Positions 1-64,000 of a DNA stretch of 64,000 nucleotides are shown here, in pieces. The DNA lies in NCBI GenBank assembly GCA_034530875.2, contig JAVRCJ020000005.1, positions 32,001 through 96,000 on the forward strand, in the 5' to 3' direction. Position 1 is the stretch's first letter. Each line of letters starts with the position of its first letter. Origin of the DNA: Nostoc sp. DedSLP01. GTDB taxonomy: Bacteria > Cyanobacteriota > Cyanobacteriia > Cyanobacteriales > Nostocaceae. The translations under genes and the position numbers were made by a program. The notes under the pieces are model-generated. The model did no database searches. It saw only the letters and a program-made list of their open reading frames with translations, and had not been told where the DNA came from.

Positions 1-1047
1 TACTAACACAACCGCACCCCCAAGCCGATACTGAGAACGGATTTGGCAATAACGAATCATTCCAAATCTATGGAGAATGCTCACAGCTAAGGAGCATAAT
101 GCTACTGAACCGCAAATCAGCCATCGGTGGGAATCGGGTAAGGCTAGAGTTGGTTTACTCAACAAAATTTCTTCTACTCCCACTCCAGCCGCAGCAATCC
201 CAACCACTAGGGGGAAATGAGTGTACAGCCACAGATAAACAACACCAGTTTTTCCATACGTCCGTGCTATCTCAATCGGTTTACCGCCGAGATTATCAAA
301 ATAGACCCACCACCAGCAAAAAGCAATAATTAAACCAAATATGGCAGCAATTACAGTTAAAGTGTTCCATTTTTGCTCGGAAACACCATTGACCACCCCG
401 ATAATTGCTTCACCCAAAACAATAATAGTAAACAGTCCGAAACGTTCCGGTAAGTGGGAGGCATGGGGGAGGAATCCGAGTTGAAATTTACGTGCTGTTA
501 GGGGCGTAGTAAAGTCGATCGCGATCGCTAATGTCCACAGTGCGAATCGCCAGGGAACGGGTACAAATGCCGAAATCAACCAAAGGAAAGCAGCGATCGC
601 AAAACCAATTGCGTGGCGATTCGTCAAAGGACGTGCTAAAGGTATGTGTATGCCCGCACGCACGTATTCTATCACCAGCACAGCCCGACCGAGAGCATAA
701 GAAAGGGCAAAACCAGGAGAACTTTCACCTAAACCGTGGTGTATATTTACAGCCATTGCAGCTGCCGTCAGCATTTGTATAGCAATTAGCAGGCGATGTC
801 CGACATCATCGCTATCAAAACGGTTAGCGTAAAATGTAGTACCAATCCACGACCACCAAACAGGTATAAATAAAACTATAAACCCAAGCAATCCGGAAAG
901 TGAGATGTCCTCCTTGAGATTGTGAGCGAGTTGAGAAACTGCAACTACAAACACCAAATCATAAAAAAGTTCTAGCCAAGTGGCACGCCGTTCTTCCTCA
1001 GAACCTTCACCAATCCGCAACCTTGGTGGTTGAATAAAATTTGCCAT
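1..1047 (-). CDS. Low temperature requirement protein A (LtrA) family membrane protein, 3' end runs off the window
   Basis: Not in the ORF track; translated by hand from ATG at 1047: MANFIQPPRLRIGEGSEEERRATWLELFYDLVFVVAV, and in the same frame HLPERFGLFTIIVLGE; both are LtrA-family motifs. Confidence 0.85.
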   Translation of the reverse strand, partial: MANFIQPPRLRIGEGSEEERRATWLELFYDLVFVVAVSQLAHNLKEDISLSGLLGFIVLFIPVWWSWIGTTFYANRFDSDDVGHRLLIAIQMLTAAAMAVNIHHGLGESSPGFALSYALGRAVLVIEYVRAGIHIPLARPLTNRHAIGFAIAAFLWLISAFVPVPWRFALWTLAIAIDFTTPLTARKFQLGFLPHASHLPERFGLFTIIVLGEAIIGVVNGVSEQKWNTLTVIAAIFGLIIAFCWWWVYFDNLGGKPIEIARTYGKTGVVYLWLYTHFPLVVGIAAAGVGVEEILLSKPTLALPDSHRWLICGSVALCSLAVSILHRFGMIRYCQIRSQYRLGGAVVLV

Positions 1048-1129
1048 AGTGGTATGAGCGATCGCTAATAAGTATCTGTTCGCTCATTTTAAGAGGATAA
1101 AGGGGTGAAGAAATAGAGGGGCAGGAGAG

Positions 1130-1225
1130 ATGAGGAGATGGGGAAGTGTGGGGAGTGTGGGGAGTGTGGGAGGATGGGGAAGAAATCTTTCCCATCCTCC
1201 CACACTCCCTGCTTGCCCCATGCCC
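1130..1225. repeat. Dispersed composite palindromic repeat, copy 1 (GGGGAGTGT units, hairpin, CCTGYTTGCCC tail)
   Basis: Related sequence recurs at about 14616-14721 and 23872-24037. Confidence 0.75.
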
Positions 1226-1249
1226 TAAAATATAAATATTTCACTAAAT

Positions 1250-2056
1250 ATGCACAGCTTTATTCCACCAGAACGCTTTTTCCCTTATCTGAGTTGGACT
1301 GACATTGAGGCAATGCCAGATAAAGAAAATGCGGTCATCATCCAACCAGTAGGGGCAATAGAACAACATGGCCCCCATCTGCCGTTAATTGTAGATGCTG
1401 CTATTGGTGTGGGAGTACTGGGGAAAGCATTGGAACAGCTCGACGCCAGTATTCCGGCTTATGCTTTGCCAACGCTTTATTATGGGAAATCTAACGAACA
1501 CTGGCACTTTCCCGGTACGATTACTCTCAGTACCCAAACTCTGACGGCAATTATTATGGAAGTGGGAGAAAGTATTTACCGTGCTGGGTTTAGAAAATTG
1601 GTGTTAATGAACTCCCACGGCGGACAACCCCAAGTCATGCAAATGGCAGCGCGGGATTTACATGTCAAATATGATGACTTTTTAGTATTTCCCTTATTTA
1701 CTTGGCGCGTGCCTAATATTACTAAGGAATTATTAACGCCAAAGGAAGCAACGCTAGGAATGCACGCTGGAGATGCAGAAACTAGCATTATGTTATCGAT
1801 TTTGCCAGAACAAGTAAAACTAGAAAAAGCTGTTGCAGAGTATCCGCCAGAACAATCGGAAACTAGTTTGTTGAGTTTAGAGGGGAAGTTACCTGTAGCT
1901 TGGGTAACGCGAGATATCAGTAAAAGTGGGGTGATTGGCGACGCCACAACGGCAACTAAAGAAAAAGGCGATCGCATTCTCGAATCTGTCGCTAACGGTT
2001 GGGTACAAGTGATTCAAGAAATTTACGCTTTTCAACAACCAAGAGTTAAAAGTTAA
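1250..2056 (+). CDS. Creatininase/creatinine amidohydrolase family protein
   Basis: Motifs PVGAIEQHGPHLP, SNEHWHFPGT, NSHGGQ, HAGDAETS. Confidence 0.9.
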   Translation: MHSFIPPERFFPYLSWTDIEAMPDKENAVIIQPVGAIEQHGPHLPLIVDAAIGVGVLGKALEQLDASIPAYALPTLYYGKSNEHWHFPGTITLSTQTLTAIIMEVGESIYRAGFRKLVLMNSHGGQPQVMQMAARDLHVKYDDFLVFPLFTWRVPNITKELLTPKEATLGMHAGDAETSIMLSILPEQVKLEKAVAEYPPEQSETSLLSLEGKLPVAWVTRDISKSGVIGDATTATKEKGDRILESVANGWVQVIQEIYAFQQPRVKS

Positions 2057-2183
2057 CAATGGCTTAGATGCGCTACAGCGTTGAAATTTGTTAATCTAAG
2101 AATAATAGAAGTACTACTAGCATCGCTAGTTAAAGTGTATCTGGCATTAAATTCCTCTTGAAAGTTTTATCACAAAAAGAATT

Positions 2184-2687
2184 ATGACGGCCTTTGAACC
2201 TCAAAGCATCCGATCTTATAGTCAAGAAGATGTACAACAAATTTTAAATTTAGCGATCGCTCGTCAAGCTAATGACAAAGACACAGAATTTTCTTACGAG
2301 CAGCTATTAGAAATTGCTGCTGAGTTAGAAATTTCACCAGAGTCTTTAAAATTAGCAGAACGCGATTGGATAATGCAACAAAGCCAAGTCCAACAACGAA
2401 GAGCTTTTGACACCTACCGCAAAAGAATGCTTCAGAAGCGTCTCGGCAATTATGCAATTTTCAATAGCTTTTTGATACTTGTGGATTTAATCGCTGGTGG
2501 CGGCATTTCTTGGTCGGTATACATTTTACTATTTTGTGGATTGCCAGTAGGACTTGATATCTGGAATACCTTTCAAATTAAAGGCGAAGAGTACGAAATG
2601 GCATTCCAAAGATGGAACCGCAAGCATCAAATTAAGAAAACTATCAGTACAGTTTTAAATAAATGGTTTAAAGCGTTGCAGGCTTAG
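2184..2687 (+). CDS. 2TM-domain membrane protein
   Basis: 167 aa; N-terminal YSQEDVQQIL helical region followed by two hydrophobic segments. Confidence 0.7.
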   Translation: MTAFEPQSIRSYSQEDVQQILNLAIARQANDKDTEFSYEQLLEIAAELEISPESLKLAERDWIMQQSQVQQRRAFDTYRKRMLQKRLGNYAIFNSFLILVDLIAGGGISWSVYILLFCGLPVGLDIWNTFQIKGEEYEMAFQRWNRKHQIKKTISTVLNKWFKALQA

Positions 2688-2882
2688 TACAGCTTTGCTG
2701 AAAATCGTAGTGAATTGAGGGTTGAAGTTTAAACGCAAAGGGTGCAGAGGTAAGCGCAAAGGTACGCAGAGAAGTCACTACGAATTAATGAAATGTTGTA
2801 CTTAGTTTAGTGTTTTTTGCTCCTTCAAACTAAAACCCCACAGCCAAACCGCGCTAAAATTGGCCTCAATGCAACGTATGTT

Positions 2883-2896
2883 GTATAACACAATAC
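2883..2896. promoter_or_regulatory. GTA-N8-TAC dyad directly upstream of the HxlR-type regulator (possible autoregulatory operator or NtcA site)
   Basis: GTATAACACAATAC ends 10 nt before the ATG at 2907. Confidence 0.3.
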
Positions 2897-2906
2897 CATC
2901 GTATCT

Positions 2907-3275
2907 ATGAAAGCTGAAGCAGAAAACTATCCCAGGCTGACTTGTGAAGTGGAAACTACGCTTAAGGTGATTGGCGGACGGTGGAAGGTTTTGATTATTA
3001 GAGAATTAATGACGGGAGTAAAACGCTTTGGCGAGTTGCAGCGGGCTTTACCTGGAATCACTCAAAAGATGTTGACTCAGCAACTCAAAGAAATGCAGGA
3101 AGACGGTATTATTCATCGAGAAGTTTATCCCCAAATTCCTCCCAAAGTAGAATATTCGCTGACACCTTTGGGAGAAACTTTGCAACCCATTCTTTATGCT
3201 ATGCATGAATGGGCTATTAAACATTTTGCTCAAGCCAACCATCATCAATCTGAGCGAATAATTACTAATTCGTAA
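2907..3275 (+). CDS. HxlR/DUF24 family winged-helix transcriptional regulator
   Basis: [54 protein letters not shown]-terminal Cys retained. Confidence 0.92.
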
Positions 3276-3343
3276 TTCGTAATTTTAGATGTTTAAAATT
3301 GTTGGCGTCAGCAACAAAAATAGTCCTTGATTGTGCAATAACA

Positions 3344-4771
3344 TTAATCTTTAGCGTTTCTTTGAGTCTGCAATCTGAGGTCTTCTGGCTGCAAACTGAA
3401 CAACCCGTACCAGTGGCGAACTGCTAACCAGATGGCTGAGAGCAAACCTGCAAGACTGAGAGTGAGGCCGCTAAACGGAACTAATAAACCAAAAACGGGT
3501 AATATTGCTCCAGCAATAGTACAGATGATAGCAGCAAGGGAAGCACTGCGGCTAGCACCCAATCCCCATGTCAAAATTAATAAAATAATGGAAATAAAAG
3601 TCCAAGCCAACTGAGCATTCATCAACCGAGCTAGATAGGTCAAAGCTAACAGACAAGCAAAGAAAATACTAGCAGCGATCGCTATATTTTTGAAGCTCAT
3701 TGGAAATGACAAATATAACAATAATATCCACCACAGAAAGATGGCTGGCGCTAACAACAATAGCCGGGGAATAACGCCAGTATGACGAATTGGCTCGGTG
3801 TTGGTAAACACTCCAAAGGGATTTTTGACTGAAACATTATCGTCAAATATCCAAGTAAATTGAGTGCTGCGTCCATCAACTTTAATCTCATTAGGAACAA
3901 TACCACTGGCAAAATCAGCGGGAGCAAAGTTAGCAATTGCGGTGAGGCGGAAATTAGAAAGCAACTGTCTGGTAGCATTATAAACCCAGCGCGGCGCACC
4001 TTGAGCTTGATAGGTAACTCGAAAGGTGGCTGTTTCCCCTGGTTGCAGACGGAAGGGAAAACCATAATCTCCGGGATTGGTTTGCTGTAGCCTATTACCG
4101 TCACGCTCTACTTTATAGCTAGCAAGTAGTGAATAGTTGTCAGGCGGCGGTGCTTCAAAGAAAAAATTATTAATATCTTTGAGTTGGTTAACTACTTTAT
4201 AGTCAGCAATGTATTCTACGCGATAAACTGAACTGCGCCCTGGAACATCTACACTTTGGTCGAGTTTGACTTGAATTTGCGAACCAGCCAATGTTAAGTA
4301 GCGGGTAACTTCTCGCGTATCATTGACCTTAACTATCTTGTTATTGACTTGAGTAGTATATGAATATGGCTCTTGAATAGAGTAGCGCACTTGGGGCGCA
4401 GACTGTTCGAGTCTTTCCCCGGCGACACTTTCAGCGACTTGAGCCACCCTTGCTTGTTCCCAGTAGTGGTAGCGGTTACTCAAAGTAGAACAGAGAAAAA
4501 ATCCCGGCACTAACAGAATTAATACTAAAGTTAAATGTTGCAATCCCCGCAATAGTTGAGAATAACGAATCCCCCATTCGCCAATGAAAATAACATTTTC
4601 TGGCTGGTGACGACGTAAAGCAAAACTAAGCAAAGCGATCGCAATTCCCAAAGCGATCGCTAAAAATACTAATAATAATGAAGCTTTAAGTGCTTGGCTT
4701 CCAAATTGGACAAGTTCAATCGGATGCGTTAAATCGGGTAATCCAGGAATACCTTGAGCAGTAGATAACAT
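3344..4771 (-). CDS. Multi-pass membrane protein of unknown function
   Basis: Long ORF (track start 4855; ATG at 4771 preferred); N-terminal TM segments, soluble domain, several C-terminal TM segments. Confidence 0.7.
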   Translation of the reverse strand: MLSTAQGIPGLPDLTHPIELVQFGSQALKASLLLVFLAIALGIAIALLSFALRRHQPENVIFIGEWGIRYSQLLRGLQHLTLVLILLVPGFFLCSTLSNRYHYWEQARVAQVAESVAGERLEQSAPQVRYSIQEPYSYTTQVNNKIVKVNDTREVTRYLTLAGSQIQVKLDQSVDVPGRSSVYRVEYIADYKVVNQLKDINNFFFEAPPPDNYSLLASYKVERDGNRLQQTNPGDYGFPFRLQPGETATFRVTYQAQGAPRWVYNATRQLLSNFRLTAIANFAPADFASGIVPNEIKVDGRSTQFTWIFDDNVSVKNPFGVFTNTEPIRHTGVIPRLLLLAPAIFLWWILLLYLSFPMSFKNIAIAASIFFACLLALTYLARLMNAQLAWTFISIILLILTWGLGASRSASLAAIICTIAGAILPVFGLLVPFSGLTLSLAGLLSAIWLAVRHWYGLFSLQPEDLRLQTQRNAKD

Positions 4772-4879
4772 TGGCGTTCTCTTGCAGATTGTGGAGAACC
4801 AGACCGATAATTTCTCGCAAAAGTTTCTCCACAATAGTTTAATATGATACGCCAACGGTTACGAACAAATAATTACGAA

Positions 4880-6169
4880 TTATTGTGACCGATCTAACCG
4901 CCGTTGCCATTCAGCATCAATTTGTGCGGAATTTTCAGCTTCCTGTTCTAGTAAGTCAGTTTCAGTGGAGTATACCAAGTCTTCATTACCAATGAATTTT
5001 TCTGCGGCAAACTGATGGGCAAAGTCAAGCTTTTGCTGCAAAGAAGTATCCGCGCTTGCTAATAGCCTAGCGCGAGCAAGGCGATCGCGGTTGCGTGCAG
5101 CAATTTTTTTATTGCGCCACTGAATCCAAAAATAACGCAATAAGGGTATCCCCAAAAAGCCAACTCCATAAGCCAACAGCAGCCAATAAATTCCACCAAC
5201 AAAAGCTACCAGTCCGCCTATTTGAGCAGCAACCGTACCATCTCTCAATAAACTTCCCAATACTAAAGCGCCAACAAAATTGACTATACCCAAGCCAGCA
5301 CTCAGCATAATTTGTCCGGAACTTGCCACACTAAAACGCCAGGGAAATTCCTCCAAGTAAACTGATATTGAATCACGGCGCTTTTTAGCTGCACTTACTT
5401 GTAATTCTGGGAAGTAATATACAATTTGCCCGTGGTCGCTGACGGATGGTTGTCCGTTAAATCGCGTCAGAACCGGCAACATATAATCTTCGTAATCTCT
5501 TTTATATTCCTCACCAATGTCATCGAGATATGGCGAAATTTGTTCGGCTACTACTGCGCCACGGTTATTCCGAATCACCGTAGCGATTTCTTGCCAGCGA
5601 CGTTCTTCTAAATTGGCGTTCGGATTACCATCACCAAATAAAAACGAAAACACAGCTTCAAAGAAATTCAAATCGCTTTTTTCTCGTCTTTCATATCGGC
5701 GTTGCTGGTAGTTGGTGCTATAACCCGGGTCGAGATACCAAAAGAAATTTGGGAAATAGAAGAAACCGCCACCAAAATTACTGCTGCCATTATCGCGATC
5801 GCGGTCGGAATTTGCAGCGGTGATAATGATGAAGATGGTAACAGTTATCAGAAAGATAGAAACAGTTAATAAAATTCCAAAAGAAATGCGAATCAAGTAA
5901 AACAGCACATTCCAGACTTTTTTCCACCATTCTTGCAATCGTAATCGGAAGTATTTATTACGTAGAATTGAGCGAAAATTTTTCGGAAATAGGTAAACAA
6001 TATCACCCGAATCTGCTACTTGTAAATGTCCGCCAGCATCAGATGCTAGGGCTAATAACCCAAGATTCGCTTCACCGACATTCAATCCTGCCTGAGTTGC
6101 CACATCGCCAATGGTGACGCGGTAACCCAGTTGTTCCACAGCTTGCATAATGGTGGGATTGAGAGTCAT
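4880..6169 (-). CDS. Conserved cyanobacterial/plastid membrane protein of unknown function
   Basis: 429 aa; RVTIGDVATQAG, FSFLFGDGNPN, two TM regions. Confidence 0.75.
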   Translation of the reverse strand: MTLNPTIMQAVEQLGYRVTIGDVATQAGLNVGEANLGLLALASDAGGHLQVADSGDIVYLFPKNFRSILRNKYFRLRLQEWWKKVWNVLFYLIRISFGILLTVSIFLITVTIFIIITAANSDRDRDNGSSNFGGGFFYFPNFFWYLDPGYSTNYQQRRYERREKSDLNFFEAVFSFLFGDGNPNANLEERRWQEIATVIRNNRGAVVAEQISPYLDDIGEEYKRDYEDYMLPVLTRFNGQPSVSDHGQIVYYFPELQVSAAKKRRDSISVYLEEFPWRFSVASSGQIMLSAGLGIVNFVGALVLGSLLRDGTVAAQIGGLVAFVGGIYWLLLAYGVGFLGIPLLRYFWIQWRNKKIAARNRDRLARARLLASADTSLQQKLDFAHQFAAEKFIGNEDLVYSTETDLLEQEAENSAQIDAEWQRRLDRSQ

Positions 6170-6457
6170 TCCTCTACCCTCCTGCGAAATATACTCTTCT
6201 TTTTCAAGTATAAAGTTTTATTTTCAGCGCCTTGTCCAAGGCAGAATTTAAAAAAACCAACAACGACATATTCCCTTGTCTTCTCGATAATTGATAGCAG
6301 CTAAACCATAGCTTAGGACATCAACTGCCCGGAAAACACAGACAACAAGAGACTTTCAAACTTGTTCCCTGTTCCCTCCGATAAAAAATAACTTAAGACG
6401 CAATATATTATAGTTATCGTCCTTGGTTTAATTAACCAGCAACTTTTCTGCTTAAAT

Positions 6458-6937
6458 ATGGTTCAGTACACTCTTGCTCAAAGCCCAGAAATTATTCTTA
6501 CTGTTTCTGGAAAAGATTCAGCCAAAGCCCGTGATAAGGCAATGGATCAGTTGATGGAACTGATGGATGCAGGTAAACTTCCTACAGAACTCGAAGAAGG
6601 GTTTGGCCCTCAGCAATTAATTGAGGTTAAAGAACCAAGTATTGATACTGCTAACGGTGAGGATACCATTACACAAGCTGTTCAGATTTTGAGTAACTTG
6701 GCCACGCTCAAACTAAAAGTCCAAGAGTCACGAACTGAAGCTTTGGAAATTCGCAAAGCTGTTGATGTTTTATTCACCGACGAGTCGGTGAGTGAAGAGG
6801 AAATTACTCGGCTTAAAGAAGGCTTTAAAATTTTGAAAAATTTTGCTCAAGCTAATGTGCGTTACCAAGAAGCACGAGTTAAAGCAGAAGAAGCTAGGCA
6901 GGTTTTAGATCGAGCTCTTCACACGCCTGACAAGTAA
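6458..6937 (+). CDS. Hypothetical coiled-coil protein
   Basis: 159-aa ORF with protein-like composition. Confidence 0.7.
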   Translation: MVQYTLAQSPEIILTVSGKDSAKARDKAMDQLMELMDAGKLPTELEEGFGPQQLIEVKEPSIDTANGEDTITQAVQILSNLATLKLKVQESRTEALEIRKAVDVLFTDESVSEEEITRLKEGFKILKNFAQANVRYQEARVKAEEARQVLDRALHTPDK

Positions 6938-6977
6938 CGCTCGAACAATGAACCTTCAGTTATCTAATTCAAATGCA

Positions 6978-7004
6978 AAAGACAGGCTTGTTATGCCTGC
7001 CTTT
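6978..7004. terminator. Hairpin between the convergent CDS and tRNA
   Basis: AAAGACAGGC-ttgttat-GCCTGCCTTT imperfect stem. Confidence 0.45.
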
Positions 7005-7011
7005 CGCTTTA

Positions 7012-7083
7012 CTGGGGCGCTAGGATTCGAACCTAGGGATGGCGGGACCAAAACCCGCTGCCTTACCACTTGGCTACGCCCCA
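7012..7083 (-). tRNA. trnQ: tRNA-Gln (anticodon TTG)
   Basis: Reverse complement TGGGGCGTAGCCAAGTGGTAAGGCAGCGGGTTTTGGTCCCGCCATCCCTAGGTTCGAATCCTAGCGCCCCAG folds as a cloverleaf; TTG anticodon, GTTCGAATC T-loop. Confidence 0.97.
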
Positions 7084-7455
7084 ACAACTTCACCCTACTT
7101 AATATAGCAGTTACTCATGGGTTTGTGTCAAGTATTTTTATAGTTGATTTGAGAACCTGGGTTTTTACATAGCGCTAGACTACGGCAGTGTCCGCGCAAC
7201 AGGAGCGAGACAAACCTAACTTTGGCATCTCGAAAGAGTATTGTTTGAGGACAAGCAAACAGATAGTTGCAATCCTCTCCATAAGCATCATACTTATAGA
7301 AGTAGAGTGTAGAGAGAAGCTTGCGATCGCTCCCAAAATTGTACTTCAGGCATTATAGCGGTTTGAGGTACATAAATTTGTATGGCGCAAAGCTTTGCGC
7401 CCCTACCCTGTACTTCACTACAATAGGAAATGCTATAGTTATTTTTTTACACGAA

Positions 7456-8301
7456 TTAATCAATTTCAATTAGTTCGAGTTCAATTTTTTGTCCGGTAAT
7501 AATGTGCAAAAATTGAGCTATTTTAATCAATAAAACTATTGCAGAACTACTTTGTGATTTAGTCAGTATCCAATTAGTAGTTTTAGCGGAGAACATTGCT
7601 TTACCTATAGACATACCTCTCAATTTTTGAAGTATTTTATAATTAGCAGTTTTGAATACTGAACCACAGTTCGGTGCTGTATTATCTTGATGTTCTTTTG
7701 CCCAAAGTTGTCTGGAAACTACAGGGTTTTCTGTAAATTCTATGCGTTCAAATTTGAAAACTGCACTCAATATCAATTTTGAGTGCATACCAGTAAATAT
7801 AGTTTCTCGATAATCTCGTACAATTTGACTCTTATCAAGTGTTTTTATAGATCCATCTTCAAAGAAAGTTACAGTTTCAACAAAGTCGTATATTGTACAT
7901 CCATGTTGTCTTCCCCTACCAGCGTTCATTGCTAATGCACCGCCAATTGTTGCTGGTACAGACGCAAGATAATAAAAAGAATCCAATGAGTTTTGGTAAC
8001 AGTACTTTAATACTTCCATCACTGAAATAGAAGAAGACACTTCTACTCTCCCTTCAGATAGAGAATTTATGTACTTAGGTAGTTTATTTTTTAGTATCAA
8101 TGATTGGATATTCTTTTTCACAAATAGCGTGTTAGAGCCATTTCCAATAATATAAATTTTTACGTTATTATCTTTGGCCCAATCACAGTATTCCTGAAGG
8201 TCGTCAATACTAGCTATCTCTCCTACTCGCTCAAAGTGATGTTTCGTTCTATAGTGCGAAAGACTAGTAGATGTTAAAGGTTCAATCTTCAAATTAGACA
8301 T
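7456..8301 (-). CDS. MurB-like FAD-dependent enolpyruvyl reductase (paralog in glycan cluster)
   Basis: IIGNGSN, PATIGGALAMNAG, YRETIF, PNCGSVFK, terminal ELE; ATG at 8301 lies 10 nt after the upstream stop. Confidence 0.85.
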   Translation of the reverse strand: MSNLKIEPLTSTSLSHYRTKHHFERVGEIASIDDLQEYCDWAKDNNVKIYIIGNGSNTLFVKKNIQSLILKNKLPKYINSLSEGRVEVSSSISVMEVLKYCYQNSLDSFYYLASVPATIGGALAMNAGRGRQHGCTIYDFVETVTFFEDGSIKTLDKSQIVRDYRETIFTGMHSKLILSAVFKFERIEFTENPVVSRQLWAKEHQDNTAPNCGSVFKTANYKILQKLRGMSIGKAMFSAKTTNWILTKSQSSSAIVLLIKIAQFLHIITGQKIELELIEID

Positions 8302-8311
8302 TTTAATTATT

Positions 8312-9418
8312 TTACTCCTGATTACATACCGCCTTACTTTTATCATCAAATGTTTCTGGCGAAATTGCTTGAAGTAAATATTTTTTTGATTCCAGTCTTC
8401 TGAATTCTAATATTTTAGATACCGAGTCATAATCAATATCAAATATTTCTTTATGAAGCGGTTGTCCTTTTTGATTCAGGGAAAATATACGGTTTTCTAA
8501 ATTTAAATCTCTCAACAAATCTGTGACTTTATTCTGTTTATCGCTACGAACAAGTACATTAAAAGGTTTCTGAAAAATAATAGAAAATATGGTGCCGTGA
8601 TAAGTATTAGTGACTATGTAAGATGCTTCACTAAATAGCCCAACCCATTCTTGTGGACTAGCACTTTCCAAATTGATTTGTGCTATTTCTTTAGGCTGAT
8701 CCACTGAAACTATAGTAAGATTTTCAGATTTTGCTAATGATTTAATAAATTCTTCTTCTTCTGGTTTGATTTGAGCATGAATATATAACAGAATATATTT
8801 ACCTTGGATTTTTGGACTAGTTTTAATTCTGTCATACTGAATTAAAAAAGTCGGATCTAAAACTTTTATTGCTTTTTGGTTACATTCATTATTAATAAGA
8901 TTAAAGCTATTAGTATCACGAACTAAAATAGTTTCAAATTGCTCGATTAAATTACAGATTGTCTCATGATAAATTCCTAACTTTACAGTATTGCCAAAAC
9001 TGGCAGCATAGCTGATCTTCCGGGTAGTTTGATTGCTAACAAAATCCAAAAAAAAAGCAGAATCAAAACCTCTAAAAGAATCTAAACACCATATTTGATC
9101 GCTACCACATACTACTACGTCATATTTATCGCGGTAGTAGTCTAAGCCTTTTTTGTCATAGAATTTTTTCTTACTCAGTTTCACATGAGAAACTAAAAAC
9201 CGTCTCATTTTCCAAGCTCTTGGAACATTAACCAAGATTTTTTTAGGCTGTTTGAGGGGAATTAAAGGTCTGAAATATTTCCATACTATCTTGAAAGGCC
9301 GATAATCTATTATTTCAACATCATAGCCAAGGCTATTCAGGAAAGTCCAAAGCGCACAAGCTTGGAGTGTTGCTCCGTAATTATTTACATGGTGAAAAGT
9401 TAAAATTCCAATTTTCAT
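8312..9418 (-). CDS. Polysaccharide pyruvyl transferase family protein
   Basis: MKIGILTFH..NYGATLQ, VCGSDQIW, ISYAASFG, VLDPTFL, TNTYHGTIFSI. Confidence 0.92.
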   Translation of the reverse strand: MKIGILTFHHVNNYGATLQACALWTFLNSLGYDVEIIDYRPFKIVWKYFRPLIPLKQPKKILVNVPRAWKMRRFLVSHVKLSKKKFYDKKGLDYYRDKYDVVVCGSDQIWCLDSFRGFDSAFFLDFVSNQTTRKISYAASFGNTVKLGIYHETICNLIEQFETILVRDTNSFNLINNECNQKAIKVLDPTFLIQYDRIKTSPKIQGKYILLYIHAQIKPEEEEFIKSLAKSENLTIVSVDQPKEIAQINLESASPQEWVGLFSEASYIVTNTYHGTIFSIIFQKPFNVLVRSDKQNKVTDLLRDLNLENRIFSLNQKGQPLHKEIFDIDYDSVSKILEFRRLESKKYLLQAISPETFDDKSKAVCNQE

Positions 9419-10030
9419 TTCTTCTAAGCGTGGTAAACTATAAAATTCGGAGCTAATTTGAAAGCGCTTAACTAACAGCTCTAGTTCTTTGTCTGAAAAC
9501 TAAAAAATATTCGCAATCTCATCTTGCTTATTGTGTATTTTTGAGTAAAAAAATCTCCCCAATGCAAGTAAAGTCAAAGTTTTTTGATTAGAATAAAAAA
9601 ACTAGAAGTAGAAAAATAACTATAGATACTAGTAGGCGATCGCTATTTATTCTACTAATCAAAATTCAGTCTTAAAATTTTTATTTCATAAAAGTTTGAT
9701 AAAGATTTCTTGAATTCATTCAACTATTGCTCGTCCAATCAAAAAATAAGTTTTTTTAAAAAATTCAAATGCTTGTTAATCGATAGGTAGCGTTTTCAAT
9801 ATGGTTTTATAACTCATGAATTAACATTGAAAGAAAGTATACCACAATCTTTTTGTACAGTCATAACTATTTCAGAAACTTTTTTGCATAAAATTAATTT
9901 ATTAGGTTAAGTATTTTTAATTTTAGTATTAAATAATTGACTATCTATAATTTTATAAATTGAAGTAATGTATAAATTTGCTAATTATTGGTTATCAGAG
10001 CATAGGCATAATATTTGATGTTTTACTTCC

Positions 10031-10828
10031 TTAGTCTCCAGTTTCTTGGAGGAACACTTCTCGAATACGGCTTGATGATAGTAGTTGTTTAGTAGCTAGC
10101 CATATAAATAGTGGAATAGTCTTAGAATAGCGACCAAAAAGCCTGCGTGGTTCTTGAATCCATCGATATAGCCATTCCAGTCCTAAGTCTCGAATTATCC
10201 GGGGTGCGCGTTTGTGAATTCCTGCATAAACTGGGAAAACTCCACCGAGTCCAATCATCACAGCTTGTATTTTGCCCTTATGTTGAGCTATCCAATTCTC
10301 TTGTTTTGGACATCCCAGAGACACTAAAACAGCGTTAGCACCACTAGAGTTGATCTTTTTAATCAAAGCTTCATCTTCACTTTCAGTCAAAGGACGAAAG
10401 GGTAGAGGTTCCATAGCGGCAATCTTGATTTGAGGAAATTCTCGCTGTAACCTTTCTTCCATCCGAGCCAGAATTTCTGTTTGAGAACCTAAAAAGAAGA
10501 TACTAATATTTTGTGTTTGAGTTAACTGACACAATGCTAGAAAAATATCCATTCCCGCTACACGGTCTTGATAGCGCGCTCCCATTTTCCGCATCATCCA
10601 TACAAGCGGCATACCATCAGGAGTAACTATGTCTGCATTACGCAATACGCTAGCAAACCTTGGATCCCAATGAGCTTCAATCAACATGTGTACATTTGCT
10701 ACATATACACTCCTACTCTCACGTCTAGTTGCCCACTTGAGTATTGTTTGTATTTGCTCGTTAAAGCGTAAAGCCGTGATAGGAAAATCGAGCACTTTTT
10801 GAGTAGGTAGAAGCACTTTTGCCACCAT
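10031..10828 (-). CDS. WecB/TagA/CpsF family glycosyltransferase
   Basis: ANVHM, PDGMPLVW, RVAGMD, VSLGCPKQE, GLEWLYRWIQEPRRL; CAGGAG RBS before ATG at 10828. Confidence 0.92.
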   Translation of the reverse strand: MVAKVLLPTQKVLDFPITALRFNEQIQTILKWATRRESRSVYVANVHMLIEAHWDPRFASVLRNADIVTPDGMPLVWMMRKMGARYQDRVAGMDIFLALCQLTQTQNISIFFLGSQTEILARMEERLQREFPQIKIAAMEPLPFRPLTESEDEALIKKINSSGANAVLVSLGCPKQENWIAQHKGKIQAVMIGLGGVFPVYAGIHKRAPRIIRDLGLEWLYRWIQEPRRLFGRYSKTIPLFIWLATKQLLSSSRIREVFLQETGD

Positions 10829-11327
10829 AAATAACTCCTGTGTCCAAGAAAAGAATCCATAGATTACCCACACAATTCCTGAATATTTCACAATTCAGGT
10901 TTAGATAACTCCTAGCCTTTTGTAGGCTTGTGTCATCGTTGGAGGTTAACACATGGAGGTGCAATTGCCTTCTCAGTACACTTTTAGCTTTCTCCGTAAT
11001 ACTAGAATTATTTGCTATTGTGTTTTAGTTTACTGGTTTAACCAAGTGATTTCAGAAGCTGTCTGGCAAAATTCATACTTCCTTCATAATTAATTTTTAA
11101 TTCATTCATCCAAGCATTACAATTACGATAAATTCCTATATATTATTTTCAATATTACGTAATATTTGCTACAATCAAAAATTTTGAAGTCAAGATAATT
11201 GCCTGATAGTTACTTTGATGGTTGTGGTATCTAAATATATACTTAAGGGCTGCGATCGCAATTATTATTTTTTCAAAAATAAACTAATAATTAATTTTTT
11301 ATAATTTTTTTGGCATGTCATTATAGC

Positions 11328-11585
11328 TCAAATTCCAGTTCTGTTTTGTATTAAAAAATGCATAATTTTTATTTGTTGTTGCAAGTAAAAGCTAAAAAAT
11401 AAGGGGAAGATAATCTTATCTTCCCCCGGTCTGTTATTTTTGTTATCGTCTGATTTGTTGTTTTCGTTAAGCCTTTGCCGTAACATTTGTCTTTGTTTTT
11501 TGAGTTGCCTCTTTCTGGCGGAACCGCCTCTACCTTTATCGTTTCTACCTTCTCTTCGGGGAGATTCCCATCGTTTGAGTCGCAT
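11328..11585 (-). CDS. Small Lys/Arg-rich protein with an intrinsic terminator inside its ORF (candidate ArfA/BrfA-like ribosome rescue factor)
   Basis: Basic N-terminal 39 aa containing KGRGGSARKR; own promoter; hairpin plus U-tract at codons 53-64. Confidence 0.6.
   Translation of the reverse strand: MRLKRWESPRREGRNDKGRGGSARKRQLKKQRQMLRQRLNENNKSDDNKNNRPGEDKIIFPLFFSFYLQQQIKIMHFLIQNRTGI
11394..11426 (-). terminator. Intrinsic terminator located within the 11328-11585 ORF
   Basis: Minus strand GGGGAAGATA-AGAT-TATCTTCCCC (perfect 10-bp stem) followed by TTATTTTTT. Confidence 0.8.
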
Positions 11586-11626
11586 AGTTTTTGGTTTTTT
11601 GTAGTGAGTATTTTGTTTTGAGCGAC

Positions 11627-11655
11627 ATTCTACCCTATATGGTCTAATATGGCAA
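11627..11655 (-). promoter_or_regulatory. Sigma70-type promoter for the small basic ORF
   Basis: Minus strand TTGCCA (11655-11650), 17-nt spacer, TAGAAT (11632-11627). Confidence 0.65.
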
Positions 11656-11767
11656 CTAATAAAATTGCTTAATTAGCAGAGTAATATCAACTATTACATA
11701 GTATAACACAAATTTTCCGGTAATTTATTCTGTGGAATCAAGCGATCGCCTCGTGGATAGACAGCGT

Positions 11768-12343
11768 TTAACTCAAAATTTGTGCTAAATCCAATACAAA
11801 CCCAGGCAATATATCCTCTCCCGATAAACTAGCAGGCGATTGCAGAATCTCAACATCTTGTTCTGGGCGGTAAATTTCTACACGTTGATTTTGGGGATCG
11901 ATTAACCAGCCCAAACGCACGCCGTTGTTAATATATTCCCGCATTTTTTCTTGCACAGTTCTTAAGCTATCAGAAGCAGAGCGTAATTCCACCGTAAAAT
12001 CGGGAGCCATTGGTAAGAATTTATCGGGGTCTGGATTTAAGGCTTCTAATCGCTTCCGGCTCACCCAAGACGCATCAGGAGATCTATTTGCACCATTCGG
12101 AAGTTTGAAACCAGTAGAAGAGTCAAAAGCCAGCCCTGTACCATCAGCATCAGTCCAATTGCCTAAGCGCTGTGTCAGTCTACTATTGCGATTTCCGCTT
12201 TCCCATCCTGTTGGTGGCATGATAATTAATTCTCCCTCTGCGGTGCGCTCAAGTCGCAAATCTCGATTATTCTGACACAGTTGGAAGAATTGCTCATCTG
12301 TGAGTTCAATGGTGGGATATAAATTGAGAATCAGGGCAGTCAT
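11768..12343 (-). CDS. Uma2 family (DUF820) putative endonuclease
   Basis: ERTAEGELIIMPP, RSPDASWV, PDFTVELRS, GVRLGWLIDP. Confidence 0.92.
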   Translation of the reverse strand: MTALILNLYPTIELTDEQFFQLCQNNRDLRLERTAEGELIIMPPTGWESGNRNSRLTQRLGNWTDADGTGLAFDSSTGFKLPNGANRSPDASWVSRKRLEALNPDPDKFLPMAPDFTVELRSASDSLRTVQEKMREYINNGVRLGWLIDPQNQRVEIYRPEQDVEILQSPASLSGEDILPGFVLDLAQILS

Positions 12344-12513
12344 AATTGCATTTCAATTTTGCTACCTGTAGATTAGCATTGATATGATTTTCAAGAACGC
12401 TGTCTATATAATAGTTTCTAATTATAGATTTCCAGGTGATGATGCAAGACAAAATTTAACCAAAATATTTCAATCCAGTTACAATTACAGCCTTTCATAC
12501 ATTTGAAAATTTT

Positions 12514-13059
12514 ATGCAAAATTGGCCTTCTTGGATTCCTACTCCCCGGTTTTGGGTTAATGCGATCGCTCTTATTCTATTAATAAATGGTTTACAACAT
12601 GCGTTCGCCTATCTGGGAATCATAATTATTCTGCTGATTAATTTTCTCCCCAAGTTTATTTTTGTCAAGTTAATCTATTTATTTAGTTTGGTAGCCCAAC
12701 TTTCTCCAATCCCAGCAGTGGCATTTGTTCATCATTGGCTGCATCGGTTTTTAGATCGCTTTTTCCCAGAAAGCAGAATACCCGAAACCGAATCAGCCCC
12801 AGGAGTTTTTCCAGGTTTGATAAGTTGGTGGGAAGGACTATATGGCTGGTTAGTGAATATTCTCTCAACAGTAATAGTATTTGGTATTTTAGGGCTTTTC
12901 TTGCCTTCTCCCGATCTATTTCATTTTTTAAATTTCTTTAAAGCTGAAGGCCCACCTGTGCTGACAATCTCGACATTATTTGAAGTAATTATTGCTGCTT
13001 ACCTGTATCAATTTGAGTATTTAGTACATCAGCATTTGATAGCAGCGGCTAGACAGTAA
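12514..13059 (+). CDS. Hypothetical membrane protein
   Basis: 181 aa with several hydrophobic segments. Confidence 0.7.
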   Translation: MQNWPSWIPTPRFWVNAIALILLINGLQHAFAYLGIIIILLINFLPKFIFVKLIYLFSLVAQLSPIPAVAFVHHWLHRFLDRFFPESRIPETESAPGVFPGLISWWEGLYGWLVNILSTVIVFGILGLFLPSPDLFHFLNFFKAEGPPVLTISTLFEVIIAAYLYQFEYLVHQHLIAAARQ

Positions 13060-13159
13060 ATTTTAAGTCAAATTATTTGCTGATTAGAAATCACAGGTAA
13101 ATAATTTACAAATTAAAAATTTCCGAATTTTTTCAGTCAAAAATTCTTACCTAAAAAAA

Positions 13160-14494
13160 TCAAATAAATTTAATATCAGCTTCTAAAGTATCCTTAACTT
13201 TAGAACCTTTACAATATGGAGTAACTGTAGAATAATCGGGTTTCACTGTCCAATCGTAATGGCGAAGTAGTGTAGAAAGCACGATTTTCATCTCCATTTG
13301 AGCAAATTCCATACCTAAGCAGCTATGAGAACCACTGCCAAAACCTATTAGTGCTAAAGGATGCTTTTTGTCTTCTTCACAAGGTGGTGCAAAGCGGTCG
13401 GGGTCGAAGCTGTGAGGATCGGTGTAAAGTTCTGGTAGACGGTGAGTCAGCATTGGCGAAATTGTCACAAACCAACCGGCGGGAATGCGATAGCCCGCAT
13501 ATTCAATATCTTTGAGGACGCCCCGATTATAGGCATACACTGGAGGATGAAGGCGTTCTGTTTCTTTGAGGACGTTGGTTAATTCTGGAAATTGTTTGAG
13601 ATGGGACAGGCTGAGGGGATTATTTCCCACAACTGCTAACTGTTCTTTACGCAGTCGCTCTCGCCATTCTGGGCGATGACCCAATTCAAATATGACCCAA
13701 CTGAGCAAAGAAGCTGTAGTTTCATGTCCTGCAAACAACAGTAATAATGCTTCGTTAATTACCTGTGCTTGGCTTAACTTATTGCCGTCTTCATCAACAG
13801 CGGCTAGTAATAATCCTAAAACATCTTTTGATGCTTCTAAATTACCTTTTTCGATACGCTGGGCAATAACTTGATTCAAAAAAGCCACTAATTTATTCCT
13901 GGCATTTTGACCGCGACCGTATAAAGTAAAAGGAACATTCCATTTGAGTATTGCCAGACTACTATCAATTAATTGTGTAAACCATTGACTAGTTTGCTCT
14001 ACTTCACTTTGGTTTTGGGTTCCTAAAAACAGGCTAGTAGCAACTTTCAGAGTTAATTGGCGAAAACTAGAATTTAAAGAAATTGTTCCTCGTTCTCCCC
14101 AATCTTTGAGGAAGTCTTCGACTATATTTTTGATTGTATCGAAGTATGTAGCGATCGCTTTACCGTGAAATGCTGGATACATTAAGCGGCGAGTTAGCCG
14201 ATGTTCTTCGCCATCTTGTAATAAAATATTATTGCCAAATGTGGGTTCTAAAAAATACCAACCCAACCGTGATGACATGTGTTCTGCTTGTTCTATTAGC
14301 ACCAAGCGATTAGCATCAGGGCCAATTAAATAAGCACGTTTACGTCCCAGCACCCTGGTTTTAAAAACCGGGCCATACTGATGGAATCGTCGCCATATAT
14401 ACAGTTCTAAATCGCGGAATATTTCCAAAGTTTCACCCAAGAAGGGCAAACCATAAGTACCAGGTATTTCCTCAGCGGATTTTAGTTGTCCCAT
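13160..14494 (-). CDS. Cytochrome P450 (CYP120-like)
   Basis: AGHETT I-helix, ETER (ExxR), FDPDRF, heme motif FGSGSHSCLG. Confidence 0.93.
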   Translation of the reverse strand: MGQLKSAEEIPGTYGLPFLGETLEIFRDLELYIWRRFHQYGPVFKTRVLGRKRAYLIGPDANRLVLIEQAEHMSSRLGWYFLEPTFGNNILLQDGEEHRLTRRLMYPAFHGKAIATYFDTIKNIVEDFLKDWGERGTISLNSSFRQLTLKVATSLFLGTQNQSEVEQTSQWFTQLIDSSLAILKWNVPFTLYGRGQNARNKLVAFLNQVIAQRIEKGNLEASKDVLGLLLAAVDEDGNKLSQAQVINEALLLLFAGHETTASLLSWVIFELGHRPEWRERLRKEQLAVVGNNPLSLSHLKQFPELTNVLKETERLHPPVYAYNRGVLKDIEYAGYRIPAGWFVTISPMLTHRLPELYTDPHSFDPDRFAPPCEEDKKHPLALIGFGSGSHSCLGMEFAQMEMKIVLSTLLRHYDWTVKPDYSTVTPYCKGSKVKDTLEADIKFI

Positions 14495-14615
14495 ATCTTG
14501 AGTACCTCTAGCAGTAATTAGCCTACGCTAACTACTCAATTTTAGAAGGTGCGATCGCTTTTAAATAAACCGACAATTTCCGGCTTTACTTTATTGATGC
14601 GTAATATTGCTGAAA

Positions 14616-14721
14616 TGGGGAATGGGCAGATGGAGAGATGAGGAGATGGGGGAGTGTGGGGAGAAAAATTTCTTCCCCATCCCCCCACACCTCCCACACT
14701 CCCTGTTTGCCCAATACCCCA
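14616..14721. repeat. Dispersed composite palindromic repeat, copy 2
   Basis: GGGAGTGTGGGGAG..CCCCACAC..CCCTGTTTGCCC, similar to 1130-1225. Confidence 0.75.
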
Positions 14722-14733
14722 TAAACCTTTCTA

Positions 14734-15339
14734 CTAGTCAGTTGTTTTTGAATTGACAACTTGGCTGCCATGACTGCGGGGATCGTCTTGATTGGCCTTT
14801 GGTGCTACCGGGGCTGAGAATTTGGAAACTTGACCGCTAGATTGACCGTAAGGAAGAGGCGAGTCAGTAACTAAAGCCTCTAAGTTGCTAGCCATAATCG
14901 TGCGGGGTTGGTCGCCAATGGCTTGGGCAATGGTTTCGCCGCCTGGTTTCAAAAATACAAAATGCGGAATCCCATCTACCCGATATTTCAACATTTCTGG
15001 TAGCCATTTGGTATTATCTACATTTAGCATCACAAAGTTCAGCTTGTCGGCATATTGTGTTTCGAGTTGAGCGATATCTGGGGCCATTTTTTGGCAGACA
15101 GTACACCAATCAGCATAAAACTCCACTAAAGATGGTTTGCCGTTAGTCATTGCTACTTCTAACGGTGTGGAACTTTCACTTAATTTAGTAAGGGACGCTG
15201 AAGTAGTTTCTGTTCGCAATCCCAAGAAAAAAGCTACGCTAAGAGCGATCGCTACGATTGCAACTAAGAAGTTTCTCAAACGCTTCCCTAAGGTGGATTC
15301 AGACTTTTCGGGAGAATTAGCTGGCGAATCCGTACTCAT
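14734..15339 (-). CDS. txlA: Membrane-anchored thioredoxin-like thiol:disulfide protein (TxlA/HCF164 type)
   Basis: N-terminal TM, EFYADWCTVC, NVDNTKW, VDGIPHF, DDPRSHG tail. Confidence 0.8.
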   Translation of the reverse strand: MSTDSPANSPEKSESTLGKRLRNFLVAIVAIALSVAFFLGLRTETTSASLTKLSESSTPLEVAMTNGKPSLVEFYADWCTVCQKMAPDIAQLETQYADKLNFVMLNVDNTKWLPEMLKYRVDGIPHFVFLKPGGETIAQAIGDQPRTIMASNLEALVTDSPLPYGQSSGQVSKFSAPVAPKANQDDPRSHGSQVVNSKTTD

Positions 15340-15742
15340 AACAGAATTATTACAACTTATTAATTAGCCTTTTTCAGTTTAGCTGACTCGAACCCCTTGA
15401 GAAGAAACACTCTTATACCAATTCAAAATTCACGCATTAAAGAAACTAGATATTACAAGGATTTGAGTCTGTGTATCTGTCGCATTCTTTTTTCAACAGG
15501 CAAAACCCACGGAGGTGGGTTTTAAAACCTTGATTCTTCATTAGTCCGCGCAGGCCGACGAAAGCCTGTGTAGTAGCGAATTATATTCGCCTAAAACTTT
15601 TTAAACAACCTCTAATAGGGAACGGAAAAATCCCCATAATTAAAATTAGGGGATTTATGTAAAGACGCATTGAAACTTTTTGGCTTGCACCATCCGGTTT
15701 CAAATATTTTGTTGTTTCATAACAAATGGTGGGTACGGTAAC

Positions 15743-17653
15743 TTACAAAATCGCTCCAGTTTCTTTCAAATAAACCCGTGTAAATGGTTCATCTTCAGTC
15801 AACGTGTAATCTTCAATTAAGCCTTTACGACGAATAGAAATGTCGCTGTCTTTTCTAGTCACCACAGTAGAATTGTCGAAGACATCGCGCACTAATATCA
15901 TCTCGGTTTCACTGGGATTATCCAAAACTACGAGATTGCTGCGCTCGTAAAACATACCCTCTTCTTCTAATATGTTTTCTGGATACTCAGCAATCAACAA
16001 ATCAAGTTTGGGATGACGTAGCAAACTTTGGACGTTGCTGTTGTAATTTTTGTTTAATACTTTTTTCGAGCGATTCACAAAAACTCCGTCACGACAAACA
16101 GCGCCAATCGTCCAGTCGGGATGTTGCAAAAGAATATGGTCAATTGTTGTTTGCAGTTCTTCAACTGAGATTTTATTGAAGGTGATAATCGGTATCCTGG
16201 CATCTGTACCAGACTCAAAAAACGTTGCCAAAATGTGAGAAGGCACATCAACGCTTTCACCTTCAGAAGGTTTAAGATGCATTAAAATTCCTGGTGCGGC
16301 ATTAATTTCCAAGATGGCAAAATTACCGTTTTTCCAGGATTCGGAGAGGCTTTTAGTAATGACATCAATACCCAAGCAGGTCAACTGAAAGTGTTGGGCA
16401 ATATCTTGGGCAAAAATGATATTGTCATCATGAACCATAGACGTTGCATTGATGCTCATACCCCCAGCGGAAAGATTGGCGACTTTACGCAGGTAGACAG
16501 TGCGTCCCTTCTCTATCACGCTGTCTAACGACAAACGCTGTTCGTCTAGGTAGAGTTCCATCGCAGCATCCACGAGAATTTTACTCATGGGTGAGGTGGG
16601 TGAATCTAAACGTGCCGGTTTGCGGTTTTCTTTGCGAATTAATTCGGCGATAGTTAAATAGCCGTCACCAACAACCGATGCCGGACGGCGTTCTGTGGCA
16701 GCGACAAATTTACCATTGACACACAACAAGCGAAAATCCGATCCCGAGATGCTTTGTTCTACTATGATTCTGGTTGCCTGGTCTTCAGGAATCGCTGCTA
16801 CTGCCCGCTTAAAAGCAGATTCCAGTTCTATCGAGTCTTGCACGTCGGCTGTAACGCCAATTCCTTTGTGACCTACCACTGGCTTAACTGCTACTGGGTA
16901 GCCGATTTCTCTGGCAGCTGCCAAAGCTTCCTTTTCGGAAAAGACGATATCGCCTTCGGGTACTGGAAAACCCAAGGTTTTCAAAAATGCCTTACAGTCA
17001 TCTTTGCGGGTAGTAAATTCCGAATCTAGATGGCTATCAGGATTAAATGTTGTTGCTACCCCGCGCACGTGTTTTTTGCCAAAACCGTATTGCATCAATC
17101 CTTCTTCCCACAGATAAAATGCGGGAATACATTTTTCGTGGGCTGTTCGCAATAGGGCGTAGACGGTGGGACCGCCGTAGACGGAGGCGCGGAATCTATT
17201 TTGCAGGATCGCTAGTTGATCTTCAAAGTCGAAGTCTTTGTCTTGGGTAATGGCCTCAAACCAATCCCAAACAAAGTAGACTACTTCTCTGGTTGTGCGT
17301 TCGTGTAGAGATTCTATGGCAATTCGGCTAGATTTGAGACTTGGCTTGACACTCCAGCGGTTGAGGTGCAAATCCATGTCCAATTTGCTGACTTGCGATG
17401 CTACTTGGGCAAACAGATGAGCGTAGGATTCGTAGCTTTGGTCGCGTAGCTGGAGATAGCGATCGCCAATGCTCGAAATATAATCCTCAATAGGCAAAGG
17501 CTCTTTCAACTCAACTAGAGCAAAATCAAATACTAGCGCCCCTGTATCTAAATAAGGGTTAGCTCCAATGTAATGCTTGAAGTTGAAAATATCGAATACA
17601 TCCGTTCTTCTAGCATTAATGCGGACTAGCTCGCTACTTTTTTGTTGAACCAT
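15743..17653 (-). CDS. cphA2: Cyanophycin synthetase 2 (short ATP-grasp type)
   Basis: 636 aa; GYPVAVKPVVGHKGIGVT, DFRLLCVNGKFVAATER, ANLSAGG, LEINAAPG; divergent from a cyanophycinase. Confidence 0.88.
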   Translation of the reverse strand: MVQQKSSELVRINARRTDVFDIFNFKHYIGANPYLDTGALVFDFALVELKEPLPIEDYISSIGDRYLQLRDQSYESYAHLFAQVASQVSKLDMDLHLNRWSVKPSLKSSRIAIESLHERTTREVVYFVWDWFEAITQDKDFDFEDQLAILQNRFRASVYGGPTVYALLRTAHEKCIPAFYLWEEGLMQYGFGKKHVRGVATTFNPDSHLDSEFTTRKDDCKAFLKTLGFPVPEGDIVFSEKEALAAAREIGYPVAVKPVVGHKGIGVTADVQDSIELESAFKRAVAAIPEDQATRIIVEQSISGSDFRLLCVNGKFVAATERRPASVVGDGYLTIAELIRKENRKPARLDSPTSPMSKILVDAAMELYLDEQRLSLDSVIEKGRTVYLRKVANLSAGGMSINATSMVHDDNIIFAQDIAQHFQLTCLGIDVITKSLSESWKNGNFAILEINAAPGILMHLKPSEGESVDVPSHILATFFESGTDARIPIITFNKISVEELQTTIDHILLQHPDWTIGAVCRDGVFVNRSKKVLNKNYNSNVQSLLRHPKLDLLIAEYPENILEEEGMFYERSNLVVLDNPSETEMILVRDVFDNSTVVTRKDSDISIRRKGLIEDYTLTEDEPFTRVYLKETGAIL

Positions 17654-18143
17654 TGATTGTGAACCTTTGGCTAAACACCCTGGGATTAAAATGCTGAGTT
17701 TTGATTACTCAAACTTATTGATTGTCAGAATTTTTCAGTTTGAATTTACGAGTCAGAATCATCAAGATATTCGATTAATGAAACAAATTAAGGTACCAAG
17801 CAGATTAGACTTCTAATAACTCTGACTAATTAACGGTAGTTGCTTGAAATTTGTAAACTATAGCAACCTACCGCCTCCTCGTGAATATTGAATTCTGACA
17901 ATCGATCGCATCAATTTTGGTAAGTGATAGTTTTGTCATTAAATCGAACCGAACCTACATTAACGAGATTAATAAGCATATTCAACTATCTCAAGGCATA
18001 ATTCAATTTTCATTCATTAGCAAAAAAAAATTACATTCAATTCATCCTGATGAATAATCAAACTTATGACCTTTGAAAGGTGCAATTGATTAACAATTAT
18101 TTGTATAAATGGATATTAGGGTATTTGAGGAAACAGCAAAGTT

Positions 18144-18347
18144 ATGAATGGCACGCAATCTGCTCTGAGAGAAGAAGTTAGACTACTGGCTGAGGAAGCT
18201 TTTCACCGGAAGCTGATTTCTGGGCATGGAGATGGGCCAGACATCAAAGAATATCAAATTGTCTATCAAGGTAAACCCAGGCATCTCCCACTAGAACAAG
18301 CACGTTTATTCTTGAATAATTTGCTTTACAGAAGCGGCATTCATTAA
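18144..18347 (+). CDS. Small hypothetical protein in the cph2 cluster
   Basis: 67 aa, GAGG RBS, co-oriented with cphB2. Confidence 0.65.
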   Translation: MNGTQSALREEVRLLAEEAFHRKLISGHGDGPDIKEYQIVYQGKPRHLPLEQARLFLNNLLYRSGIH

Positions 18348-18759
18348 ATAATGCATTAGAAAATTTGGCATTTTAGATTTGGAATTTTAAATTAGGCCTG
18401 CGGAGAAATCCGCAGGCTGAAGAATTTTTGGATTCTGAAAAAAGTTTTCTGGCATCGCCAATCGATAATTTTTTTTGAAAGAGCCAATTAGACTTATAAT
18501 AATCTGTTTTAATTGGCAAACATATTCTTTACTAATATCCTCATTATACCTCTAGAGGTTATTGAAGAAGAAACCTTTATTTAGTTAATCTAAATTAGTT
18601 CCCAGGATAGCCATTTCTCCAGCTTGAGTAAATCTTTTGATTTGATAGCGATCGCAATTTTTCATCCTAAATTTTGTCAGTGTTCTACCAAACGGAAGAT
18701 ATTATAAATTGAATTGTCATGGTTTATTAAAATTTATCTCAATTAAATCAGGGGTCATC

Positions 18760-19602
18760 ATGGCAGAAAGTAATTTTAAACGACAGTTAGTAATTATTGG
18801 CGGAGCCGAAGACAAAGAAGGAGATTCCCAAATTCTACGGGAATTTGTACGCCGCGCTGGAGGCACAAAAGCAAATATTGTGATTATGACAGCGGCGACA
18901 GAACTACCCAGAGAAGTGGGAGAAAATTATATTAGAGTGTTTGAGCGATTAGGAGCCGAAAATGTCCGTATCGTTGATACAGAAACTCGCGATGATGCGT
19001 CTTCATCTACGGCATTGAAAGCCATTGACAATGCAACTGGCATATTTTTTACCGGCGGAGACCAAGCCCGCATCACCGGTATCCTCAAAGATACTGACAT
19101 CGATGCAGCGATTCACAAACGCTATGCTGAAGGTGCAGTTATTGCAGGTACCAGTGCTGGAGCTGCGGTAATGCCAGATAAAATGATTGTGGAAGGTGAT
19201 TCGCAAACCAACCCGCGGATCGAAACTGTGGAAATGGGCCCCGGTATGGGATTTCTCCCAGGAGTAGTTATCGATCAACATTTTTCTCAGCGTGGAAGAT
19301 TGGGACGCTTAATTTCCGCCTTGGTACTAGAGCCGGCTGTTTTGGGATTCGGTATTGATGAAAATACCGCGATGGTTGTGACAGATAATCACATTGAAGT
19401 GATTGGCGAAGGCGCGGTCACAATTGTCGATGAATCGGAAGCTACATATAACAATGTGGATGAAATTTTGAAAGATGAGCCGTTGGCGATTTGTGGAGCC
19501 AAGCTACATATTTTACCACATGGCTTTAAATTCGACCTGCAAACCCGCAAACCTATTCTCAATAATGGCTCTGTGCCAAATGTCTCTGTAGGGGTTAGTT
19601 GA
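18760..19602 (+). CDS. cphB2: Cyanophycinase (peptidase S51)
   Basis: IIGGAEDK, FFTGGDQ, GTSAGA catalytic Ser, IDQHF, GIDENT. Confidence 0.9.
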   Translation: MAESNFKRQLVIIGGAEDKEGDSQILREFVRRAGGTKANIVIMTAATELPREVGENYIRVFERLGAENVRIVDTETRDDASSSTALKAIDNATGIFFTGGDQARITGILKDTDIDAAIHKRYAEGAVIAGTSAGAAVMPDKMIVEGDSQTNPRIETVEMGPGMGFLPGVVIDQHFSQRGRLGRLISALVLEPAVLGFGIDENTAMVVTDNHIEVIGEGAVTIVDESEATYNNVDEILKDEPLAICGAKLHILPHGFKFDLQTRKPILNNGSVPNVSVGVS

Positions 19603-19707
19603 TTTAAGTCCTGTGACTCCAAATCGTCGAAGCAGAGTTACTATTTCTTATATATTAAGAATTAGTTAATAAACGTTTAATTTAGCAAAATGCAGTCATC
19701 ATAAAAT

Positions 19708-19739
19708 ACTGGGAAATTCTTGAATTTTCCCAGTTTTTT
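19708..19739 (+). terminator. Terminator-like hairpin between cphB2 and the phosphonate genes
   Basis: ACTGGGAAA...TTTCCCAGT followed by a T-run. Confidence 0.55.
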
Positions 19740-19762
19740 GGTATCTTAGCTCAGTAAGTAAC

Positions 19763-20557
19763 TTGACGATGAAAGCCATAATATTAGCTGCTGGTGTTGG
19801 ACGACGCTTGGGTAAAGATGGGCAAATCCAACCCAAATGCTTGCTGAAGTTTAACGGCAAATCTTTATTAGAGCGCCATTTGAACTATCTTCGTGATTAC
19901 CAAATAGACGAAGTAGTAATTGCCGTGGGTTACCAGGCAGAAAAAATTCAGGATGAAATCAAAGCGTTGGGAGCAGAAAATTGGGTTATTACGGTTTACA
20001 ATCCTGACTATACCAAAGGTAGTGTTATCAGTTTGTGGGCTTTACGCCAACATCTCGCTGCTGGTGGCGATTTATTGTTAATGGATGCCGATGTTTTGTA
20101 CGATCGCCACATTATCGAACGATTAGTAAAAACAAATATCTTTAATTGTTTCTTGCTGGATCGAGATTTTGAACCGGGAGATGAACCCGTAAAGCTTTGC
20201 GTCAAGGACGGTTATCTAGTGGAGTTTCGCAAGCAAGTGCCTTTGAACCTGGCTTATGATTTGCAAGGTGAGTCAGTGGGATTCTTTCGCTTTGAAAATG
20301 CGATCGCTCGCCGTCTCGCCAGCCGTACAGAACAATATGTTACTGACGGACTGCACGACCAACCTTATGAAGAAGTAATTCGGGATTTACTATTAGAAAC
20401 TCCAGAAGTATTCGGTTACGAAGATATCACTGGTTTAGCTTGGATTGAAATTGATTTTTCAGAAGATATTCAACGTGCCGAAAACGAAATTCTACCGCAA
20501 ATTGAAATAGCAGAAAATAGAATTCAGAATTCAGAATTCAGAAGTAAAACAGACTGA
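19763..20557 (+). CDS. LicC/PntC-like cytidylyltransferase (NTP-transferase)
   Basis: KAIILAAGVGRRL, PKCLL, LLMDADV, WIEIDF; first gene before PEP mutase. Confidence 0.85.
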   Translation: MTMKAIILAAGVGRRLGKDGQIQPKCLLKFNGKSLLERHLNYLRDYQIDEVVIAVGYQAEKIQDEIKALGAENWVITVYNPDYTKGSVISLWALRQHLAAGGDLLLMDADVLYDRHIIERLVKTNIFNCFLLDRDFEPGDEPVKLCVKDGYLVEFRKQVPLNLAYDLQGESVGFFRFENAIARRLASRTEQYVTDGLHDQPYEEVIRDLLLETPEVFGYEDITGLAWIEIDFSEDIQRAENEILPQIEIAENRIQNSEFRSKTD

Positions 20558-20727
20558 AATCGTGGGTATAAGACAGAGAATGTCTACTCCACCAAGCTGA
20601 AATTTGCTTTAAACACCAAGATTTGTTTGAGGATCGACACAGATAATTCTTTTTGTTTATCTTTGGTTAAAAAGCATAAGACTCAGATTTTTGCAATTTA
20701 TTTGAAACGTTAAAACAAGCAAAATAG

Positions 20728-22383
20728 ATGGATAAAATATTTACACCCGTCGTCAACACTGCAAACTTAAGTAAGTGTTCTCAACTGCGGACATTATTAG
20801 AATCGCCTCAACTTGAATTCATCATGGAAGCTCACAATGGAATTAGCGCCCGCATTGTGGAAGAGGCTGGATTTAAAGGCATTTGGGCGAGTGGATTAGC
20901 TCTTTCGGCTCAATATGGCGTTCGGGATAATAACGAAGCCAGCTGGACTCAAGTTGTAGAAATGCTAGAGTTCATGTCTGATGTTACCAGCATCCCGATT
21001 TTATTAGATGGCGATACAGGTTATGGCAACTTTAATAATATGCGTCGCTTGGTTAAGAAGTTAGAACAGCGAGGTATCGCTGGAGTTTGCATTGAGGATA
21101 AACTTTTTCCCAAAACCAATAGCTTTATTAACGGTAGCCGTCAACCCTTGGCTGAGATTGATGAATTCTGCGGCAAAATTAAAGCTGGTAAAGATAGCCA
21201 AACACATCCCGATTTCTGTATCGTCGCCCGACTCGAAGCCTTAATCGCCGGTTGGGATCTCTCAGAAGCATTGCGGCGAGCTGAAGCTTACCATGCAGCA
21301 GGCGCAAACGCTATTTTGATTCACAGTAAATCATCCCGTCCCGACCAAGTGCTAGCCTTTGCCAAAGAATGGGCGGGGCGCTCTCCATTAGTAATTATAC
21401 CGACCAAATATTACAGCACCGCTACTGATGTGTTTCGCAAAGCTGAAATTAATTTGGTCATCTGGGCAAATCACATGATTCGAGCTGCTGTTGCCAGTAT
21501 GCAAGCGATCGCCCGCGAAGTTCAAGCCAGCGAAACTTTAATCAACATTGAAGATGATATTGCACCAGTAAAGGAAATTTTCCGCTTACAAGGAGCCGAC
21601 GAACTCCTAGAAGCCGAAAAACGCTACTTTAGTAACGGACGCCATCATACTCAAGCGATCGTTTTAGCTGCTAGTAGAGGGCAAGAATTAGCAGGATTGA
21701 CTTTAGATAAACCAAAAGTCATGTTACCCCTTGGAGGTAAACCGCTGCTGAGACTTTTGGTAGACAAATTTAAGAAACTTGCCATTAACGATATTACTGT
21801 TGTTGCAGGTTACAAAGCAGAAACTATTAACGTTACGGGGACAAAAGTAATTCGTAACCCAGATTATGAAACAACCGGAGAATTAGCATCCTTAACCTGC
21901 GCTCAAGCCAGCTTCGCCGATGAAATGTTAGTAATTTACGGCGATTTACTATTTAGAAGCTATATCTTGCGGGATTTATTAGAATGTCCTGGAGAAATTG
22001 TGGCTGTGGTTGATTCTGTTATCAACTCTAAATCGGTCAGCGGTTCCCCTGACTATGCTTATTGTTCGGTTGCAGATGACCTTTCCATCTTCGGACAAGA
22101 CGTTAATCTTTTGCACGTCTCCAAAGCAACCCAAACTCACTTGGGGAATTCCTGCGGACGCTGGATAGGAATGTTGCGCTTACGCAGTCAAGGAAGACAA
22201 TGGGTGAGTGAAGCACTCAAGGAATTGCAAACGCGATCGGAATTTAATAGTTTGGGTTTGCCGGAATTGTGCAATTATTTAATCGAGCAAGGTAAACCAA
22301 TCAAAGTGCTTTACATTCGCGGTAACTGGTTAGATGTTAATTCCTTAGATGACCTTGATTTAGCCTTTCAAATGAAACAATAA
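20728..22383 (+). CDS. pepM: Phosphoenolpyruvate mutase fused to a C-terminal nucleotidyltransferase domain
   Basis: Diagnostic [10 protein letters not shown] (EDK-X5-NS), DGDTGYG; C-terminal [22 protein letters not shown]. Confidence 0.95.
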
Positions 22384-22386
22384 GGA

Positions 22387-22712
22387 ATGGGCATGGGGCA
22401 TTGGGCATGGGGCATGGGGCATTGGGGGATGAACTCGAACGTTGGGCCTTTTTATACCAATTCAATTAATGATTGCAACACATCCTTGGGTCAAGACGCG
22501 ATGAATCGCGTCTCTACAAATAGACCTATTTGTGGCATTCTTTTTTCCAATTGGTATTACTGGAACATTGAGCCTTTTTACTTGAATGTTGAACCCCTGA
22601 ACTCGAAACTTTCAGTTTTAACTCTCCCTCATCATCTTCCATACCCAATGCCCCATGCCCAATGCCCAATGCCCAATGCCCAATACCCAATACCCAATGC
22701 CCAATGCCCCAT
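22387..22712. repeat. Nested repeat spacer: inverted CCCAATG-type STRR arrays, degenerate 21-nt units and a MITE-like insert
   Basis: (TGGGCAT/GGGGCAT)n at 22387-22427 versus (CCCAATG)n at 22644-22712; ATACCAATT...AATTGGTAT ends at 22454-22557. Confidence 0.8.
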
Positions 22713-22720
22713 AATTATTT

Positions 22721-23902
22721 ATGATTGAAGCAAAGGAATTTGTCGAAGCTGCTCGTAATTTTGGTTTTGATTGGTATGCTGGTGTACCTTGTTCTTTTCT
22801 CACGCCTTTTATTAACTACGTCATTAATGACCCTCAACTGACTTATATTTCCGCAGCTAATGAGGGAGATGCAGTGGCGATCGCCTCTGGAGCTACAATT
22901 GCTGGTAAACATGCAGTGGTGATGATGCAAAATTCTGGTTTGGGGAATGCAGTTAACCCGCTGACTTCTCTAAATTATATTTTTCGGATTCCACTCTTAA
23001 TTATTTGTACGCTAAGAGGCGATCGCAATTTACAAGATGAACCGCAACATGAATTAATGGGGCAAATCACAGATAAATTGCTGGAAACTATGACTGTACC
23101 TTGGGAATTTTTTCCCACAGATGCAGCAGAAATAGAACCAGTCTTGCAAAGAGCCACAGCTTATATGCAAAAAGAACGCCGTCCTTATGCTCTAATTATG
23201 CGTAAGGGAACAGTTGCGCCCCATGCACTCACCCGTTCTTCTATCCCCAAACGCGAAGATAACAATGACGCTCATATTCAGCAAACCTTTTTTAAGGGTA
23301 ACCAAGAACAACGGATTTCTCGCAACCAAGCTTTAGCTCGAATTGTCGAACTCATTGATGCTGAAAATACAGTAATCATTGCTACTACAGGTTACACTGG
23401 TCGCGAACTCTTCGCCAGTAAAGACAGCGCCAATCATCTTTATATGGTTGGGTCGATGGGTTGTGCTTCCTCAATGGGATTGGGGCTTTCCTTAGCGCGT
23501 CCAGATCTCAAGGTTGTAGTCATTGATGGCGATGGCGCAGCGTTAATGCGCATGGGTAATTTTGCGACTATCGGCACTTATGCTGGTGCGAATTTAATCC
23601 ATATTCTCTTAGATAATGAAGTCCACGATTCCACAGGCGCACAAGCCACCGTCTCTTTTGGTATTTCCTTTGCCAAAATTGCCGAAGCCTGCGGTTATGG
23701 CGTCACATTAGCCGGAGACGACCCCGCGCTTTTAGATACTTTATTCACCGCAGATACGAAAAGTAGACCGAAATTTGCTCATCTCAAAATCCGTCCCGGA
23801 ACCCTAGAAAAGCTACCTCGACCCAACCTGATCCCGGAAGCAGTGTTGCAACGCTTCGTGAAACGTATTGAGGGAGTGGGGAGTGGGGAAATAGGGAGAT
23901 AG
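22721..23902 (+). CDS. aepY: Phosphonopyruvate decarboxylase
   Basis: AGVPCSFL, AANEGDAVAIASG, MQNSGLGNAVNPL, DEPQH, ThDP motif DGDGAALMRMG..LDNEVHDSTGAQ. Confidence 0.95.
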   Translation: MIEAKEFVEAARNFGFDWYAGVPCSFLTPFINYVINDPQLTYISAANEGDAVAIASGATIAGKHAVVMMQNSGLGNAVNPLTSLNYIFRIPLLIICTLRGDRNLQDEPQHELMGQITDKLLETMTVPWEFFPTDAAEIEPVLQRATAYMQKERRPYALIMRKGTVAPHALTRSSIPKREDNNDAHIQQTFFKGNQEQRISRNQALARIVELIDAENTVIIATTGYTGRELFASKDSANHLYMVGSMGCASSMGLGLSLARPDLKVVVIDGDGAALMRMGNFATIGTYAGANLIHILLDNEVHDSTGAQATVSFGISFAKIAEACGYGVTLAGDDPALLDTLFTADTKSRPKFAHLKIRPGTLEKLPRPNLIPEAVLQRFVKRIEGVGSGEIGR

Positions 23903-24037
23903 GGAGATGGGAAGATAGAGAAGTGTGGGGAGTGTGGGGAGTGTGGGGAGTGTGGGGGAAAGATTTCTTCCCCATCGTCCCACACCTCCCACACCTCCTG
24001 TTTGCCCCATGCCCAATGACCAATGACCAATGACTAA
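23872..24037. repeat. Dispersed composite palindromic repeat, copy 3, plus STRR units
   Basis: (GGGGAGTGT)n..CCCACAC..CCTGTTTGCCCC then CAATGAC units. Confidence 0.75.
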
Positions 24038-25127
24038 TAACAAAATGATTTTACTAAATCCCGGCCCTGTTAATTTGAGCGATCGCGTGAGGAATGCGCT
24101 GTTAAGTCCCGATTTGTGTCATCGGGAAGTGGAATTTTCTCAGTTGCAAAGCAGAATCAGAGAGCAATTACTTCAAGTTTACGATCTAGCAGGCGATCGC
24201 TGGGCAGCAGTTTTACTCACCGGTTCCGGTACAGCAGCGATGGAAGCTATGGTCAGCAGCTTAGTACCCAGGAATGGGAAATTGCTGGTAATTGAAAATG
24301 GCGTGTATGGCGAAAGAATATCCAAAATTGCCAAAATCCACGACATTAATTACCTCACACTTTCCCATGCTTGGGATGCAGAAATAGATATCAAGGGTTT
24401 AATTCAACTCTTGGATGAAAACGCCGATATCACCCACCTTGCTGTCGTCCATCACGAAACTACTACTGGTCGCCTGAATAATTTGGTAGAAATTGCTGCA
24501 ATTTGTCAGCAACGCCGCATTCAAATATTAGTAGATGCAGTCAGCAGCTTTGGTGCCGAGGAACTGAATTTTGAGGCTTGGGGAATCACCGCTTGTGCTG
24601 CAACAGCCAATAAATGTCTGCATGGTGTCCCTGGTACATCCTTTGTCATCTTACGACGTGATGCATTGGCGTCATCAGATACAATTCCCCGCAGCTTATA
24701 TTTAGATTTAGCAACCTATTGCCAACAGCAAGATAAAGGCGGTACACCTTTTACTCAATCAGTGCAGACATTTTATGCTTTAGCAGAAGCTTTGCAAGAA
24801 ATGACAGAAGCAGGAGGATGGCGTGCTAGACACAGCTATTACAGCCAACTTGCAAACTTAGTCAGGGACGGGTTAATTTCAATAGGAATTAAACCACTAC
24901 TTCTTCAAGGAAATTCATCTGTAGTTTTGAATGCTTATTATTTGCCAGATAATTTCAGCTATGAAGAATTTCACGACCAACTCAAAGCACAGGATTATGT
25001 AATTTATTCTGGACAAGGAAACTTATCTCAATCTATCTTTCGAGTATCGACAATGGGAGCTATTACTCAGGCTGACATGGAACGATTTATTGCTGTTGTT
25101 AAACAAATTATTTCAAAAGGATATTAA
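24030..25127 (+). CDS. aepZ: 2-aminoethylphosphonate transaminase (class V PLP)
   Basis: LLNPGPV, LTGSGTAAMEA, NGVYGER, VHHETTTG, VDAVSSFG, TANKCLHGVPG; follows aepY. Confidence 0.9.
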   Translation: MTNNKMILLNPGPVNLSDRVRNALLSPDLCHREVEFSQLQSRIREQLLQVYDLAGDRWAAVLLTGSGTAAMEAMVSSLVPRNGKLLVIENGVYGERISKIAKIHDINYLTLSHAWDAEIDIKGLIQLLDENADITHLAVVHHETTTGRLNNLVEIAAICQQRRIQILVDAVSSFGAEELNFEAWGITACAATANKCLHGVPGTSFVILRRDALASSDTIPRSLYLDLATYCQQQDKGGTPFTQSVQTFYALAEALQEMTEAGGWRARHSYYSQLANLVRDGLISIGIKPLLLQGNSSVVLNAYYLPDNFSYEEFHDQLKAQDYVIYSGQGNLSQSIFRVSTMGAITQADMERFIAVVKQIISKGY

Positions 25128-25176
25128 AAAGTAAAAATGATGACTTGTTATGGCGCTTGTGTTTCCCAAGCCTAAT

Positions 25177-25692
25177 CTAGTCGAATGACAAAAGTACTAT
25201 GTCGCCCTTTTGTGCTGCTATATTGAAAAACTTAATTAACTGAACTTGTAGTTCGAGAAATTGCGGCTCCATGTATATTCTACTCTGGTGAGGCACAAGC
25301 AGATTGTCAAGACGCGACTTGAATTCTTCCTGTGAAATGTGATTTAAGGCCTCAGCTATCTCATTAACCTCACTTACAGTTAGATAACGTACCATGCCAT
25401 AAGTAGCTTCCCAAGGTGTTGCTGAACCCCCCATAAATAATTTATGCAGCAATGTGTCACCCTTGTTGTCAGTATCGTATGGAAAATCGCCTGTAAATAG
25501 GAAATGAAGTGATTGCCAATGCTTATCAAGATCTAGATAGCGATCGCTATTTCTTAAAGCTTCAAAGTAAGTATAAATTTCTTCATCCGTTTCTAAATCA
25601 TCACCAAAAAAAATACTTGCGTAGGCAACATCATTTTGCAATCTTTCAAATTTTCTAGGCGTTACACGTCTATAACTGGCTGCAATACCCAT
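25177..25692 (-). CDS. YfbM/DUF1877 family protein
   Basis: MGIAASYRRV, LDLDKHWQSLHFLFTG, YGMVRYLTVSEV. Confidence 0.8.
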   Translation of the reverse strand: MGIAASYRRVTPRKFERLQNDVAYASIFFGDDLETDEEIYTYFEALRNSDRYLDLDKHWQSLHFLFTGDFPYDTDNKGDTLLHKLFMGGSATPWEATYGMVRYLTVSEVNEIAEALNHISQEEFKSRLDNLLVPHQSRIYMEPQFLELQVQLIKFFNIAAQKGDIVLLSFD

Positions 25693-25907
25693 ACAAAGAG
25701 AGGTAGAGGTTAACCCAAGTTTATACAAATTGATTATCTTACAAACAATATTAAAGCTGCATCACTTGAAGTAAAAGTAGAGAATATGATAGTTAAGGGT
25801 GAGCAAAAAGGTTGTGAGTAACACAACAGCTAGCCTTTTCTTATGGCGCCATTTGTAGTTCGTAGACTAGTGACAAACACGATTTTGCGATAAAGGAAAA
25901 TAAATAT

Positions 25908-26168
25908 ATGAATATTCAGCTTGTTCAATCTTTAGCCAATGCAATCAAAGCTTTGTCTCCTGAAGAACGAGAGCTATTAAACCAATTAACAAATCAATCT
26001 AATTGGCAAGAGTTAAGACCAAAAATTTTAGCAAATGCTCAAGTTATTCAGCAACGACTTAGCGATCGATCTTTAAAGCCAAATATTGACGAAATTATTC
26101 ATCAAATACGAGAAGAACGGGATGGAGAATTCATAGCAGATTTGTTTCCCATTGAAGAAAAATCATGA
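25908..26168 (+). CDS. Putative antitoxin
   Basis: 86 aa; ATGA overlap with the PIN-domain gene. Confidence 0.7.
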   Translation: MNIQLVQSLANAIKALSPEERELLNQLTNQSNWQELRPKILANAQVIQQRLSDRSLKPNIDEIIHQIREERDGEFIADLFPIEEKS

Positions 26169-26733
26169 CTGTAAAAATTATTTGTGTGGATGCTAATTTC
26201 GTAGTGAAATTAATTACCAATGCTTTAGAAACATCACCTTATCTAACATTGTGGGATGAATGGGAGCAAACCCAAACCCAGATTATTGCTCCAACCCTCT
26301 TATGTTATGAAGTTACCAATGTATTTCATCGAATGAAGCTGGCGAAACAACTACTGAGTACAGAAGCCCAACAATGTCTCAGAGCTAATTTGTAAACTCA
26401 AGTAAAGTACTTATTCAATAAGGGTTTCAGTAATTTAACTCAATACAGCACTTGTTCGCTGAAACTCAGACCTAGTAATGAGTTGAGTACCCTTAAGATT
26501 TTCTTTACGAATCAGCTCTCAACAATGCTCTAAATTTAGCCATTCAATTTTATAGCGATCGCCAACTTCATCAACAAGCCTGGGAAATCGCCCAACAATT
26601 AAACCTCTCTGCTGCTTATGATGCTCATTATTTAGCATTAGCTCAAAGATTTCAAGCAGATTTTTACACAGGCGATAAACGTTTGTATAACAGTGTGAAT
26701 TCTGCTTTGCCTTGGATTCATTTGGTTGAATAA
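26165..26733 (+). pseudogene. vapC: VapC/PIN-domain toxin interrupted by a MITE
   Basis: Removing 26382-26521 restores a 142-aa ORF: ICVDAN..APTLLCYEVTN..QQCLNNALNL..AYDAHYLALA..FYTGDKRL. Confidence 0.92.
26382..26518. mobile_element. 137-bp MITE with 15-bp terminal inverted repeats and TCA target duplication
   Basis: Left GAGCTAATTTGTAAA; right (rc) GAGCTGATTCGTAAA; TCA at 26379-26381 and 26519-26521. Confidence 0.92.
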
Positions 26734-26815
26734 TCTACAAGAATGAATAGAGAAGCGGAACAACTCTTGCTCCGCTAGATGTCAGCCCGTAGGCCAAATA
26801 TTTTAATTGCTACTT

Positions 26816-27835
26816 TTAATTTCTACCAAACACACTAGTCAGGGCACGTGCCATATTTTGAGGTTGCATCGCATCCATTGCAGCGGTGGGTTCGTACCCG
26901 CAGTGAACCATGCAATCGGCACACTTGGGATTACCACTCTTGCGGCCGTATTTACTCCAGTCAGTTTGAGTTATTAATTCCTGGAAACTAGAGTAATAAC
27001 CTTCATTCAGCAGATAGCAAGGTTTTTGCCAACCGAGAACGCTATAACTTGGACTACCCCAAGGCGTGCATTCATAGTCTTTCTCACCGATGAGAAAATC
27101 TAAGAATAGCGGATTGTGATTGAAGTTCCAGTTTTTTGCACCGGTTTTGTATGGAGCCAGAATTTCTCGGAACAGGGCGCGTGTTTGTTCTCGCTGGAGA
27201 AAATGATCTTGATCTGGTGCCCACTCATAACTGTAGCCAGGAGAAATCATCATCCCGTCGGTATTGAGTGTTTCCAGAAAATCAAAGAACTCTTGCATAT
27301 CTTTGGGGTCAGTACCCTCAAAGATAGTGGTGTTAGTAGTGACGCGAAAACCTCTGGCTTTAGCGGCGCGAATGGCTTGCACTGCAATATCAAAAACACC
27401 TTTGCGATCGACACAGCGATCGTGCAATTCCCGCATTCCATCTAGATGCACGCTGAAAGTCAGATAAGGTGAAGGTTGAAACTTATCCAGGCTCTTTTCT
27501 AATAACAATCCATTGGTACACAAGTAAATGTACTTTTTGCGCTCGACTAATCCCCGCACAATCTCATCAATTTGGGGATGTAGCAGAGGTTCTCCCCCAG
27601 GAATTGAGACAACCGGCGCGCCACACTCTTCCACTGCGGCGAAGCACTGTTCTGGGGTGAGGTTTTGCTTTAATATTTCCTTCGGATGTTGGATTTTACC
27701 ACAACCTGTACACGCTAGATTACACCGAAAAAGAGGCTCCAACATTAAGACTAAAGGAAAGCGTTTGCGTCCCAACAGACGTTGAGTCACCAGATACTTG
27801 CCGATATCTATAGCTTGTTGTAAGTTAACTCCCAT
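26816..27835 (-). CDS. hpnH: Adenosyl-hopene transferase (radical SAM)
   Basis: [49 protein letters not shown]. Confidence 0.95.
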
Positions 27836-27898
27836 TATTCCGATCGCTCCTCTTTAAGATATAGAAACACCACTGTCGGGGTACAAAGCATTGCGCCC

Positions 27899-28909
27899 CT
27901 ATTTGCACTCATTAACGTAACCCTGAGCAACAAACCAATCCACAGCATCCTGGAGTGCCGTCTTGAGGGGAGATTGGGGTAAACCCAACTCTCGCACTGC
28001 CTTGGCGGGATTGTAATACATAGGTTGTTTGGCCATGCGAACGCCATCTATAGGCACTGAAGGCGATTTCCCCAATGGTGCGAGAATTTTTTCATCAACC
28101 CAAGCAACACTCAAAGGTAACCAAGCTGGTAAACTCCGCTGAGGTGCCATTAAACCTGTAATTTCGGCGAGTTGTTCGAGTAGTTGTTTGAGACTGAGGT
28201 TTTGATGACCCAAAATATAGCGATCGCCACATTTACCCTTATACAAAGCCAGTAAATGCCCCCATGCTACATCCCGCACATCGATAAAATTCAAACCAGT
28301 ATCTAAGTAAAACGGCATTTGTCTCCGTAAAAACCGCAGTATTATATCACCTGTCGGCGTAGGTTTGATATCCAATGGGCCAATGGGACTGCTGGGATTG
28401 ACTATAACTACCTCCTGACCTTGAGCAGCTGCTTTTATAGCTTCTTGTTCGGCCAGATATTTAGACTTTTTGTAGTTACCCACCAACTTTTCTAAGGGAC
28501 TTTGATGTGTTTCATCAACGACTTTACCAGACGAACCCACCCCAATAGCTGCCACCGAACTGGTATAAACGGTGCGCTCAATCCCCGCTTTTTGGGCTGC
28601 TGCTAGCACATTGCGCGTACCGAGAACATTGTGACGGTGGAGTAATTCTCGATCTGCTTGCCATAGAGAATAATGGGCTGCCACATGAAACAGGTATTGA
28701 CAATCGCTCATTTTTTCCCAGAGATTTGCATCGTTCAAATCGCCTTTGACAATTTCCACCTCCAGACCGTGTAGATTTTGCAGATTGCTGCTAGGGCGTA
28801 CCAGTGCTTTAACCGTATATCCTTCTTGGAGCAGCAATCGTACCAAGTGGGCACCAATAAAACCCGTACCCCCGGTGACAAAAGCCGTTTTGGATTTTGG
28901 ATTGTTCAA
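27899..28909 (-). CDS. hpnA: Hopanoid-associated NAD-dependent sugar epimerase/dehydratase
   Basis: VTGGTGFIG, FHVAAHYSLW, YKKSK, DIKPTPTG; directly upstream of hpnH. Confidence 0.9.
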   Translation of the reverse strand: MNNPKSKTAFVTGGTGFIGAHLVRLLLQEGYTVKALVRPSSNLQNLHGLEVEIVKGDLNDANLWEKMSDCQYLFHVAAHYSLWQADRELLHRHNVLGTRNVLAAAQKAGIERTVYTSSVAAIGVGSSGKVVDETHQSPLEKLVGNYKKSKYLAEQEAIKAAAQGQEVVIVNPSSPIGPLDIKPTPTGDIILRFLRRQMPFYLDTGLNFIDVRDVAWGHLLALYKGKCGDRYILGHQNLSLKQLLEQLAEITGLMAPQRSLPAWLPLSVAWVDEKILAPLGKSPSVPIDGVRMAKQPMYYNPAKAVRELGLPQSPLKTALQDAVDWFVAQGYVNECK

Positions 28910-28951
28910 TTTGGAATTCCCCTATTTTCAATTTTAGATACAGAAACAATC

Positions 28952-31645
28952 TCAAATGTGAAATTTTTTCCGAGGAAACCAATCATCCAAAATGGTGTAG
29001 ACGACCGGCACAACAATCAAGCTGAGGATAGTTGAAGTTACAAGCCCGCCAGCGATCGCAACAGCCATTGGCGATCGCAATTCCGAACCAGCACCAAGAC
29101 CTAAGGCGATGGGTAGCATTCCTAAAAGCGTAGAAGCGGTGGTCATCATAATTGGTCTGAGCCGCACTAATCCAGTATTAAGGATTGCTTCGGTACGGTC
29201 TATGCCAGCACTGCGTAGCTGATTGATGTAATCTACCAATAAAATGGCATTTTTGTTTGCTAGTCCCAACAAAAACACAAAGCCAATCAGCGAAATCATG
29301 CCAAAGTCGCTCTTGGTAATCAGTAGCGCCAACATTGCCCCTACCAGCGCCAAAGGCAAAGAGACACCGATAACCAAAGGATCTACCCAGCTTTTAAACA
29401 GCAAAATCAGTACCACAACAATACAAAGGGCAGATAAAGCTAGAGTACTGCCAAAACTGCCAAAAACTTCATTCAATTTGGCAGAATCTCCTCCTAAATT
29501 CAAGGAAACATCGGATGGCAAGACGGCTTTGGCTTCAGCTACTACTCGATCGGTAGCATCACCCAAGGAAAGATCCTTGCTAAGATTAGCACTGATATAA
29601 GCTACTCGCTGATTATTTAGACGTTCAATTTGCGACACCGTACCTTGTGAATTGCTTTCACCTGTAACTGTCACATCGACAAATCCCGGTATTTTCTCAA
29701 TCCTCTGTTTAATTGCCTTCACAGCTTTGCTCAGAGATTGGAGATTCTCGCCTCGTAATGCCACCTCCAGAGGTTTTTGACCCCCGCTATCAACAAATTT
29801 AATGTCTTCAACACTGGTAGTAACTCCAGGAAGAACAGGCAATGAGGAGCGCAGCTGGTCTTGTAATTGGGCAGTTGCGATTTCCCGATTTTCTTTGAGC
29901 CTCACATATAACGTGCCTTTGTTCGGCTCACCCTCACGAGAACCAACGGTGGTGAATACCGTTTCCACTGCTGGATCTTTTCTCACCACTGCTTCGAGTT
30001 TCTTCGCAACCTCAAGAGAATCGTTTAAGGGGTTGGGGATTGGGGATTGGGGATTGGGGATTGGGGATTGGGATAAAGAATTTAATTTTGCTCCCCCTGC
30101 TCCTCCTAGTTGTGCTAGATCGGGGATTTTTGGCAAGGGAGCTGTATAAGCAATATTAAATTCGCCGCGATCTAATTTGGGGATAAATCCTTTAGGGATT
30201 AGTGGAATTAGTGCTATACCTGCAATGAAACTCAGTAAAGCTAACCCGATAACTGTTTTACGGTGATTTAAAGACCAACCGAGCAAGTTTCTATAAGATT
30301 GGGCAAAGGTCACCCAAATTTTTGCTTCGCGGCGAGGGGAGGTAGAGGATTTTGGTTTTAACCAGTAGATAGCCAAAACGGGAGATAAAGTCCGCGCTAC
30401 TAGCATAGAAGCGAGCATTGCAGCGGAAACAGTGATCCCAAAGGGCTTGAAAAACTGACCGATTACCCCACCCATTAAACCTATGGGCAGAAAAACTGCT
30501 ACTGCCGTCAAGGTGGCTGCTGTAACTGTCAATCCGATCTCATTGGTAGCTAAAAGTGCTGCTTGGCGGGGAGTTTCTCCGTCATCGACGTGTCGCATGA
30601 TGTTTTCTACATCAACGATCGCATCATCAACAATACTGCCAATCACCAAAGCTAAAGCCAGCAGCGTAATTGTCTCTAAATTGAAACCATAAATCGCCAT
30701 CACGATAAATGTCGCCAAAATAGAGGTAGGAATCGCCAATGCAGAAATTAAAGTGGCTCGCCAGTTCCACAAAAATGGAAAGATGACGACGATGGAAAGC
30801 ACAATTGCTTCTAGTAGAGAATCAATTGTTGATTGGGTGGCTTGGCGGATATATTCTGCTTGAGTGGCAGCTAAAGTGAGGTTGACATCTTTGAGTGTAG
30901 AGCGCAACCTTTGGACTTCTTTTTCAACTAAACTCACCACTTCTAAGGTGTTAGCATTGCCGCGTTTGATTACCTGAAACGCCAACGCATCCTGTCCGTT
31001 AAACCGGATTAATGTAGATCCTTGTTGGGTAAGAGCTGCTGCACTAAGCTTTGATGGATCTAAAGGAGTTGCAGTTGCATCCCCCAGCAGTGAAACTTTC
31101 AGGACTCCTGGTAATTTAGCGATCGCTGGTACGATTTGGTCTTTCGCCAACTTAGTCAAATCTGTGAGATTTCGTGTCTTGCTCTGAATCGCATAGCTAA
31201 TGGCCGCTGACTCGTTCAAGTTCAAGGGAATAATTTTAGAAGTCCCTCCCTCAGGTAGAGCCACTTGCTTTAGGGAAGTTTCAACTTCTTTGGTTGATGT
31301 TTCTAGATTTGTACCAACAGCAAAAGATAAAGCAACCGCTGTTTGACCCGGATAGGTGGATGAGCGAATATTCTCCAATCCTTTTAAGGAACGCAGGCTC
31401 TCTTCTACCGGTTTGGTGAGCTTGGTTTCTGTATCTACCGCAGTTGCCAGGGGGGCTGTAGCATTTACAACCACTACTGGGAAGGTAATATCTGGAAACA
31501 ATGCATACTTCAGAGAACTGAAAGCAAGAACACCAGCTACCGTAACGGCAATCCAAAAACTCACGGTCAGCCACGAAAATTTAATTGCTAATCTGGAGAT
31601 ATTGAAGAATTCTCGTGCGGATTTTGAGTTAGAAAGCTTTACCAT
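28952..31645 (-). CDS. AcrB-type RND permease, shortened (no docking subdomains)
   Basis: IVDDAIVDVENI, KNAILLVD, RLRPIMMT; 897 aa; co-oriented with hpnA-hpnH. Confidence 0.9.
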   Translation of the reverse strand: MVKLSNSKSAREFFNISRLAIKFSWLTVSFWIAVTVAGVLAFSSLKYALFPDITFPVVVVNATAPLATAVDTETKLTKPVEESLRSLKGLENIRSSTYPGQTAVALSFAVGTNLETSTKEVETSLKQVALPEGGTSKIIPLNLNESAAISYAIQSKTRNLTDLTKLAKDQIVPAIAKLPGVLKVSLLGDATATPLDPSKLSAAALTQQGSTLIRFNGQDALAFQVIKRGNANTLEVVSLVEKEVQRLRSTLKDVNLTLAATQAEYIRQATQSTIDSLLEAIVLSIVVIFPFLWNWRATLISALAIPTSILATFIVMAIYGFNLETITLLALALVIGSIVDDAIVDVENIMRHVDDGETPRQAALLATNEIGLTVTAATLTAVAVFLPIGLMGGVIGQFFKPFGITVSAAMLASMLVARTLSPVLAIYWLKPKSSTSPRREAKIWVTFAQSYRNLLGWSLNHRKTVIGLALLSFIAGIALIPLIPKGFIPKLDRGEFNIAYTAPLPKIPDLAQLGGAGGAKLNSLSQSPIPNPQSPIPNPLNDSLEVAKKLEAVVRKDPAVETVFTTVGSREGEPNKGTLYVRLKENREIATAQLQDQLRSSLPVLPGVTTSVEDIKFVDSGGQKPLEVALRGENLQSLSKAVKAIKQRIEKIPGFVDVTVTGESNSQGTVSQIERLNNQRVAYISANLSKDLSLGDATDRVVAEAKAVLPSDVSLNLGGDSAKLNEVFGSFGSTLALSALCIVVVLILLFKSWVDPLVIGVSLPLALVGAMLALLITKSDFGMISLIGFVFLLGLANKNAILLVDYINQLRSAGIDRTEAILNTGLVRLRPIMMTTASTLLGMLPIALGLGAGSELRSPMAVAIAGGLVTSTILSLIVVPVVYTILDDWFPRKKFHI
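30029..30073. repeat. STRR (GGGGATT)n inside the RND CDS, frame preserved
   Basis: Encodes SQSPIPNPQSPIPNP. Confidence 0.85.
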
Positions 31646-31796
31646 CTTGGAAAATTATCGTGCGGGTGACACAATTATTTAGTCATGCTACATGAATCGC
31701 CTTCGGTTTGCGAGTTTTGGTCACCACCAAATGGCAATATTACTTATTGTTACTCAAAGTCAGACAAAGTTTTTAACATAGCATGGAACTTTAACA

Positions 31797-32054
31797 ATGA
31801 AACTCGGTTCTGTCGAGCATATCGAAATGCCAGAACGTCGCCCCGTTGAGATTCCCCAAAATATTGAGTCAGTTTTTACGCGCTTTGATTTGGAAGAATG
31901 TCTAGATACTTTTTCTGTCTATGGGCTATTTGCGATCGCCCGTGAAGCTAATGTCTTTCCAGAGTCAATCTCCACAATCTTTGATCCCATCATAGATGAA
32001 GAGACACGCCCAGTTAATACCCAAACGGAAACTTCAGAATATCGAGAGCGCTAG
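31797..32054 (+). CDS. Small acidic hypothetical protein
   Basis: 85 aa; TAG overlaps the GTG of the next gene. Confidence 0.55.
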   Translation: MKLGSVEHIEMPERRPVEIPQNIESVFTRFDLEECLDTFSVYGLFAIAREANVFPESISTIFDPIIDEETRPVNTQTETSEYRER

Positions 32055-32749
32055 TGCCTAATTTTTTACCCCACGACATAATTCTCGTGCCTCAAGGTGC
32101 AGAATATCAAGCCGTGTGCCGAGGATTACGCGGTGTTACTGGCTTTATACCGACAGTATTACCCATACCTATTGGGATGAAGGCTTTACTTCAATACTTG
32201 CAAGAATCCTCAGAAAATAAACAATTTTTAGCCCCACAATCTAGAGTACTGATTTTAGGTTTGTGTGGCAGCTTGAGCGATCGCTACACTGTTGGTGATG
32301 TTGTGCTGTATCAAAATTGTCTTTATCAAGACAAGCGGCAAGAATGCGATCGCTCTTTTACAGCAGAGTTACGATCGGTACTTCCCAATCCCCACTCTCC
32401 AGTCAACGCCTTGACGAGCGATCGCGTCATTTCCTCCGCGGCTGAAAAACGCCGTCTGAATGAGAATTTGGCGGTTGATGTTGTTGATATGGAAGGATTT
32501 ACTGCCCTAGAGTTTTTTAATGCAGCTGGGGTAGCGGTGGCAATGTTGCGAGTAGTCAGCGATGATTGTCAGCATGATATCCCTGACCTCACAGCAGCGA
32601 TCGACTCTGATGGTTCCCTGCGTCCTTTGCCTCTAACAATGACAATGATTCGCCAACCTATAGCTGCGGCTCGGCTAATTCGAGGTTCGTTAACAGCATT
32701 AAAAGTGTTAGAGAAAATGACAAATTCGCTCTTTTTCCCAAGAAGCTAA
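32054..32749 (+). CDS. Nucleoside phosphorylase family protein (HpnG-like)
   Basis: ILGLCGSL, VGDVVL, DVVDMEG, LRVVSDD; next to hpn genes. Confidence 0.8.
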   Translation: MPNFLPHDIILVPQGAEYQAVCRGLRGVTGFIPTVLPIPIGMKALLQYLQESSENKQFLAPQSRVLILGLCGSLSDRYTVGDVVLYQNCLYQDKRQECDRSFTAELRSVLPNPHSPVNALTSDRVISSAAEKRRLNENLAVDVVDMEGFTALEFFNAAGVAVAMLRVVSDDCQHDIPDLTAAIDSDGSLRPLPLTMTMIRQPIAAARLIRGSLTALKVLEKMTNSLFFPRS

Positions 32750-32831
32750 AATAATTTGTTGCACAATTAATAGCACAAGATAATAGATAAGACTCCTCAA
32801 CAAGCGATCGCCTATTGTCTGCGAAATCCTC

Positions 32832-33079
32832 GATCTTCATACAACTGCTAGTATGTATCCGGCAATTTCTACTGAGGATTTGTTAAATATTCCGATCGCG
32901 CTACCAAAAGAATCTACTCGCCAGAAAATAAAAGAAAAGGTCAGAGGATCTCGCAAAGCGCGGGAGCAATCCAAACAATTGCTAAAACATGAGTAGAACG
33001 GGCGATTGAGACCCATGAAGCGACAGCCACAACTTGGATAAACCAGCAACTTGAAGCTTTGGAGGTAGAACTGACATGA
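32832..33079 (+). pseudogene. 3' remnant resembling a type I restriction specificity (HsdS-like) gene
   Basis: MYPAISTEDLLNIPIALPKESTRQKIKEKV..SKQLL then, after a frameshift, KT*VERAIETHEATATTWINQQLEAL; family call from memory. Confidence 0.5.
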
Positions 33080-33657
33080 TTGCTCAACCTGAGACCAAAT
33101 GTTACACCGTTGAAGAGTACCTGGAACTTGAATTCGCCTCCGACATCCGCAACGAATACCGCGATGGAGAAATTGTCCCTATGACAGGTGGAACCCCAGA
33201 CCATAATGATATTGCCAGCAACCTTGTGGCTATCCTTAAAACAGCATTGCGGGGAAAGCCTTGCCGTGTATTTATCCTGGATCAGCGACTCTGGATTCCC
33301 GATGCAAATCTCTATACTTACCCTGATGTGATGCTTGTGTCCAAACCCTTAGAACTTCAAACTGGACGCAAAGATACCGTGGTGAACCCCTGCTTTATCG
33401 CTGAAGTGTTATCTAAATCCACCCAAAACTATGACCGTGGCGATAAATTTGTTGCATATCGTACAATTCCTACCTTCCAAGAATATCTGCTGATCGACCA
33501 ATATCGCATACACGTTGAACATCATATTAAAACAGCCCCTCATCAGTGGCTATTCTCAGAATACGACGATCCAACTGTCACCCTTTCTTTAAGTACCTTT
33601 GAGTTGCAAATTCAAATTGCAGAACTTTACGAAAATATTGATTTTTCCACCGTTTGA
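33076..33657 (+). CDS. Uma2 family (DUF820) putative endonuclease
   Basis: EYRDGEIVPMTGG, YPDVM, IAEVLSKST, EYLLIDQ. Confidence 0.92.
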   Translation: MIAQPETKCYTVEEYLELEFASDIRNEYRDGEIVPMTGGTPDHNDIASNLVAILKTALRGKPCRVFILDQRLWIPDANLYTYPDVMLVSKPLELQTGRKDTVVNPCFIAEVLSKSTQNYDRGDKFVAYRTIPTFQEYLLIDQYRIHVEHHIKTAPHQWLFSEYDDPTVTLSLSTFELQIQIAELYENIDFSTV

Positions 33658-33668
33658 GTTGAATGGGT

Positions 33669-33743
33669 AAAACATGGGTAGAACAAGTAATTGAGGCTGA
33701 TGAAGCGGTAGCCATAACTTGAATAAACCAGTAACTTGAAGCT
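33669..33743 (+). repeat. Second degenerate copy of 32984-33058
   Basis: Ungapped 75-nt alignment, 62/75 identical by hand count. Confidence 0.85.
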
Positions 33744-33789
33744 ATTGGCATTAATTTATCAAATTCAACTTAAATTTAATGAAGGCATA

Positions 33790-33999
33790 ATGTCTGAGAT
33801 TACTTTAAACCCGGAACAACTCAAATAAATTTTGAAAAGTGCGATCGTCGAATTGATTCGCGATCGCCGGAAAGAAGTCTCTGAATTTTTGGCAGAAATT
33901 ATTGAAGACTTAGCAATGGAACGTGCGATCGCAGAAGGTGAGACCACTGAACTAGTCAGCCGGGACTCCATCTTTCAACTTTTGGAGCCGAAATCGTGA
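33790..33999 (+). pseudogene. Antitoxin-like gene with an internal stop
   Basis: MSEITLNPEQLK*ILKSAIVELI..EIIEDLAMERAIAEGETTELVSRDSIF; TAA at 33826-33828. Confidence 0.7.
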
Positions 34000-34049
34000 A
34001 AGTCGAGTTCAGAAAAAGCTTTGAACGACCACTTAACATCTGGGAGTAG
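33996..34049 (+). pseudogene. Truncated 5' stub of a RelE/ParE-like toxin
   Basis: GTGA overlap with the antitoxin; MKVEFRKSFE, then unrelated sequence and a stop. Confidence 0.5.
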
Positions 34050-34051
34050 CA

Positions 34052-34291
34052 ATGAAAGCACTTAAAGTCATGGCGACAATTAATGAGGAAGGACAACTCA
34101 CCTTAGATCGTCCTCTCACAATAGATAAAAATAGCCGTGTAGAAGTCATTGTTTTAATTCCAGATGAGGAAACCCTAGATGAGACATCTCAGGCAGAAGT
34201 ATTAGCAGATTTCCGGCAAGCTTGGCACGAAGCCATGACTGGACAAACGATTCCCGTTGCTCAACTTTGGGAAGGTCTTGAAGATGACTGA
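34052..34291 (+). CDS. Small acidic antitoxin-like protein
   Basis: 79 aa; ADFRQAWHEAMTGQTIPVAQLWE C-terminus; GGAG RBS. Confidence 0.65.
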   Translation: MKALKVMATINEEGQLTLDRPLTIDKNSRVEVIVLIPDEETLDETSQAEVLADFRQAWHEAMTGQTIPVAQLWEGLEDD

Positions 34292-34424
34292 TGTTACTAA
34301 TAACCGCACCTCTAGGGACGGACACCACTACTACTGCAAAGATTAAAACGCCTTAACATTTCGTTACACTAAAGACATCGAGAGCAAAGCAAAGCTCTTG
34401 CAATTGAAATCAAAGGTGAACGAC

Positions 34425-35549
34425 ATGAATGGCACAATTCGCGTTGGTAATCTCTTCGGAATTCCCTTCTATATCCATCCGTCGTGGTTTTTAGTTCTCG
34501 GTTTGGTAACTTGGAGCTATAGCAGCGGACTAGCGGCGCAATTTCCTCAATTATCTGCGGGATTGTCTTTGCTACTGGGATTGATGACAGCGCTGATGTT
34601 GTTCGCCTCTGTCGTCGCCCACGAATTAGGACACAGTTTTGTTGCTATAAGTCAGGGAATTGATGTCAAATCAATCACACTGTTTATTTTTGGTGGTTTG
34701 GCAAGCTTAGAAAAAGAATCGAAAACTCCTGGTGAAGCGTTTTGGGTAGCGATCGCCGGGCCTTTAGTTAGCTTACTACTGTTTGGAATCGTTACAGCAA
34801 TCGGTATTACGACTTCTGTCTCAGGGCCTCTAGCTGCAATTCTCAGTGTTTTAGCTGCTGTTAACTTGGCATTAGCATTATTCAACCTGATTCCTGGCTT
34901 GCCTTTAGATGGGGGTAATATACTCAAAGCTATTGTTTGGAAAATTACAGGCAACCCTTATAAAGGCGTAACTTTTGCTAGTGCAGTTGGGCAAATCTTT
35001 GGTTGGGTAGCAATTCTTTCTGGCGTACTTCCATTAATATTATTTGGCAGCTTGGGTAACTTCTGGAACTTGTTAGTTGGCTTCTTCTTGTTGCAAAATG
35101 CTGGGAATGCGGCTCAATTTGCCAGAGTGCAAGAAAAACTCAATGGTTTAACAGCCGAAGATGCTGTAACTGCCGATAGCCCGATTGTATCTGCTAATCT
35201 GACTTTGAGAGAGTTTGCCGACGAACGGGTTATGAACGGCCAAAATTGGCAGCGGTTTTTAGTGACTGATGATGAGGGACAATTAGTAGGTGCGATCGCA
35301 CTTGATAACTTGCGAAGCATCCCAACAGCACTGTGGTCTGAAACTCAAGTGAAAGAAGTCACCAGACCAATGACAGAATCCCCCACAGTTCAATCAGATA
35401 AACCTCTGCTGGAAGTTATGCAGCTACTGGAACAACAAAAGCTCTCTGCGCTTCCTGTAATTCGTAACAACGGCGTTTTGGTCGGAATCTTAGAAAAAAC
35501 TGCAATTATCAGATTATTGCAAAGCCAAACCCTGCCAAACCCTGCATAG
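34425..35549 (+). CDS. Site-2 protease (M50) with CBS domains
   Basis: HELGH, AIAGP, FNLIPGLPLDGG; C-terminal CBS pair. Confidence 0.92.
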   Translation: MNGTIRVGNLFGIPFYIHPSWFLVLGLVTWSYSSGLAAQFPQLSAGLSLLLGLMTALMLFASVVAHELGHSFVAISQGIDVKSITLFIFGGLASLEKESKTPGEAFWVAIAGPLVSLLLFGIVTAIGITTSVSGPLAAILSVLAAVNLALALFNLIPGLPLDGGNILKAIVWKITGNPYKGVTFASAVGQIFGWVAILSGVLPLILFGSLGNFWNLLVGFFLLQNAGNAAQFARVQEKLNGLTAEDAVTADSPIVSANLTLREFADERVMNGQNWQRFLVTDDEGQLVGAIALDNLRSIPTALWSETQVKEVTRPMTESPTVQSDKPLLEVMQLLEQQKLSALPVIRNNGVLVGILEKTAIIRLLQSQTLPNPA

Positions 35550-35581
35550 TTATTTCCAAAAACAATCTTCTCTCTTCAACC

Positions 35582-35609
35582 TCCCTCAGAAATCCTGAGG
35601 GATTTTTTT
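35582..35609 (+). terminator. Intrinsic terminator
   Basis: TCCCTCAG-aaatc-CTGAGGGA then TTTTTTT. Confidence 0.75.
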
Positions 35610-35695
35610 GCGAATTGCACGAACTTGTAGCCAAATCTTTGCGTTCCTTAGCAATTTGAATTGAAGAAGAATTCTGAATTCTGAATTCTGAATTC

Positions 35696-35944
35696 AGAAT
35701 TCAGGAGTCAGAATCAAGACGCTCGCGGACTCGCTAACGCTTCGCTATCAGTCGCGGGTCTGAATCCCCGACTGATTGTTTTGCACCAAATCGTAGATTT
35801 GGCGGGGGTCTTAAACCCAGTTATTCAGACGCGACGCTCGAATACTCGCTAACGCTGCGCTATCGCGGACACGGCGAATCGCTGCTCTATCCGCCAGTCG
35901 GACTCCAATTCATACTGAATTCTGACGACTGACTCCTGAATTCT
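35696..35944. mobile_element. MITE-like element with nested small dispersed repeats
   Basis: Perfect 16-bp terminal inverted repeat AGAATTCAGGAGTCAG / CTGACTCCTGAATTCT; two internal GACGCTCG..ACTCGCTAACGCT.CGCTATC copies. Confidence 0.65.
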
Positions 35945-36133
35945 ATCTTGATAACAATTCGGCAGATATATTGTTAGGGGCGTGCAGTTGTACGCCCCTA
36001 AATTCGATCCATTTGCGATCGAGATTTTTTGAGAGACACATAATACTTACATAAGTGAAAAGTTAAAAGTCCAAATAAATATTGAATTCATCTTTCTTTT
36101 TACTTTTGACTTTTTACTTATGGAAGCCTGTAG

Positions 36134-36838
36134 TTAATTCTTGTGCAAGGATTTTTTACGGGATATCAGGTAAATTCCTACCAGGGATAAACCTGCTATT
36201 GTTGCAGGTTCAGGTATGGGCTTGATTGTGGCAAAAATAGATGTTTTAACAGTGCCTTGTTCAAGCGCTCCAATTTTCAATTGAGAAGCATCTGGATTAA
36301 ACCCTGTTAGCTCAAGTGTATATTTCTTACCTTCAAACGCGAAACTGTTATCATTCAATTTTCCGTCTATAGATACATAATCCGCATTTTCTTGAGGATT
36401 TTTTGATTCATTGGGTGTATTGATTAAACGGAAATTGAAGTCAAAAGCTTGGTCGATTCCAGCAGGAGATGTCAGGGATAAATTGAGTGCTAAAGGTACA
36501 AATTCAACACTTGTTTTCTCGAGTACTGTCTCGTTAAAATATGTCAATTCACCTATTTTAAAGACAGAATTAGTATCTGCAAAAAAGGAACTTCCATCAA
36601 AGATTACTTTATTTGGAGATGTTGATGGCGAAGAAGCTTGACCCCAAGTAAATATGTTCGTTCCCACACCTGTATGTTTAGGATTGGTATTGATGGTTCC
36701 TGGAGTAGGCGTCTTCCATGTACCACTGGAGGTACCAGAAAAAGAGAAAGCTTGTGCTTGACCAAAGAAAGCAAATACTGTGGTCGCAGTCACAAAAGAA
36801 CTAGATATGGCAGTCGCAAAAACTAGACTTCGTTTCAT
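36134..36838 (-). CDS. PEP-CTERM exported protein (choice-of-anchor K-like)
   Basis: Signal peptide ending AQA; C-terminal PIPEPATIAGLSLVGIYLISRKK. Confidence 0.85.
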   Translation of the reverse strand: MKRSLVFATAISSSFVTATTVFAFFGQAQAFSFSGTSSGTWKTPTPGTINTNPKHTGVGTNIFTWGQASSPSTSPNKVIFDGSSFFADTNSVFKIGELTYFNETVLEKTSVEFVPLALNLSLTSPAGIDQAFDFNFRLINTPNESKNPQENADYVSIDGKLNDNSFAFEGKKYTLELTGFNPDASQLKIGALEQGTVKTSIFATIKPIPEPATIAGLSLVGIYLISRKKSLHKN

Positions 36839-37110
36839 AAACTTAGGTTTGAATTCTCATCCTGGAGTTTCTCTCAAGTCGGCCTCCAGTCTACCTTAGT
36901 TAATTTACGGAAAATACGCCAATATCTTTTTGTAGTTTTTATGAAATACTTATTCTTTTTTAATAAAATCTTTTTTAATAATTTATACTTATAAACTCTA
37001 ATTTATGGTTATTTAAATAAATTTATGATTTTTTCTACTAGGTTAGCCGATTATCTTACTAGATGTCAAATTAACATCAAGTTGATGTTTTGTATATCAA
37101 ATAATAGCAT

Positions 37111-37155
37111 AAGGGCAGATAATTCATAAGCTGGGCTTATGAATTATCTGCCCTT
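37111..37155. terminator. Perfect 21-bp stem hairpin downstream of chlP
   Basis: AAGGGCAGATAATTCATAAGC-TGG-GCTTATGAATTATCTGCCCTT. Confidence 0.6.
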
Positions 37156-37211
37156 GATTAGAGTATTCAGAACCGACTAAATGCTCTACTTCTACCAACA
37201 GTACTACTAAC

Positions 37212-38432
37212 TTAAGGTGCGAGGGCATTACCCCGAAGTAAACTAGCAATAGTTTTGGCAGTAATTTTCAATTGGGTGATGGGATTAGCTGGAACAACCG
37301 TTTTATACAGATAGCTATCAAACGTTAGCCGCTGTACATCGAGGTCATCGCACATTTCCACAAAGGCTTCGCGGGTAGCGTCGGAACGATAGAAAACGGT
37401 TTGCAGAATGTCCAACACTTTATAAGTGAGTCCGTATTTTTTATCCCAACGCTTCAAGTAAATCTTGAGGTCATTTTCTGTGGGAATGCGGTTACCACCG
37501 TTAGATGTTTCAACAATGGTTTCTGCACACATCCGCCCAGATTTGGCAGCAAAATAAATGCCTTCACCGGAAGACTTGGTAACGTAACCAGCAGCATCTC
37601 CTACTAAAGCGATGCGACCGACTACGCGACGGGGACGGGGATGTTCGGGAATGGGATGTGCTTCTACTTTGATGATTTTACCGCCTGCCAGCTTTTCGGA
37701 TGCACGAGCGCGGATACCAGCTTGTAATTGTTTGATGCTGGCTTTATTGACGTGCATCGTACCGGTACCAACAGCTACGTGGTCGTATTTGGGGAAAACC
37801 CAGGCGTAGAAGTCAGTGGAAACATCATTACCGACATACATTTCAGCGAGGTCGTTGTAGTATGCCATTTTGTCTTCGGGTAAGCGAATCCGTTCTTGGA
37901 AGGCGATCGCATAATTATAATCCCCTGCATCCATTTCTTTGGCAACACGGGAATTTGCGCCATCAGCCCCAATGATGACATCCACTTTTAGAGATTTGGC
38001 AATACCTTGCGCACCACCTTCTGTATGGTCAACGTAATGGATGGTATAGGGATCGGTATTGTTTGCTGGTATATCAAGTTTATGAACGGTGGCATTTATT
38101 AAAGTTGCGCCGAGTTTTGCAGCACGATTGCGCAAAAAGCCATCTAGCACTTCCCGGCGGCACATTCCTATATATTCTTCTTCATTTACCAGATTGATAT
38201 CGACTTCGCGGTTGGAAGGCGAAATCATTTTCATCTTCCGCACGCGGCGATCGATAATCTCTGGTGGTAAGTCAAACTCACCCACCATACACAGGGGAAT
38301 TGCGCCCCCACAAGGCTTAGCATTGTCTAGCTTCCGTTCAAACAGGTAGGTTTCAATCCCAGCTTTTGCCAATGTTTCAGCGGCAGAGGAACCAGCAGGG
38401 CCTGACCCAATAACAGCAACCCGTAGTGTCAA
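37212..38432 (-). CDS. chlP: Geranylgeranyl reductase
   Basis: LRVAVIGSGPAG, AKPCGGAIPLCMV, LVGDAAGYVTKSSGEGIYFA; TTG start after GGAG. Confidence 0.96.
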   Translation of the reverse strand: MTLRVAVIGSGPAGSSAAETLAKAGIETYLFERKLDNAKPCGGAIPLCMVGEFDLPPEIIDRRVRKMKMISPSNREVDINLVNEEEYIGMCRREVLDGFLRNRAAKLGATLINATVHKLDIPANNTDPYTIHYVDHTEGGAQGIAKSLKVDVIIGADGANSRVAKEMDAGDYNYAIAFQERIRLPEDKMAYYNDLAEMYVGNDVSTDFYAWVFPKYDHVAVGTGTMHVNKASIKQLQAGIRARASEKLAGGKIIKVEAHPIPEHPRPRRVVGRIALVGDAAGYVTKSSGEGIYFAAKSGRMCAETIVETSNGGNRIPTENDLKIYLKRWDKKYGLTYKVLDILQTVFYRSDATREAFVEMCDDLDVQRLTFDSYLYKTVVPANPITQLKITAKTIASLLRGNALAP

Positions 38433-38668
38433 AGGTCTTTCTCCCAATCTTCACATTTACCGAGAGCATACTACCACGGTCTTTCGGCTGATTTGCCGCT
38501 TTACCTCCAGGTTTTGACTGAAATGCAATATTCCTTAACTTTTTGAAACAAAAAGCCCGATTGAGAATCAGAAATTTGGTTTCAGGCAGAAATACTGGTA
38601 TAATTTTTTATATCACACTGATAAGTTGCTCTTCATTATTAATAAATTATTTTTGACAAAGGTATTTT

Positions 38669-40111
38669 ATGCCTCAGAATCTTGAAAACGATTTTCTACA
38701 ACAAGTTCGTAAGCTGAAGCAGAAAAAAAGAAAACGCATGGTTTGCAGGGCTGGGGTAGTTTTGCTAATTTTCGGTATAGTCAATACCTTGATATATCTG
38801 TTTTATCAAGGCAATTTCATCTGGAAAATAGGCAGTTCGAGTATTAATAACGCAACAGTTGCGTTGATTATTCTAGCGCTAATTGTAATTTGTGCTTTAA
38901 TTATTTTTATAATCAACCGAAGTTATATAGCTCGTTATCAATTTTCTCTATTTATTCGGTATTTCAATCGTTTCAAACACGTTAAGCCTAAATATATATT
39001 AGGTTATAGCTTAGTAATATTAGCATTAATTTATCAAACTAATCAGTCTTTTTTCATTAACCAAATTAATGGTTTAGTTACTCATATAGTATATAAACCT
39101 GTACCTCCTACATTAAACTCGCCTTGGCCGTGGAAAGATAATGCAATGATTCATCCAATCGTTGCAAATATGCCATCTAATATAGAAACAAGTATTGAAT
39201 CTGTTGCTAAATATATTGCTCAAAATGAATCAGATCCATACTTAAGAGTTAAAGCTATACATGACTATGTTGTTAGTCGAGTTAGTTATGATTTAGAGGT
39301 TTTGAAAACAGGAAAAAGACCTCCTCAAGATGCTAAAACTGTTTTTTTAACTTATAAGGCGGTTTGTGAGGGCTATGCTAATTTATTCATGGCATTGGGA
39401 CGGGCTATAGGTACAGATGTTGTTTATATTAGAGGAAAAATTCGTCGAGATTTGGCTCCTATAGAGTTAATACCTCAGTTTTTTAGGCTGTTAAATTCTG
39501 GTTATGATTGGACAAATCACGCTTGGAATGCAGTCAAAATTTTAGATAATTGGCAATTAGTTGATACGACTTGGGATGATAGCGAATCTAGCGAATTTGG
39601 CGCTTCATACAGTGCAGACTATCTGACGCTTCCTCCTGAAATAATGAGTATCAGCCATTTTCCCAACCAATTAGATTGGCAACTTTTAGCTAACCGTGAA
39701 GATTACAATACATTTGAAAACAAACCACTCCTGACACCTCAGTTTTTTATTGAAGGTTTAAAGCTGATTTCACCAACTGTATATCAAACAAATGTTCAGA
39801 AAGTTGGTGAAATTAAAATTGTTACTTACCAAAGTTACGACAAAAAGATTGTAGCCTTATTTACTAAATCAAAGAAATCTGAGTCTTCATTTTGGAATTT
39901 TCCAGAATCTGGGAATTTGCTAAAAGATAATGAAGATAGTCAAGGAAAACTACGAAATATAAAAAAATGTCAGACTCAAGCAAACTCAACAGGAGATACT
40001 GAAATCTATTGCCAGTTTCCAGAAGCAGGAGATTATGAAGTTTTTGTTTTAAGTCTTGGAAAAAAAGTGAATCTTTTAGGTCAACTAAAATTTCATGCTC
40101 TACTGCACTAA
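38669..40111 (+). CDS. Membrane-anchored transglutaminase-like (Cys-His-Asp) protein
   Basis: N-terminal TM segments; AVCEGYANLF, NHAWNAV, LVDTTWD. Confidence 0.85.
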   Translation: MPQNLENDFLQQVRKLKQKKRKRMVCRAGVVLLIFGIVNTLIYLFYQGNFIWKIGSSSINNATVALIILALIVICALIIFIINRSYIARYQFSLFIRYFNRFKHVKPKYILGYSLVILALIYQTNQSFFINQINGLVTHIVYKPVPPTLNSPWPWKDNAMIHPIVANMPSNIETSIESVAKYIAQNESDPYLRVKAIHDYVVSRVSYDLEVLKTGKRPPQDAKTVFLTYKAVCEGYANLFMALGRAIGTDVVYIRGKIRRDLAPIELIPQFFRLLNSGYDWTNHAWNAVKILDNWQLVDTTWDDSESSEFGASYSADYLTLPPEIMSISHFPNQLDWQLLANREDYNTFENKPLLTPQFFIEGLKLISPTVYQTNVQKVGEIKIVTYQSYDKKIVALFTKSKKSESSFWNFPESGNLLKDNEDSQGKLRNIKKCQTQANSTGDTEIYCQFPEAGDYEVFVLSLGKKVNLLGQLKFHALLH

Positions 40112-40222
40112 AAGTCAGAATTGCCTAAATCTTATTTATCCAAAAATAATAATCTGTGGTATATATAGGACACAGTAATCCTAGCGAGAAACTGTAGATT
40201 TAGTTGCAGAGGTATAGCAGCA

Positions 40223-41239
40223 GTGGGTATTGTAGTTGAGAACGTCTCTAAACAGTTCGGGAGTTTCAAGGCAGTAGATGGCGTCAGTTTGGAAATTAAG
40301 AGTGGTTCGCTAGTTGCATTGCTAGGGCCATCGGGATCGGGTAAATCTACTCTGTTGCGGTTAATTGCAGGTTTAGAAATGCCTGATAGTGGGAAAATTC
40401 TGCTGACTGGCAAGGATGCGACATATCAAAGCGTCCAAGAACGAAATATTGGGTTTGTGTTTCAGCACTATGCTTTATTCAAGCATTTGACTGTGAGGCA
40501 GAATATTGCTTTTGGCTTAGAAATTCGCAAGGCACAGCCAAAGAAAATTAAAGGGCGTGTAGATCAGCTGCTAGAATTGGTGCAATTGACTGGACTAGGC
40601 GATCGCTATCCTTCACAACTTTCTGGCGGTCAAAGACAACGAGTAGCATTAGCAAGGTCACTGGCAGTAGAACCAGAAGTTTTATTACTGGATGAACCTT
40701 TCGGCGCACTGGATGCTAAAGTCCGCAAAGACTTACGCGCTTGGTTACGGGGATTGCATGATGAAGTTCATGTTACCACAGTTTTTGTTACCCACGACCA
40801 AGAAGAAGCAATGGAAGTCTCAGACGAAGTTGTGGTAATGAATAAAGGACGCGTGGAACAGGTAGGAACGCCAGCAGAAATTTACGATCATCCTGCTACC
40901 GCATTTGTAATGAGTTTCATCGGCCCTGTGAACGTATTGCCTAGCAGCTCGAAGATTTTTCAAAGTAGTGGATTTGATGCACCCCATCCACAAGTATTTT
41001 TGCGCCCCCAAGATATTATTTTAGAAACTAGTCCTAACGGTACCACTACACCTGCTACAGTCAGCCGCTTGATACATTTAGGTTGGGAAATTCAGGTAGA
41101 ATTGACTTTCGATGACGGGCAAGTAGTGACGGCGCATTTAACACGCGATCGCTATAATCAATTAGAGTTAGAACCAAAACAGCGGGTCTATGTAAAGCCA
41201 AAGGATGCGAAGTCTTTCCCGCTGTCGTATTCAATTTAG
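40223..41239 (+). CDS. cysA: Sulfate ABC transporter ATP-binding protein
   Basis: [41 protein letters not shown]-terminus. Confidence 0.92.
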
Positions 41240-41349
41240 AATGTTGCTAGTTTGTTTACGCTCAAAACCCCAGATTAATAGGTGAGCTCCACAGTTATTA
41301 TTTTGGGGTTTAGTTAATAAAAATTCGTAATTCGTAGTTGAGAATCCAC

Positions 41350-41931
41350 TTATCTAGTTATAGGTGGTAAGATTTCCCAAACTGCAATACTTAAATCAGG
41401 AAATTCTAAAGGTGAAATAGTCGTATCTTCTGCTAAAATCACTTCGCTTTGATAGCCATTCTCAGTCGGTTCTCGAAAGATATGTAATTGACGGCTAACC
41501 ACATCTAGCACCCAATAATCTGTAATTCCAGCTTGAGAATATGCTTTAGCTTTAGTTTCACAATCTAGTCTCAAGCTACTATCTGCTACTTCAATAATTA
41601 GATAAACTTCTGTTGGGGTGGGATGATGGTCTGCATAGTCCAGCGGATCTACTTTTACAACAGCGATATCCGGTTCTGGTTCAGACCGTTCATTTAACTT
41701 TACTGGGTCTTGAATAGATACCCAAGCCCGATTTCCTAATTTGTTTTTGAGTAAGTAATCTGTTCTACCCACAGCTGACCTATGGGCTGTACCTTTGGCA
41801 ATCATCCAAATTATTTTTCCTTCAAGCAGTTCCACGCGTTCATCTGCACCGAAAATCCCAGCCTCAGCCATCCGGTGATATTCTTCAACCGTCCACAAGC
41901 GAAGTTTTAATGCGGGTTCTGTGTTCTGCAT
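41350..41931 (-). CDS. Uma2 family (DUF820) putative endonuclease
   Basis: WTVEEYHRMAEAG, SEPEPDIAV, IIEVADSS, DYWVLD. Confidence 0.9.
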   Translation of the reverse strand: MQNTEPALKLRLWTVEEYHRMAEAGIFGADERVELLEGKIIWMIAKGTAHRSAVGRTDYLLKNKLGNRAWVSIQDPVKLNERSEPEPDIAVVKVDPLDYADHHPTPTEVYLIIEVADSSLRLDCETKAKAYSQAGITDYWVLDVVSRQLHIFREPTENGYQSEVILAEDTTISPLEFPDLSIAVWEILPPITR

Positions 41932-42109
41932 AGCTTGTTTCGCAACTGTGACGAAAATCAATATCCTAGCATTGTTAGCTTAGCAAAATAATGATAATGT
42001 GCGGTTTAAATAGCAATTCCAATAAAGAAGAATTCATCAATACAAAGATAAAGTATTAAATTCTTCTGAAGTCTGAATTCTGAATTCTGGATTCTGAATT
42101 CTTACCAAA

Positions 42110-42844
42110 TCAATCTTCTAAAATCTGAATTTCATCAAGTTGATTAATCGCTACATCTGCACCTTTGACATTATCCGGCTTACCCACCCAAGTGATTCCA
42201 ATACAGCCTGCGGCTTTAGCATCACGCGCCATTTGCATATCACCAACAGAATCACCTACCATCAAAGTAGCGCTTGGTTCGACTCCCAAGGCTTGACAAG
42301 CTTGTAAAAATAGTGCTGGGTCTGGTTTACTCGGGCCTTCATCTACTCCCATTTGCAGCTGAATATAATCGCTTAATTGGTGATGCGCTACAAACTTTTG
42401 TACTTCATCAGTTGTTGCAGCTGAGAGTATACCGAGTTTTATACCAGCTTCGTGTAGATATTTCAATATTTCTAAACTGCCTACAAACAGTGGTGAAGGA
42501 GTTTGTCGAATGTATTTTTCGGCTTCATCCAAAGCTTGACGAGCTATTTTTAAGCACTCAAACCATCCTCTTCCAGTTTCGGCAATATATGCGGCGGCTG
42601 CAACTTCTGTTTCGCGCCGACTCGCTACCGATATCAAACCGGCAGGATCTAAATTATTAGCATTGACGCCAAATGCCATTAATAGAGGTTCCCCAACACC
42701 GGGAACTTGAGCGTCTATCAATCTCGCTGCCTTTTGTGCGAGCGATCGCAAAAAGGTTTCTGAGTCTTCTAGGGTACCATTTTTGTCAAACAAAATTGCT
42801 TGAACATTATAAAAAGTGATGTTTCTACATTTAATAGTTGCCAA
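42110..42844 (-). CDS. HAD family hydrolase
   Basis: FDKNGTL, SKPDP, MVGDSVGD. Confidence 0.88.
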   Translation of the reverse strand: MATIKCRNITFYNVQAILFDKNGTLEDSETFLRSLAQKAARLIDAQVPGVGEPLLMAFGVNANNLDPAGLISVASRRETEVAAAAYIAETGRGWFECLKIARQALDEAEKYIRQTPSPLFVGSLEILKYLHEAGIKLGILSAATTDEVQKFVAHHQLSDYIQLQMGVDEGPSKPDPALFLQACQALGVEPSATLMVGDSVGDMQMARDAKAAGCIGITWVGKPDNVKGADVAINQLDEIQILED

Positions 42845-42913
42845 AATATTTCACCCCATTTATTGAGCTATTTTTCATTTGTCCTTTGACTAATGACTAA
42901 TAACAAAATACAT

Positions 42914-42938
42914 AAAAAAAGAGGGTTTTTCCCTCTTT
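42914..42938 (-). terminator. rpsA terminator
   Basis: AAAGAGGG..CCCTCTTT hairpin with T-run on the minus strand. Confidence 0.65.
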
Positions 42939-42987
42939 CAAAAATGCTTTGATACTCTTAATTAAAGATAGTAAAGCTATAAATGTA

Positions 42988-44040
42988 TTACTCTTCAATA
43001 GCTGCTGGAATTTCTTCTTCTATTGCTGCGGGAATCTCGTCGTCAATAGCTGGTGGAATATCATCTTCAAGTTCCGTTGCTGGGGGAATATCTTCTCCTG
43101 CAACTTCCACAACTCCAGCAGGCGCAGCAGTAATACCTTGCTGTTTAGCTAGCAGTTGTTCCCGATACTTAGCAGCCATTTCTTCTGCTTTATCGTAAAC
43201 CAAATCCCGGTTTTTAATCATATCACCAGGTTCGGGTTCTAATTGCTTGGTAGATAGAGAAATCCGACCTCTTTCTGCATCCAAATCAATGATCATAACT
43301 TTCACTTCATCATTGACATTGAACACGCTATGAGGTGTATCAATATGTTCGTGAGAAATCTCAGAAATGTGTAATAGACCGCTGACGCCGCCGATGTCAA
43401 TGAACGCACCGTAAGGTTTGATACCACGAACTGTACCAATTACTACTTCACCAACTTCTAAGCGGTTCATCTTGCGCTCAACTAAGGCGCGACGGTGAGA
43501 TAGAACTAAGCGGTTGCGTTCTTCGTCTACCTCTAGGAATTTCAGTGGTAGTTCTTCGCCTACCAATTCTTCTTTAGGCTTGCGAGTGCTAATGTGGGAG
43601 CCGGGTATAAAACCGCGCAATCCCTCAATGCGTACCAAAGCACCGCCACGATTAGTTGCAAATACGCCAGAACGAACTGTAGCGTCTTCTGCTTGCAGCT
43701 GACGCACGCGTTCCCAAGCGCGCATATATTCAATACGGCGAATGGAAAGAGTTAACTGACCATCTTCATTTTCATCGGTGAGGATGAAAAATTCCCGTGT
43801 TTCGTTTGACTGTAAGACTTCTTCCGGGGCATCGACCCGGTTGATAGACATTTCTTGTATGGGTATATATGCTGCTGTTTTAGCACCAATGTCAATCAGA
43901 GCGCCGCGCGGCTCTATACTGAAAACGGTTCCTGGTACAATATCTCCAGGGCTAAAATGGTAGTCGTATTTATCTAGTAGAGCAGCGAAATCTTCGTGAG
44001 TGAATCCAATTTCTGTAGCGGTTAAATTCTGATTGACCAT
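42988..44040 (-). CDS. rpsA: 30S ribosomal protein S1
   Basis: FAALLDKYDYHFSPGD, three S1 domains, acidic tail. Confidence 0.95.
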   Translation of the reverse strand: MVNQNLTATEIGFTHEDFAALLDKYDYHFSPGDIVPGTVFSIEPRGALIDIGAKTAAYIPIQEMSINRVDAPEEVLQSNETREFFILTDENEDGQLTLSIRRIEYMRAWERVRQLQAEDATVRSGVFATNRGGALVRIEGLRGFIPGSHISTRKPKEELVGEELPLKFLEVDEERNRLVLSHRRALVERKMNRLEVGEVVIGTVRGIKPYGAFIDIGGVSGLLHISEISHEHIDTPHSVFNVNDEVKVMIIDLDAERGRISLSTKQLEPEPGDMIKNRDLVYDKAEEMAAKYREQLLAKQQGITAAPAGVVEVAGEDIPPATELEDDIPPAIDDEIPAAIEEEIPAAIEE

Positions 44041-44333
44041 GCTGATTTAGTTCCTGGTTCTAGTCTCCGTAAAGGTTGTGCGACAAGCGCGATGTCCATG
44101 CAATTGCCTCTAGGCAATCGGCACTTAACATCCTTTTCCATCCTAGCGCAGAAAAGCTAGTATTAACACATATCAACTCCCAAGATTGGAAATTATATCA
44201 CAATTTTAAAGTGATTGGGGACTTGGGAGATGCAAAGATGCAGCGAATAACTAATGCCCAACGCTCCATACCCGATGCCCAATGACTAATGACTGATGAC
44301 TAATGACTAAATAACAAATCACAAACACAATAA

Positions 44334-44367
44334 TATCCGTTGCTACTATACCCAGTAGCAACGGATA
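44334..44367. terminator. Hairpin downstream of psbT
   Basis: TATCCGTTGCTACT-ataccc-AGTAGCAACGGATA perfect 14-bp stem. Confidence 0.65.
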
Positions 44368-44406
44368 CTAAGATTGAGTGCACTTTAAAGTTGTGGTAAT
44401 AGCGAC

Positions 44407-44511
44407 TTACTTCTCTTTTTTCTCAAAGCGGGGGGGTTCGCGAAATGCGATCGCAAAGAAGAGAACGCCTATACACAGGGTAAAAATGAGGATGTATGCA
44501 ACGCTTTCCAT
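44407..44511 (-). CDS. psbT: Photosystem II reaction center protein T
   Basis: Hand translation MESVAYILIFTLCIGVLFFAIAFREPPRFEKKEK; follows psbB; below the ORF-track cutoff. Confidence 0.96.
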   Translation of the reverse strand: MESVAYILIFTLCIGVLFFAIAFREPPRFEKKEK

Positions 44512-44660
44512 TTATAAATTCCTGCCTATCCAGCTAGTAATGAGGGATTAGCGATGGGTATTGGGGACTGGGTATTAGGGATTGAGTATTGGCTAGTGAG
44601 AAAGTATTTCTAAATACTTCTTTCCTAGTCCCCAGTCCCCAGTCACCATTCCCCAATCCT

Positions 44661-46190
44661 TTAGAGGGCTTCCTTCCGGCGGGTTGATTTGTCACCCACT
44701 TTCTGGAATAGACCCCATTCTACTTGTTCTTCTAGATCCGCTTCAACACCGGCAAATACGTCTCTGTAGATTGTACGAGCGCCATGCCACAGGTGACCGA
44801 AGAAGAATAACAGAGCAAACACAGCGTGTCCGAAGGTAAACCAACCTCTAGGACTGGTGCGGAATACACCGTCAGAATTCAAGGTTTCGCGGTCAAATTC
44901 AAAGATTTCGCCGCCTTGAGCCTTACGAGCATATTTCTTCACATCCGCTGGATCTGTAAAGGTTTTGCCGTTGAGGTCACCACCGTAGAAACTAACGGTG
45001 ACACCAGATTGCTCGAAGCTATACTTAGATTCTGCACGACGGAAGGGGATGTCAGCGCGGACAACTCCATCTGCGTCGGTCAAGATTACTGGGAAGGTTT
45101 CAAAGAAGTTGGGGAGGCGACGCACGGTCAACTCGCGTCCTTCAGAGTCTTTGAATACAGCGTGACCTTGCCAAGATTGAGCAATGCCATCACCCTTAAC
45201 CATCGGCCCTGTACGGAATAGACCGCCTTTAGCGGGGCTATTGCCGACGTAATCGTAGAAAGCTAATTTTTCTGGAATTGCAGACCAAGCTTGTTCCAGG
45301 GTTACACCTTGGCTAAGGTTGGTTTGGACGCGACGCTGAATTTCTTGACGGAAGTAGCCTTGATCCCATTGGTAACGGGTAGGGCCAAACAGTTCAATGG
45401 GGGTGGTAGCGTTACCGTACCACATAGTACCTGCTACAACGAAAGCAGCAAAGAAGACTGCTGCGATACTGCTAGAAAGTACTGTTTCAATGTTCCCCAT
45501 CCGCAGAGCTTTGTAGAGCCTTTCGGGGGGTCGGACTGTGAGGTGGAATAAGCCTGCAATAATACCAACAACACCAGCAGCAATGTGGTGAGCCACGATG
45601 CCGCCAGGGTTATATGGGTTAAAACCATCTGGGCCCCATTCTGGTGCTACTGGCTGGATGCTGCCAGTTATACCATAGGCGTCAGAAACCCACATCCCCG
45701 GGCCAAATAGTCCGGTGAGGTGGAAAGCACCGAAGCCAAAGCAAAGTAGACCAGATAAGAACAGGTGAATGCCAAACATTTTTGGCAAGTCTAAAGCGGG
45801 TTCACCTGTGCGGGGATCTCTAAAGAGTTCTAAATCCCAGTAAACCCAGTGCCAAACAGCTGCTAGGAATAATAGACCGGAAAGAACGATGTGAGCCGCA
45901 GCAACGCCTTCAAATGACCAGAAGCCAGGATCGCCTGCTGAAGCACCAGTAACACTCCAACCACCCCAAGATTGGGTAACGCCCAAACGTGCCATGAAGG
46001 GTAGGACGAACATTCCTTGACGCCACATCGGGTTGAGAACCGGATCGCTTGGGTCAAAAGTAGCTAGTTCGTATAGTGCCATTGAACCAGCCCAGCCAGC
46101 TACTAAGGCTGTGTGCATCAGGTGTACAGAAATCAGCCGCCCTGGATCGTTCAGAACGACTGTGTGTACTCGGTACCAGGGTAGTCCCAT
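44661..46190 (-). CDS. psbB: Photosystem II CP47 chlorophyll-binding protein
   Basis: [27 protein letters not shown]; 509 aa. Confidence 0.99.
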
Positions 46191-46629
46191 CGACTACGCT
46201 CCTCCTCGATGAGTTAGTTTACAAAGCAATTTTCTTACTGAGATTCTGAGAAACGAAAGCCGCCACTCAGAAAACTCTTTTGTTTTTTGTTATTGCCAGA
46301 GCCAGAGCTTGACCACAACTTAGTCTTATAAAATCAGACAGCGTGGGTGTTTGGCAATGCTGACTTGCTCCCTTGCGATTTACCCCGTAGGGTAGCCATC
46401 GCCAAGCAAAAATGAGAATGTTTTAAAAAGTGTAACTATTGATGGAACTGTTTGCAAGCGTGTAAATTAATGCGATCGCGTAGCATGTCAAAGTTTTTTC
46501 GCTACCAATCCTGTCAGGGATTAAATTTGCTTATCTTTTCTTTACTCAATGGGGAGTGGGGAATGGGGAGTGGGGAATGGTGAGTGGGGGTAGGGGAAGC
46601 TTTTTTATAAATTTCCCTACTCCCTACTC

Positions 46630-46956
46630 TTACTGAACCACCAACTGGATATTTTGCAGGTGACACTTGGTCTGGGCACTACCGAGGCGTTCGATTACTT
46701 GTTCGGCACTCATCAAACGCTTTAGTACTACTTGACCGATGTTCTGACTGGTTGATACTGGGGTTGTTGGTTTCACTTCTACAGTCAAAATGGCTTCTTC
46801 AACTCGATACAGCCACAGCAATTCGTTTTCTTCGACTAAACAAATATTCATTCGCTGAATATCTGGTTGGCGTCGCCATGCGGTTATTTGCCAGAGTCCG
46901 TCAGATGACCAGACTCTAGAAACCGTCCATCCCTCAGATAGAAAGAAATATTTCAC
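46630..46956 (-). CDS. Conserved hypothetical protein
   Basis: 108 aa, GTG start, protein-like composition. Confidence 0.65.
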   Translation of the reverse strand: MKYFFLSEGWTVSRVWSSDGLWQITAWRRQPDIQRMNICLVEENELLWLYRVEEAILTVEVKPTTPVSTSQNIGQVVLKRLMSAEQVIERLGSAQTKCHLQNIQLVVQ

Positions 46957-47444
46957 GGTCTTAGTCTCACTATTAGACTTTAATTCTGCTGTTCACGAAA
47001 TCGCGATCGCTTGTTTGGCTGATGTATGAACGCTAGATTTGTTAAGAAAACCATGCAGCTGTTCTCTATGAGAATTTACTCCACGGAATCTCTACCGAAG
47101 CAGCAACAGGCTAAGTGTTAATGTACGCTACTTGGGCTACTGTCAGAACTTAACAAACCTATTCCCTAGTAACTATGAATTTACGACAAATTTAGTTAAT
47201 GTTTAAAATCTTAATTAAATAAAAATTTTTTCTCATTTCAGCAACTGCGCTTTCTCATTAGTCATTTTTGTCAACAAAGTATAAATCAATAATGACAGTT
47301 TTCTCCGAAAATATTGCAATAGGTAATTATTTTTACGTATATACTTAGCTCTCAGAATCATCAAAATTATTTGTAAAAATTAAGGCATAAAACTCACAAA
47401 TGTAGTAAGATGTCTGACCGCTGATATCTACAAGTTTTATTGCT

Positions 47445-49097
47445 ATGACCTGGTTTTCGTTGACCGCAAGACGCTGGAATCGAATTATACAATTCCTGTC
47501 TTTGTTTTGCATCTGTTTATTTTTAGTTGTTAGTTGTACTCCTCGTCCACAGCCAACTACGCCACCATCAGGTTCTGTAAATACTCCTACAGGTGATGGT
47601 CGCATTACTATAGGTACAACAGCTAAACCAAGAACTCTTGACCCAGCTGATGCTTATGAGTTAGCAGCCTTAGGTTTAGTATTTAATATGAGCGATCGCC
47701 TTTATACTTACGAACCAGGTAGTACAGAAATTAAACCCCAACTGGCCACAGCATTACCGAAAGTCAGTCAAGATGGTTTAACTTACACCATCCCTTTACG
47801 CCAAGGAGTAGTTTTTCACGATGGAACTCCGTTTAACGCCCAAGCAATGGCGTTTACCATCCAGCGGTTTATTGAAAACAAAGGAAAACCCTCTTTCTTA
47901 TTAGGGGATATAGTAGATTCCGTGAAAGCCACAGGCGACTATGAATTAAGCATTAAGCTGAAAAAACCCTTTGCAGCATTTCCTTCACTACTAGCGTTTC
48001 CTGGCGTGTGTGCAGTTTCACCCAAAGCTTATGAAGTTGGTGCGGGTAAATTCAAGCCAAATATTTTTGTGGGGACTGGGCCTTATAAATTAGCGCAGTA
48101 TGGTACTGATTCATTGCGATTTGATGTGTTTGATAAATATTGGGGCGAAAAGCCAGCCAATAAAGGTGTTAACGTCCAAATTCAAACTAGTCCGGTTAAT
48201 TTATTTAATGCTTTCCGTACAGGTGCAATTGATATAGCTTATTTATCGTTGCAACCAGACCAAACTCGTAGCTTGGAAGAAGGTGGTAAAAAAGGGGATT
48301 GGCAAGCGATCGCTGCACAGGGTAATGTAGTCAGTTATATGGTGTTAAACCGGAATCAAAAGCCCTTAGATAAAGCAGAAGTAAGAGCTGCGATCGCTTC
48401 AATCGTTGACCGTCCGCTAATCAACGAACGAGTCTTACTTGGTCAAGCAGATCCGCTTTATAGTATGATTCCCGCTACATTTAATGTATCTGTGCCATTA
48501 TTTAAAGATAAATATGGCGATGCTAATTTCGATAGAGCCAAACAATTATTAACTACTGCCGGTTTTTCCAAAGAAAATCCTGCCAAAGTTCAAATTTGGT
48601 ATCCTTCTAGTTCGCCTACTCGCAGTTTGGCAGCACAGACACTTAAATCGTTAGTCGATGCCAAAATGGATGGAATTCTGCAATTTGAAGTCGCAGTTGC
48701 CGAAGGCCCTGCTTTCTTTAAAGATATTTCTAGAGGATTATATCCAGCAGCATTACTTGATTGGTATCCAGACTTTTTAGACCCAGATAATTACGTCCAG
48801 CCATTTTTGTATTGTGACAAAGGTTCAGTTGCCAAAGGATGCGAAGATGGAGGCAGTCAAAGTCAGGGTTCGTTTTACTATAACGAAGCCATGAATAAAT
48901 TGATTGATCGGCAACGTCAAGAACAAAATCCCGAAGCCCGTCAGAAAATTTTTGCCGACATTCAAAACCAAGTAATTACAGATGTACCTTACGTTCCGCT
49001 ATGGCAAAACAAAGACTATGTATTTGCCCGTAATGGTATTAGTAATGTAAAACTAAATCCGAATCAAGTTTTGGTTTACGAAGAAATTAAAAAATAA
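47445..49097 (+). CDS. Peptide ABC transporter substrate-binding lipoprotein (family 5)
   Basis: Lipobox LVVSC, TLDPA, FHDGTPFNA, GTGPY, WYPDFLDPD. Confidence 0.92.
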   Translation: MTWFSLTARRWNRIIQFLSLFCICLFLVVSCTPRPQPTTPPSGSVNTPTGDGRITIGTTAKPRTLDPADAYELAALGLVFNMSDRLYTYEPGSTEIKPQLATALPKVSQDGLTYTIPLRQGVVFHDGTPFNAQAMAFTIQRFIENKGKPSFLLGDIVDSVKATGDYELSIKLKKPFAAFPSLLAFPGVCAVSPKAYEVGAGKFKPNIFVGTGPYKLAQYGTDSLRFDVFDKYWGEKPANKGVNVQIQTSPVNLFNAFRTGAIDIAYLSLQPDQTRSLEEGGKKGDWQAIAAQGNVVSYMVLNRNQKPLDKAEVRAAIASIVDRPLINERVLLGQADPLYSMIPATFNVSVPLFKDKYGDANFDRAKQLLTTAGFSKENPAKVQIWYPSSSPTRSLAAQTLKSLVDAKMDGILQFEVAVAEGPAFFKDISRGLYPAALLDWYPDFLDPDNYVQPFLYCDKGSVAKGCEDGGSQSQGSFYYNEAMNKLIDRQRQEQNPEARQKIFADIQNQVITDVPYVPLWQNKDYVFARNGISNVKLNPNQVLVYEEIKK

Positions 49098-49310
49098 TTC
49101 GTAATTCGTAATTCGTAATTCGTAATTCAATCTGTTGAGGTCTAAATGCTCAACAGTGAAAACCCCAAAAATTTGAGAATTTGGTGTGGTGAAAAGCCCA
49201 AAAATTACGAATTACGAATTATAAATTACGAATTCCGTTAGCTATGTGATAACGTCTTGTATAAAAGCCCATTCCAAATTACGAATTACGAATTACGAAT
49301 TACGAATTAT
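49095..49310. repeat. Oppositely oriented STRR arrays (AATTCGT)n and (AATTACG)n
   Basis: Arrays at about 49095-49128, 49203-49233 and 49277-49310. Confidence 0.85.
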
Positions 49311-49312
49311 TT

Positions 49313-50338
49313 ATGTCTCGTTCTAAAGCTTTACAATATTACATTGTTTCCCGGTTGCTGTTAGCACCACTTCAGTTATTAACTATCATCACTATTGTAT
49401 TTCTCTTACTCAGAGCAACACCAGGAGATCCCGCAGATGCAATTCTTGGTGGACGCGCGCCAGAAGCAGCTAAAGAGGAATTACGAAAACAACTTGGTTT
49501 AGATTTGCCTTTGTGGTTACAGTATCTCAACTATTTGGGAAATCTGTTGCGCTTTGATTTAGGAACTTCTTTGTTGAGTCGGGGAGAGAATGTTTGGAAC
49601 ATTATTGCCCAATATTTCCCGGCAACGGTAGAGTTAGCAGTATGCAGTATGGCGGTTGCACTCATCGTCGGAATTTTAGTTGGTACTCTTTCCGCTTCTC
49701 GTCCTGGGACATATTTTGATGTCAGCGGGCGGCTGTTTGGTATTATCACCTACGCACTCCCGATGTTTTGGGCGGGAATGCTTTTGCAGTTAATTTTTTC
49801 AGTACAACTGGGTTGGTTTCCTAATTCCAACCGCTTTCCGCCCAACCTTCCCGCCCCCGCAACTGTCACAGGATTGTATACAATTGATAGCTTACTAGCT
49901 GGAAACTTCACTCAGTTTTTCACATCTTTGCATCATCTTGCCCTACCGAGTCTGACTTTGGGAATTTTGCTCAGTGGGATTTTTGAGCGAATTGTGCGAG
50001 TGAATTTAAAGCAAACTCTACAAGCAGATTATGTAGAAGCAGCTAGAGCTAGAGGAATTAAGGAAAATAAGATTTTAGTTTCTCATGCCTTAAAAAATGC
50101 GTTAATTCCAGTCATTACAGTGTTGGGATTAACATTTGCATCTCTGTTGGGTGGAGCGATTTTGACAGAGGTTACATTTTCTTGGCCTGGGTTAGCTAAT
50201 CGACTATATCAAGCAATTAGCGATCGCGATTATCCCACAGTCCAAGGAGTATTGGTATTTTTTGGAGCGATCGTTGTCAGCGCCAGCATTTTAATTGACA
50301 TATTAAATGCTTATGTAGACCCACGAATTCGATATTAA
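49313..50338 (+). CDS. Peptide ABC transporter permease (DppB/OppB type)
   Basis: PGDPA, DYVEAARARG, HALKNALIPV, EVTFSWPGL. Confidence 0.92.
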   Translation: MSRSKALQYYIVSRLLLAPLQLLTIITIVFLLLRATPGDPADAILGGRAPEAAKEELRKQLGLDLPLWLQYLNYLGNLLRFDLGTSLLSRGENVWNIIAQYFPATVELAVCSMAVALIVGILVGTLSASRPGTYFDVSGRLFGIITYALPMFWAGMLLQLIFSVQLGWFPNSNRFPPNLPAPATVTGLYTIDSLLAGNFTQFFTSLHHLALPSLTLGILLSGIFERIVRVNLKQTLQADYVEAARARGIKENKILVSHALKNALIPVITVLGLTFASLLGGAILTEVTFSWPGLANRLYQAISDRDYPTVQGVLVFFGAIVVSASILIDILNAYVDPRIRY

Positions 50339-50392
50339 GTAGAATATTCAGAATTCAGAATTCAGAATTCTGACTCCTGAATTTTGTTAAAT

Positions 50393-50992
50393 TTATTGAG
50401 AAATGCCACTGGCTAAAATACCAAGAATTTTATTTACGTCTTTGAGATAATATTCACTTAAATCAATAGTTAGTGTTTGTTTTTCTAGTTTGAGAAATTG
50501 CCAAATACTGCCTGTTGTGACTGCGCCGTAAATTGTTTTAATCTCAGTTGCAGCTTGCTGGTTAAAAATTTGTGCTGCTACCATTTCTGCCGCACACTGA
50601 CCCAAACCTGCATTAATATTTTCTTTTTTAGCTTCTACAACTGTAATTACTGGTGCTGTCAAAATGAGAATTTCTGGAGATTTTGTAATAATAAAATCGC
50701 AAGTGCCATTTAATCCTTTGGCATTATCAACAGTAAAATCTACCCCAGAAAATAAACTAACTTGCTCGTGTAATTGTCGGCGCAAGTCAACTAAAATGGG
50801 AGCAATGATTAACTCAGAACGGGCTTTTTCACTATTACTACCTAAAGCGATCGCCAGGTTATAATTAAGTGTTTCTACAAGTAAATTACTTGCTGCTAAA
50901 TCAGGAACAGCAGCGAAAATATCGCGTTTTTCTAATGTGGTTAAGCTAAACTCTTGTTTTGCTTTAGCTAAACTAAAGTCGCTATAAGACAT
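50393..50992 (-). CDS. Cyanobacterial hypothetical protein with PD-(D/E)XK-like motifs
   Basis: SEKARSELII, GTCDFII, VVEAKK, QCAAEM, GAVTTGSIWQF; ATG at 50992 preferred. Confidence 0.75.
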   Translation of the reverse strand: MSYSDFSLAKAKQEFSLTTLEKRDIFAAVPDLAASNLLVETLNYNLAIALGSNSEKARSELIIAPILVDLRRQLHEQVSLFSGVDFTVDNAKGLNGTCDFIITKSPEILILTAPVITVVEAKKENINAGLGQCAAEMVAAQIFNQQAATEIKTIYGAVTTGSIWQFLKLEKQTLTIDLSEYYLKDVNKILGILASGISQ

Positions 50993-51078
50993 AAAACTAC
51001 TACTCTTTTTTGTAATTTCATAACTTAAGAAATAAAATGTAGGTTGGGTTAAGCAAAGCGCAACCCAACACAAAACTA

Positions 51079-51420
51079 TCATTTTGTCTGGGAAATATTC
51101 TCAATTTGAGTTATCTGACCCAGAGATACTTTTAAAGCTAAGATGGGTAAGGCGGTAGCTGCAATCAGAACAGCAGTAGCTAAGATAATTGCAACTGGTT
51201 TCCCGCCAGATTGAACTAAGACCTTAAAAATGTTTTCTGCTGTCTGACCCCCAGCTTGAACTAATTCCACTGTATCTGATTTGCTCAAAGCAGCAGTAAT
51301 ATTTTCAGCAATATCCAGAAGTTGTTCTGTATTGTTTGATTGGTTCAGAACATCTAGAGATTTATTTATTGGCTGTTGCTGTGGGTGTAAATTTTCGTTT
51401 TCCGGATAGTAAGTAGACAT
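51079..51420 (-). CDS. Small hypothetical protein with a C-terminal hydrophobic helix
   Basis: 113 aa; AGAGGAG RBS; divergent from the ATPase pair. Confidence 0.65.
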   Translation of the reverse strand: MSTYYPENENLHPQQQPINKSLDVLNQSNNTEQLLDIAENITAALSKSDTVELVQAGGQTAENIFKVLVQSGGKPVAIILATAVLIAATALPILALKVSLGQITQIENISQTK

Positions 51421-51480
51421 CGTTTTGCACTCCTCTGTTGTTGGGATGTCTCTATACTCGCCTGTAGTCCATAGTTATAC

Positions 51481-51552
51481 GTAGGATGTAGGTAAATGTA
51501 GGATCATGCCATAAATACAAAGAATATCTACATAGACGTAGGATTATGTAGG
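51481..51552. promoter_or_regulatory. Phased GTAGG direct repeats in the divergent promoter
   Basis: GTAGG at 51481, 51488, 51498, 51538, 51548; inverted CTACA at 51528. Confidence 0.5.
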
Positions 51553-51618
51553 TTTTGCTGTAAAATACTGAACTTATATCCAGGTGTTAACTCCACTTTA
51601 CCAACTCAATCAGGTTAA

Positions 51619-52725
51619 ATGAAAGCTGAAGAAGCATTAGAGTCTATTAAGCAAATATTTGAGGAAAGAAAAGGAAAAGTAGTATCCCTGAGTAAATTAG
51701 AACAAAAAGTTTTTCTACTAAGTTGGGAAGGTATGAACTATGGTCAAATGCCTTCTAAAATAGATAAGCCTAATCCTACTACCAAACCATATACAGAACA
51801 GTATTTAAAAGAAATAGGCAAAAGTTTAATTGATAAGATTAAAAAAATTTTGAATTTAGACGATATTGATAAAAGAAATTTTAGGGAAGAAATTGAAAAT
51901 TTTTTGGTTAGAAATTACAACCAGCATACTCAAAAATTCCCTCGTATTACTCCGCTCAATTCAGACTATACTGCCCCTCAAGAGCTACCTAATAATAGTT
52001 CATCTGAGCAAAATCACAATCCCTTCATTCCTTTGACTGCCAGAGTAGAAGAAAAGTATCTATTTTTTGACCGAGAGTGCGAAATCCGGCGAATATTTGA
52101 GGTACTGAATAGCGGTAGTAGTGTCGTTTTGATTGGTGAAGAGGGAATTGGAAAATCCTCGCTGCTATGGATGATTTCCCAAGAAGCAGAAAGTCGTCTC
52201 AATGTTCAACGTCAGCCAGTTTTCTTAGACCTGAATTTACTTCATAATGAAAGTCAATTTTATAGTAATTTGTGCCACGAGATTGGTATGCCCGAAAGTC
52301 AAGACTACCAGTTAACCCGCAATTTGCGAAATCGTAAAATACTACTGGCTATAGATAATCTAGGAAAACTAAACAGGGAAGGTTTTACTCGCAACATAAG
52401 AGATTATTTGCGCGGTTTCGCTGAAGGAAGTAATGCTCCGTTGAAGCTGATTTTAGCTGCTACGGAACCTCTGAATAATCTTTTTAAGGATAGTCAGGAG
52501 CAAGGTAATACTTCTCCTTTAGCGGGTATTTGCCAAGAGGAACACATTTATCCTTGGGATGAAGCTACTATGCGCGCTTTTATTACCAACCGTTTGGCTA
52601 ACACTTCTGTGAGTTTTACTCAGGAACAAATTATCCAACTCATTCAAGAAAGTGGCGGACATCCTCGCAAACTGATGCAATTGTGTTATCGAACTTATTC
52701 CCGGTATGTGGAGAGTTTGCAATGA
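51619..52725 (+). CDS. STAND-like P-loop ATPase with N-terminal helical/HTH-like domain
   Basis: NPF..FFDRECEI, Walker A GEEGIGKSS, altered Walker B LLAIDNL, SGGHP. Confidence 0.8.
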   Translation: MKAEEALESIKQIFEERKGKVVSLSKLEQKVFLLSWEGMNYGQMPSKIDKPNPTTKPYTEQYLKEIGKSLIDKIKKILNLDDIDKRNFREEIENFLVRNYNQHTQKFPRITPLNSDYTAPQELPNNSSSEQNHNPFIPLTARVEEKYLFFDRECEIRRIFEVLNSGSSVVLIGEEGIGKSSLLWMISQEAESRLNVQRQPVFLDLNLLHNESQFYSNLCHEIGMPESQDYQLTRNLRNRKILLAIDNLGKLNREGFTRNIRDYLRGFAEGSNAPLKLILAATEPLNNLFKDSQEQGNTSPLAGICQEEHIYPWDEATMRAFITNRLANTSVSFTQEQIIQLIQESGGHPRKLMQLCYRTYSRYVESLQ

Positions 52726-52738
52726 TGGAGACAGAATA

Positions 52739-55360
52739 ATGACTCCTGTACCCCGCTTAGACTTAAAACCCAAGTTAAAGCGTTCCCTGTCTGTGTGGAA
52801 TCCCTTGGATTATCTGCGCCTTTTGTACTGGGTGTTTTTCTTTCCCCAAGCTTTGCGGTGGTATGTCGATGAGTTCGGAGGTGGGTATATTTCTGAAGAA
52901 GAAATGAATTGGCGAAAAGGATGGGAGTTATTGCGTCAAAATGCTATCCAACGCCAGTTAGTTTTTCAAGGATTATTTTTAACAGTAATTACACCTGTTG
53001 CTATAGGCTTTATTTTTCAAGCTCTAAATGTTCCCGTTAACTGGTTCTATGTAGCGGTAAGCGTAGTGGGAAGCATCGTGGTAGGTGTGGCGGGAGGCGT
53101 GGCGGGAGGCGTGGTATTCGGCGTGGCGGGAGGCGTGGCATTCGGCGTGGCGGGAGGTGTGGCATTCGGCGTGGTGTTCGGCGTGGCGGGAGGCGTGGTG
53201 CTCGGCGTCACAGTAGGCGTGACAGTAGGTGTGGCGGGAGGTGTGGTGAGAAAGGTGGCATTCGGCGTGGCATTCTGCATGGCGGTAGGCGTGGCATTCG
53301 GCGTGGCATTAGGCGTGGCATTCGGTGTGGCATTCGGTGTGGCGGTAGGCATGGCGTTACTGCGTCCAGAAACCTGGCTTATTGGCTCACCTTTAAACTT
53401 ACGAATTATTCAAAACGATAGTTGGCTACTCCCCCGCATCACTCCGCTTCCTCTTCCTAATCTTGTCTGGCGCTTAGAAAATTGGTTGCAAAATGATTGG
53501 GAAATAGGTTTACATAATATCAATGAACTACTCGCATATACCTTACAATTCATTCCTGTTATCCAAGCACTCAACAGAGTACTTGCCAAAATCCCCTCAG
53601 AGGAAATTATTTGGAATGTCTCTCGTCTAGCGGCAGATCCTTTTGATTGGAATATAGTACGTTTTGCTTCAGCTTCTTTAGATGAAACTTTAAAGTTAAG
53701 GTTTATCAAAGGTTTCTTCTCCTTCCCCTTGTTCCTTTTCTTCCCTCGTTCTTGGGGAGAAGGTTTACAGACTCCTTTTAACACAGACACTCGCTTAGAT
53801 ACTTTCGCCCATGCTGCTGCTGCTGGTTTCTGGCATCTGCACGAAAAAGAACCAGCCAGAGCAATAGAGGCTTTTGCTGTAGTGCGTTCTCTTCTCTATG
53901 GCGAGGAAATGTATACCCTTGCCCAAACTCTAGCAGCGTTTCAGAACGCTCAAAAACCAGCCTCCATTGCTGCTATCCAAGTTCCTACTTTTCCACAGAA
54001 ACTGCTTTTACGTCCAGATACCTGGGAAGTTCTAGCTCATCTGCGTCGAGTTGTTGAAGATGTCCAGTTTGTTAACCGCAGCGTCTCACGTTCAGCCAGG
54101 TCTTTAGCTCTCAATCGAGCATTAGGCGAACTGACAAAAATCCTAAATCAAGCCAACACCTTGCCGCAAGCAGAGCAAGGGTTAATCATAGATATCGCTC
54201 AAACTTGGAAAGAAAGCCTTTTACAAATCGCTGGTGAAGTGGGAGAAATTTCCATCACCAAACCTGTGGTTAATCCTTATGTTGTAGGCGACCCCGTTCA
54301 AGGTCATCTCTTTGTTGGGCGAGAAGATATCATCAGACAGTTAGAAGAACTCTGGCTGATGGGTAACCAACTCCAGTCTGTAGTTCTCTACGGTCACAGG
54401 CGTATGGGCAAAACTTCTATTCTGCTTAACGTTGCTAACCGTCTAGGCTCACAGATACAGCTAGCATACGTCAACTTGCTACGTTTGGGAGATAGTCCCC
54501 AAGGTGTCGGTGAGGTGCTGATGGCAATTTGTGATGAAATTTCTCAAACTGTAAAACTTCCACCGCCAGCTGATGCTGATTTATTAAATCTTCCCTACCG
54601 GACTTTTGAGCGTTATTTAAAACAGGTGGAAGCAAAGCTAGAGGGTGGGTTAATCATCGCCTTAGACGAGTTCGAGAAGATTGAAGATTTAATAGAAGCC
54701 AAAAAAATCCCTATGGATTTTATGGGTTTTCTGCGGGGGTTGGTGCAAATGAGTTCTAAAATCGCCTTTGCCTTTGCTGGTTTGCACACCTTGGAGGAAA
54801 TGACAGCAGATTATTTTCAACCTTTCTTTGCCAGCGTCATTCCTATTCATGTTGGCTTTCAAGAACGTGCAGCTACTCGCCAAATTCTGGCGAACCCAGG
54901 TAATGAAGACTTCCCCCTCGACTACATCCCAGAAGCTTTAGATGAAATTTATGCTTTGACACATGGTCAACCATATTTAGTGCAACTCGTGGGTTTTCAG
55001 CTGGTGCGCCGCTACAATGACTTTGTTTTTGAGCAAGGGCGACCTCGTGACCCAGTTTTCACAATACAAGATGTGGAAGCAGTTATCAATGACCCTGAGT
55101 TTTTCCAGCGAGGACGCTACTACTTTGATGGGGTTTGGGGTCAGGCGGCGCGGGGTGCTGAGGGTCAACAGGCAATTGTACGAGTACTTGCACCTCATCC
55201 AGAGGGGCTAAGTCTGGATGCCTTAGCTCAGTCTACAGGGATGAATGACGCTGATTTAGAAAAAGCGTTGAATACTTTGAAGCGTCATGATGTCGTTGAG
55301 GAAACTCAGGGAAAATGGCGGATTATGGTAGAACTGTTTCGCCGCTGGGTTTTACGGTAG
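52739..55360 (+). CDS. Membrane-anchored STAND-like AAA ATPase with Gly/Val/Ala repeat region
   Basis: TM region with GVAx repeats; NPYVVGDP, FVGRE, GHRRMGKTS, IALDEFE, THGQPYLVQ, C-terminal wHTH-like; GGAG before ATG at 52739. Confidence 0.85.
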   Translation: MTPVPRLDLKPKLKRSLSVWNPLDYLRLLYWVFFFPQALRWYVDEFGGGYISEEEMNWRKGWELLRQNAIQRQLVFQGLFLTVITPVAIGFIFQALNVPVNWFYVAVSVVGSIVVGVAGGVAGGVVFGVAGGVAFGVAGGVAFGVVFGVAGGVVLGVTVGVTVGVAGGVVRKVAFGVAFCMAVGVAFGVALGVAFGVAFGVAVGMALLRPETWLIGSPLNLRIIQNDSWLLPRITPLPLPNLVWRLENWLQNDWEIGLHNINELLAYTLQFIPVIQALNRVLAKIPSEEIIWNVSRLAADPFDWNIVRFASASLDETLKLRFIKGFFSFPLFLFFPRSWGEGLQTPFNTDTRLDTFAHAAAAGFWHLHEKEPARAIEAFAVVRSLLYGEEMYTLAQTLAAFQNAQKPASIAAIQVPTFPQKLLLRPDTWEVLAHLRRVVEDVQFVNRSVSRSARSLALNRALGELTKILNQANTLPQAEQGLIIDIAQTWKESLLQIAGEVGEISITKPVVNPYVVGDPVQGHLFVGREDIIRQLEELWLMGNQLQSVVLYGHRRMGKTSILLNVANRLGSQIQLAYVNLLRLGDSPQGVGEVLMAICDEISQTVKLPPPADADLLNLPYRTFERYLKQVEAKLEGGLIIALDEFEKIEDLIEAKKIPMDFMGFLRGLVQMSSKIAFAFAGLHTLEEMTADYFQPFFASVIPIHVGFQERAATRQILANPGNEDFPLDYIPEALDEIYALTHGQPYLVQLVGFQLVRRYNDFVFEQGRPRDPVFTIQDVEAVINDPEFFQRGRYYFDGVWGQAARGAEGQQAIVRVLAPHPEGLSLDALAQSTGMNDADLEKALNTLKRHDVVEETQGKWRIMVELFRRWVLR

Positions 55361-55431
55361 GAGGACAATAGACCAATACGGTTCGGTTAAGATAAGAGAC
55401 AGCGATTTATCGCGTCTTTGTGACTATCTAG

Positions 55432-55523
55432 GCGATCGCATTTACTATTTCGGCGACAGCATTTACTATTTCAGCGATCGCATTTACTATTTCGGCGACA
55501 GCATTTACTATTTTTGCGATCGC
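55432..55523. repeat. 21-nt tandem repeat built on HIP1
   Basis: GCGATCGCATTTACTATTTCG alternating with GCGACAGCATTTACTATTT..; 4 units plus a terminal HIP1. Confidence 0.9.
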
Positions 55524-55541
55524 AAAAGCTATCCTAACAAC

Positions 55542-56657
55542 CTATCTTCTTAAACTGCGCGGGTCGAGTGCATCTCGCAAGCCGTCACCAAGTAAATTAA
55601 ATGCTAGCACTGTCAAAATAATCAATATAGCCGGCGGCCAAATTAACCAAGGTTGCAAAACCATAATTGAAGCATTACTAGCCAGAGAAAGCATATTGCC
55701 CCAAGAAGGGTCTGGTTGTTGAATGCCCAAACCAATCAGACTCAGTATCGCTTCTGCGCCAATAAAGCTGGGAACTGCCAGAGTCGCAGAAATAATTACA
55801 TAAGTAGCCGTCTGCGGCAAAACATGACGGACAATAATATAAAACGGGTTACCGCCCATTGCCCGCGAAGCCTGCACAAATTCTCGCTCTTTAATTGATA
55901 ATACTTGTCCGCGAATTACCCGCGCTAAACCAGCCCAGCCAATAACTGAAGTAATCACCACAATCAACAAAAATCGCTGGGTACTGCTTAAACCAGGCGG
56001 CAAAACTGCCCCCAAGGTGACCAAAAGATAAATGCTAGGAAAAGTCATTAGTACTTCTGCTAAGCGCATGATGATGCTATCTGTCCAACCTCCGAAGTAG
56101 CCAGAAATTCCACCTATCAGCAAACCGAGAGGAAAGGAAATAGCAACGCCAAAAATGCCGATAAACATACTGATGCGACCGCCATACAACAAGCGACTAA
56201 GTTGGTCGCGGCCTTGGTCATCAGTACCCAAAAGGTTGAATTTTACGCCGTTTGTTGTGCCAAAGAAATGCCAATTCAAGGGAATACCGGGAAAGATGGT
56301 AACTTCATCCCATTTGGGGGGTAGTGGCAAACTTAGCTGCAACAATTTGTATTCTGCACCAGAGACAAATAGACGCAACGGTGAGGGTTTCTTGAAGTCT
56401 ACAATTAATTCGCGATCGCCTGTATCTAAATTTGTCTCTCCCTGAATTGTAGGATAAACATGAGGCCCGATAAACTGCCCCGATCGAGAAACCCAATATA
56501 CCTTAGTTGGTGGCAGCAATGAACCATTAGGCTGTGAGGCATAAGGGTCATAAGGTGCAATAAAATCGGCTGCAATTACTGCTATGTAGAAAATTAACAG
56601 CAAAATTGCCCCGAATCGTGCCAAAGGATTTTTCTTCAGTCGTCGCCACCAATCCAT
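55542..56657 (-). CDS. Peptide ABC transporter permease (DppC/OppC type)
   Basis: LGTDDQGRDQLSRLLYGGRIS, EFVQASRAMG, PSWGNML, GDGLRDALDP. Confidence 0.92.
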   Translation of the reverse strand: MDWWRRLKKNPLARFGAILLLIFYIAVIAADFIAPYDPYASQPNGSLLPPTKVYWVSRSGQFIGPHVYPTIQGETNLDTGDRELIVDFKKPSPLRLFVSGAEYKLLQLSLPLPPKWDEVTIFPGIPLNWHFFGTTNGVKFNLLGTDDQGRDQLSRLLYGGRISMFIGIFGVAISFPLGLLIGGISGYFGGWTDSIIMRLAEVLMTFPSIYLLVTLGAVLPPGLSSTQRFLLIVVITSVIGWAGLARVIRGQVLSIKEREFVQASRAMGGNPFYIIVRHVLPQTATYVIISATLAVPSFIGAEAILSLIGLGIQQPDPSWGNMLSLASNASIMVLQPWLIWPPAILIILTVLAFNLLGDGLRDALDPRSLRR

Positions 56658-56811
56658 AGTAGTTAAAAGTTATAAATTAGGAGTTATGAGTTATGAAGCT
56701 CTTATTTTAATTCATAATTTATGATTAATAATTCTTAACTCCCCACTCCATATTCCCCATTCCTGTACAGACAATGGTTAACCCTTGTCTGTACCTAATT
56801 ACTCTCCACTT

Positions 56812-57693
56812 TTAACTCTTAACTCTTAACTCCTCTAAATACCGCTGTTGTTCTTCTTGTTGTCTTTCGTGTTCCACAACAAACACATTCGAGTAGAGAT
56901 TAGCTAGAATTTGTTTTCCCTGTTGTGTCAGTGACAGATAATGCAGTCCTTCTTGGATATAGGGATATACTCCATTCCAGTAAAACTTCGCGTAATTCTT
57001 ACGTAAATCGGCAGGAGTTTTATAGCCCAAAACTTTATTCATACCAGTTTCTTCAAATTCATAAAATAAAGAATTAATTTTCTTTAAGTAACGCGGGTCG
57101 CTTAATTGCCCAATCAAATCAGCAGCACGTACCAACCCCGCAAAGCATTTTGTATCTTGGTGATCCTCTGCCGCTGGCACCGGAAATCTAGTTAATTCAA
57201 TATTGCTTTTAATCGCATCGGCATCTATTAACTTGTGGCCGCCAAAACGCTCGTCAATAAATAGCTTTGCTCGATCGACATGATAGGGTGTAAGACTGGC
57301 ATCAGAAGCCCCAGGAGCCAAAGAAATCATTCTGCCATTTTTACCTGTGGCATACAAGCCTGCTGTTTCTCTATCTTGTCGGCAAACTCCTTTAACATAG
57401 CCAATATCATGGCTAACTAAGGAGATGATGAAATGTAGCCAATCTTCACTGGAAACACCACCTTCTCTAATATGTTTGCCACGCAAAATTTCCTGCCCTA
57501 CCAGGGCAACTAAGACAGTATGTTCGACATTATGGTAAAGGGCATCGCTATTGGCAATATTTTCCAGAGCCATGTTACCAGCCCAGGCGATAATGTCTTG
57601 ATAGTCATTTTTGAAGCAGCCATAAGTGCGACGGTAACCTTCTCGAATCTGATTTACAAAGGCATCAATTAAAATTTCAGTGGCATTGAACAT
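56812..57693 (-). CDS. HD-domain metalloprotein (Npun_R2479-like)
   Basis: YHNVEHT, SHDIGY, PYHVDR, RAADLIGQ. Confidence 0.85.
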   Translation of the reverse strand: MFNATEILIDAFVNQIREGYRRTYGCFKNDYQDIIAWAGNMALENIANSDALYHNVEHTVLVALVGQEILRGKHIREGGVSSEDWLHFIISLVSHDIGYVKGVCRQDRETAGLYATGKNGRMISLAPGASDASLTPYHVDRAKLFIDERFGGHKLIDADAIKSNIELTRFPVPAAEDHQDTKCFAGLVRAADLIGQLSDPRYLKKINSLFYEFEETGMNKVLGYKTPADLRKNYAKFYWNGVYPYIQEGLHYLSLTQQGKQILANLYSNVFVVEHERQQEEQQRYLEELRVKS

Positions 57694-58020
57694 ATATGTT
57701 TACTCTGGTATCTGAGTGATTTTATTGATTGATAAGCGGGGTTAGGGATTAGGGATGGAGGAGCAGAGGGACGCAGAGGCACAAAGGAAGTTTTAGCAAA
57801 CCTTTCCCTTCTACCCTGAAACGCCCACTCCCCATCCTCTTTTAAATGCCCAATACCTAATGCCCTTGGTCGAATTTTAGACAATGCAGTTTGCTCTTTT
57901 GTAACTCAGGTATAGATGTATATGCTACCTTGACCTATCTTGTATTTCAGGATAAGGTGTGCCTTTGTGCATATACAAACCTGTGAAAAAGATGATAAAT
58001 TACGTGTAACAATCAAAAAC

Positions 58021-58036
58021 TGTATACTAAAGTACA
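58021..58036. promoter_or_regulatory. Candidate NtcA-type site
   Basis: TGTA-TACTAAAG-TACA (TGTA-N8-TACA) in the divergent intergenic region. Confidence 0.35.
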
Positions 58037-58486
58037 TTAACGCTTTTGATTTTAGTTAGATAAAGCTGATATAGATTTATCTATAATTTTTTCACTTATA
58101 ACTTGCGATCGACAGCGATCTAAATACATCTACGCTGTGACATACTTCTCAACCAAGTAAAAATGGAAGGTTTAGAGGTGATATGCATAGAGCTAGATAT
58201 GCAGACGGGTAAAATATTCAACTTTCTTTGCAAAGCTGTCTTGTTAGAGTACTAGAGTTTTTAGAGAAGATACTATAAATTCTGTATCTTAAATTACTTA
58301 TTATTTTAATATCTATGCCAGTAATTATTCTGGATAATGCGTATTATTTTGTCATGTCATATACTATAAATTGCAAAAAATATTTACCCTAAAATGCGTC
58401 ATTTTTGATATAAAGTAAATAAATTTCAACTTTTCTTAAAAAAATATTAATACTGGTAAACATACACAGAAAGTTGAGGTGGCACT

Positions 58487-59944
58487 GTGAGCGATGAAGG
58501 TGTTTCAGAAGTTGATGTGCAAGAATGTTTCAGGTCTGAAGATACAAACTTTGGAGACAAATTGAATCGAAAACAGACCAGAACATGGTTGAAACCGTTA
58601 TTATTGGGTACTGGTTTAGGAATAGCGATCGCTTTTGGCGGTATGGCTATACTCAGCGGTCTGTCATCTCGTCAACAAAGCGCAGTTGGAGATAAAAAAA
58701 TCAACCCAGCAATGACGGTCACTTTCGCCACAGTAGAAAATGCCCGTATTCTCCGTACTCTGAAAACCACTGGTACTGTAGCTCCCCGCGATTTAATTCC
58801 GATACTACCTCAGGTCAACGGTCTACAAATTAAAAGCATCCCTCAAGATATTACAGAAGGAGCTTTAGTCAAAAAAGGTCAAGTTTTAGCGATATTAGAT
58901 GATTCCGTACTGCAAAACCAAATTACCCAAGCCAAGGCAGATGTCGACTCAAAACAAGCAGATGTCAATTCCAGACAAGCAGATTTGGCATCAAGACAAG
59001 CAGACTTGATAGCAAATCAGGCAATAGTCCAGCAAAAAAAAGCAGATTTAGCTCAAGCTAAGGCGAGATTAGAGGAAGCAGCCAAGAATTATCAGCGATA
59101 TCAAAAACTCGCCGACTCTGGAACGATTAGCAGGCAAGAACTTGACACTCGTTCTTATGCTGTGAAAACTGCCATAGAAGTTGTGAATCTCAGTCAAGAA
59201 AATGTCCGTAGCGCCCAAGCCACTGTTAGAAGCGCCCAGTCAAACATTACCAATGCCCAAGCCGCCATCAAGAAAGCCAAAGCTGATGTTAACAGTAGTG
59301 TTGCTAGGATGCAACAACTGCAAACTCAGCTAGCACAAACTCTAGTGCGTGCGCCGGTTTCTGGAGTCATCGCCGAGAAACTTGCCAGGGTCGGTGATGT
59401 CACTGGAGTACCGCCACAAACCCAAGTCGGGACTGTGATTGGTGGCACGCAAAAGCTATTTTCAATTATCCAGGATGAGAAACTAGAACTCCAGGCGAAA
59501 GTGCCTGAGACTCAACTAAAACAGGTAAAAATCGCTACATCTGTGCAAATTACTTCTGATATCGAACCGCGAGTGCGATCGCAAGGACGAGTCAGGGAAA
59601 TACAACCACTAATAAACGATCTAAGACGCGAGGCTATAGTCAAAATTGATTTGCCACCAACAACTTCACTCAAACCAGGAATGTTTGCCCGTGCTGCAAT
59701 TACCACTAACTCAGACATGACAATGGTAGTACCGCAAAAAGCAGTACAGTCTCAACCAGATTCCAGCGTAATTGTATTCACCTTATCGGGTGAAGATACA
59801 GTCCGTAGCCAGAAAGTAGAGTTAGGAGATCCCGTTAATGGTGACAAAGTGGAAATTAAGAATGGGTTGCAGTTAGGCGATCGCGTCATCGTTGACGGTG
59901 CAGCTTATCTCAAAGATGGCGACAAAGTACGAGTTGCAAAGTAA
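58487..59944 (+). CDS. RND efflux periplasmic adaptor (MFP)
   Basis: TM anchor, VKKGQVLAILD, long coiled coil, VRAPVSG, LKPGMFA. Confidence 0.92.
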   Translation: MSDEGVSEVDVQECFRSEDTNFGDKLNRKQTRTWLKPLLLGTGLGIAIAFGGMAILSGLSSRQQSAVGDKKINPAMTVTFATVENARILRTLKTTGTVAPRDLIPILPQVNGLQIKSIPQDITEGALVKKGQVLAILDDSVLQNQITQAKADVDSKQADVNSRQADLASRQADLIANQAIVQQKKADLAQAKARLEEAAKNYQRYQKLADSGTISRQELDTRSYAVKTAIEVVNLSQENVRSAQATVRSAQSNITNAQAAIKKAKADVNSSVARMQQLQTQLAQTLVRAPVSGVIAEKLARVGDVTGVPPQTQVGTVIGGTQKLFSIIQDEKLELQAKVPETQLKQVKIATSVQITSDIEPRVRSQGRVREIQPLINDLRREAIVKIDLPPTTSLKPGMFARAAITTNSDMTMVVPQKAVQSQPDSSVIVFTLSGEDTVRSQKVELGDPVNGDKVEIKNGLQLGDRVIVDGAAYLKDGDKVRVAK

Positions 59945-60002
59945 AAAAGATTTAGGTATGGGGGATTGAACATTGGGCATTGGAGATGAGGAAGAAATAA
60001 CC

Positions 60003-60061
60003 AATGACTAATGACTAATGACTAATGACTAATGACTAATGACTAATGACTAATGACTAAT
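60003..60061. repeat. STRR (AATGACT) x8
   Basis: Perfect 7-nt tandem repeat between the MFP and RND genes. Confidence 0.95.
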
Positions 60062-60087
60062 CCAAAAATCTAAAATCTAAATTTCTG

Positions 60088-63000
60088 ATGTCTTTTAATA
60101 TCTCTGCTTGGTCGATTAAAAAACCTGTTCCCACGATAGTTCTATTTTTAATTTTGACAATATTGGGTTGGTTATCCTTCACGTCTTTGGGGATTGATAC
60201 GAATCCAAATATTGATATACCAACAGTTTCGGTAAAAGTGACTCAACCGGGTGCAGGGCCGACGGAACTGGAATCCCAAGTGACGAAAAAAATTGAAGAT
60301 GCTGTTGCTGGCTTGGGCAATATCGATAGTATGATTTCCAAGGTCAGCGATGGGAATTCTCAAACTACAATCAATTTTGTTCTTGGTACAGATACCGATC
60401 GCGCCACCAATGATGTCCGCAATGCGATCGCTCAAATTCGCCAAGACTTGCCCCAAGACATCAACGACCCAGTTGTGGAACGCTTAGATTTTTCTGGCGG
60501 CCCCATCATTACCTACGCCGTTAAATCCGACCAACGTTCCGTAGAAGAATTAAGCAACCTCGTAGACCAAACCATTAGCCGTGCCTTATTGGGAGTTCCT
60601 GGTGTAGCACAAATTCAGCGTATCGGAGGAGTTGACAGAGAAATTCGCGTTAACCTCTATCCAGACCGCTTAGAATCTCTAGGTATCACTGCCACCCAGG
60701 TAAACGACCAAATCCGGGCTTGGAATATTAATTTACCTGGCGGACGTGCTGAAGTCGGCGGTAGCGAACAAAGTATTCGCACCCTTGGAAGTGCCGCCAA
60801 TGTCGAGAATTTGAAAACTTACGAAATCGTCTTACCAGCAGGTGGTTCTGTACCCTTATCCAGCTTAGGAACTGTAGAAGACAAATTTGGCGATGTGCGC
60901 CAAGCTGCCTATTTAAATAATCAACCAGTAGTAGCTTTCCAGGTCTTGCGTAGTACTGGCAGTGTCCTAGTGAGTGTGGAACAAGGAGTAAAAGCAGCAG
61001 TCCAACAACTGCAAAAAACACTCCCTCCAGATGTGAAGCTGGATTTAATTTTTACTAGAGCCAATATTGTTCGCCAATCATACCAAAGCACCATTGATGA
61101 ATTAATTCAAGCTTCGGTGCTAGCTGTCATTGTTATTTTAGTATTTTTACGTGACTGGCGAGCAACATTGATTACTGCTGTGGCTTTGCCTTTATCGATG
61201 ATTCCCACCTTTGCAGTACAGCAGGCTCTTGGTTATACCCTCAACAACATGACTTTGTTGGCATTAGCGCTGGCAGTAGGCAATTTAGTTGATGATGCCG
61301 TCGTCGAAATTGAAAACATGGAACGGCACATGGCTATGGGTAAATCAGCTTGGGAAGCTGCTTTTGACTCTTCTGATGAAGTGGGATTGGCAGTAATGGC
61401 AAGTTCGGCGACGATTATTGCTGTGTTTTTGCCCGTTGCTTTTATGGGCGGAATTCCAGGGCAATTTTTTCAACCATTTGGTGTTACCGTTGCCGTTTCT
61501 ACAATTTTCTCGACCCTTGTAGCGCGGATGATTACGCCCATGATGGGGGCATATCTTTTACAAGACAAAGAGACAAGCGACAGCACACAGGGACACCAGC
61601 GTAGAGGAGTAATAAAATTTGGGAATTTCAAATTCACACTTCCTGGTAGTAATAATCGCAGCAAAAAAGCCACAAATGGCCGCGGCTTTCAACCTTATAG
61701 ATTGCTGCTCCAGTGGGCGTTACGCCATAGATTGACAACAATGGCGATCGCCTTAGCTTTTTTCCTTGCCAGTGCGATGCTAATTCCTTTGATTCCCAAG
61801 GGTTTTGTCGATGACGGTGACTTCGGAATTTCCATTGTCACTGTAGAACTAGCTCCTGGTTCAACTTTGGCAGATGTTAACAAAGTAGTGACGCAAGCTA
61901 CCGATCTCATCCGTCAAAACCCAATAGTTGAAGGCGTACTAGCAGCCCAAGAAATCAATTCTGCAACTTTGACCATTAATCTCAAACCCCGAGAAGAACG
62001 GGATATTTCCCAAAAACAGTTTGAGGAAGAAGTACGCCCTAAATTTTCGCAAATACCAGGAGCAAGAATTAGCTTTCAAAGTCAATCGCCAGGTGACAGT
62101 CGCAAGGCTTTATCAATTGTCCTCAGAAGTGAAAATCCCCAAGCATTAATTCAAACTGCTGATGCCCTAGAAAAGCAGATGCGAACCATACCTGGATTGG
62201 TGGAAGTCTCTTCAAGTGCGAGTTTGGTGAAACCAGAGATTTTAGTAATTCCTAACCCACAGCGGGCGGCAGATTTAGGGGTAACAGTACAAGCGATCGC
62301 TCGGACTGCTTCCCTGGCTACCATTGGCGACAACGATGCCAATTTAGCAAAATTTAATTTGAGCGATCGGCAAATTCCGATTCGCGTGCAAATCGACCCT
62401 GAAGCTAGGACTGACATTAACACGATCGAAAACCTCCAAGTCCCGACTCAAAATGGCAAATTAGTTCCCCTCATCGCAGTGGCAGATATTCGCTTTGGTA
62501 GCGGCCCTGCTACCATCAACCGCTACGATCGCGCCCGTCAAGTTGCTGTAGAAGCGAATCTACAAGGTATTTCTTTAGGACAAGCAGTAGAAGCGATCGA
62601 CAAACTGCCCGCCATGCAAAACTTACCGCCAGAAGTAGCACAGCAACCTTCAGGCAGTGCCAAAATCATGCGGGACATTTTCGGGCGCTTTGGCAGCGCA
62701 CTAGGGCTGGCAATCATGTCTATCTATGCAATTCTGGTGTTGCTGTATAACAACTTCTTACATCCATTATCAATTATGGCAGCTTTGCCTTTTTGTTTAG
62801 GCGGTGTATTGCTAGCGTTGATGGTTGCCCAAAAACCCTTAGGACTATATGCTCTGATTGGTGTCGTATTGCTATTAGGAATTGTCACCAAAAACTCAAT
62901 TCTGTTAGTAGACTACACCATCATCAACATGCAAGAAGGCAAAAACCAACGTCAAGCGCTAGTAGAAGCAGGCGTATCACGTCTGCGCCCCATTATAATG

Positions 63001-63225
63001 ACTTCTCTAGCAACCATCGCAGGTACTCTGCCCCTAGCATTGGGAATTGGTGCGGGTTCTGAAGTCCGTCAACCAATGGGAATTGCTATTATGGGCGGTT
63101 TTACAACTTCCACCTTGTTGACACTCGTAGTAGTACCAGTGATATTTAGCTACATTGACAACTTCCAAAATTGGATTCTGAATACACTGCGCTATGGATT
63201 TGGTAAGAAACCACCGATTTCTTGA
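60088..63225 (+). CDS. RND efflux permease (AcrB/AcrD/AcrF family), full length
   Basis: 1045 aa; LVDDAVVEIEN, KNSILLVD, RLRPIIMT. Confidence 0.95.
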   Translation: MSFNISAWSIKKPVPTIVLFLILTILGWLSFTSLGIDTNPNIDIPTVSVKVTQPGAGPTELESQVTKKIEDAVAGLGNIDSMISKVSDGNSQTTINFVLGTDTDRATNDVRNAIAQIRQDLPQDINDPVVERLDFSGGPIITYAVKSDQRSVEELSNLVDQTISRALLGVPGVAQIQRIGGVDREIRVNLYPDRLESLGITATQVNDQIRAWNINLPGGRAEVGGSEQSIRTLGSAANVENLKTYEIVLPAGGSVPLSSLGTVEDKFGDVRQAAYLNNQPVVAFQVLRSTGSVLVSVEQGVKAAVQQLQKTLPPDVKLDLIFTRANIVRQSYQSTIDELIQASVLAVIVILVFLRDWRATLITAVALPLSMIPTFAVQQALGYTLNNMTLLALALAVGNLVDDAVVEIENMERHMAMGKSAWEAAFDSSDEVGLAVMASSATIIAVFLPVAFMGGIPGQFFQPFGVTVAVSTIFSTLVARMITPMMGAYLLQDKETSDSTQGHQRRGVIKFGNFKFTLPGSNNRSKKATNGRGFQPYRLLLQWALRHRLTTMAIALAFFLASAMLIPLIPKGFVDDGDFGISIVTVELAPGSTLADVNKVVTQATDLIRQNPIVEGVLAAQEINSATLTINLKPREERDISQKQFEEEVRPKFSQIPGARISFQSQSPGDSRKALSIVLRSENPQALIQTADALEKQMRTIPGLVEVSSSASLVKPEILVIPNPQRAADLGVTVQAIARTASLATIGDNDANLAKFNLSDRQIPIRVQIDPEARTDINTIENLQVPTQNGKLVPLIAVADIRFGSGPATINRYDRARQVAVEANLQGISLGQAVEAIDKLPAMQNLPPEVAQQPSGSAKIMRDIFGRFGSALGLAIMSIYAILVLLYNNFLHPLSIMAALPFCLGGVLLALMVAQKPLGLYALIGVVLLLGIVTKNSILLVDYTIINMQEGKNQRQALVEAGVSRLRPIIMTSLATIAGTLPLALGIGAGSEVRQPMGIAIMGGFTTSTLLTLVVVPVIFSYIDNFQNWILNTLRYGFGKKPPIS

Positions 63226-63394
63226 ATCAGGCAGGGACGACATGGAAAGATGAGGGGACAAGGAGAATAATTCCTAACTCAAGAGTCAACACCCGCAACG
63301 CACATATTTGTAATCGTGTAAGGAACTGTAAACTAGAGGATGTAAAGTTTTGAAGCTAGGCCAAATTTTGAATAACTAGGAGTCGATCTGAGGA

Positions 63395-63863
63395 ATGTCT
63401 GACACTCTGTACGATCGCGATTTGCAATTATGGATTGAGCAAACTATTCAACAGCTACAGAATCGTGAATTTGAGGCGTTAGATATCGAGCATTTGGTTG
63501 AGGAGCTAATTGATTTGAGTAAGGCAGAGAAAAATGCCCTCAAAAGCAATTTGACAATCTTGTTGGCGCATTTACTCAAGTTAAGGGGTTCAGCACGATG
63601 TCCTTGATAGTATGAAAGGCAGTTGGTATAGTTCAATCCTTGAACATCGGCAGCGAGTTCTCAATAATTTAGCAGATACTCCTTCTCTAAAAAGTTTTTT
63701 AGTAGAGGCACTGGAAAAAGCCTACCCAGATGCCCGCAAGCTAGCAATTAAGGAAGGTAAGCTGGCGAAATTTGGAGTTCGCATACCACAGGAAAGTGAG
63801 TATCCTACGGTTTGCCCTTTTTCCATTGAGCAGATTCTAGATGAGGATTTTTACGGACTATAA
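63395..63863 (+). pseudogene. DUF29 family gene with a +1 frameshift
   Basis: LYDRDLQLW..LDIEHLVEEL..LLAHLLKL and SWYSSILEHRQR..CPFSIEQILDEDF join if one G is removed from GGGG at 63585-63588. Confidence 0.85.
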
Positions 63864-64000
63864 GTTTACCTTTCAATGGATGGACAGGTTGACCGAAAAG
63901 TTCTACAATCTGAACTGATTGCGGTAATTTTACCTATTGCCCAATCCATATAACCATAGTAAAGATTTTCTAGTGATTCCATAAGATTGTGGAAGCACTA

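What the first reader, a model, noticed from the sequence alone, without database searches (positions are those of the whole stretch)
11328..11655. Candidate cyanobacterial ArfA/BrfA-like ribosome rescue factor made from a built-in non-stop mRNA
Seen in sequence: a stand-alone minus-strand gene with a near-consensus promoter (TTGCCA-N17-TAGAAT). It encodes a very basic 39-aa head (MRLKRWESPRREGRNDKGRGGSARKRQLKKQRQMLRQRL) and an Asn-rich linker. At codons 53-64, with no stop codon before it, lies a perfect 10-bp GC-anchored hairpin followed by UUAUUUUUU; the residues from there on are hydrophobic (IIFPLFFSFYL). Established: E. coli arfA and B. subtilis brfA encode small basic proteins made from truncated stop-less mRNA (brfA via an intragenic terminator), so tmRNA tagging destroys them unless trans-translation fails. 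ArfA carries a KGKGS motif and Francisella ArfT a KKGGS-like motif. Inference: this is a tmRNA-controlled backup rescue factor, or another tmRNA-gated protein; I know of none described in cyanobacteria. The motif resemblance (KGRGGS) is short, so the case rests mainly on architecture.
Basis: partly seen in the sequence, partly recalled or inferred. Interest (0 to 1): 0.88.

Follow-up and report, generated by a model that had tools for sequence, protein, structure and literature searches.

The report
Stop-less small basic gene of cyanobacteria
A tiny, very basic protein gene found in many cyanobacteria runs into its own transcription terminator before any stop codon, the design that bacteria use for back-up ribosome-rescue factors, so it is a strong but untested candidate for such a factor in this phylum.

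Summary
The 85-codon ORF (11585..11328, minus strand), a 10-of-12 promoter match and an 11-bp hairpin plus T-tract at codons 53-64 are all present, with no stop before the hairpin.

A profile of the 45-residue head found one copy in 114 of 401 genomes of the phylum. Of 114 evaluable unique loci, 111 have no in-frame stop before or inside an in-ORF terminator, and 3 have an ordinary stop.

The head (about 42 aa) is under strong purifying selection. The linker varies. The hairpin appears in 89 sequence versions and in all three reading phases. DNA past the T-tract shows no codon periodicity.

No Pfam, NCBIfam, PDB or Rfam match was found, and all homologues listed are unnamed. The PCC 7120 orthologue appears only in a 2016 supplementary table as a predicted sRNA with a "putative peptide".

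Most likely this is a non-stop mRNA whose product is tagged by tmRNA, probably a back-up rescue factor. The function is untested.

Half of the orthologues lie about 32 nt behind tRNA-Leu(CAA).

The scan has noted the same design in unrelated families of other phyla, none cyanobacterial.

The parts
11627..11655 (-). Sigma-70-like promoter match, TTGCCA (11655-11650) N17 TAGAAT (11632-11627). It is specific to this genome.
   Evidence: 10 of 12 matches. It is not conserved: similarity to the other genomes of the genus begins at 11592.
11586..11620 (-). Presumed 5' leader, A-rich. It lacks the GAGAGG Shine-Dalgarno-like run seen in tRNA-linked orthologues.
   Evidence: Sequence, compared with the upstream sequences printed. 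The transcription start is inferred, not mapped.
11460..11585 (-). Conserved head, codons 1-42 (MRLKRWESPRREGRNDKGRGGSARKRQLKKQRQMLRQRLNEN). This is the functional protein core.
   Evidence: Alignment A1. Codon-position differences are 0.216/0.121/0.501 in 113 loci and 0.057/0.040/0.267 in 37 close relatives. The AF2 model has a coil at 1-20 and a helix at 21-44.
11520..11537 (-). KGRGGS motif (codons 17-22), nearly invariant in the family. It resembles KGKGS of ArfA and KKGGS of ArfT.
   Evidence: Column counts (K 112, G 113, R/K 112, G 111, G 112, S 101, each of 113). ArfT paper passages.
11428..11459 (-). Variable hydrophilic linker (about codons 43-52), kept open but not conserved.
   Evidence: Linker length is about 0-32 codons, median 11. 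Codon-position differences are 0.232/0.133/0.301.
11394..11427 (-). Intrinsic terminator inside the ORF: hairpin 11427-11402 and T-tract 11401-11394. The expected mRNA 3' end lies here, giving a stop-less product of about 64 aa.
   Evidence: Kept in 110 of 114 loci against 4 of 342 shuffles. There are 89 distinct hairpin sequences, and the hairpin ends in all three phases (64/24/22). TransTermHP called the orthologous hairpin in PCC 7120.
11328..11393 (-). Read-through tail (codons 65-85) and TGA stop. It is not under coding selection.
   Evidence: Codon-position differences are 0.391/0.375/0.388, with many indels, in 37 close relatives. ORF lengths range from 68 to 129 codons in these.

Best explanation
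This is a real, single-copy cyanobacterial gene for a very basic protein whose functional part is the first 42 or so residues: an extended N-terminal segment with invariant W-E-S-P-R, G-R-N and K-G-x-G-G, then a basic helix.

Transcription ends at an intrinsic terminator that lies inside the reading frame, so the normal mRNA has no stop codon. Ribosomes run to its 3' end and stall. tmRNA-SmpB then adds its degradation tag (ANNIVKFARREALVAA in this genome) and the product is destroyed. The protein therefore builds up only when trans-translation is saturated or fails.

By analogy with ArfA and BrfA, the only characterised genes I know of that are built this way (recalled; the papers I read name no others), the untagged protein most likely acts as a back-up ribosome-rescue factor. 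The KG[RK]GGS segment and basic helix would probe the empty mRNA channel, and the N-terminal segment would recruit a release factor.

- Shown here: the gene is coding; the stop-less ORF-plus-terminator design is conserved; there is no coding constraint past the terminator.
- Inferred: the 3' end in vivo, tagging, and the rescue function.

My odds are about 0.75 for the non-stop, tmRNA-gated design and about 0.45 for the whole statement including rescue.
For: **Coding head.** Third-position differences are 0.50 against 0.22 and 0.12. Synonymous differing codon pairs number 92,382 against 43,424 non-synonymous, in 113 loci.

**Design kept.** Of 115 unique loci, the first in-frame stop lies more than 20 nt after the terminator stem in 101, 10-20 nt after in 7, and within 9 nt in 2.

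**Frame control.** From head end to stem+7 in 110 loci, there is 1 stop in frame 0, 32 in frame +1 and 234 in frame +2. Shuffled linkers stay open only 65% of the time per locus.

**Structure selected, not peptide.** There are 89 distinct hairpins in all three phases (alignment A3).

**No coding signal after the T-tract**.

**The head alone is enough.** Three lineages end it with an ordinary stop at 43-51 aa.

**Breadth.** The gene was found in 114 of 401 genomes of the phylum and 62 of 155 genera, one copy each apart from a weak second partial hit in G222.

**Own genome.** It has tmRNA, SmpB, RF1 and RF2, and no Rho RNA-binding domain.

**Precedent.** brfA has a terminator inside a 71-codon ORF that gives a product of about 62 aa, which is tagged and degraded (passages).

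**Motif.** KGKGS of ArfA binds the empty mRNA channel (passages).

**Independent pipeline.** In PCC 7120 the orthologue was listed as a segment from a mapped start site to a predicted TransTermHP terminator, with RNAcode coding potential (supplement row; methods passages).
Against: - No transcript 3' end was seen. The RNA runs available were assembled contigs that span the whole region and say nothing about ends.
- In E. coli, a ribosome following RNA polymerase closely suppresses terminators inside coding regions, though less so early in the coding region (passages). In vivo termination efficiency here is therefore unknown.
- There is no sequence similarity to ArfA, BrfA or ArfT: the Pfam ArfA model gave no hit at E up to 10 and PDB chains gave none.
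- The part N-terminal to the motif is only about 16 residues, shorter than in ArfA or BrfA.
- The genome already has ArfB and an RqcH-like NFACT protein.
- The gene does not alternate with ArfB across the phylum. By my hand cross-tabulation, 57 genomes have both, 57 the candidate only, 13 ArfB only and 274 neither.
- Three of 114 lineages carry a normal stop, so gating is not obligatory.
- The window copy has lost the Shine-Dalgarno-like run of its relatives.
Confidence: 0.45

Rival explanations
1. The mRNA is non-stop and the product is gated by tmRNA, but the protein is not a release-factor-dependent rescue factor. It could be another response to failing trans-translation, for example a ribosome- or RNA-binding brake on translation, a hibernation-type factor or a regulator.
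For: All the evidence for the design applies equally. The head has no similarity to known rescue factors. Invariant WESPR and GRN suggest a specific partner that need not be a release factor. ArfB and an RqcH-like protein already exist in the genome.
Against: The only characterised genes with this design that I know of (recalled) are rescue factors; the BrfA paper names ArfA as the parallel (passages). The layout of short N-terminal part, KGxGGS and basic tail matches the order described for ArfA and ArfT.
Confidence: 0.27
2. This is an ordinary small basic protein. In vivo the hairpin terminates poorly because ribosomes follow the polymerase, so the mRNA carries the downstream stop. The frame is kept open because the linker and the hydrophobic FPLFF-like end are part of the protein.
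For: Terminators inside coding regions are suppressed by closely following ribosomes in E. coli (passages). A hydrophobic F/L/P-rich end is present in nearly all orthologues. Nine loci have the stop within 20 nt of the stem.
Against: - Past the T-tract there is no codon periodicity, indels are frequent and stop positions are scattered (ORFs of 68-129 codons within one genus).
- The hairpin sits in all three phases, so the encoded peptide is not conserved.
- F/L/P richness follows from C/T-rich codons of the 3' arm and T-tract.
- Three lineages work with a head of 43-51 aa.
- No Rho domain was found, so hairpin terminators are the expected way to end transcripts.
- In tRNA-linked loci this hairpin is the first terminator-like site behind the tRNA.
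Confidence: 0.15
3. This is a leader peptide or attenuator. Translation of the small ORF over the hairpin controls read-through into the downstream gene, as in pyrBI-type attenuation.
For: The pyrBI leader ORF contains its terminator (passage). In Nostoc a WecG/TagA/CpsF glycosyltransferase gene follows on the same strand 360-650 nt downstream in 33 loci, and in the window too.
Against: The downstream gene is not conserved outside this group: there are 39 clusters among 74 loci, and in 21 of 74 the nearest downstream frame is on the opposite strand. Leader peptides are not normally conserved at 18 invariant residues across orders.
Confidence: 0.05
4. This is a non-coding RNA: a tRNA-Leu 3' trailer or small RNA in which the ORF is incidental. 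The PCC 7120 segment was first catalogued that way.
For: It is listed among predicted sRNAs in PCC 7120. The 246-nt transcript folds somewhat better than shuffles (z = -2.4).
Against: There is strong codon periodicity and an excess of synonymous change in the head. RNAcode flagged it as coding in the same table. No Rfam match reached the threshold; the best had E = 1.8.
Confidence: 0.03

Closest known systems
BrfA (YqkK) of Bacillus subtilis, an RF2-dependent alternative rescue factor (PMC6881298, passages read)
   Same: - A small protein gene with a typical Rho-independent terminator inside the ORF before the stop. brfA has 71 codons and a product of about 62 aa; here there are 85 codons and a product of about 64 aa.
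- The codons after the terminator are dispensable.
- A basic region is suited to the empty mRNA channel.
   Different: - No sequence similarity (one search found no PDB chain).
- BrfA is confined to some Bacillaceae, whereas this family spans many cyanobacterial families.
- BrfA has two N-terminal helices and a beta-strand that pairs with RF2. Here the model shows only a 20-residue coil and one helix.
- Half of the orthologues are linked to tRNA-Leu(CAA).
ArfA (Pfam PF03889) of beta- and gamma-proteobacteria
   Same: - Made from a stop-less mRNA and repressed by trans-translation (stated in the passages).
- Has a conserved KGKGS motif followed by basic residues that bind the empty mRNA channel. 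Here KG[RK]GGS is followed by a basic helix.
- Mature size is 52-55 aa.
   Different: - No match to the ArfA model at the locus.
Here a canonical terminator with a T-tract does the truncating.
- The part before the motif is much shorter here.
ArfT of Francisella (PMC6299226, passages read)
   Same: A very small basic protein (40 aa) with KKGGSTNKK near the C terminus. Its size is similar to the 42-aa head.
   Different: There is no sequence similarity, and ArfT belongs to a different phylum.
Predicted sRNA segment 179863r-179662 of Nostoc sp. PCC 7120 (Brenes-Alvarez et al. 2016, PMC4734099, Table S3)
   Same: It is the orthologue. Its listed sequence translates to the same head, and it ends at the same kind of hairpin.
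   Different: It is catalogued only as a predicted sRNA with the comment 'putative peptide according to RNAcode'. My searches of the main text for 'peptide', 'small ORF' and 'RNAcode' found no discussion of it. I saw no mention of the missing stop or of trans-translation.

Membership tests
ArfA (PF03889) | Sequence match to the ArfA family model | tested here: not met
   hmmscan of P0001 against Pfam at E up to 10 gave 0 families. A genome-wide search with PF03889 had its best hit at E = 0.7 in an unrelated 420-aa frame elsewhere.
ArfA/BrfA-type regulation (non-stop mRNA gated by tmRNA) | A transcript-truncating element inside the ORF with no stop upstream, conserved among orthologues | tested here: met
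   111 of 114 evaluable unique loci have no stop before or inside the in-ORF terminator. Frame 0 has 1 stop against 32 and 234 in the other frames.
ArfA/BrfA-type regulation (non-stop mRNA gated by tmRNA) | Codons after the truncation point are dispensable | tested here: met
   There is no codon periodicity after the T-tract (0.391/0.375/0.388), indels are common and stop positions vary. Three lineages end at 43-51 aa.
ArfA/BrfA-type regulation (non-stop mRNA gated by tmRNA) | mRNA 3' end inside the ORF in vivo; product SsrA-tagged and accumulating without trans-translation | not testable with these tools
   Only assembled contigs of RNA runs were on hand. tmRNA and SmpB are present in the genome.
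RF-dependent alternative rescue factors (ArfA, BrfA, ArfT) | Small protein without GGQ, with a positively charged segment able to occupy the empty mRNA channel | tested here: met
   The head is 42 aa with no GGQ. It carries KG[RK]GGS and a basic helix at 21-44. This is a compositional resemblance only.
RF-dependent alternative rescue factors (ArfA, BrfA, ArfT) | Binds RF1 or RF2 on non-stop ribosomes and triggers peptidyl-tRNA hydrolysis | not testable with these tools
   This needs biochemistry or a ribosome complex. See Tried and rejected for the one modelling job.
RF-dependent alternative rescue factors (ArfA, BrfA, ArfT) | Synthetic lethality or sickness with loss of ssrA/smpB | not testable with these tools
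   This is a genetic experiment. No report turned up in the literature searches.
BrfA family | Sequence homology to B. subtilis BrfA | tested here: not met
   phmmer against all PDB chains at E up to 10 returned only two aspartate-tRNA ligase chains at E about 7. I recall, but did not look up here, that a BrfA-ribosome structure is deposited (describes the structure, not the entry).

The most novel reading that the evidence does not exclude
Cyanobacteria carry their own, independently evolved, release-factor-recruiting rescue factor. It is a 42-residue head made from a built-in non-stop mRNA, and the switch has been kept across several orders of the class. In the likely ancestral arrangement the gene is co-transcribed with tRNA-Leu(CAA), so a tRNA transcription unit's own terminator doubles as the tmRNA-sensing device. 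This would be a further sequence-unrelated family of this kind, and by far the most widely distributed and oldest one.
Probability: 0.4. Interest if true: 0.9.

Novelty: new variant of a known kind. Interest (0 to 1): 0.8.

Why it matters
Release-factor-dependent back-up rescue factors are so far known from narrow groups. The BrfA paper describes ArfA in some beta- and gamma-proteobacteria, ArfT in some gamma-proteobacteria and BrfA in some Bacillaceae, and takes them to be late, lineage-specific inventions.

A family with the same stop-less design across many cyanobacterial families and several orders (114 of 401 sampled genomes) would change that picture. It would show that the 'sense tmRNA failure through your own non-stop mRNA' switch is old and recurrent. 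It would also give cyanobacterial translation quality control a testable missing component, in organisms where this has hardly been studied.

The link to tRNA-Leu(CAA) adds a new way of wiring such a gene. The prediction can be tested directly in standard model strains.

Tried and rejected
- **RNA evidence.** One search for sequencing runs, using the orthologous locus L048 of a closed genome, found 16 RNA runs in 4 studies. All are kept as assembled contigs. The four I laid (X1, X7, X10, X15) cover the whole 1.2-kb stretch within contigs of 4.4-9.5 kb, so they show neither 3' ends nor expression level. No conclusion drawn.
- **Complex model.** RF2 (alignment A2, 11 rows, N terminus trimmed) with the head (A1). 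The verdict was 'no answer', score 0.00, and the controls were not run. This counts neither for nor against binding.
- **Family and structure look-ups.**
  - Rfam, 5 weak matches all far under threshold.
  - Pfam and NCBIfam, no hits.
  - PDB sequences, nothing relevant.
  - ESM Atlas returned only the family's own unnamed cyanobacterial clusters.
  - I did not run a fold search, because a single-helix model would give meaningless matches.
- **Complementarity with ArfB.** Rejected: the two co-occur as often as not (57 both, 57 candidate only, 13 ArfB only, 274 neither; hand count from the two listings).
- **Phage or plasmid copies.** None found.
- **Earlier scan notes.** Nothing by sequence or by place.
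- **The PCC 7120 orthologue** was not among my fetched loci, so I could not check its tRNA linkage.
- **First terminator scan.** It picked wrong, distant hairpins for L069, L071 and L118. Inspection and a 'first terminator' rule corrected this.
- **Loci left out.** L097 (G321) was dropped because its start codon could not be placed. L042/L075 end at a contig edge.
- **Supplements.** In PMC4734099 I saw only two rows of file 6; the other files were searched for three terms only.

Full report
**1. What is in the window**

On the minus strand an ATG at 11585 opens an 85-codon frame that ends at TGA 11330-11328. Upstream lies TTGCCA-N17-TAGAAT (11655..11627), a 10-of-12 match to the sigma-70 consensus.

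At 11427..11402 there is an 11-pair hairpin with 5 G-C pairs and a loop of 4, followed by TATTTTTT. It is the only terminator-like site in 10800-12000. It occupies codons 53-64 and no in-frame stop precedes it.

**2. The gene is real and widespread**

DNA similarity was found in 36 of 36 other genomes of the genus and in 14 of 24 genomes from other families of the order.

A profile of the first 45 residues (A1) found one copy in 114 of 401 genomes sampled across the phylum; G222 also gave a weak second partial hit. That covers 62 of 155 genera and includes nine genomes from other orders of the class. None of 29 genomes in family f38 had it.

In the large protein collections:
- 985 proteins match at E <= 0.001, and the 120 listed are 'hypothetical' apart from stray labels.
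- 457 clusters at 50% identity match the profile, with the head at or near the N terminus (a few called ORFs carry a 4-33-residue upstream extension) and called lengths of 62-172 aa.

Over 113 loci the head shows pairwise differences of 0.216/0.121/0.501 at codon positions 1/2/3. Synonymous differing codon pairs number 92,382 against 43,424 non-synonymous. Invariant or nearly invariant residues include K, W-E-S-P-R, G-R-N, K-G-x-G-G, A-R, Q and K-K. This is a protein-coding gene under strong purifying selection, not a non-coding RNA.

**3. The stop-less design is conserved**

I fetched 120 loci. One start codon could not be placed (L097), and 115 loci were unique.

With a rule that takes the first hairpin of -9 kcal/mol or better followed by at least 5 T in 8, the first in-frame stop lies:

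| Position of first stop | Loci |
|---|---|
| More than 20 nt after the stem | 101 |
| 10-20 nt after the stem | 7 |
| Within 9 nt of the stem | 2 (L093, L094) |
| Ordinary stop after 43-51 codons, no nearby terminator | 3 (L039, L116, L127) |
| Hairpin with a weak T-tract, stop far beyond | 1 (L033) |
| Contig end | 1 (L042) |

The same terminator rule fires in 110 of 114 real loci and in 4 of 342 shuffles.

From the end of the head to 7 nt past the stem, frame 0 has 1 stop in 110 loci. Frames +1 and +2 have 32 and 234. A shuffled linker stays open only 65% of the time. Kin are not independent, but the loci come from more than 25 families, so chance is excluded.

The hairpin exists in 89 different sequences with many fully changed stems (alignment A3). 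It ends in all three phases relative to the ORF (64/24/22). What is kept is therefore the RNA structure, not a peptide.

In 37 close relatives the codon-position differences by region are:

| Region | Positions 1/2/3 |
|---|---|
| Head | 0.057/0.040/0.267 |
| Linker | 0.232/0.133/0.301 |
| After the T-tract | 0.391/0.375/0.388 |

The region after the T-tract also has many indels, and ORF lengths run from 68 to 129 codons. The part of the ORF past the terminator is not a coding sequence in any functional sense.

**4. Context**

In 57 of 115 unique loci a tRNA-Leu(CAA) gene lies directly upstream on the same strand, at a median of 32 nt. This holds in several families and in other orders, so it is probably the ancestral arrangement.

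In this genome the tRNA is elsewhere (C1:377688-377774) with nothing behind it. The window copy still keeps the genus-typical downstream WecG/TagA/CpsF glycosyltransferase gene. A rearrangement about 7 nt before the ATG put a Uma2-family gene and a promoter-like site upstream.

Outside this group the downstream gene is not conserved: there are 39 clusters among 74 loci, and 21 have the nearest downstream frame on the opposite strand. This argues against a leader-peptide role.

The genome has:
- tmRNA with tag ANNIVKFARREALVAA
- SmpB
- RF1 and RF2
- a 139-aa ArfB-like protein
- an NFACT/RqcH-like protein
- no ArfA
- no Rho RNA-binding domain

**5. How it most likely works**

The design matches what the BrfA paper describes for brfA. 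That gene has a typical Rho-independent terminator inside a 71-codon ORF, a product of about 62 aa that is SsrA-tagged and degraded, and accumulation only without trans-translation. The paper names ArfA as the parallel case (passages).

The head is predicted as a 20-residue coil followed by a basic helix at 21-44 (mean pLDDT 74.6). The nearly invariant K-G-[RK]-G-G-[S] lies at the junction.

The ArfT paper states that the conserved KGKGS of ArfA binds the empty mRNA channel and that ArfT has KKGGSTNKK (passages). The order here is the same: a short N-terminal part, then the motif, then a basic tail.

I therefore read the gene as a tmRNA-gated protein (about 0.75) and most likely a back-up rescue factor (about 0.45 overall).

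Weak points:
- No 3' end has been mapped.
- Ribosomes close behind the polymerase can suppress in-ORF terminators in E. coli (passages).
- There is no homology to known factors.
- The N-terminal part is very short.
- There is no complementary distribution with ArfB (hand count).
- Three lineages have an ordinary stop.

**6. What is known**

Searches for ArfA/BrfA/ArfT-type factors or non-stop genes in cyanobacteria found nothing. Two peptide words of the head are not in print.

The orthologue in Nostoc sp. PCC 7120 is listed in Table S3 of Brenes-Alvarez et al. 2016. The entry gives a start site at 179863r, a predicted TransTermHP terminator, a length of 201 nt, 42 homologues and 8 reads, with the comment 'putative peptide according to RNAcode' (supplement row; methods passages). 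In the passages I read, the main text discusses only another element, ncl0160.

The transcript and its coding potential are thus on record. The missing stop and its meaning are not, as far as I could see.

Earlier notes of this scan describe the same design in unrelated families of Clostridia, Bacteroidales and their phages. None is cyanobacterial, and none resembles this protein by sequence.

**7. Verdict**

The function remains to be shown.

This is a new variant of a known kind: a sequence-unrelated, much more widely distributed family with the ArfA/BrfA switch, often wired to a tRNA gene.

Noticed in passing
L048:1731-1815 (-) with the ORF start at 1692; likewise in 57 of 115 unique loci. 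In G000 the tRNA is at C1:377688-377774 (L162).: tRNA-Leu(CAA) lies directly upstream of the small ORF on the same strand (median gap 32 nt, range 21-240), across several families and orders. The ORF's in-frame terminator would then also end the tRNA transcription unit. In the window's genome the two have been separated.
   Followed up: partly
L132 (G000:C5:131020-132039, outside the window); L137:2739-3779 (-): Many Nostoc genomes carry a second RF2-like gene in tandem with prfB, at 47-56% identity. The intact copy in L137 has PCRF and RF-1 domains and keeps SPF, but the GGQ motif is replaced. The copy in the window's genome has an internal TGA. This is a catalytically dead release-factor paralogue of unknown role.
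   Followed up: partly
L039:161-292 and 306-833 (+): In one genome (G059) the orthologue ends with an ordinary stop after 43 codons, has no hairpin, and is followed 13 nt later by rimM (Pfam RimM, E = 2.7e-20). A genome of the same genus (L111) has the usual in-ORF terminator.
   Followed up: partly
window 11592-11767 and 11768-12343 (-): A rearrangement breakpoint lies about 7 nt upstream of the ATG: similarity to all other genomes of the genus stops there. A Uma2-family putative endonuclease gene (E = 3.1e-49) now lies upstream. The copy has lost the GAGAGG run that precedes the start codon in its relatives.
   Followed up: partly
window 12514-13059 (+): A 181-aa hydrophobic ORF has no Pfam match. 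It sits next to a cytochrome P450 gene (13160-14494, minus strand).
   Followed up: no
proteins P0122, P0013, P0076 (public annotation): Public annotation of this family is erratic. One member is called from an internal Met and so lacks the whole conserved head (P0122, 47 aa). Two carry the label 'Transposase'. Called lengths range from 62 to 172 aa because gene callers run through the terminator to a chance stop.
   Followed up: partly
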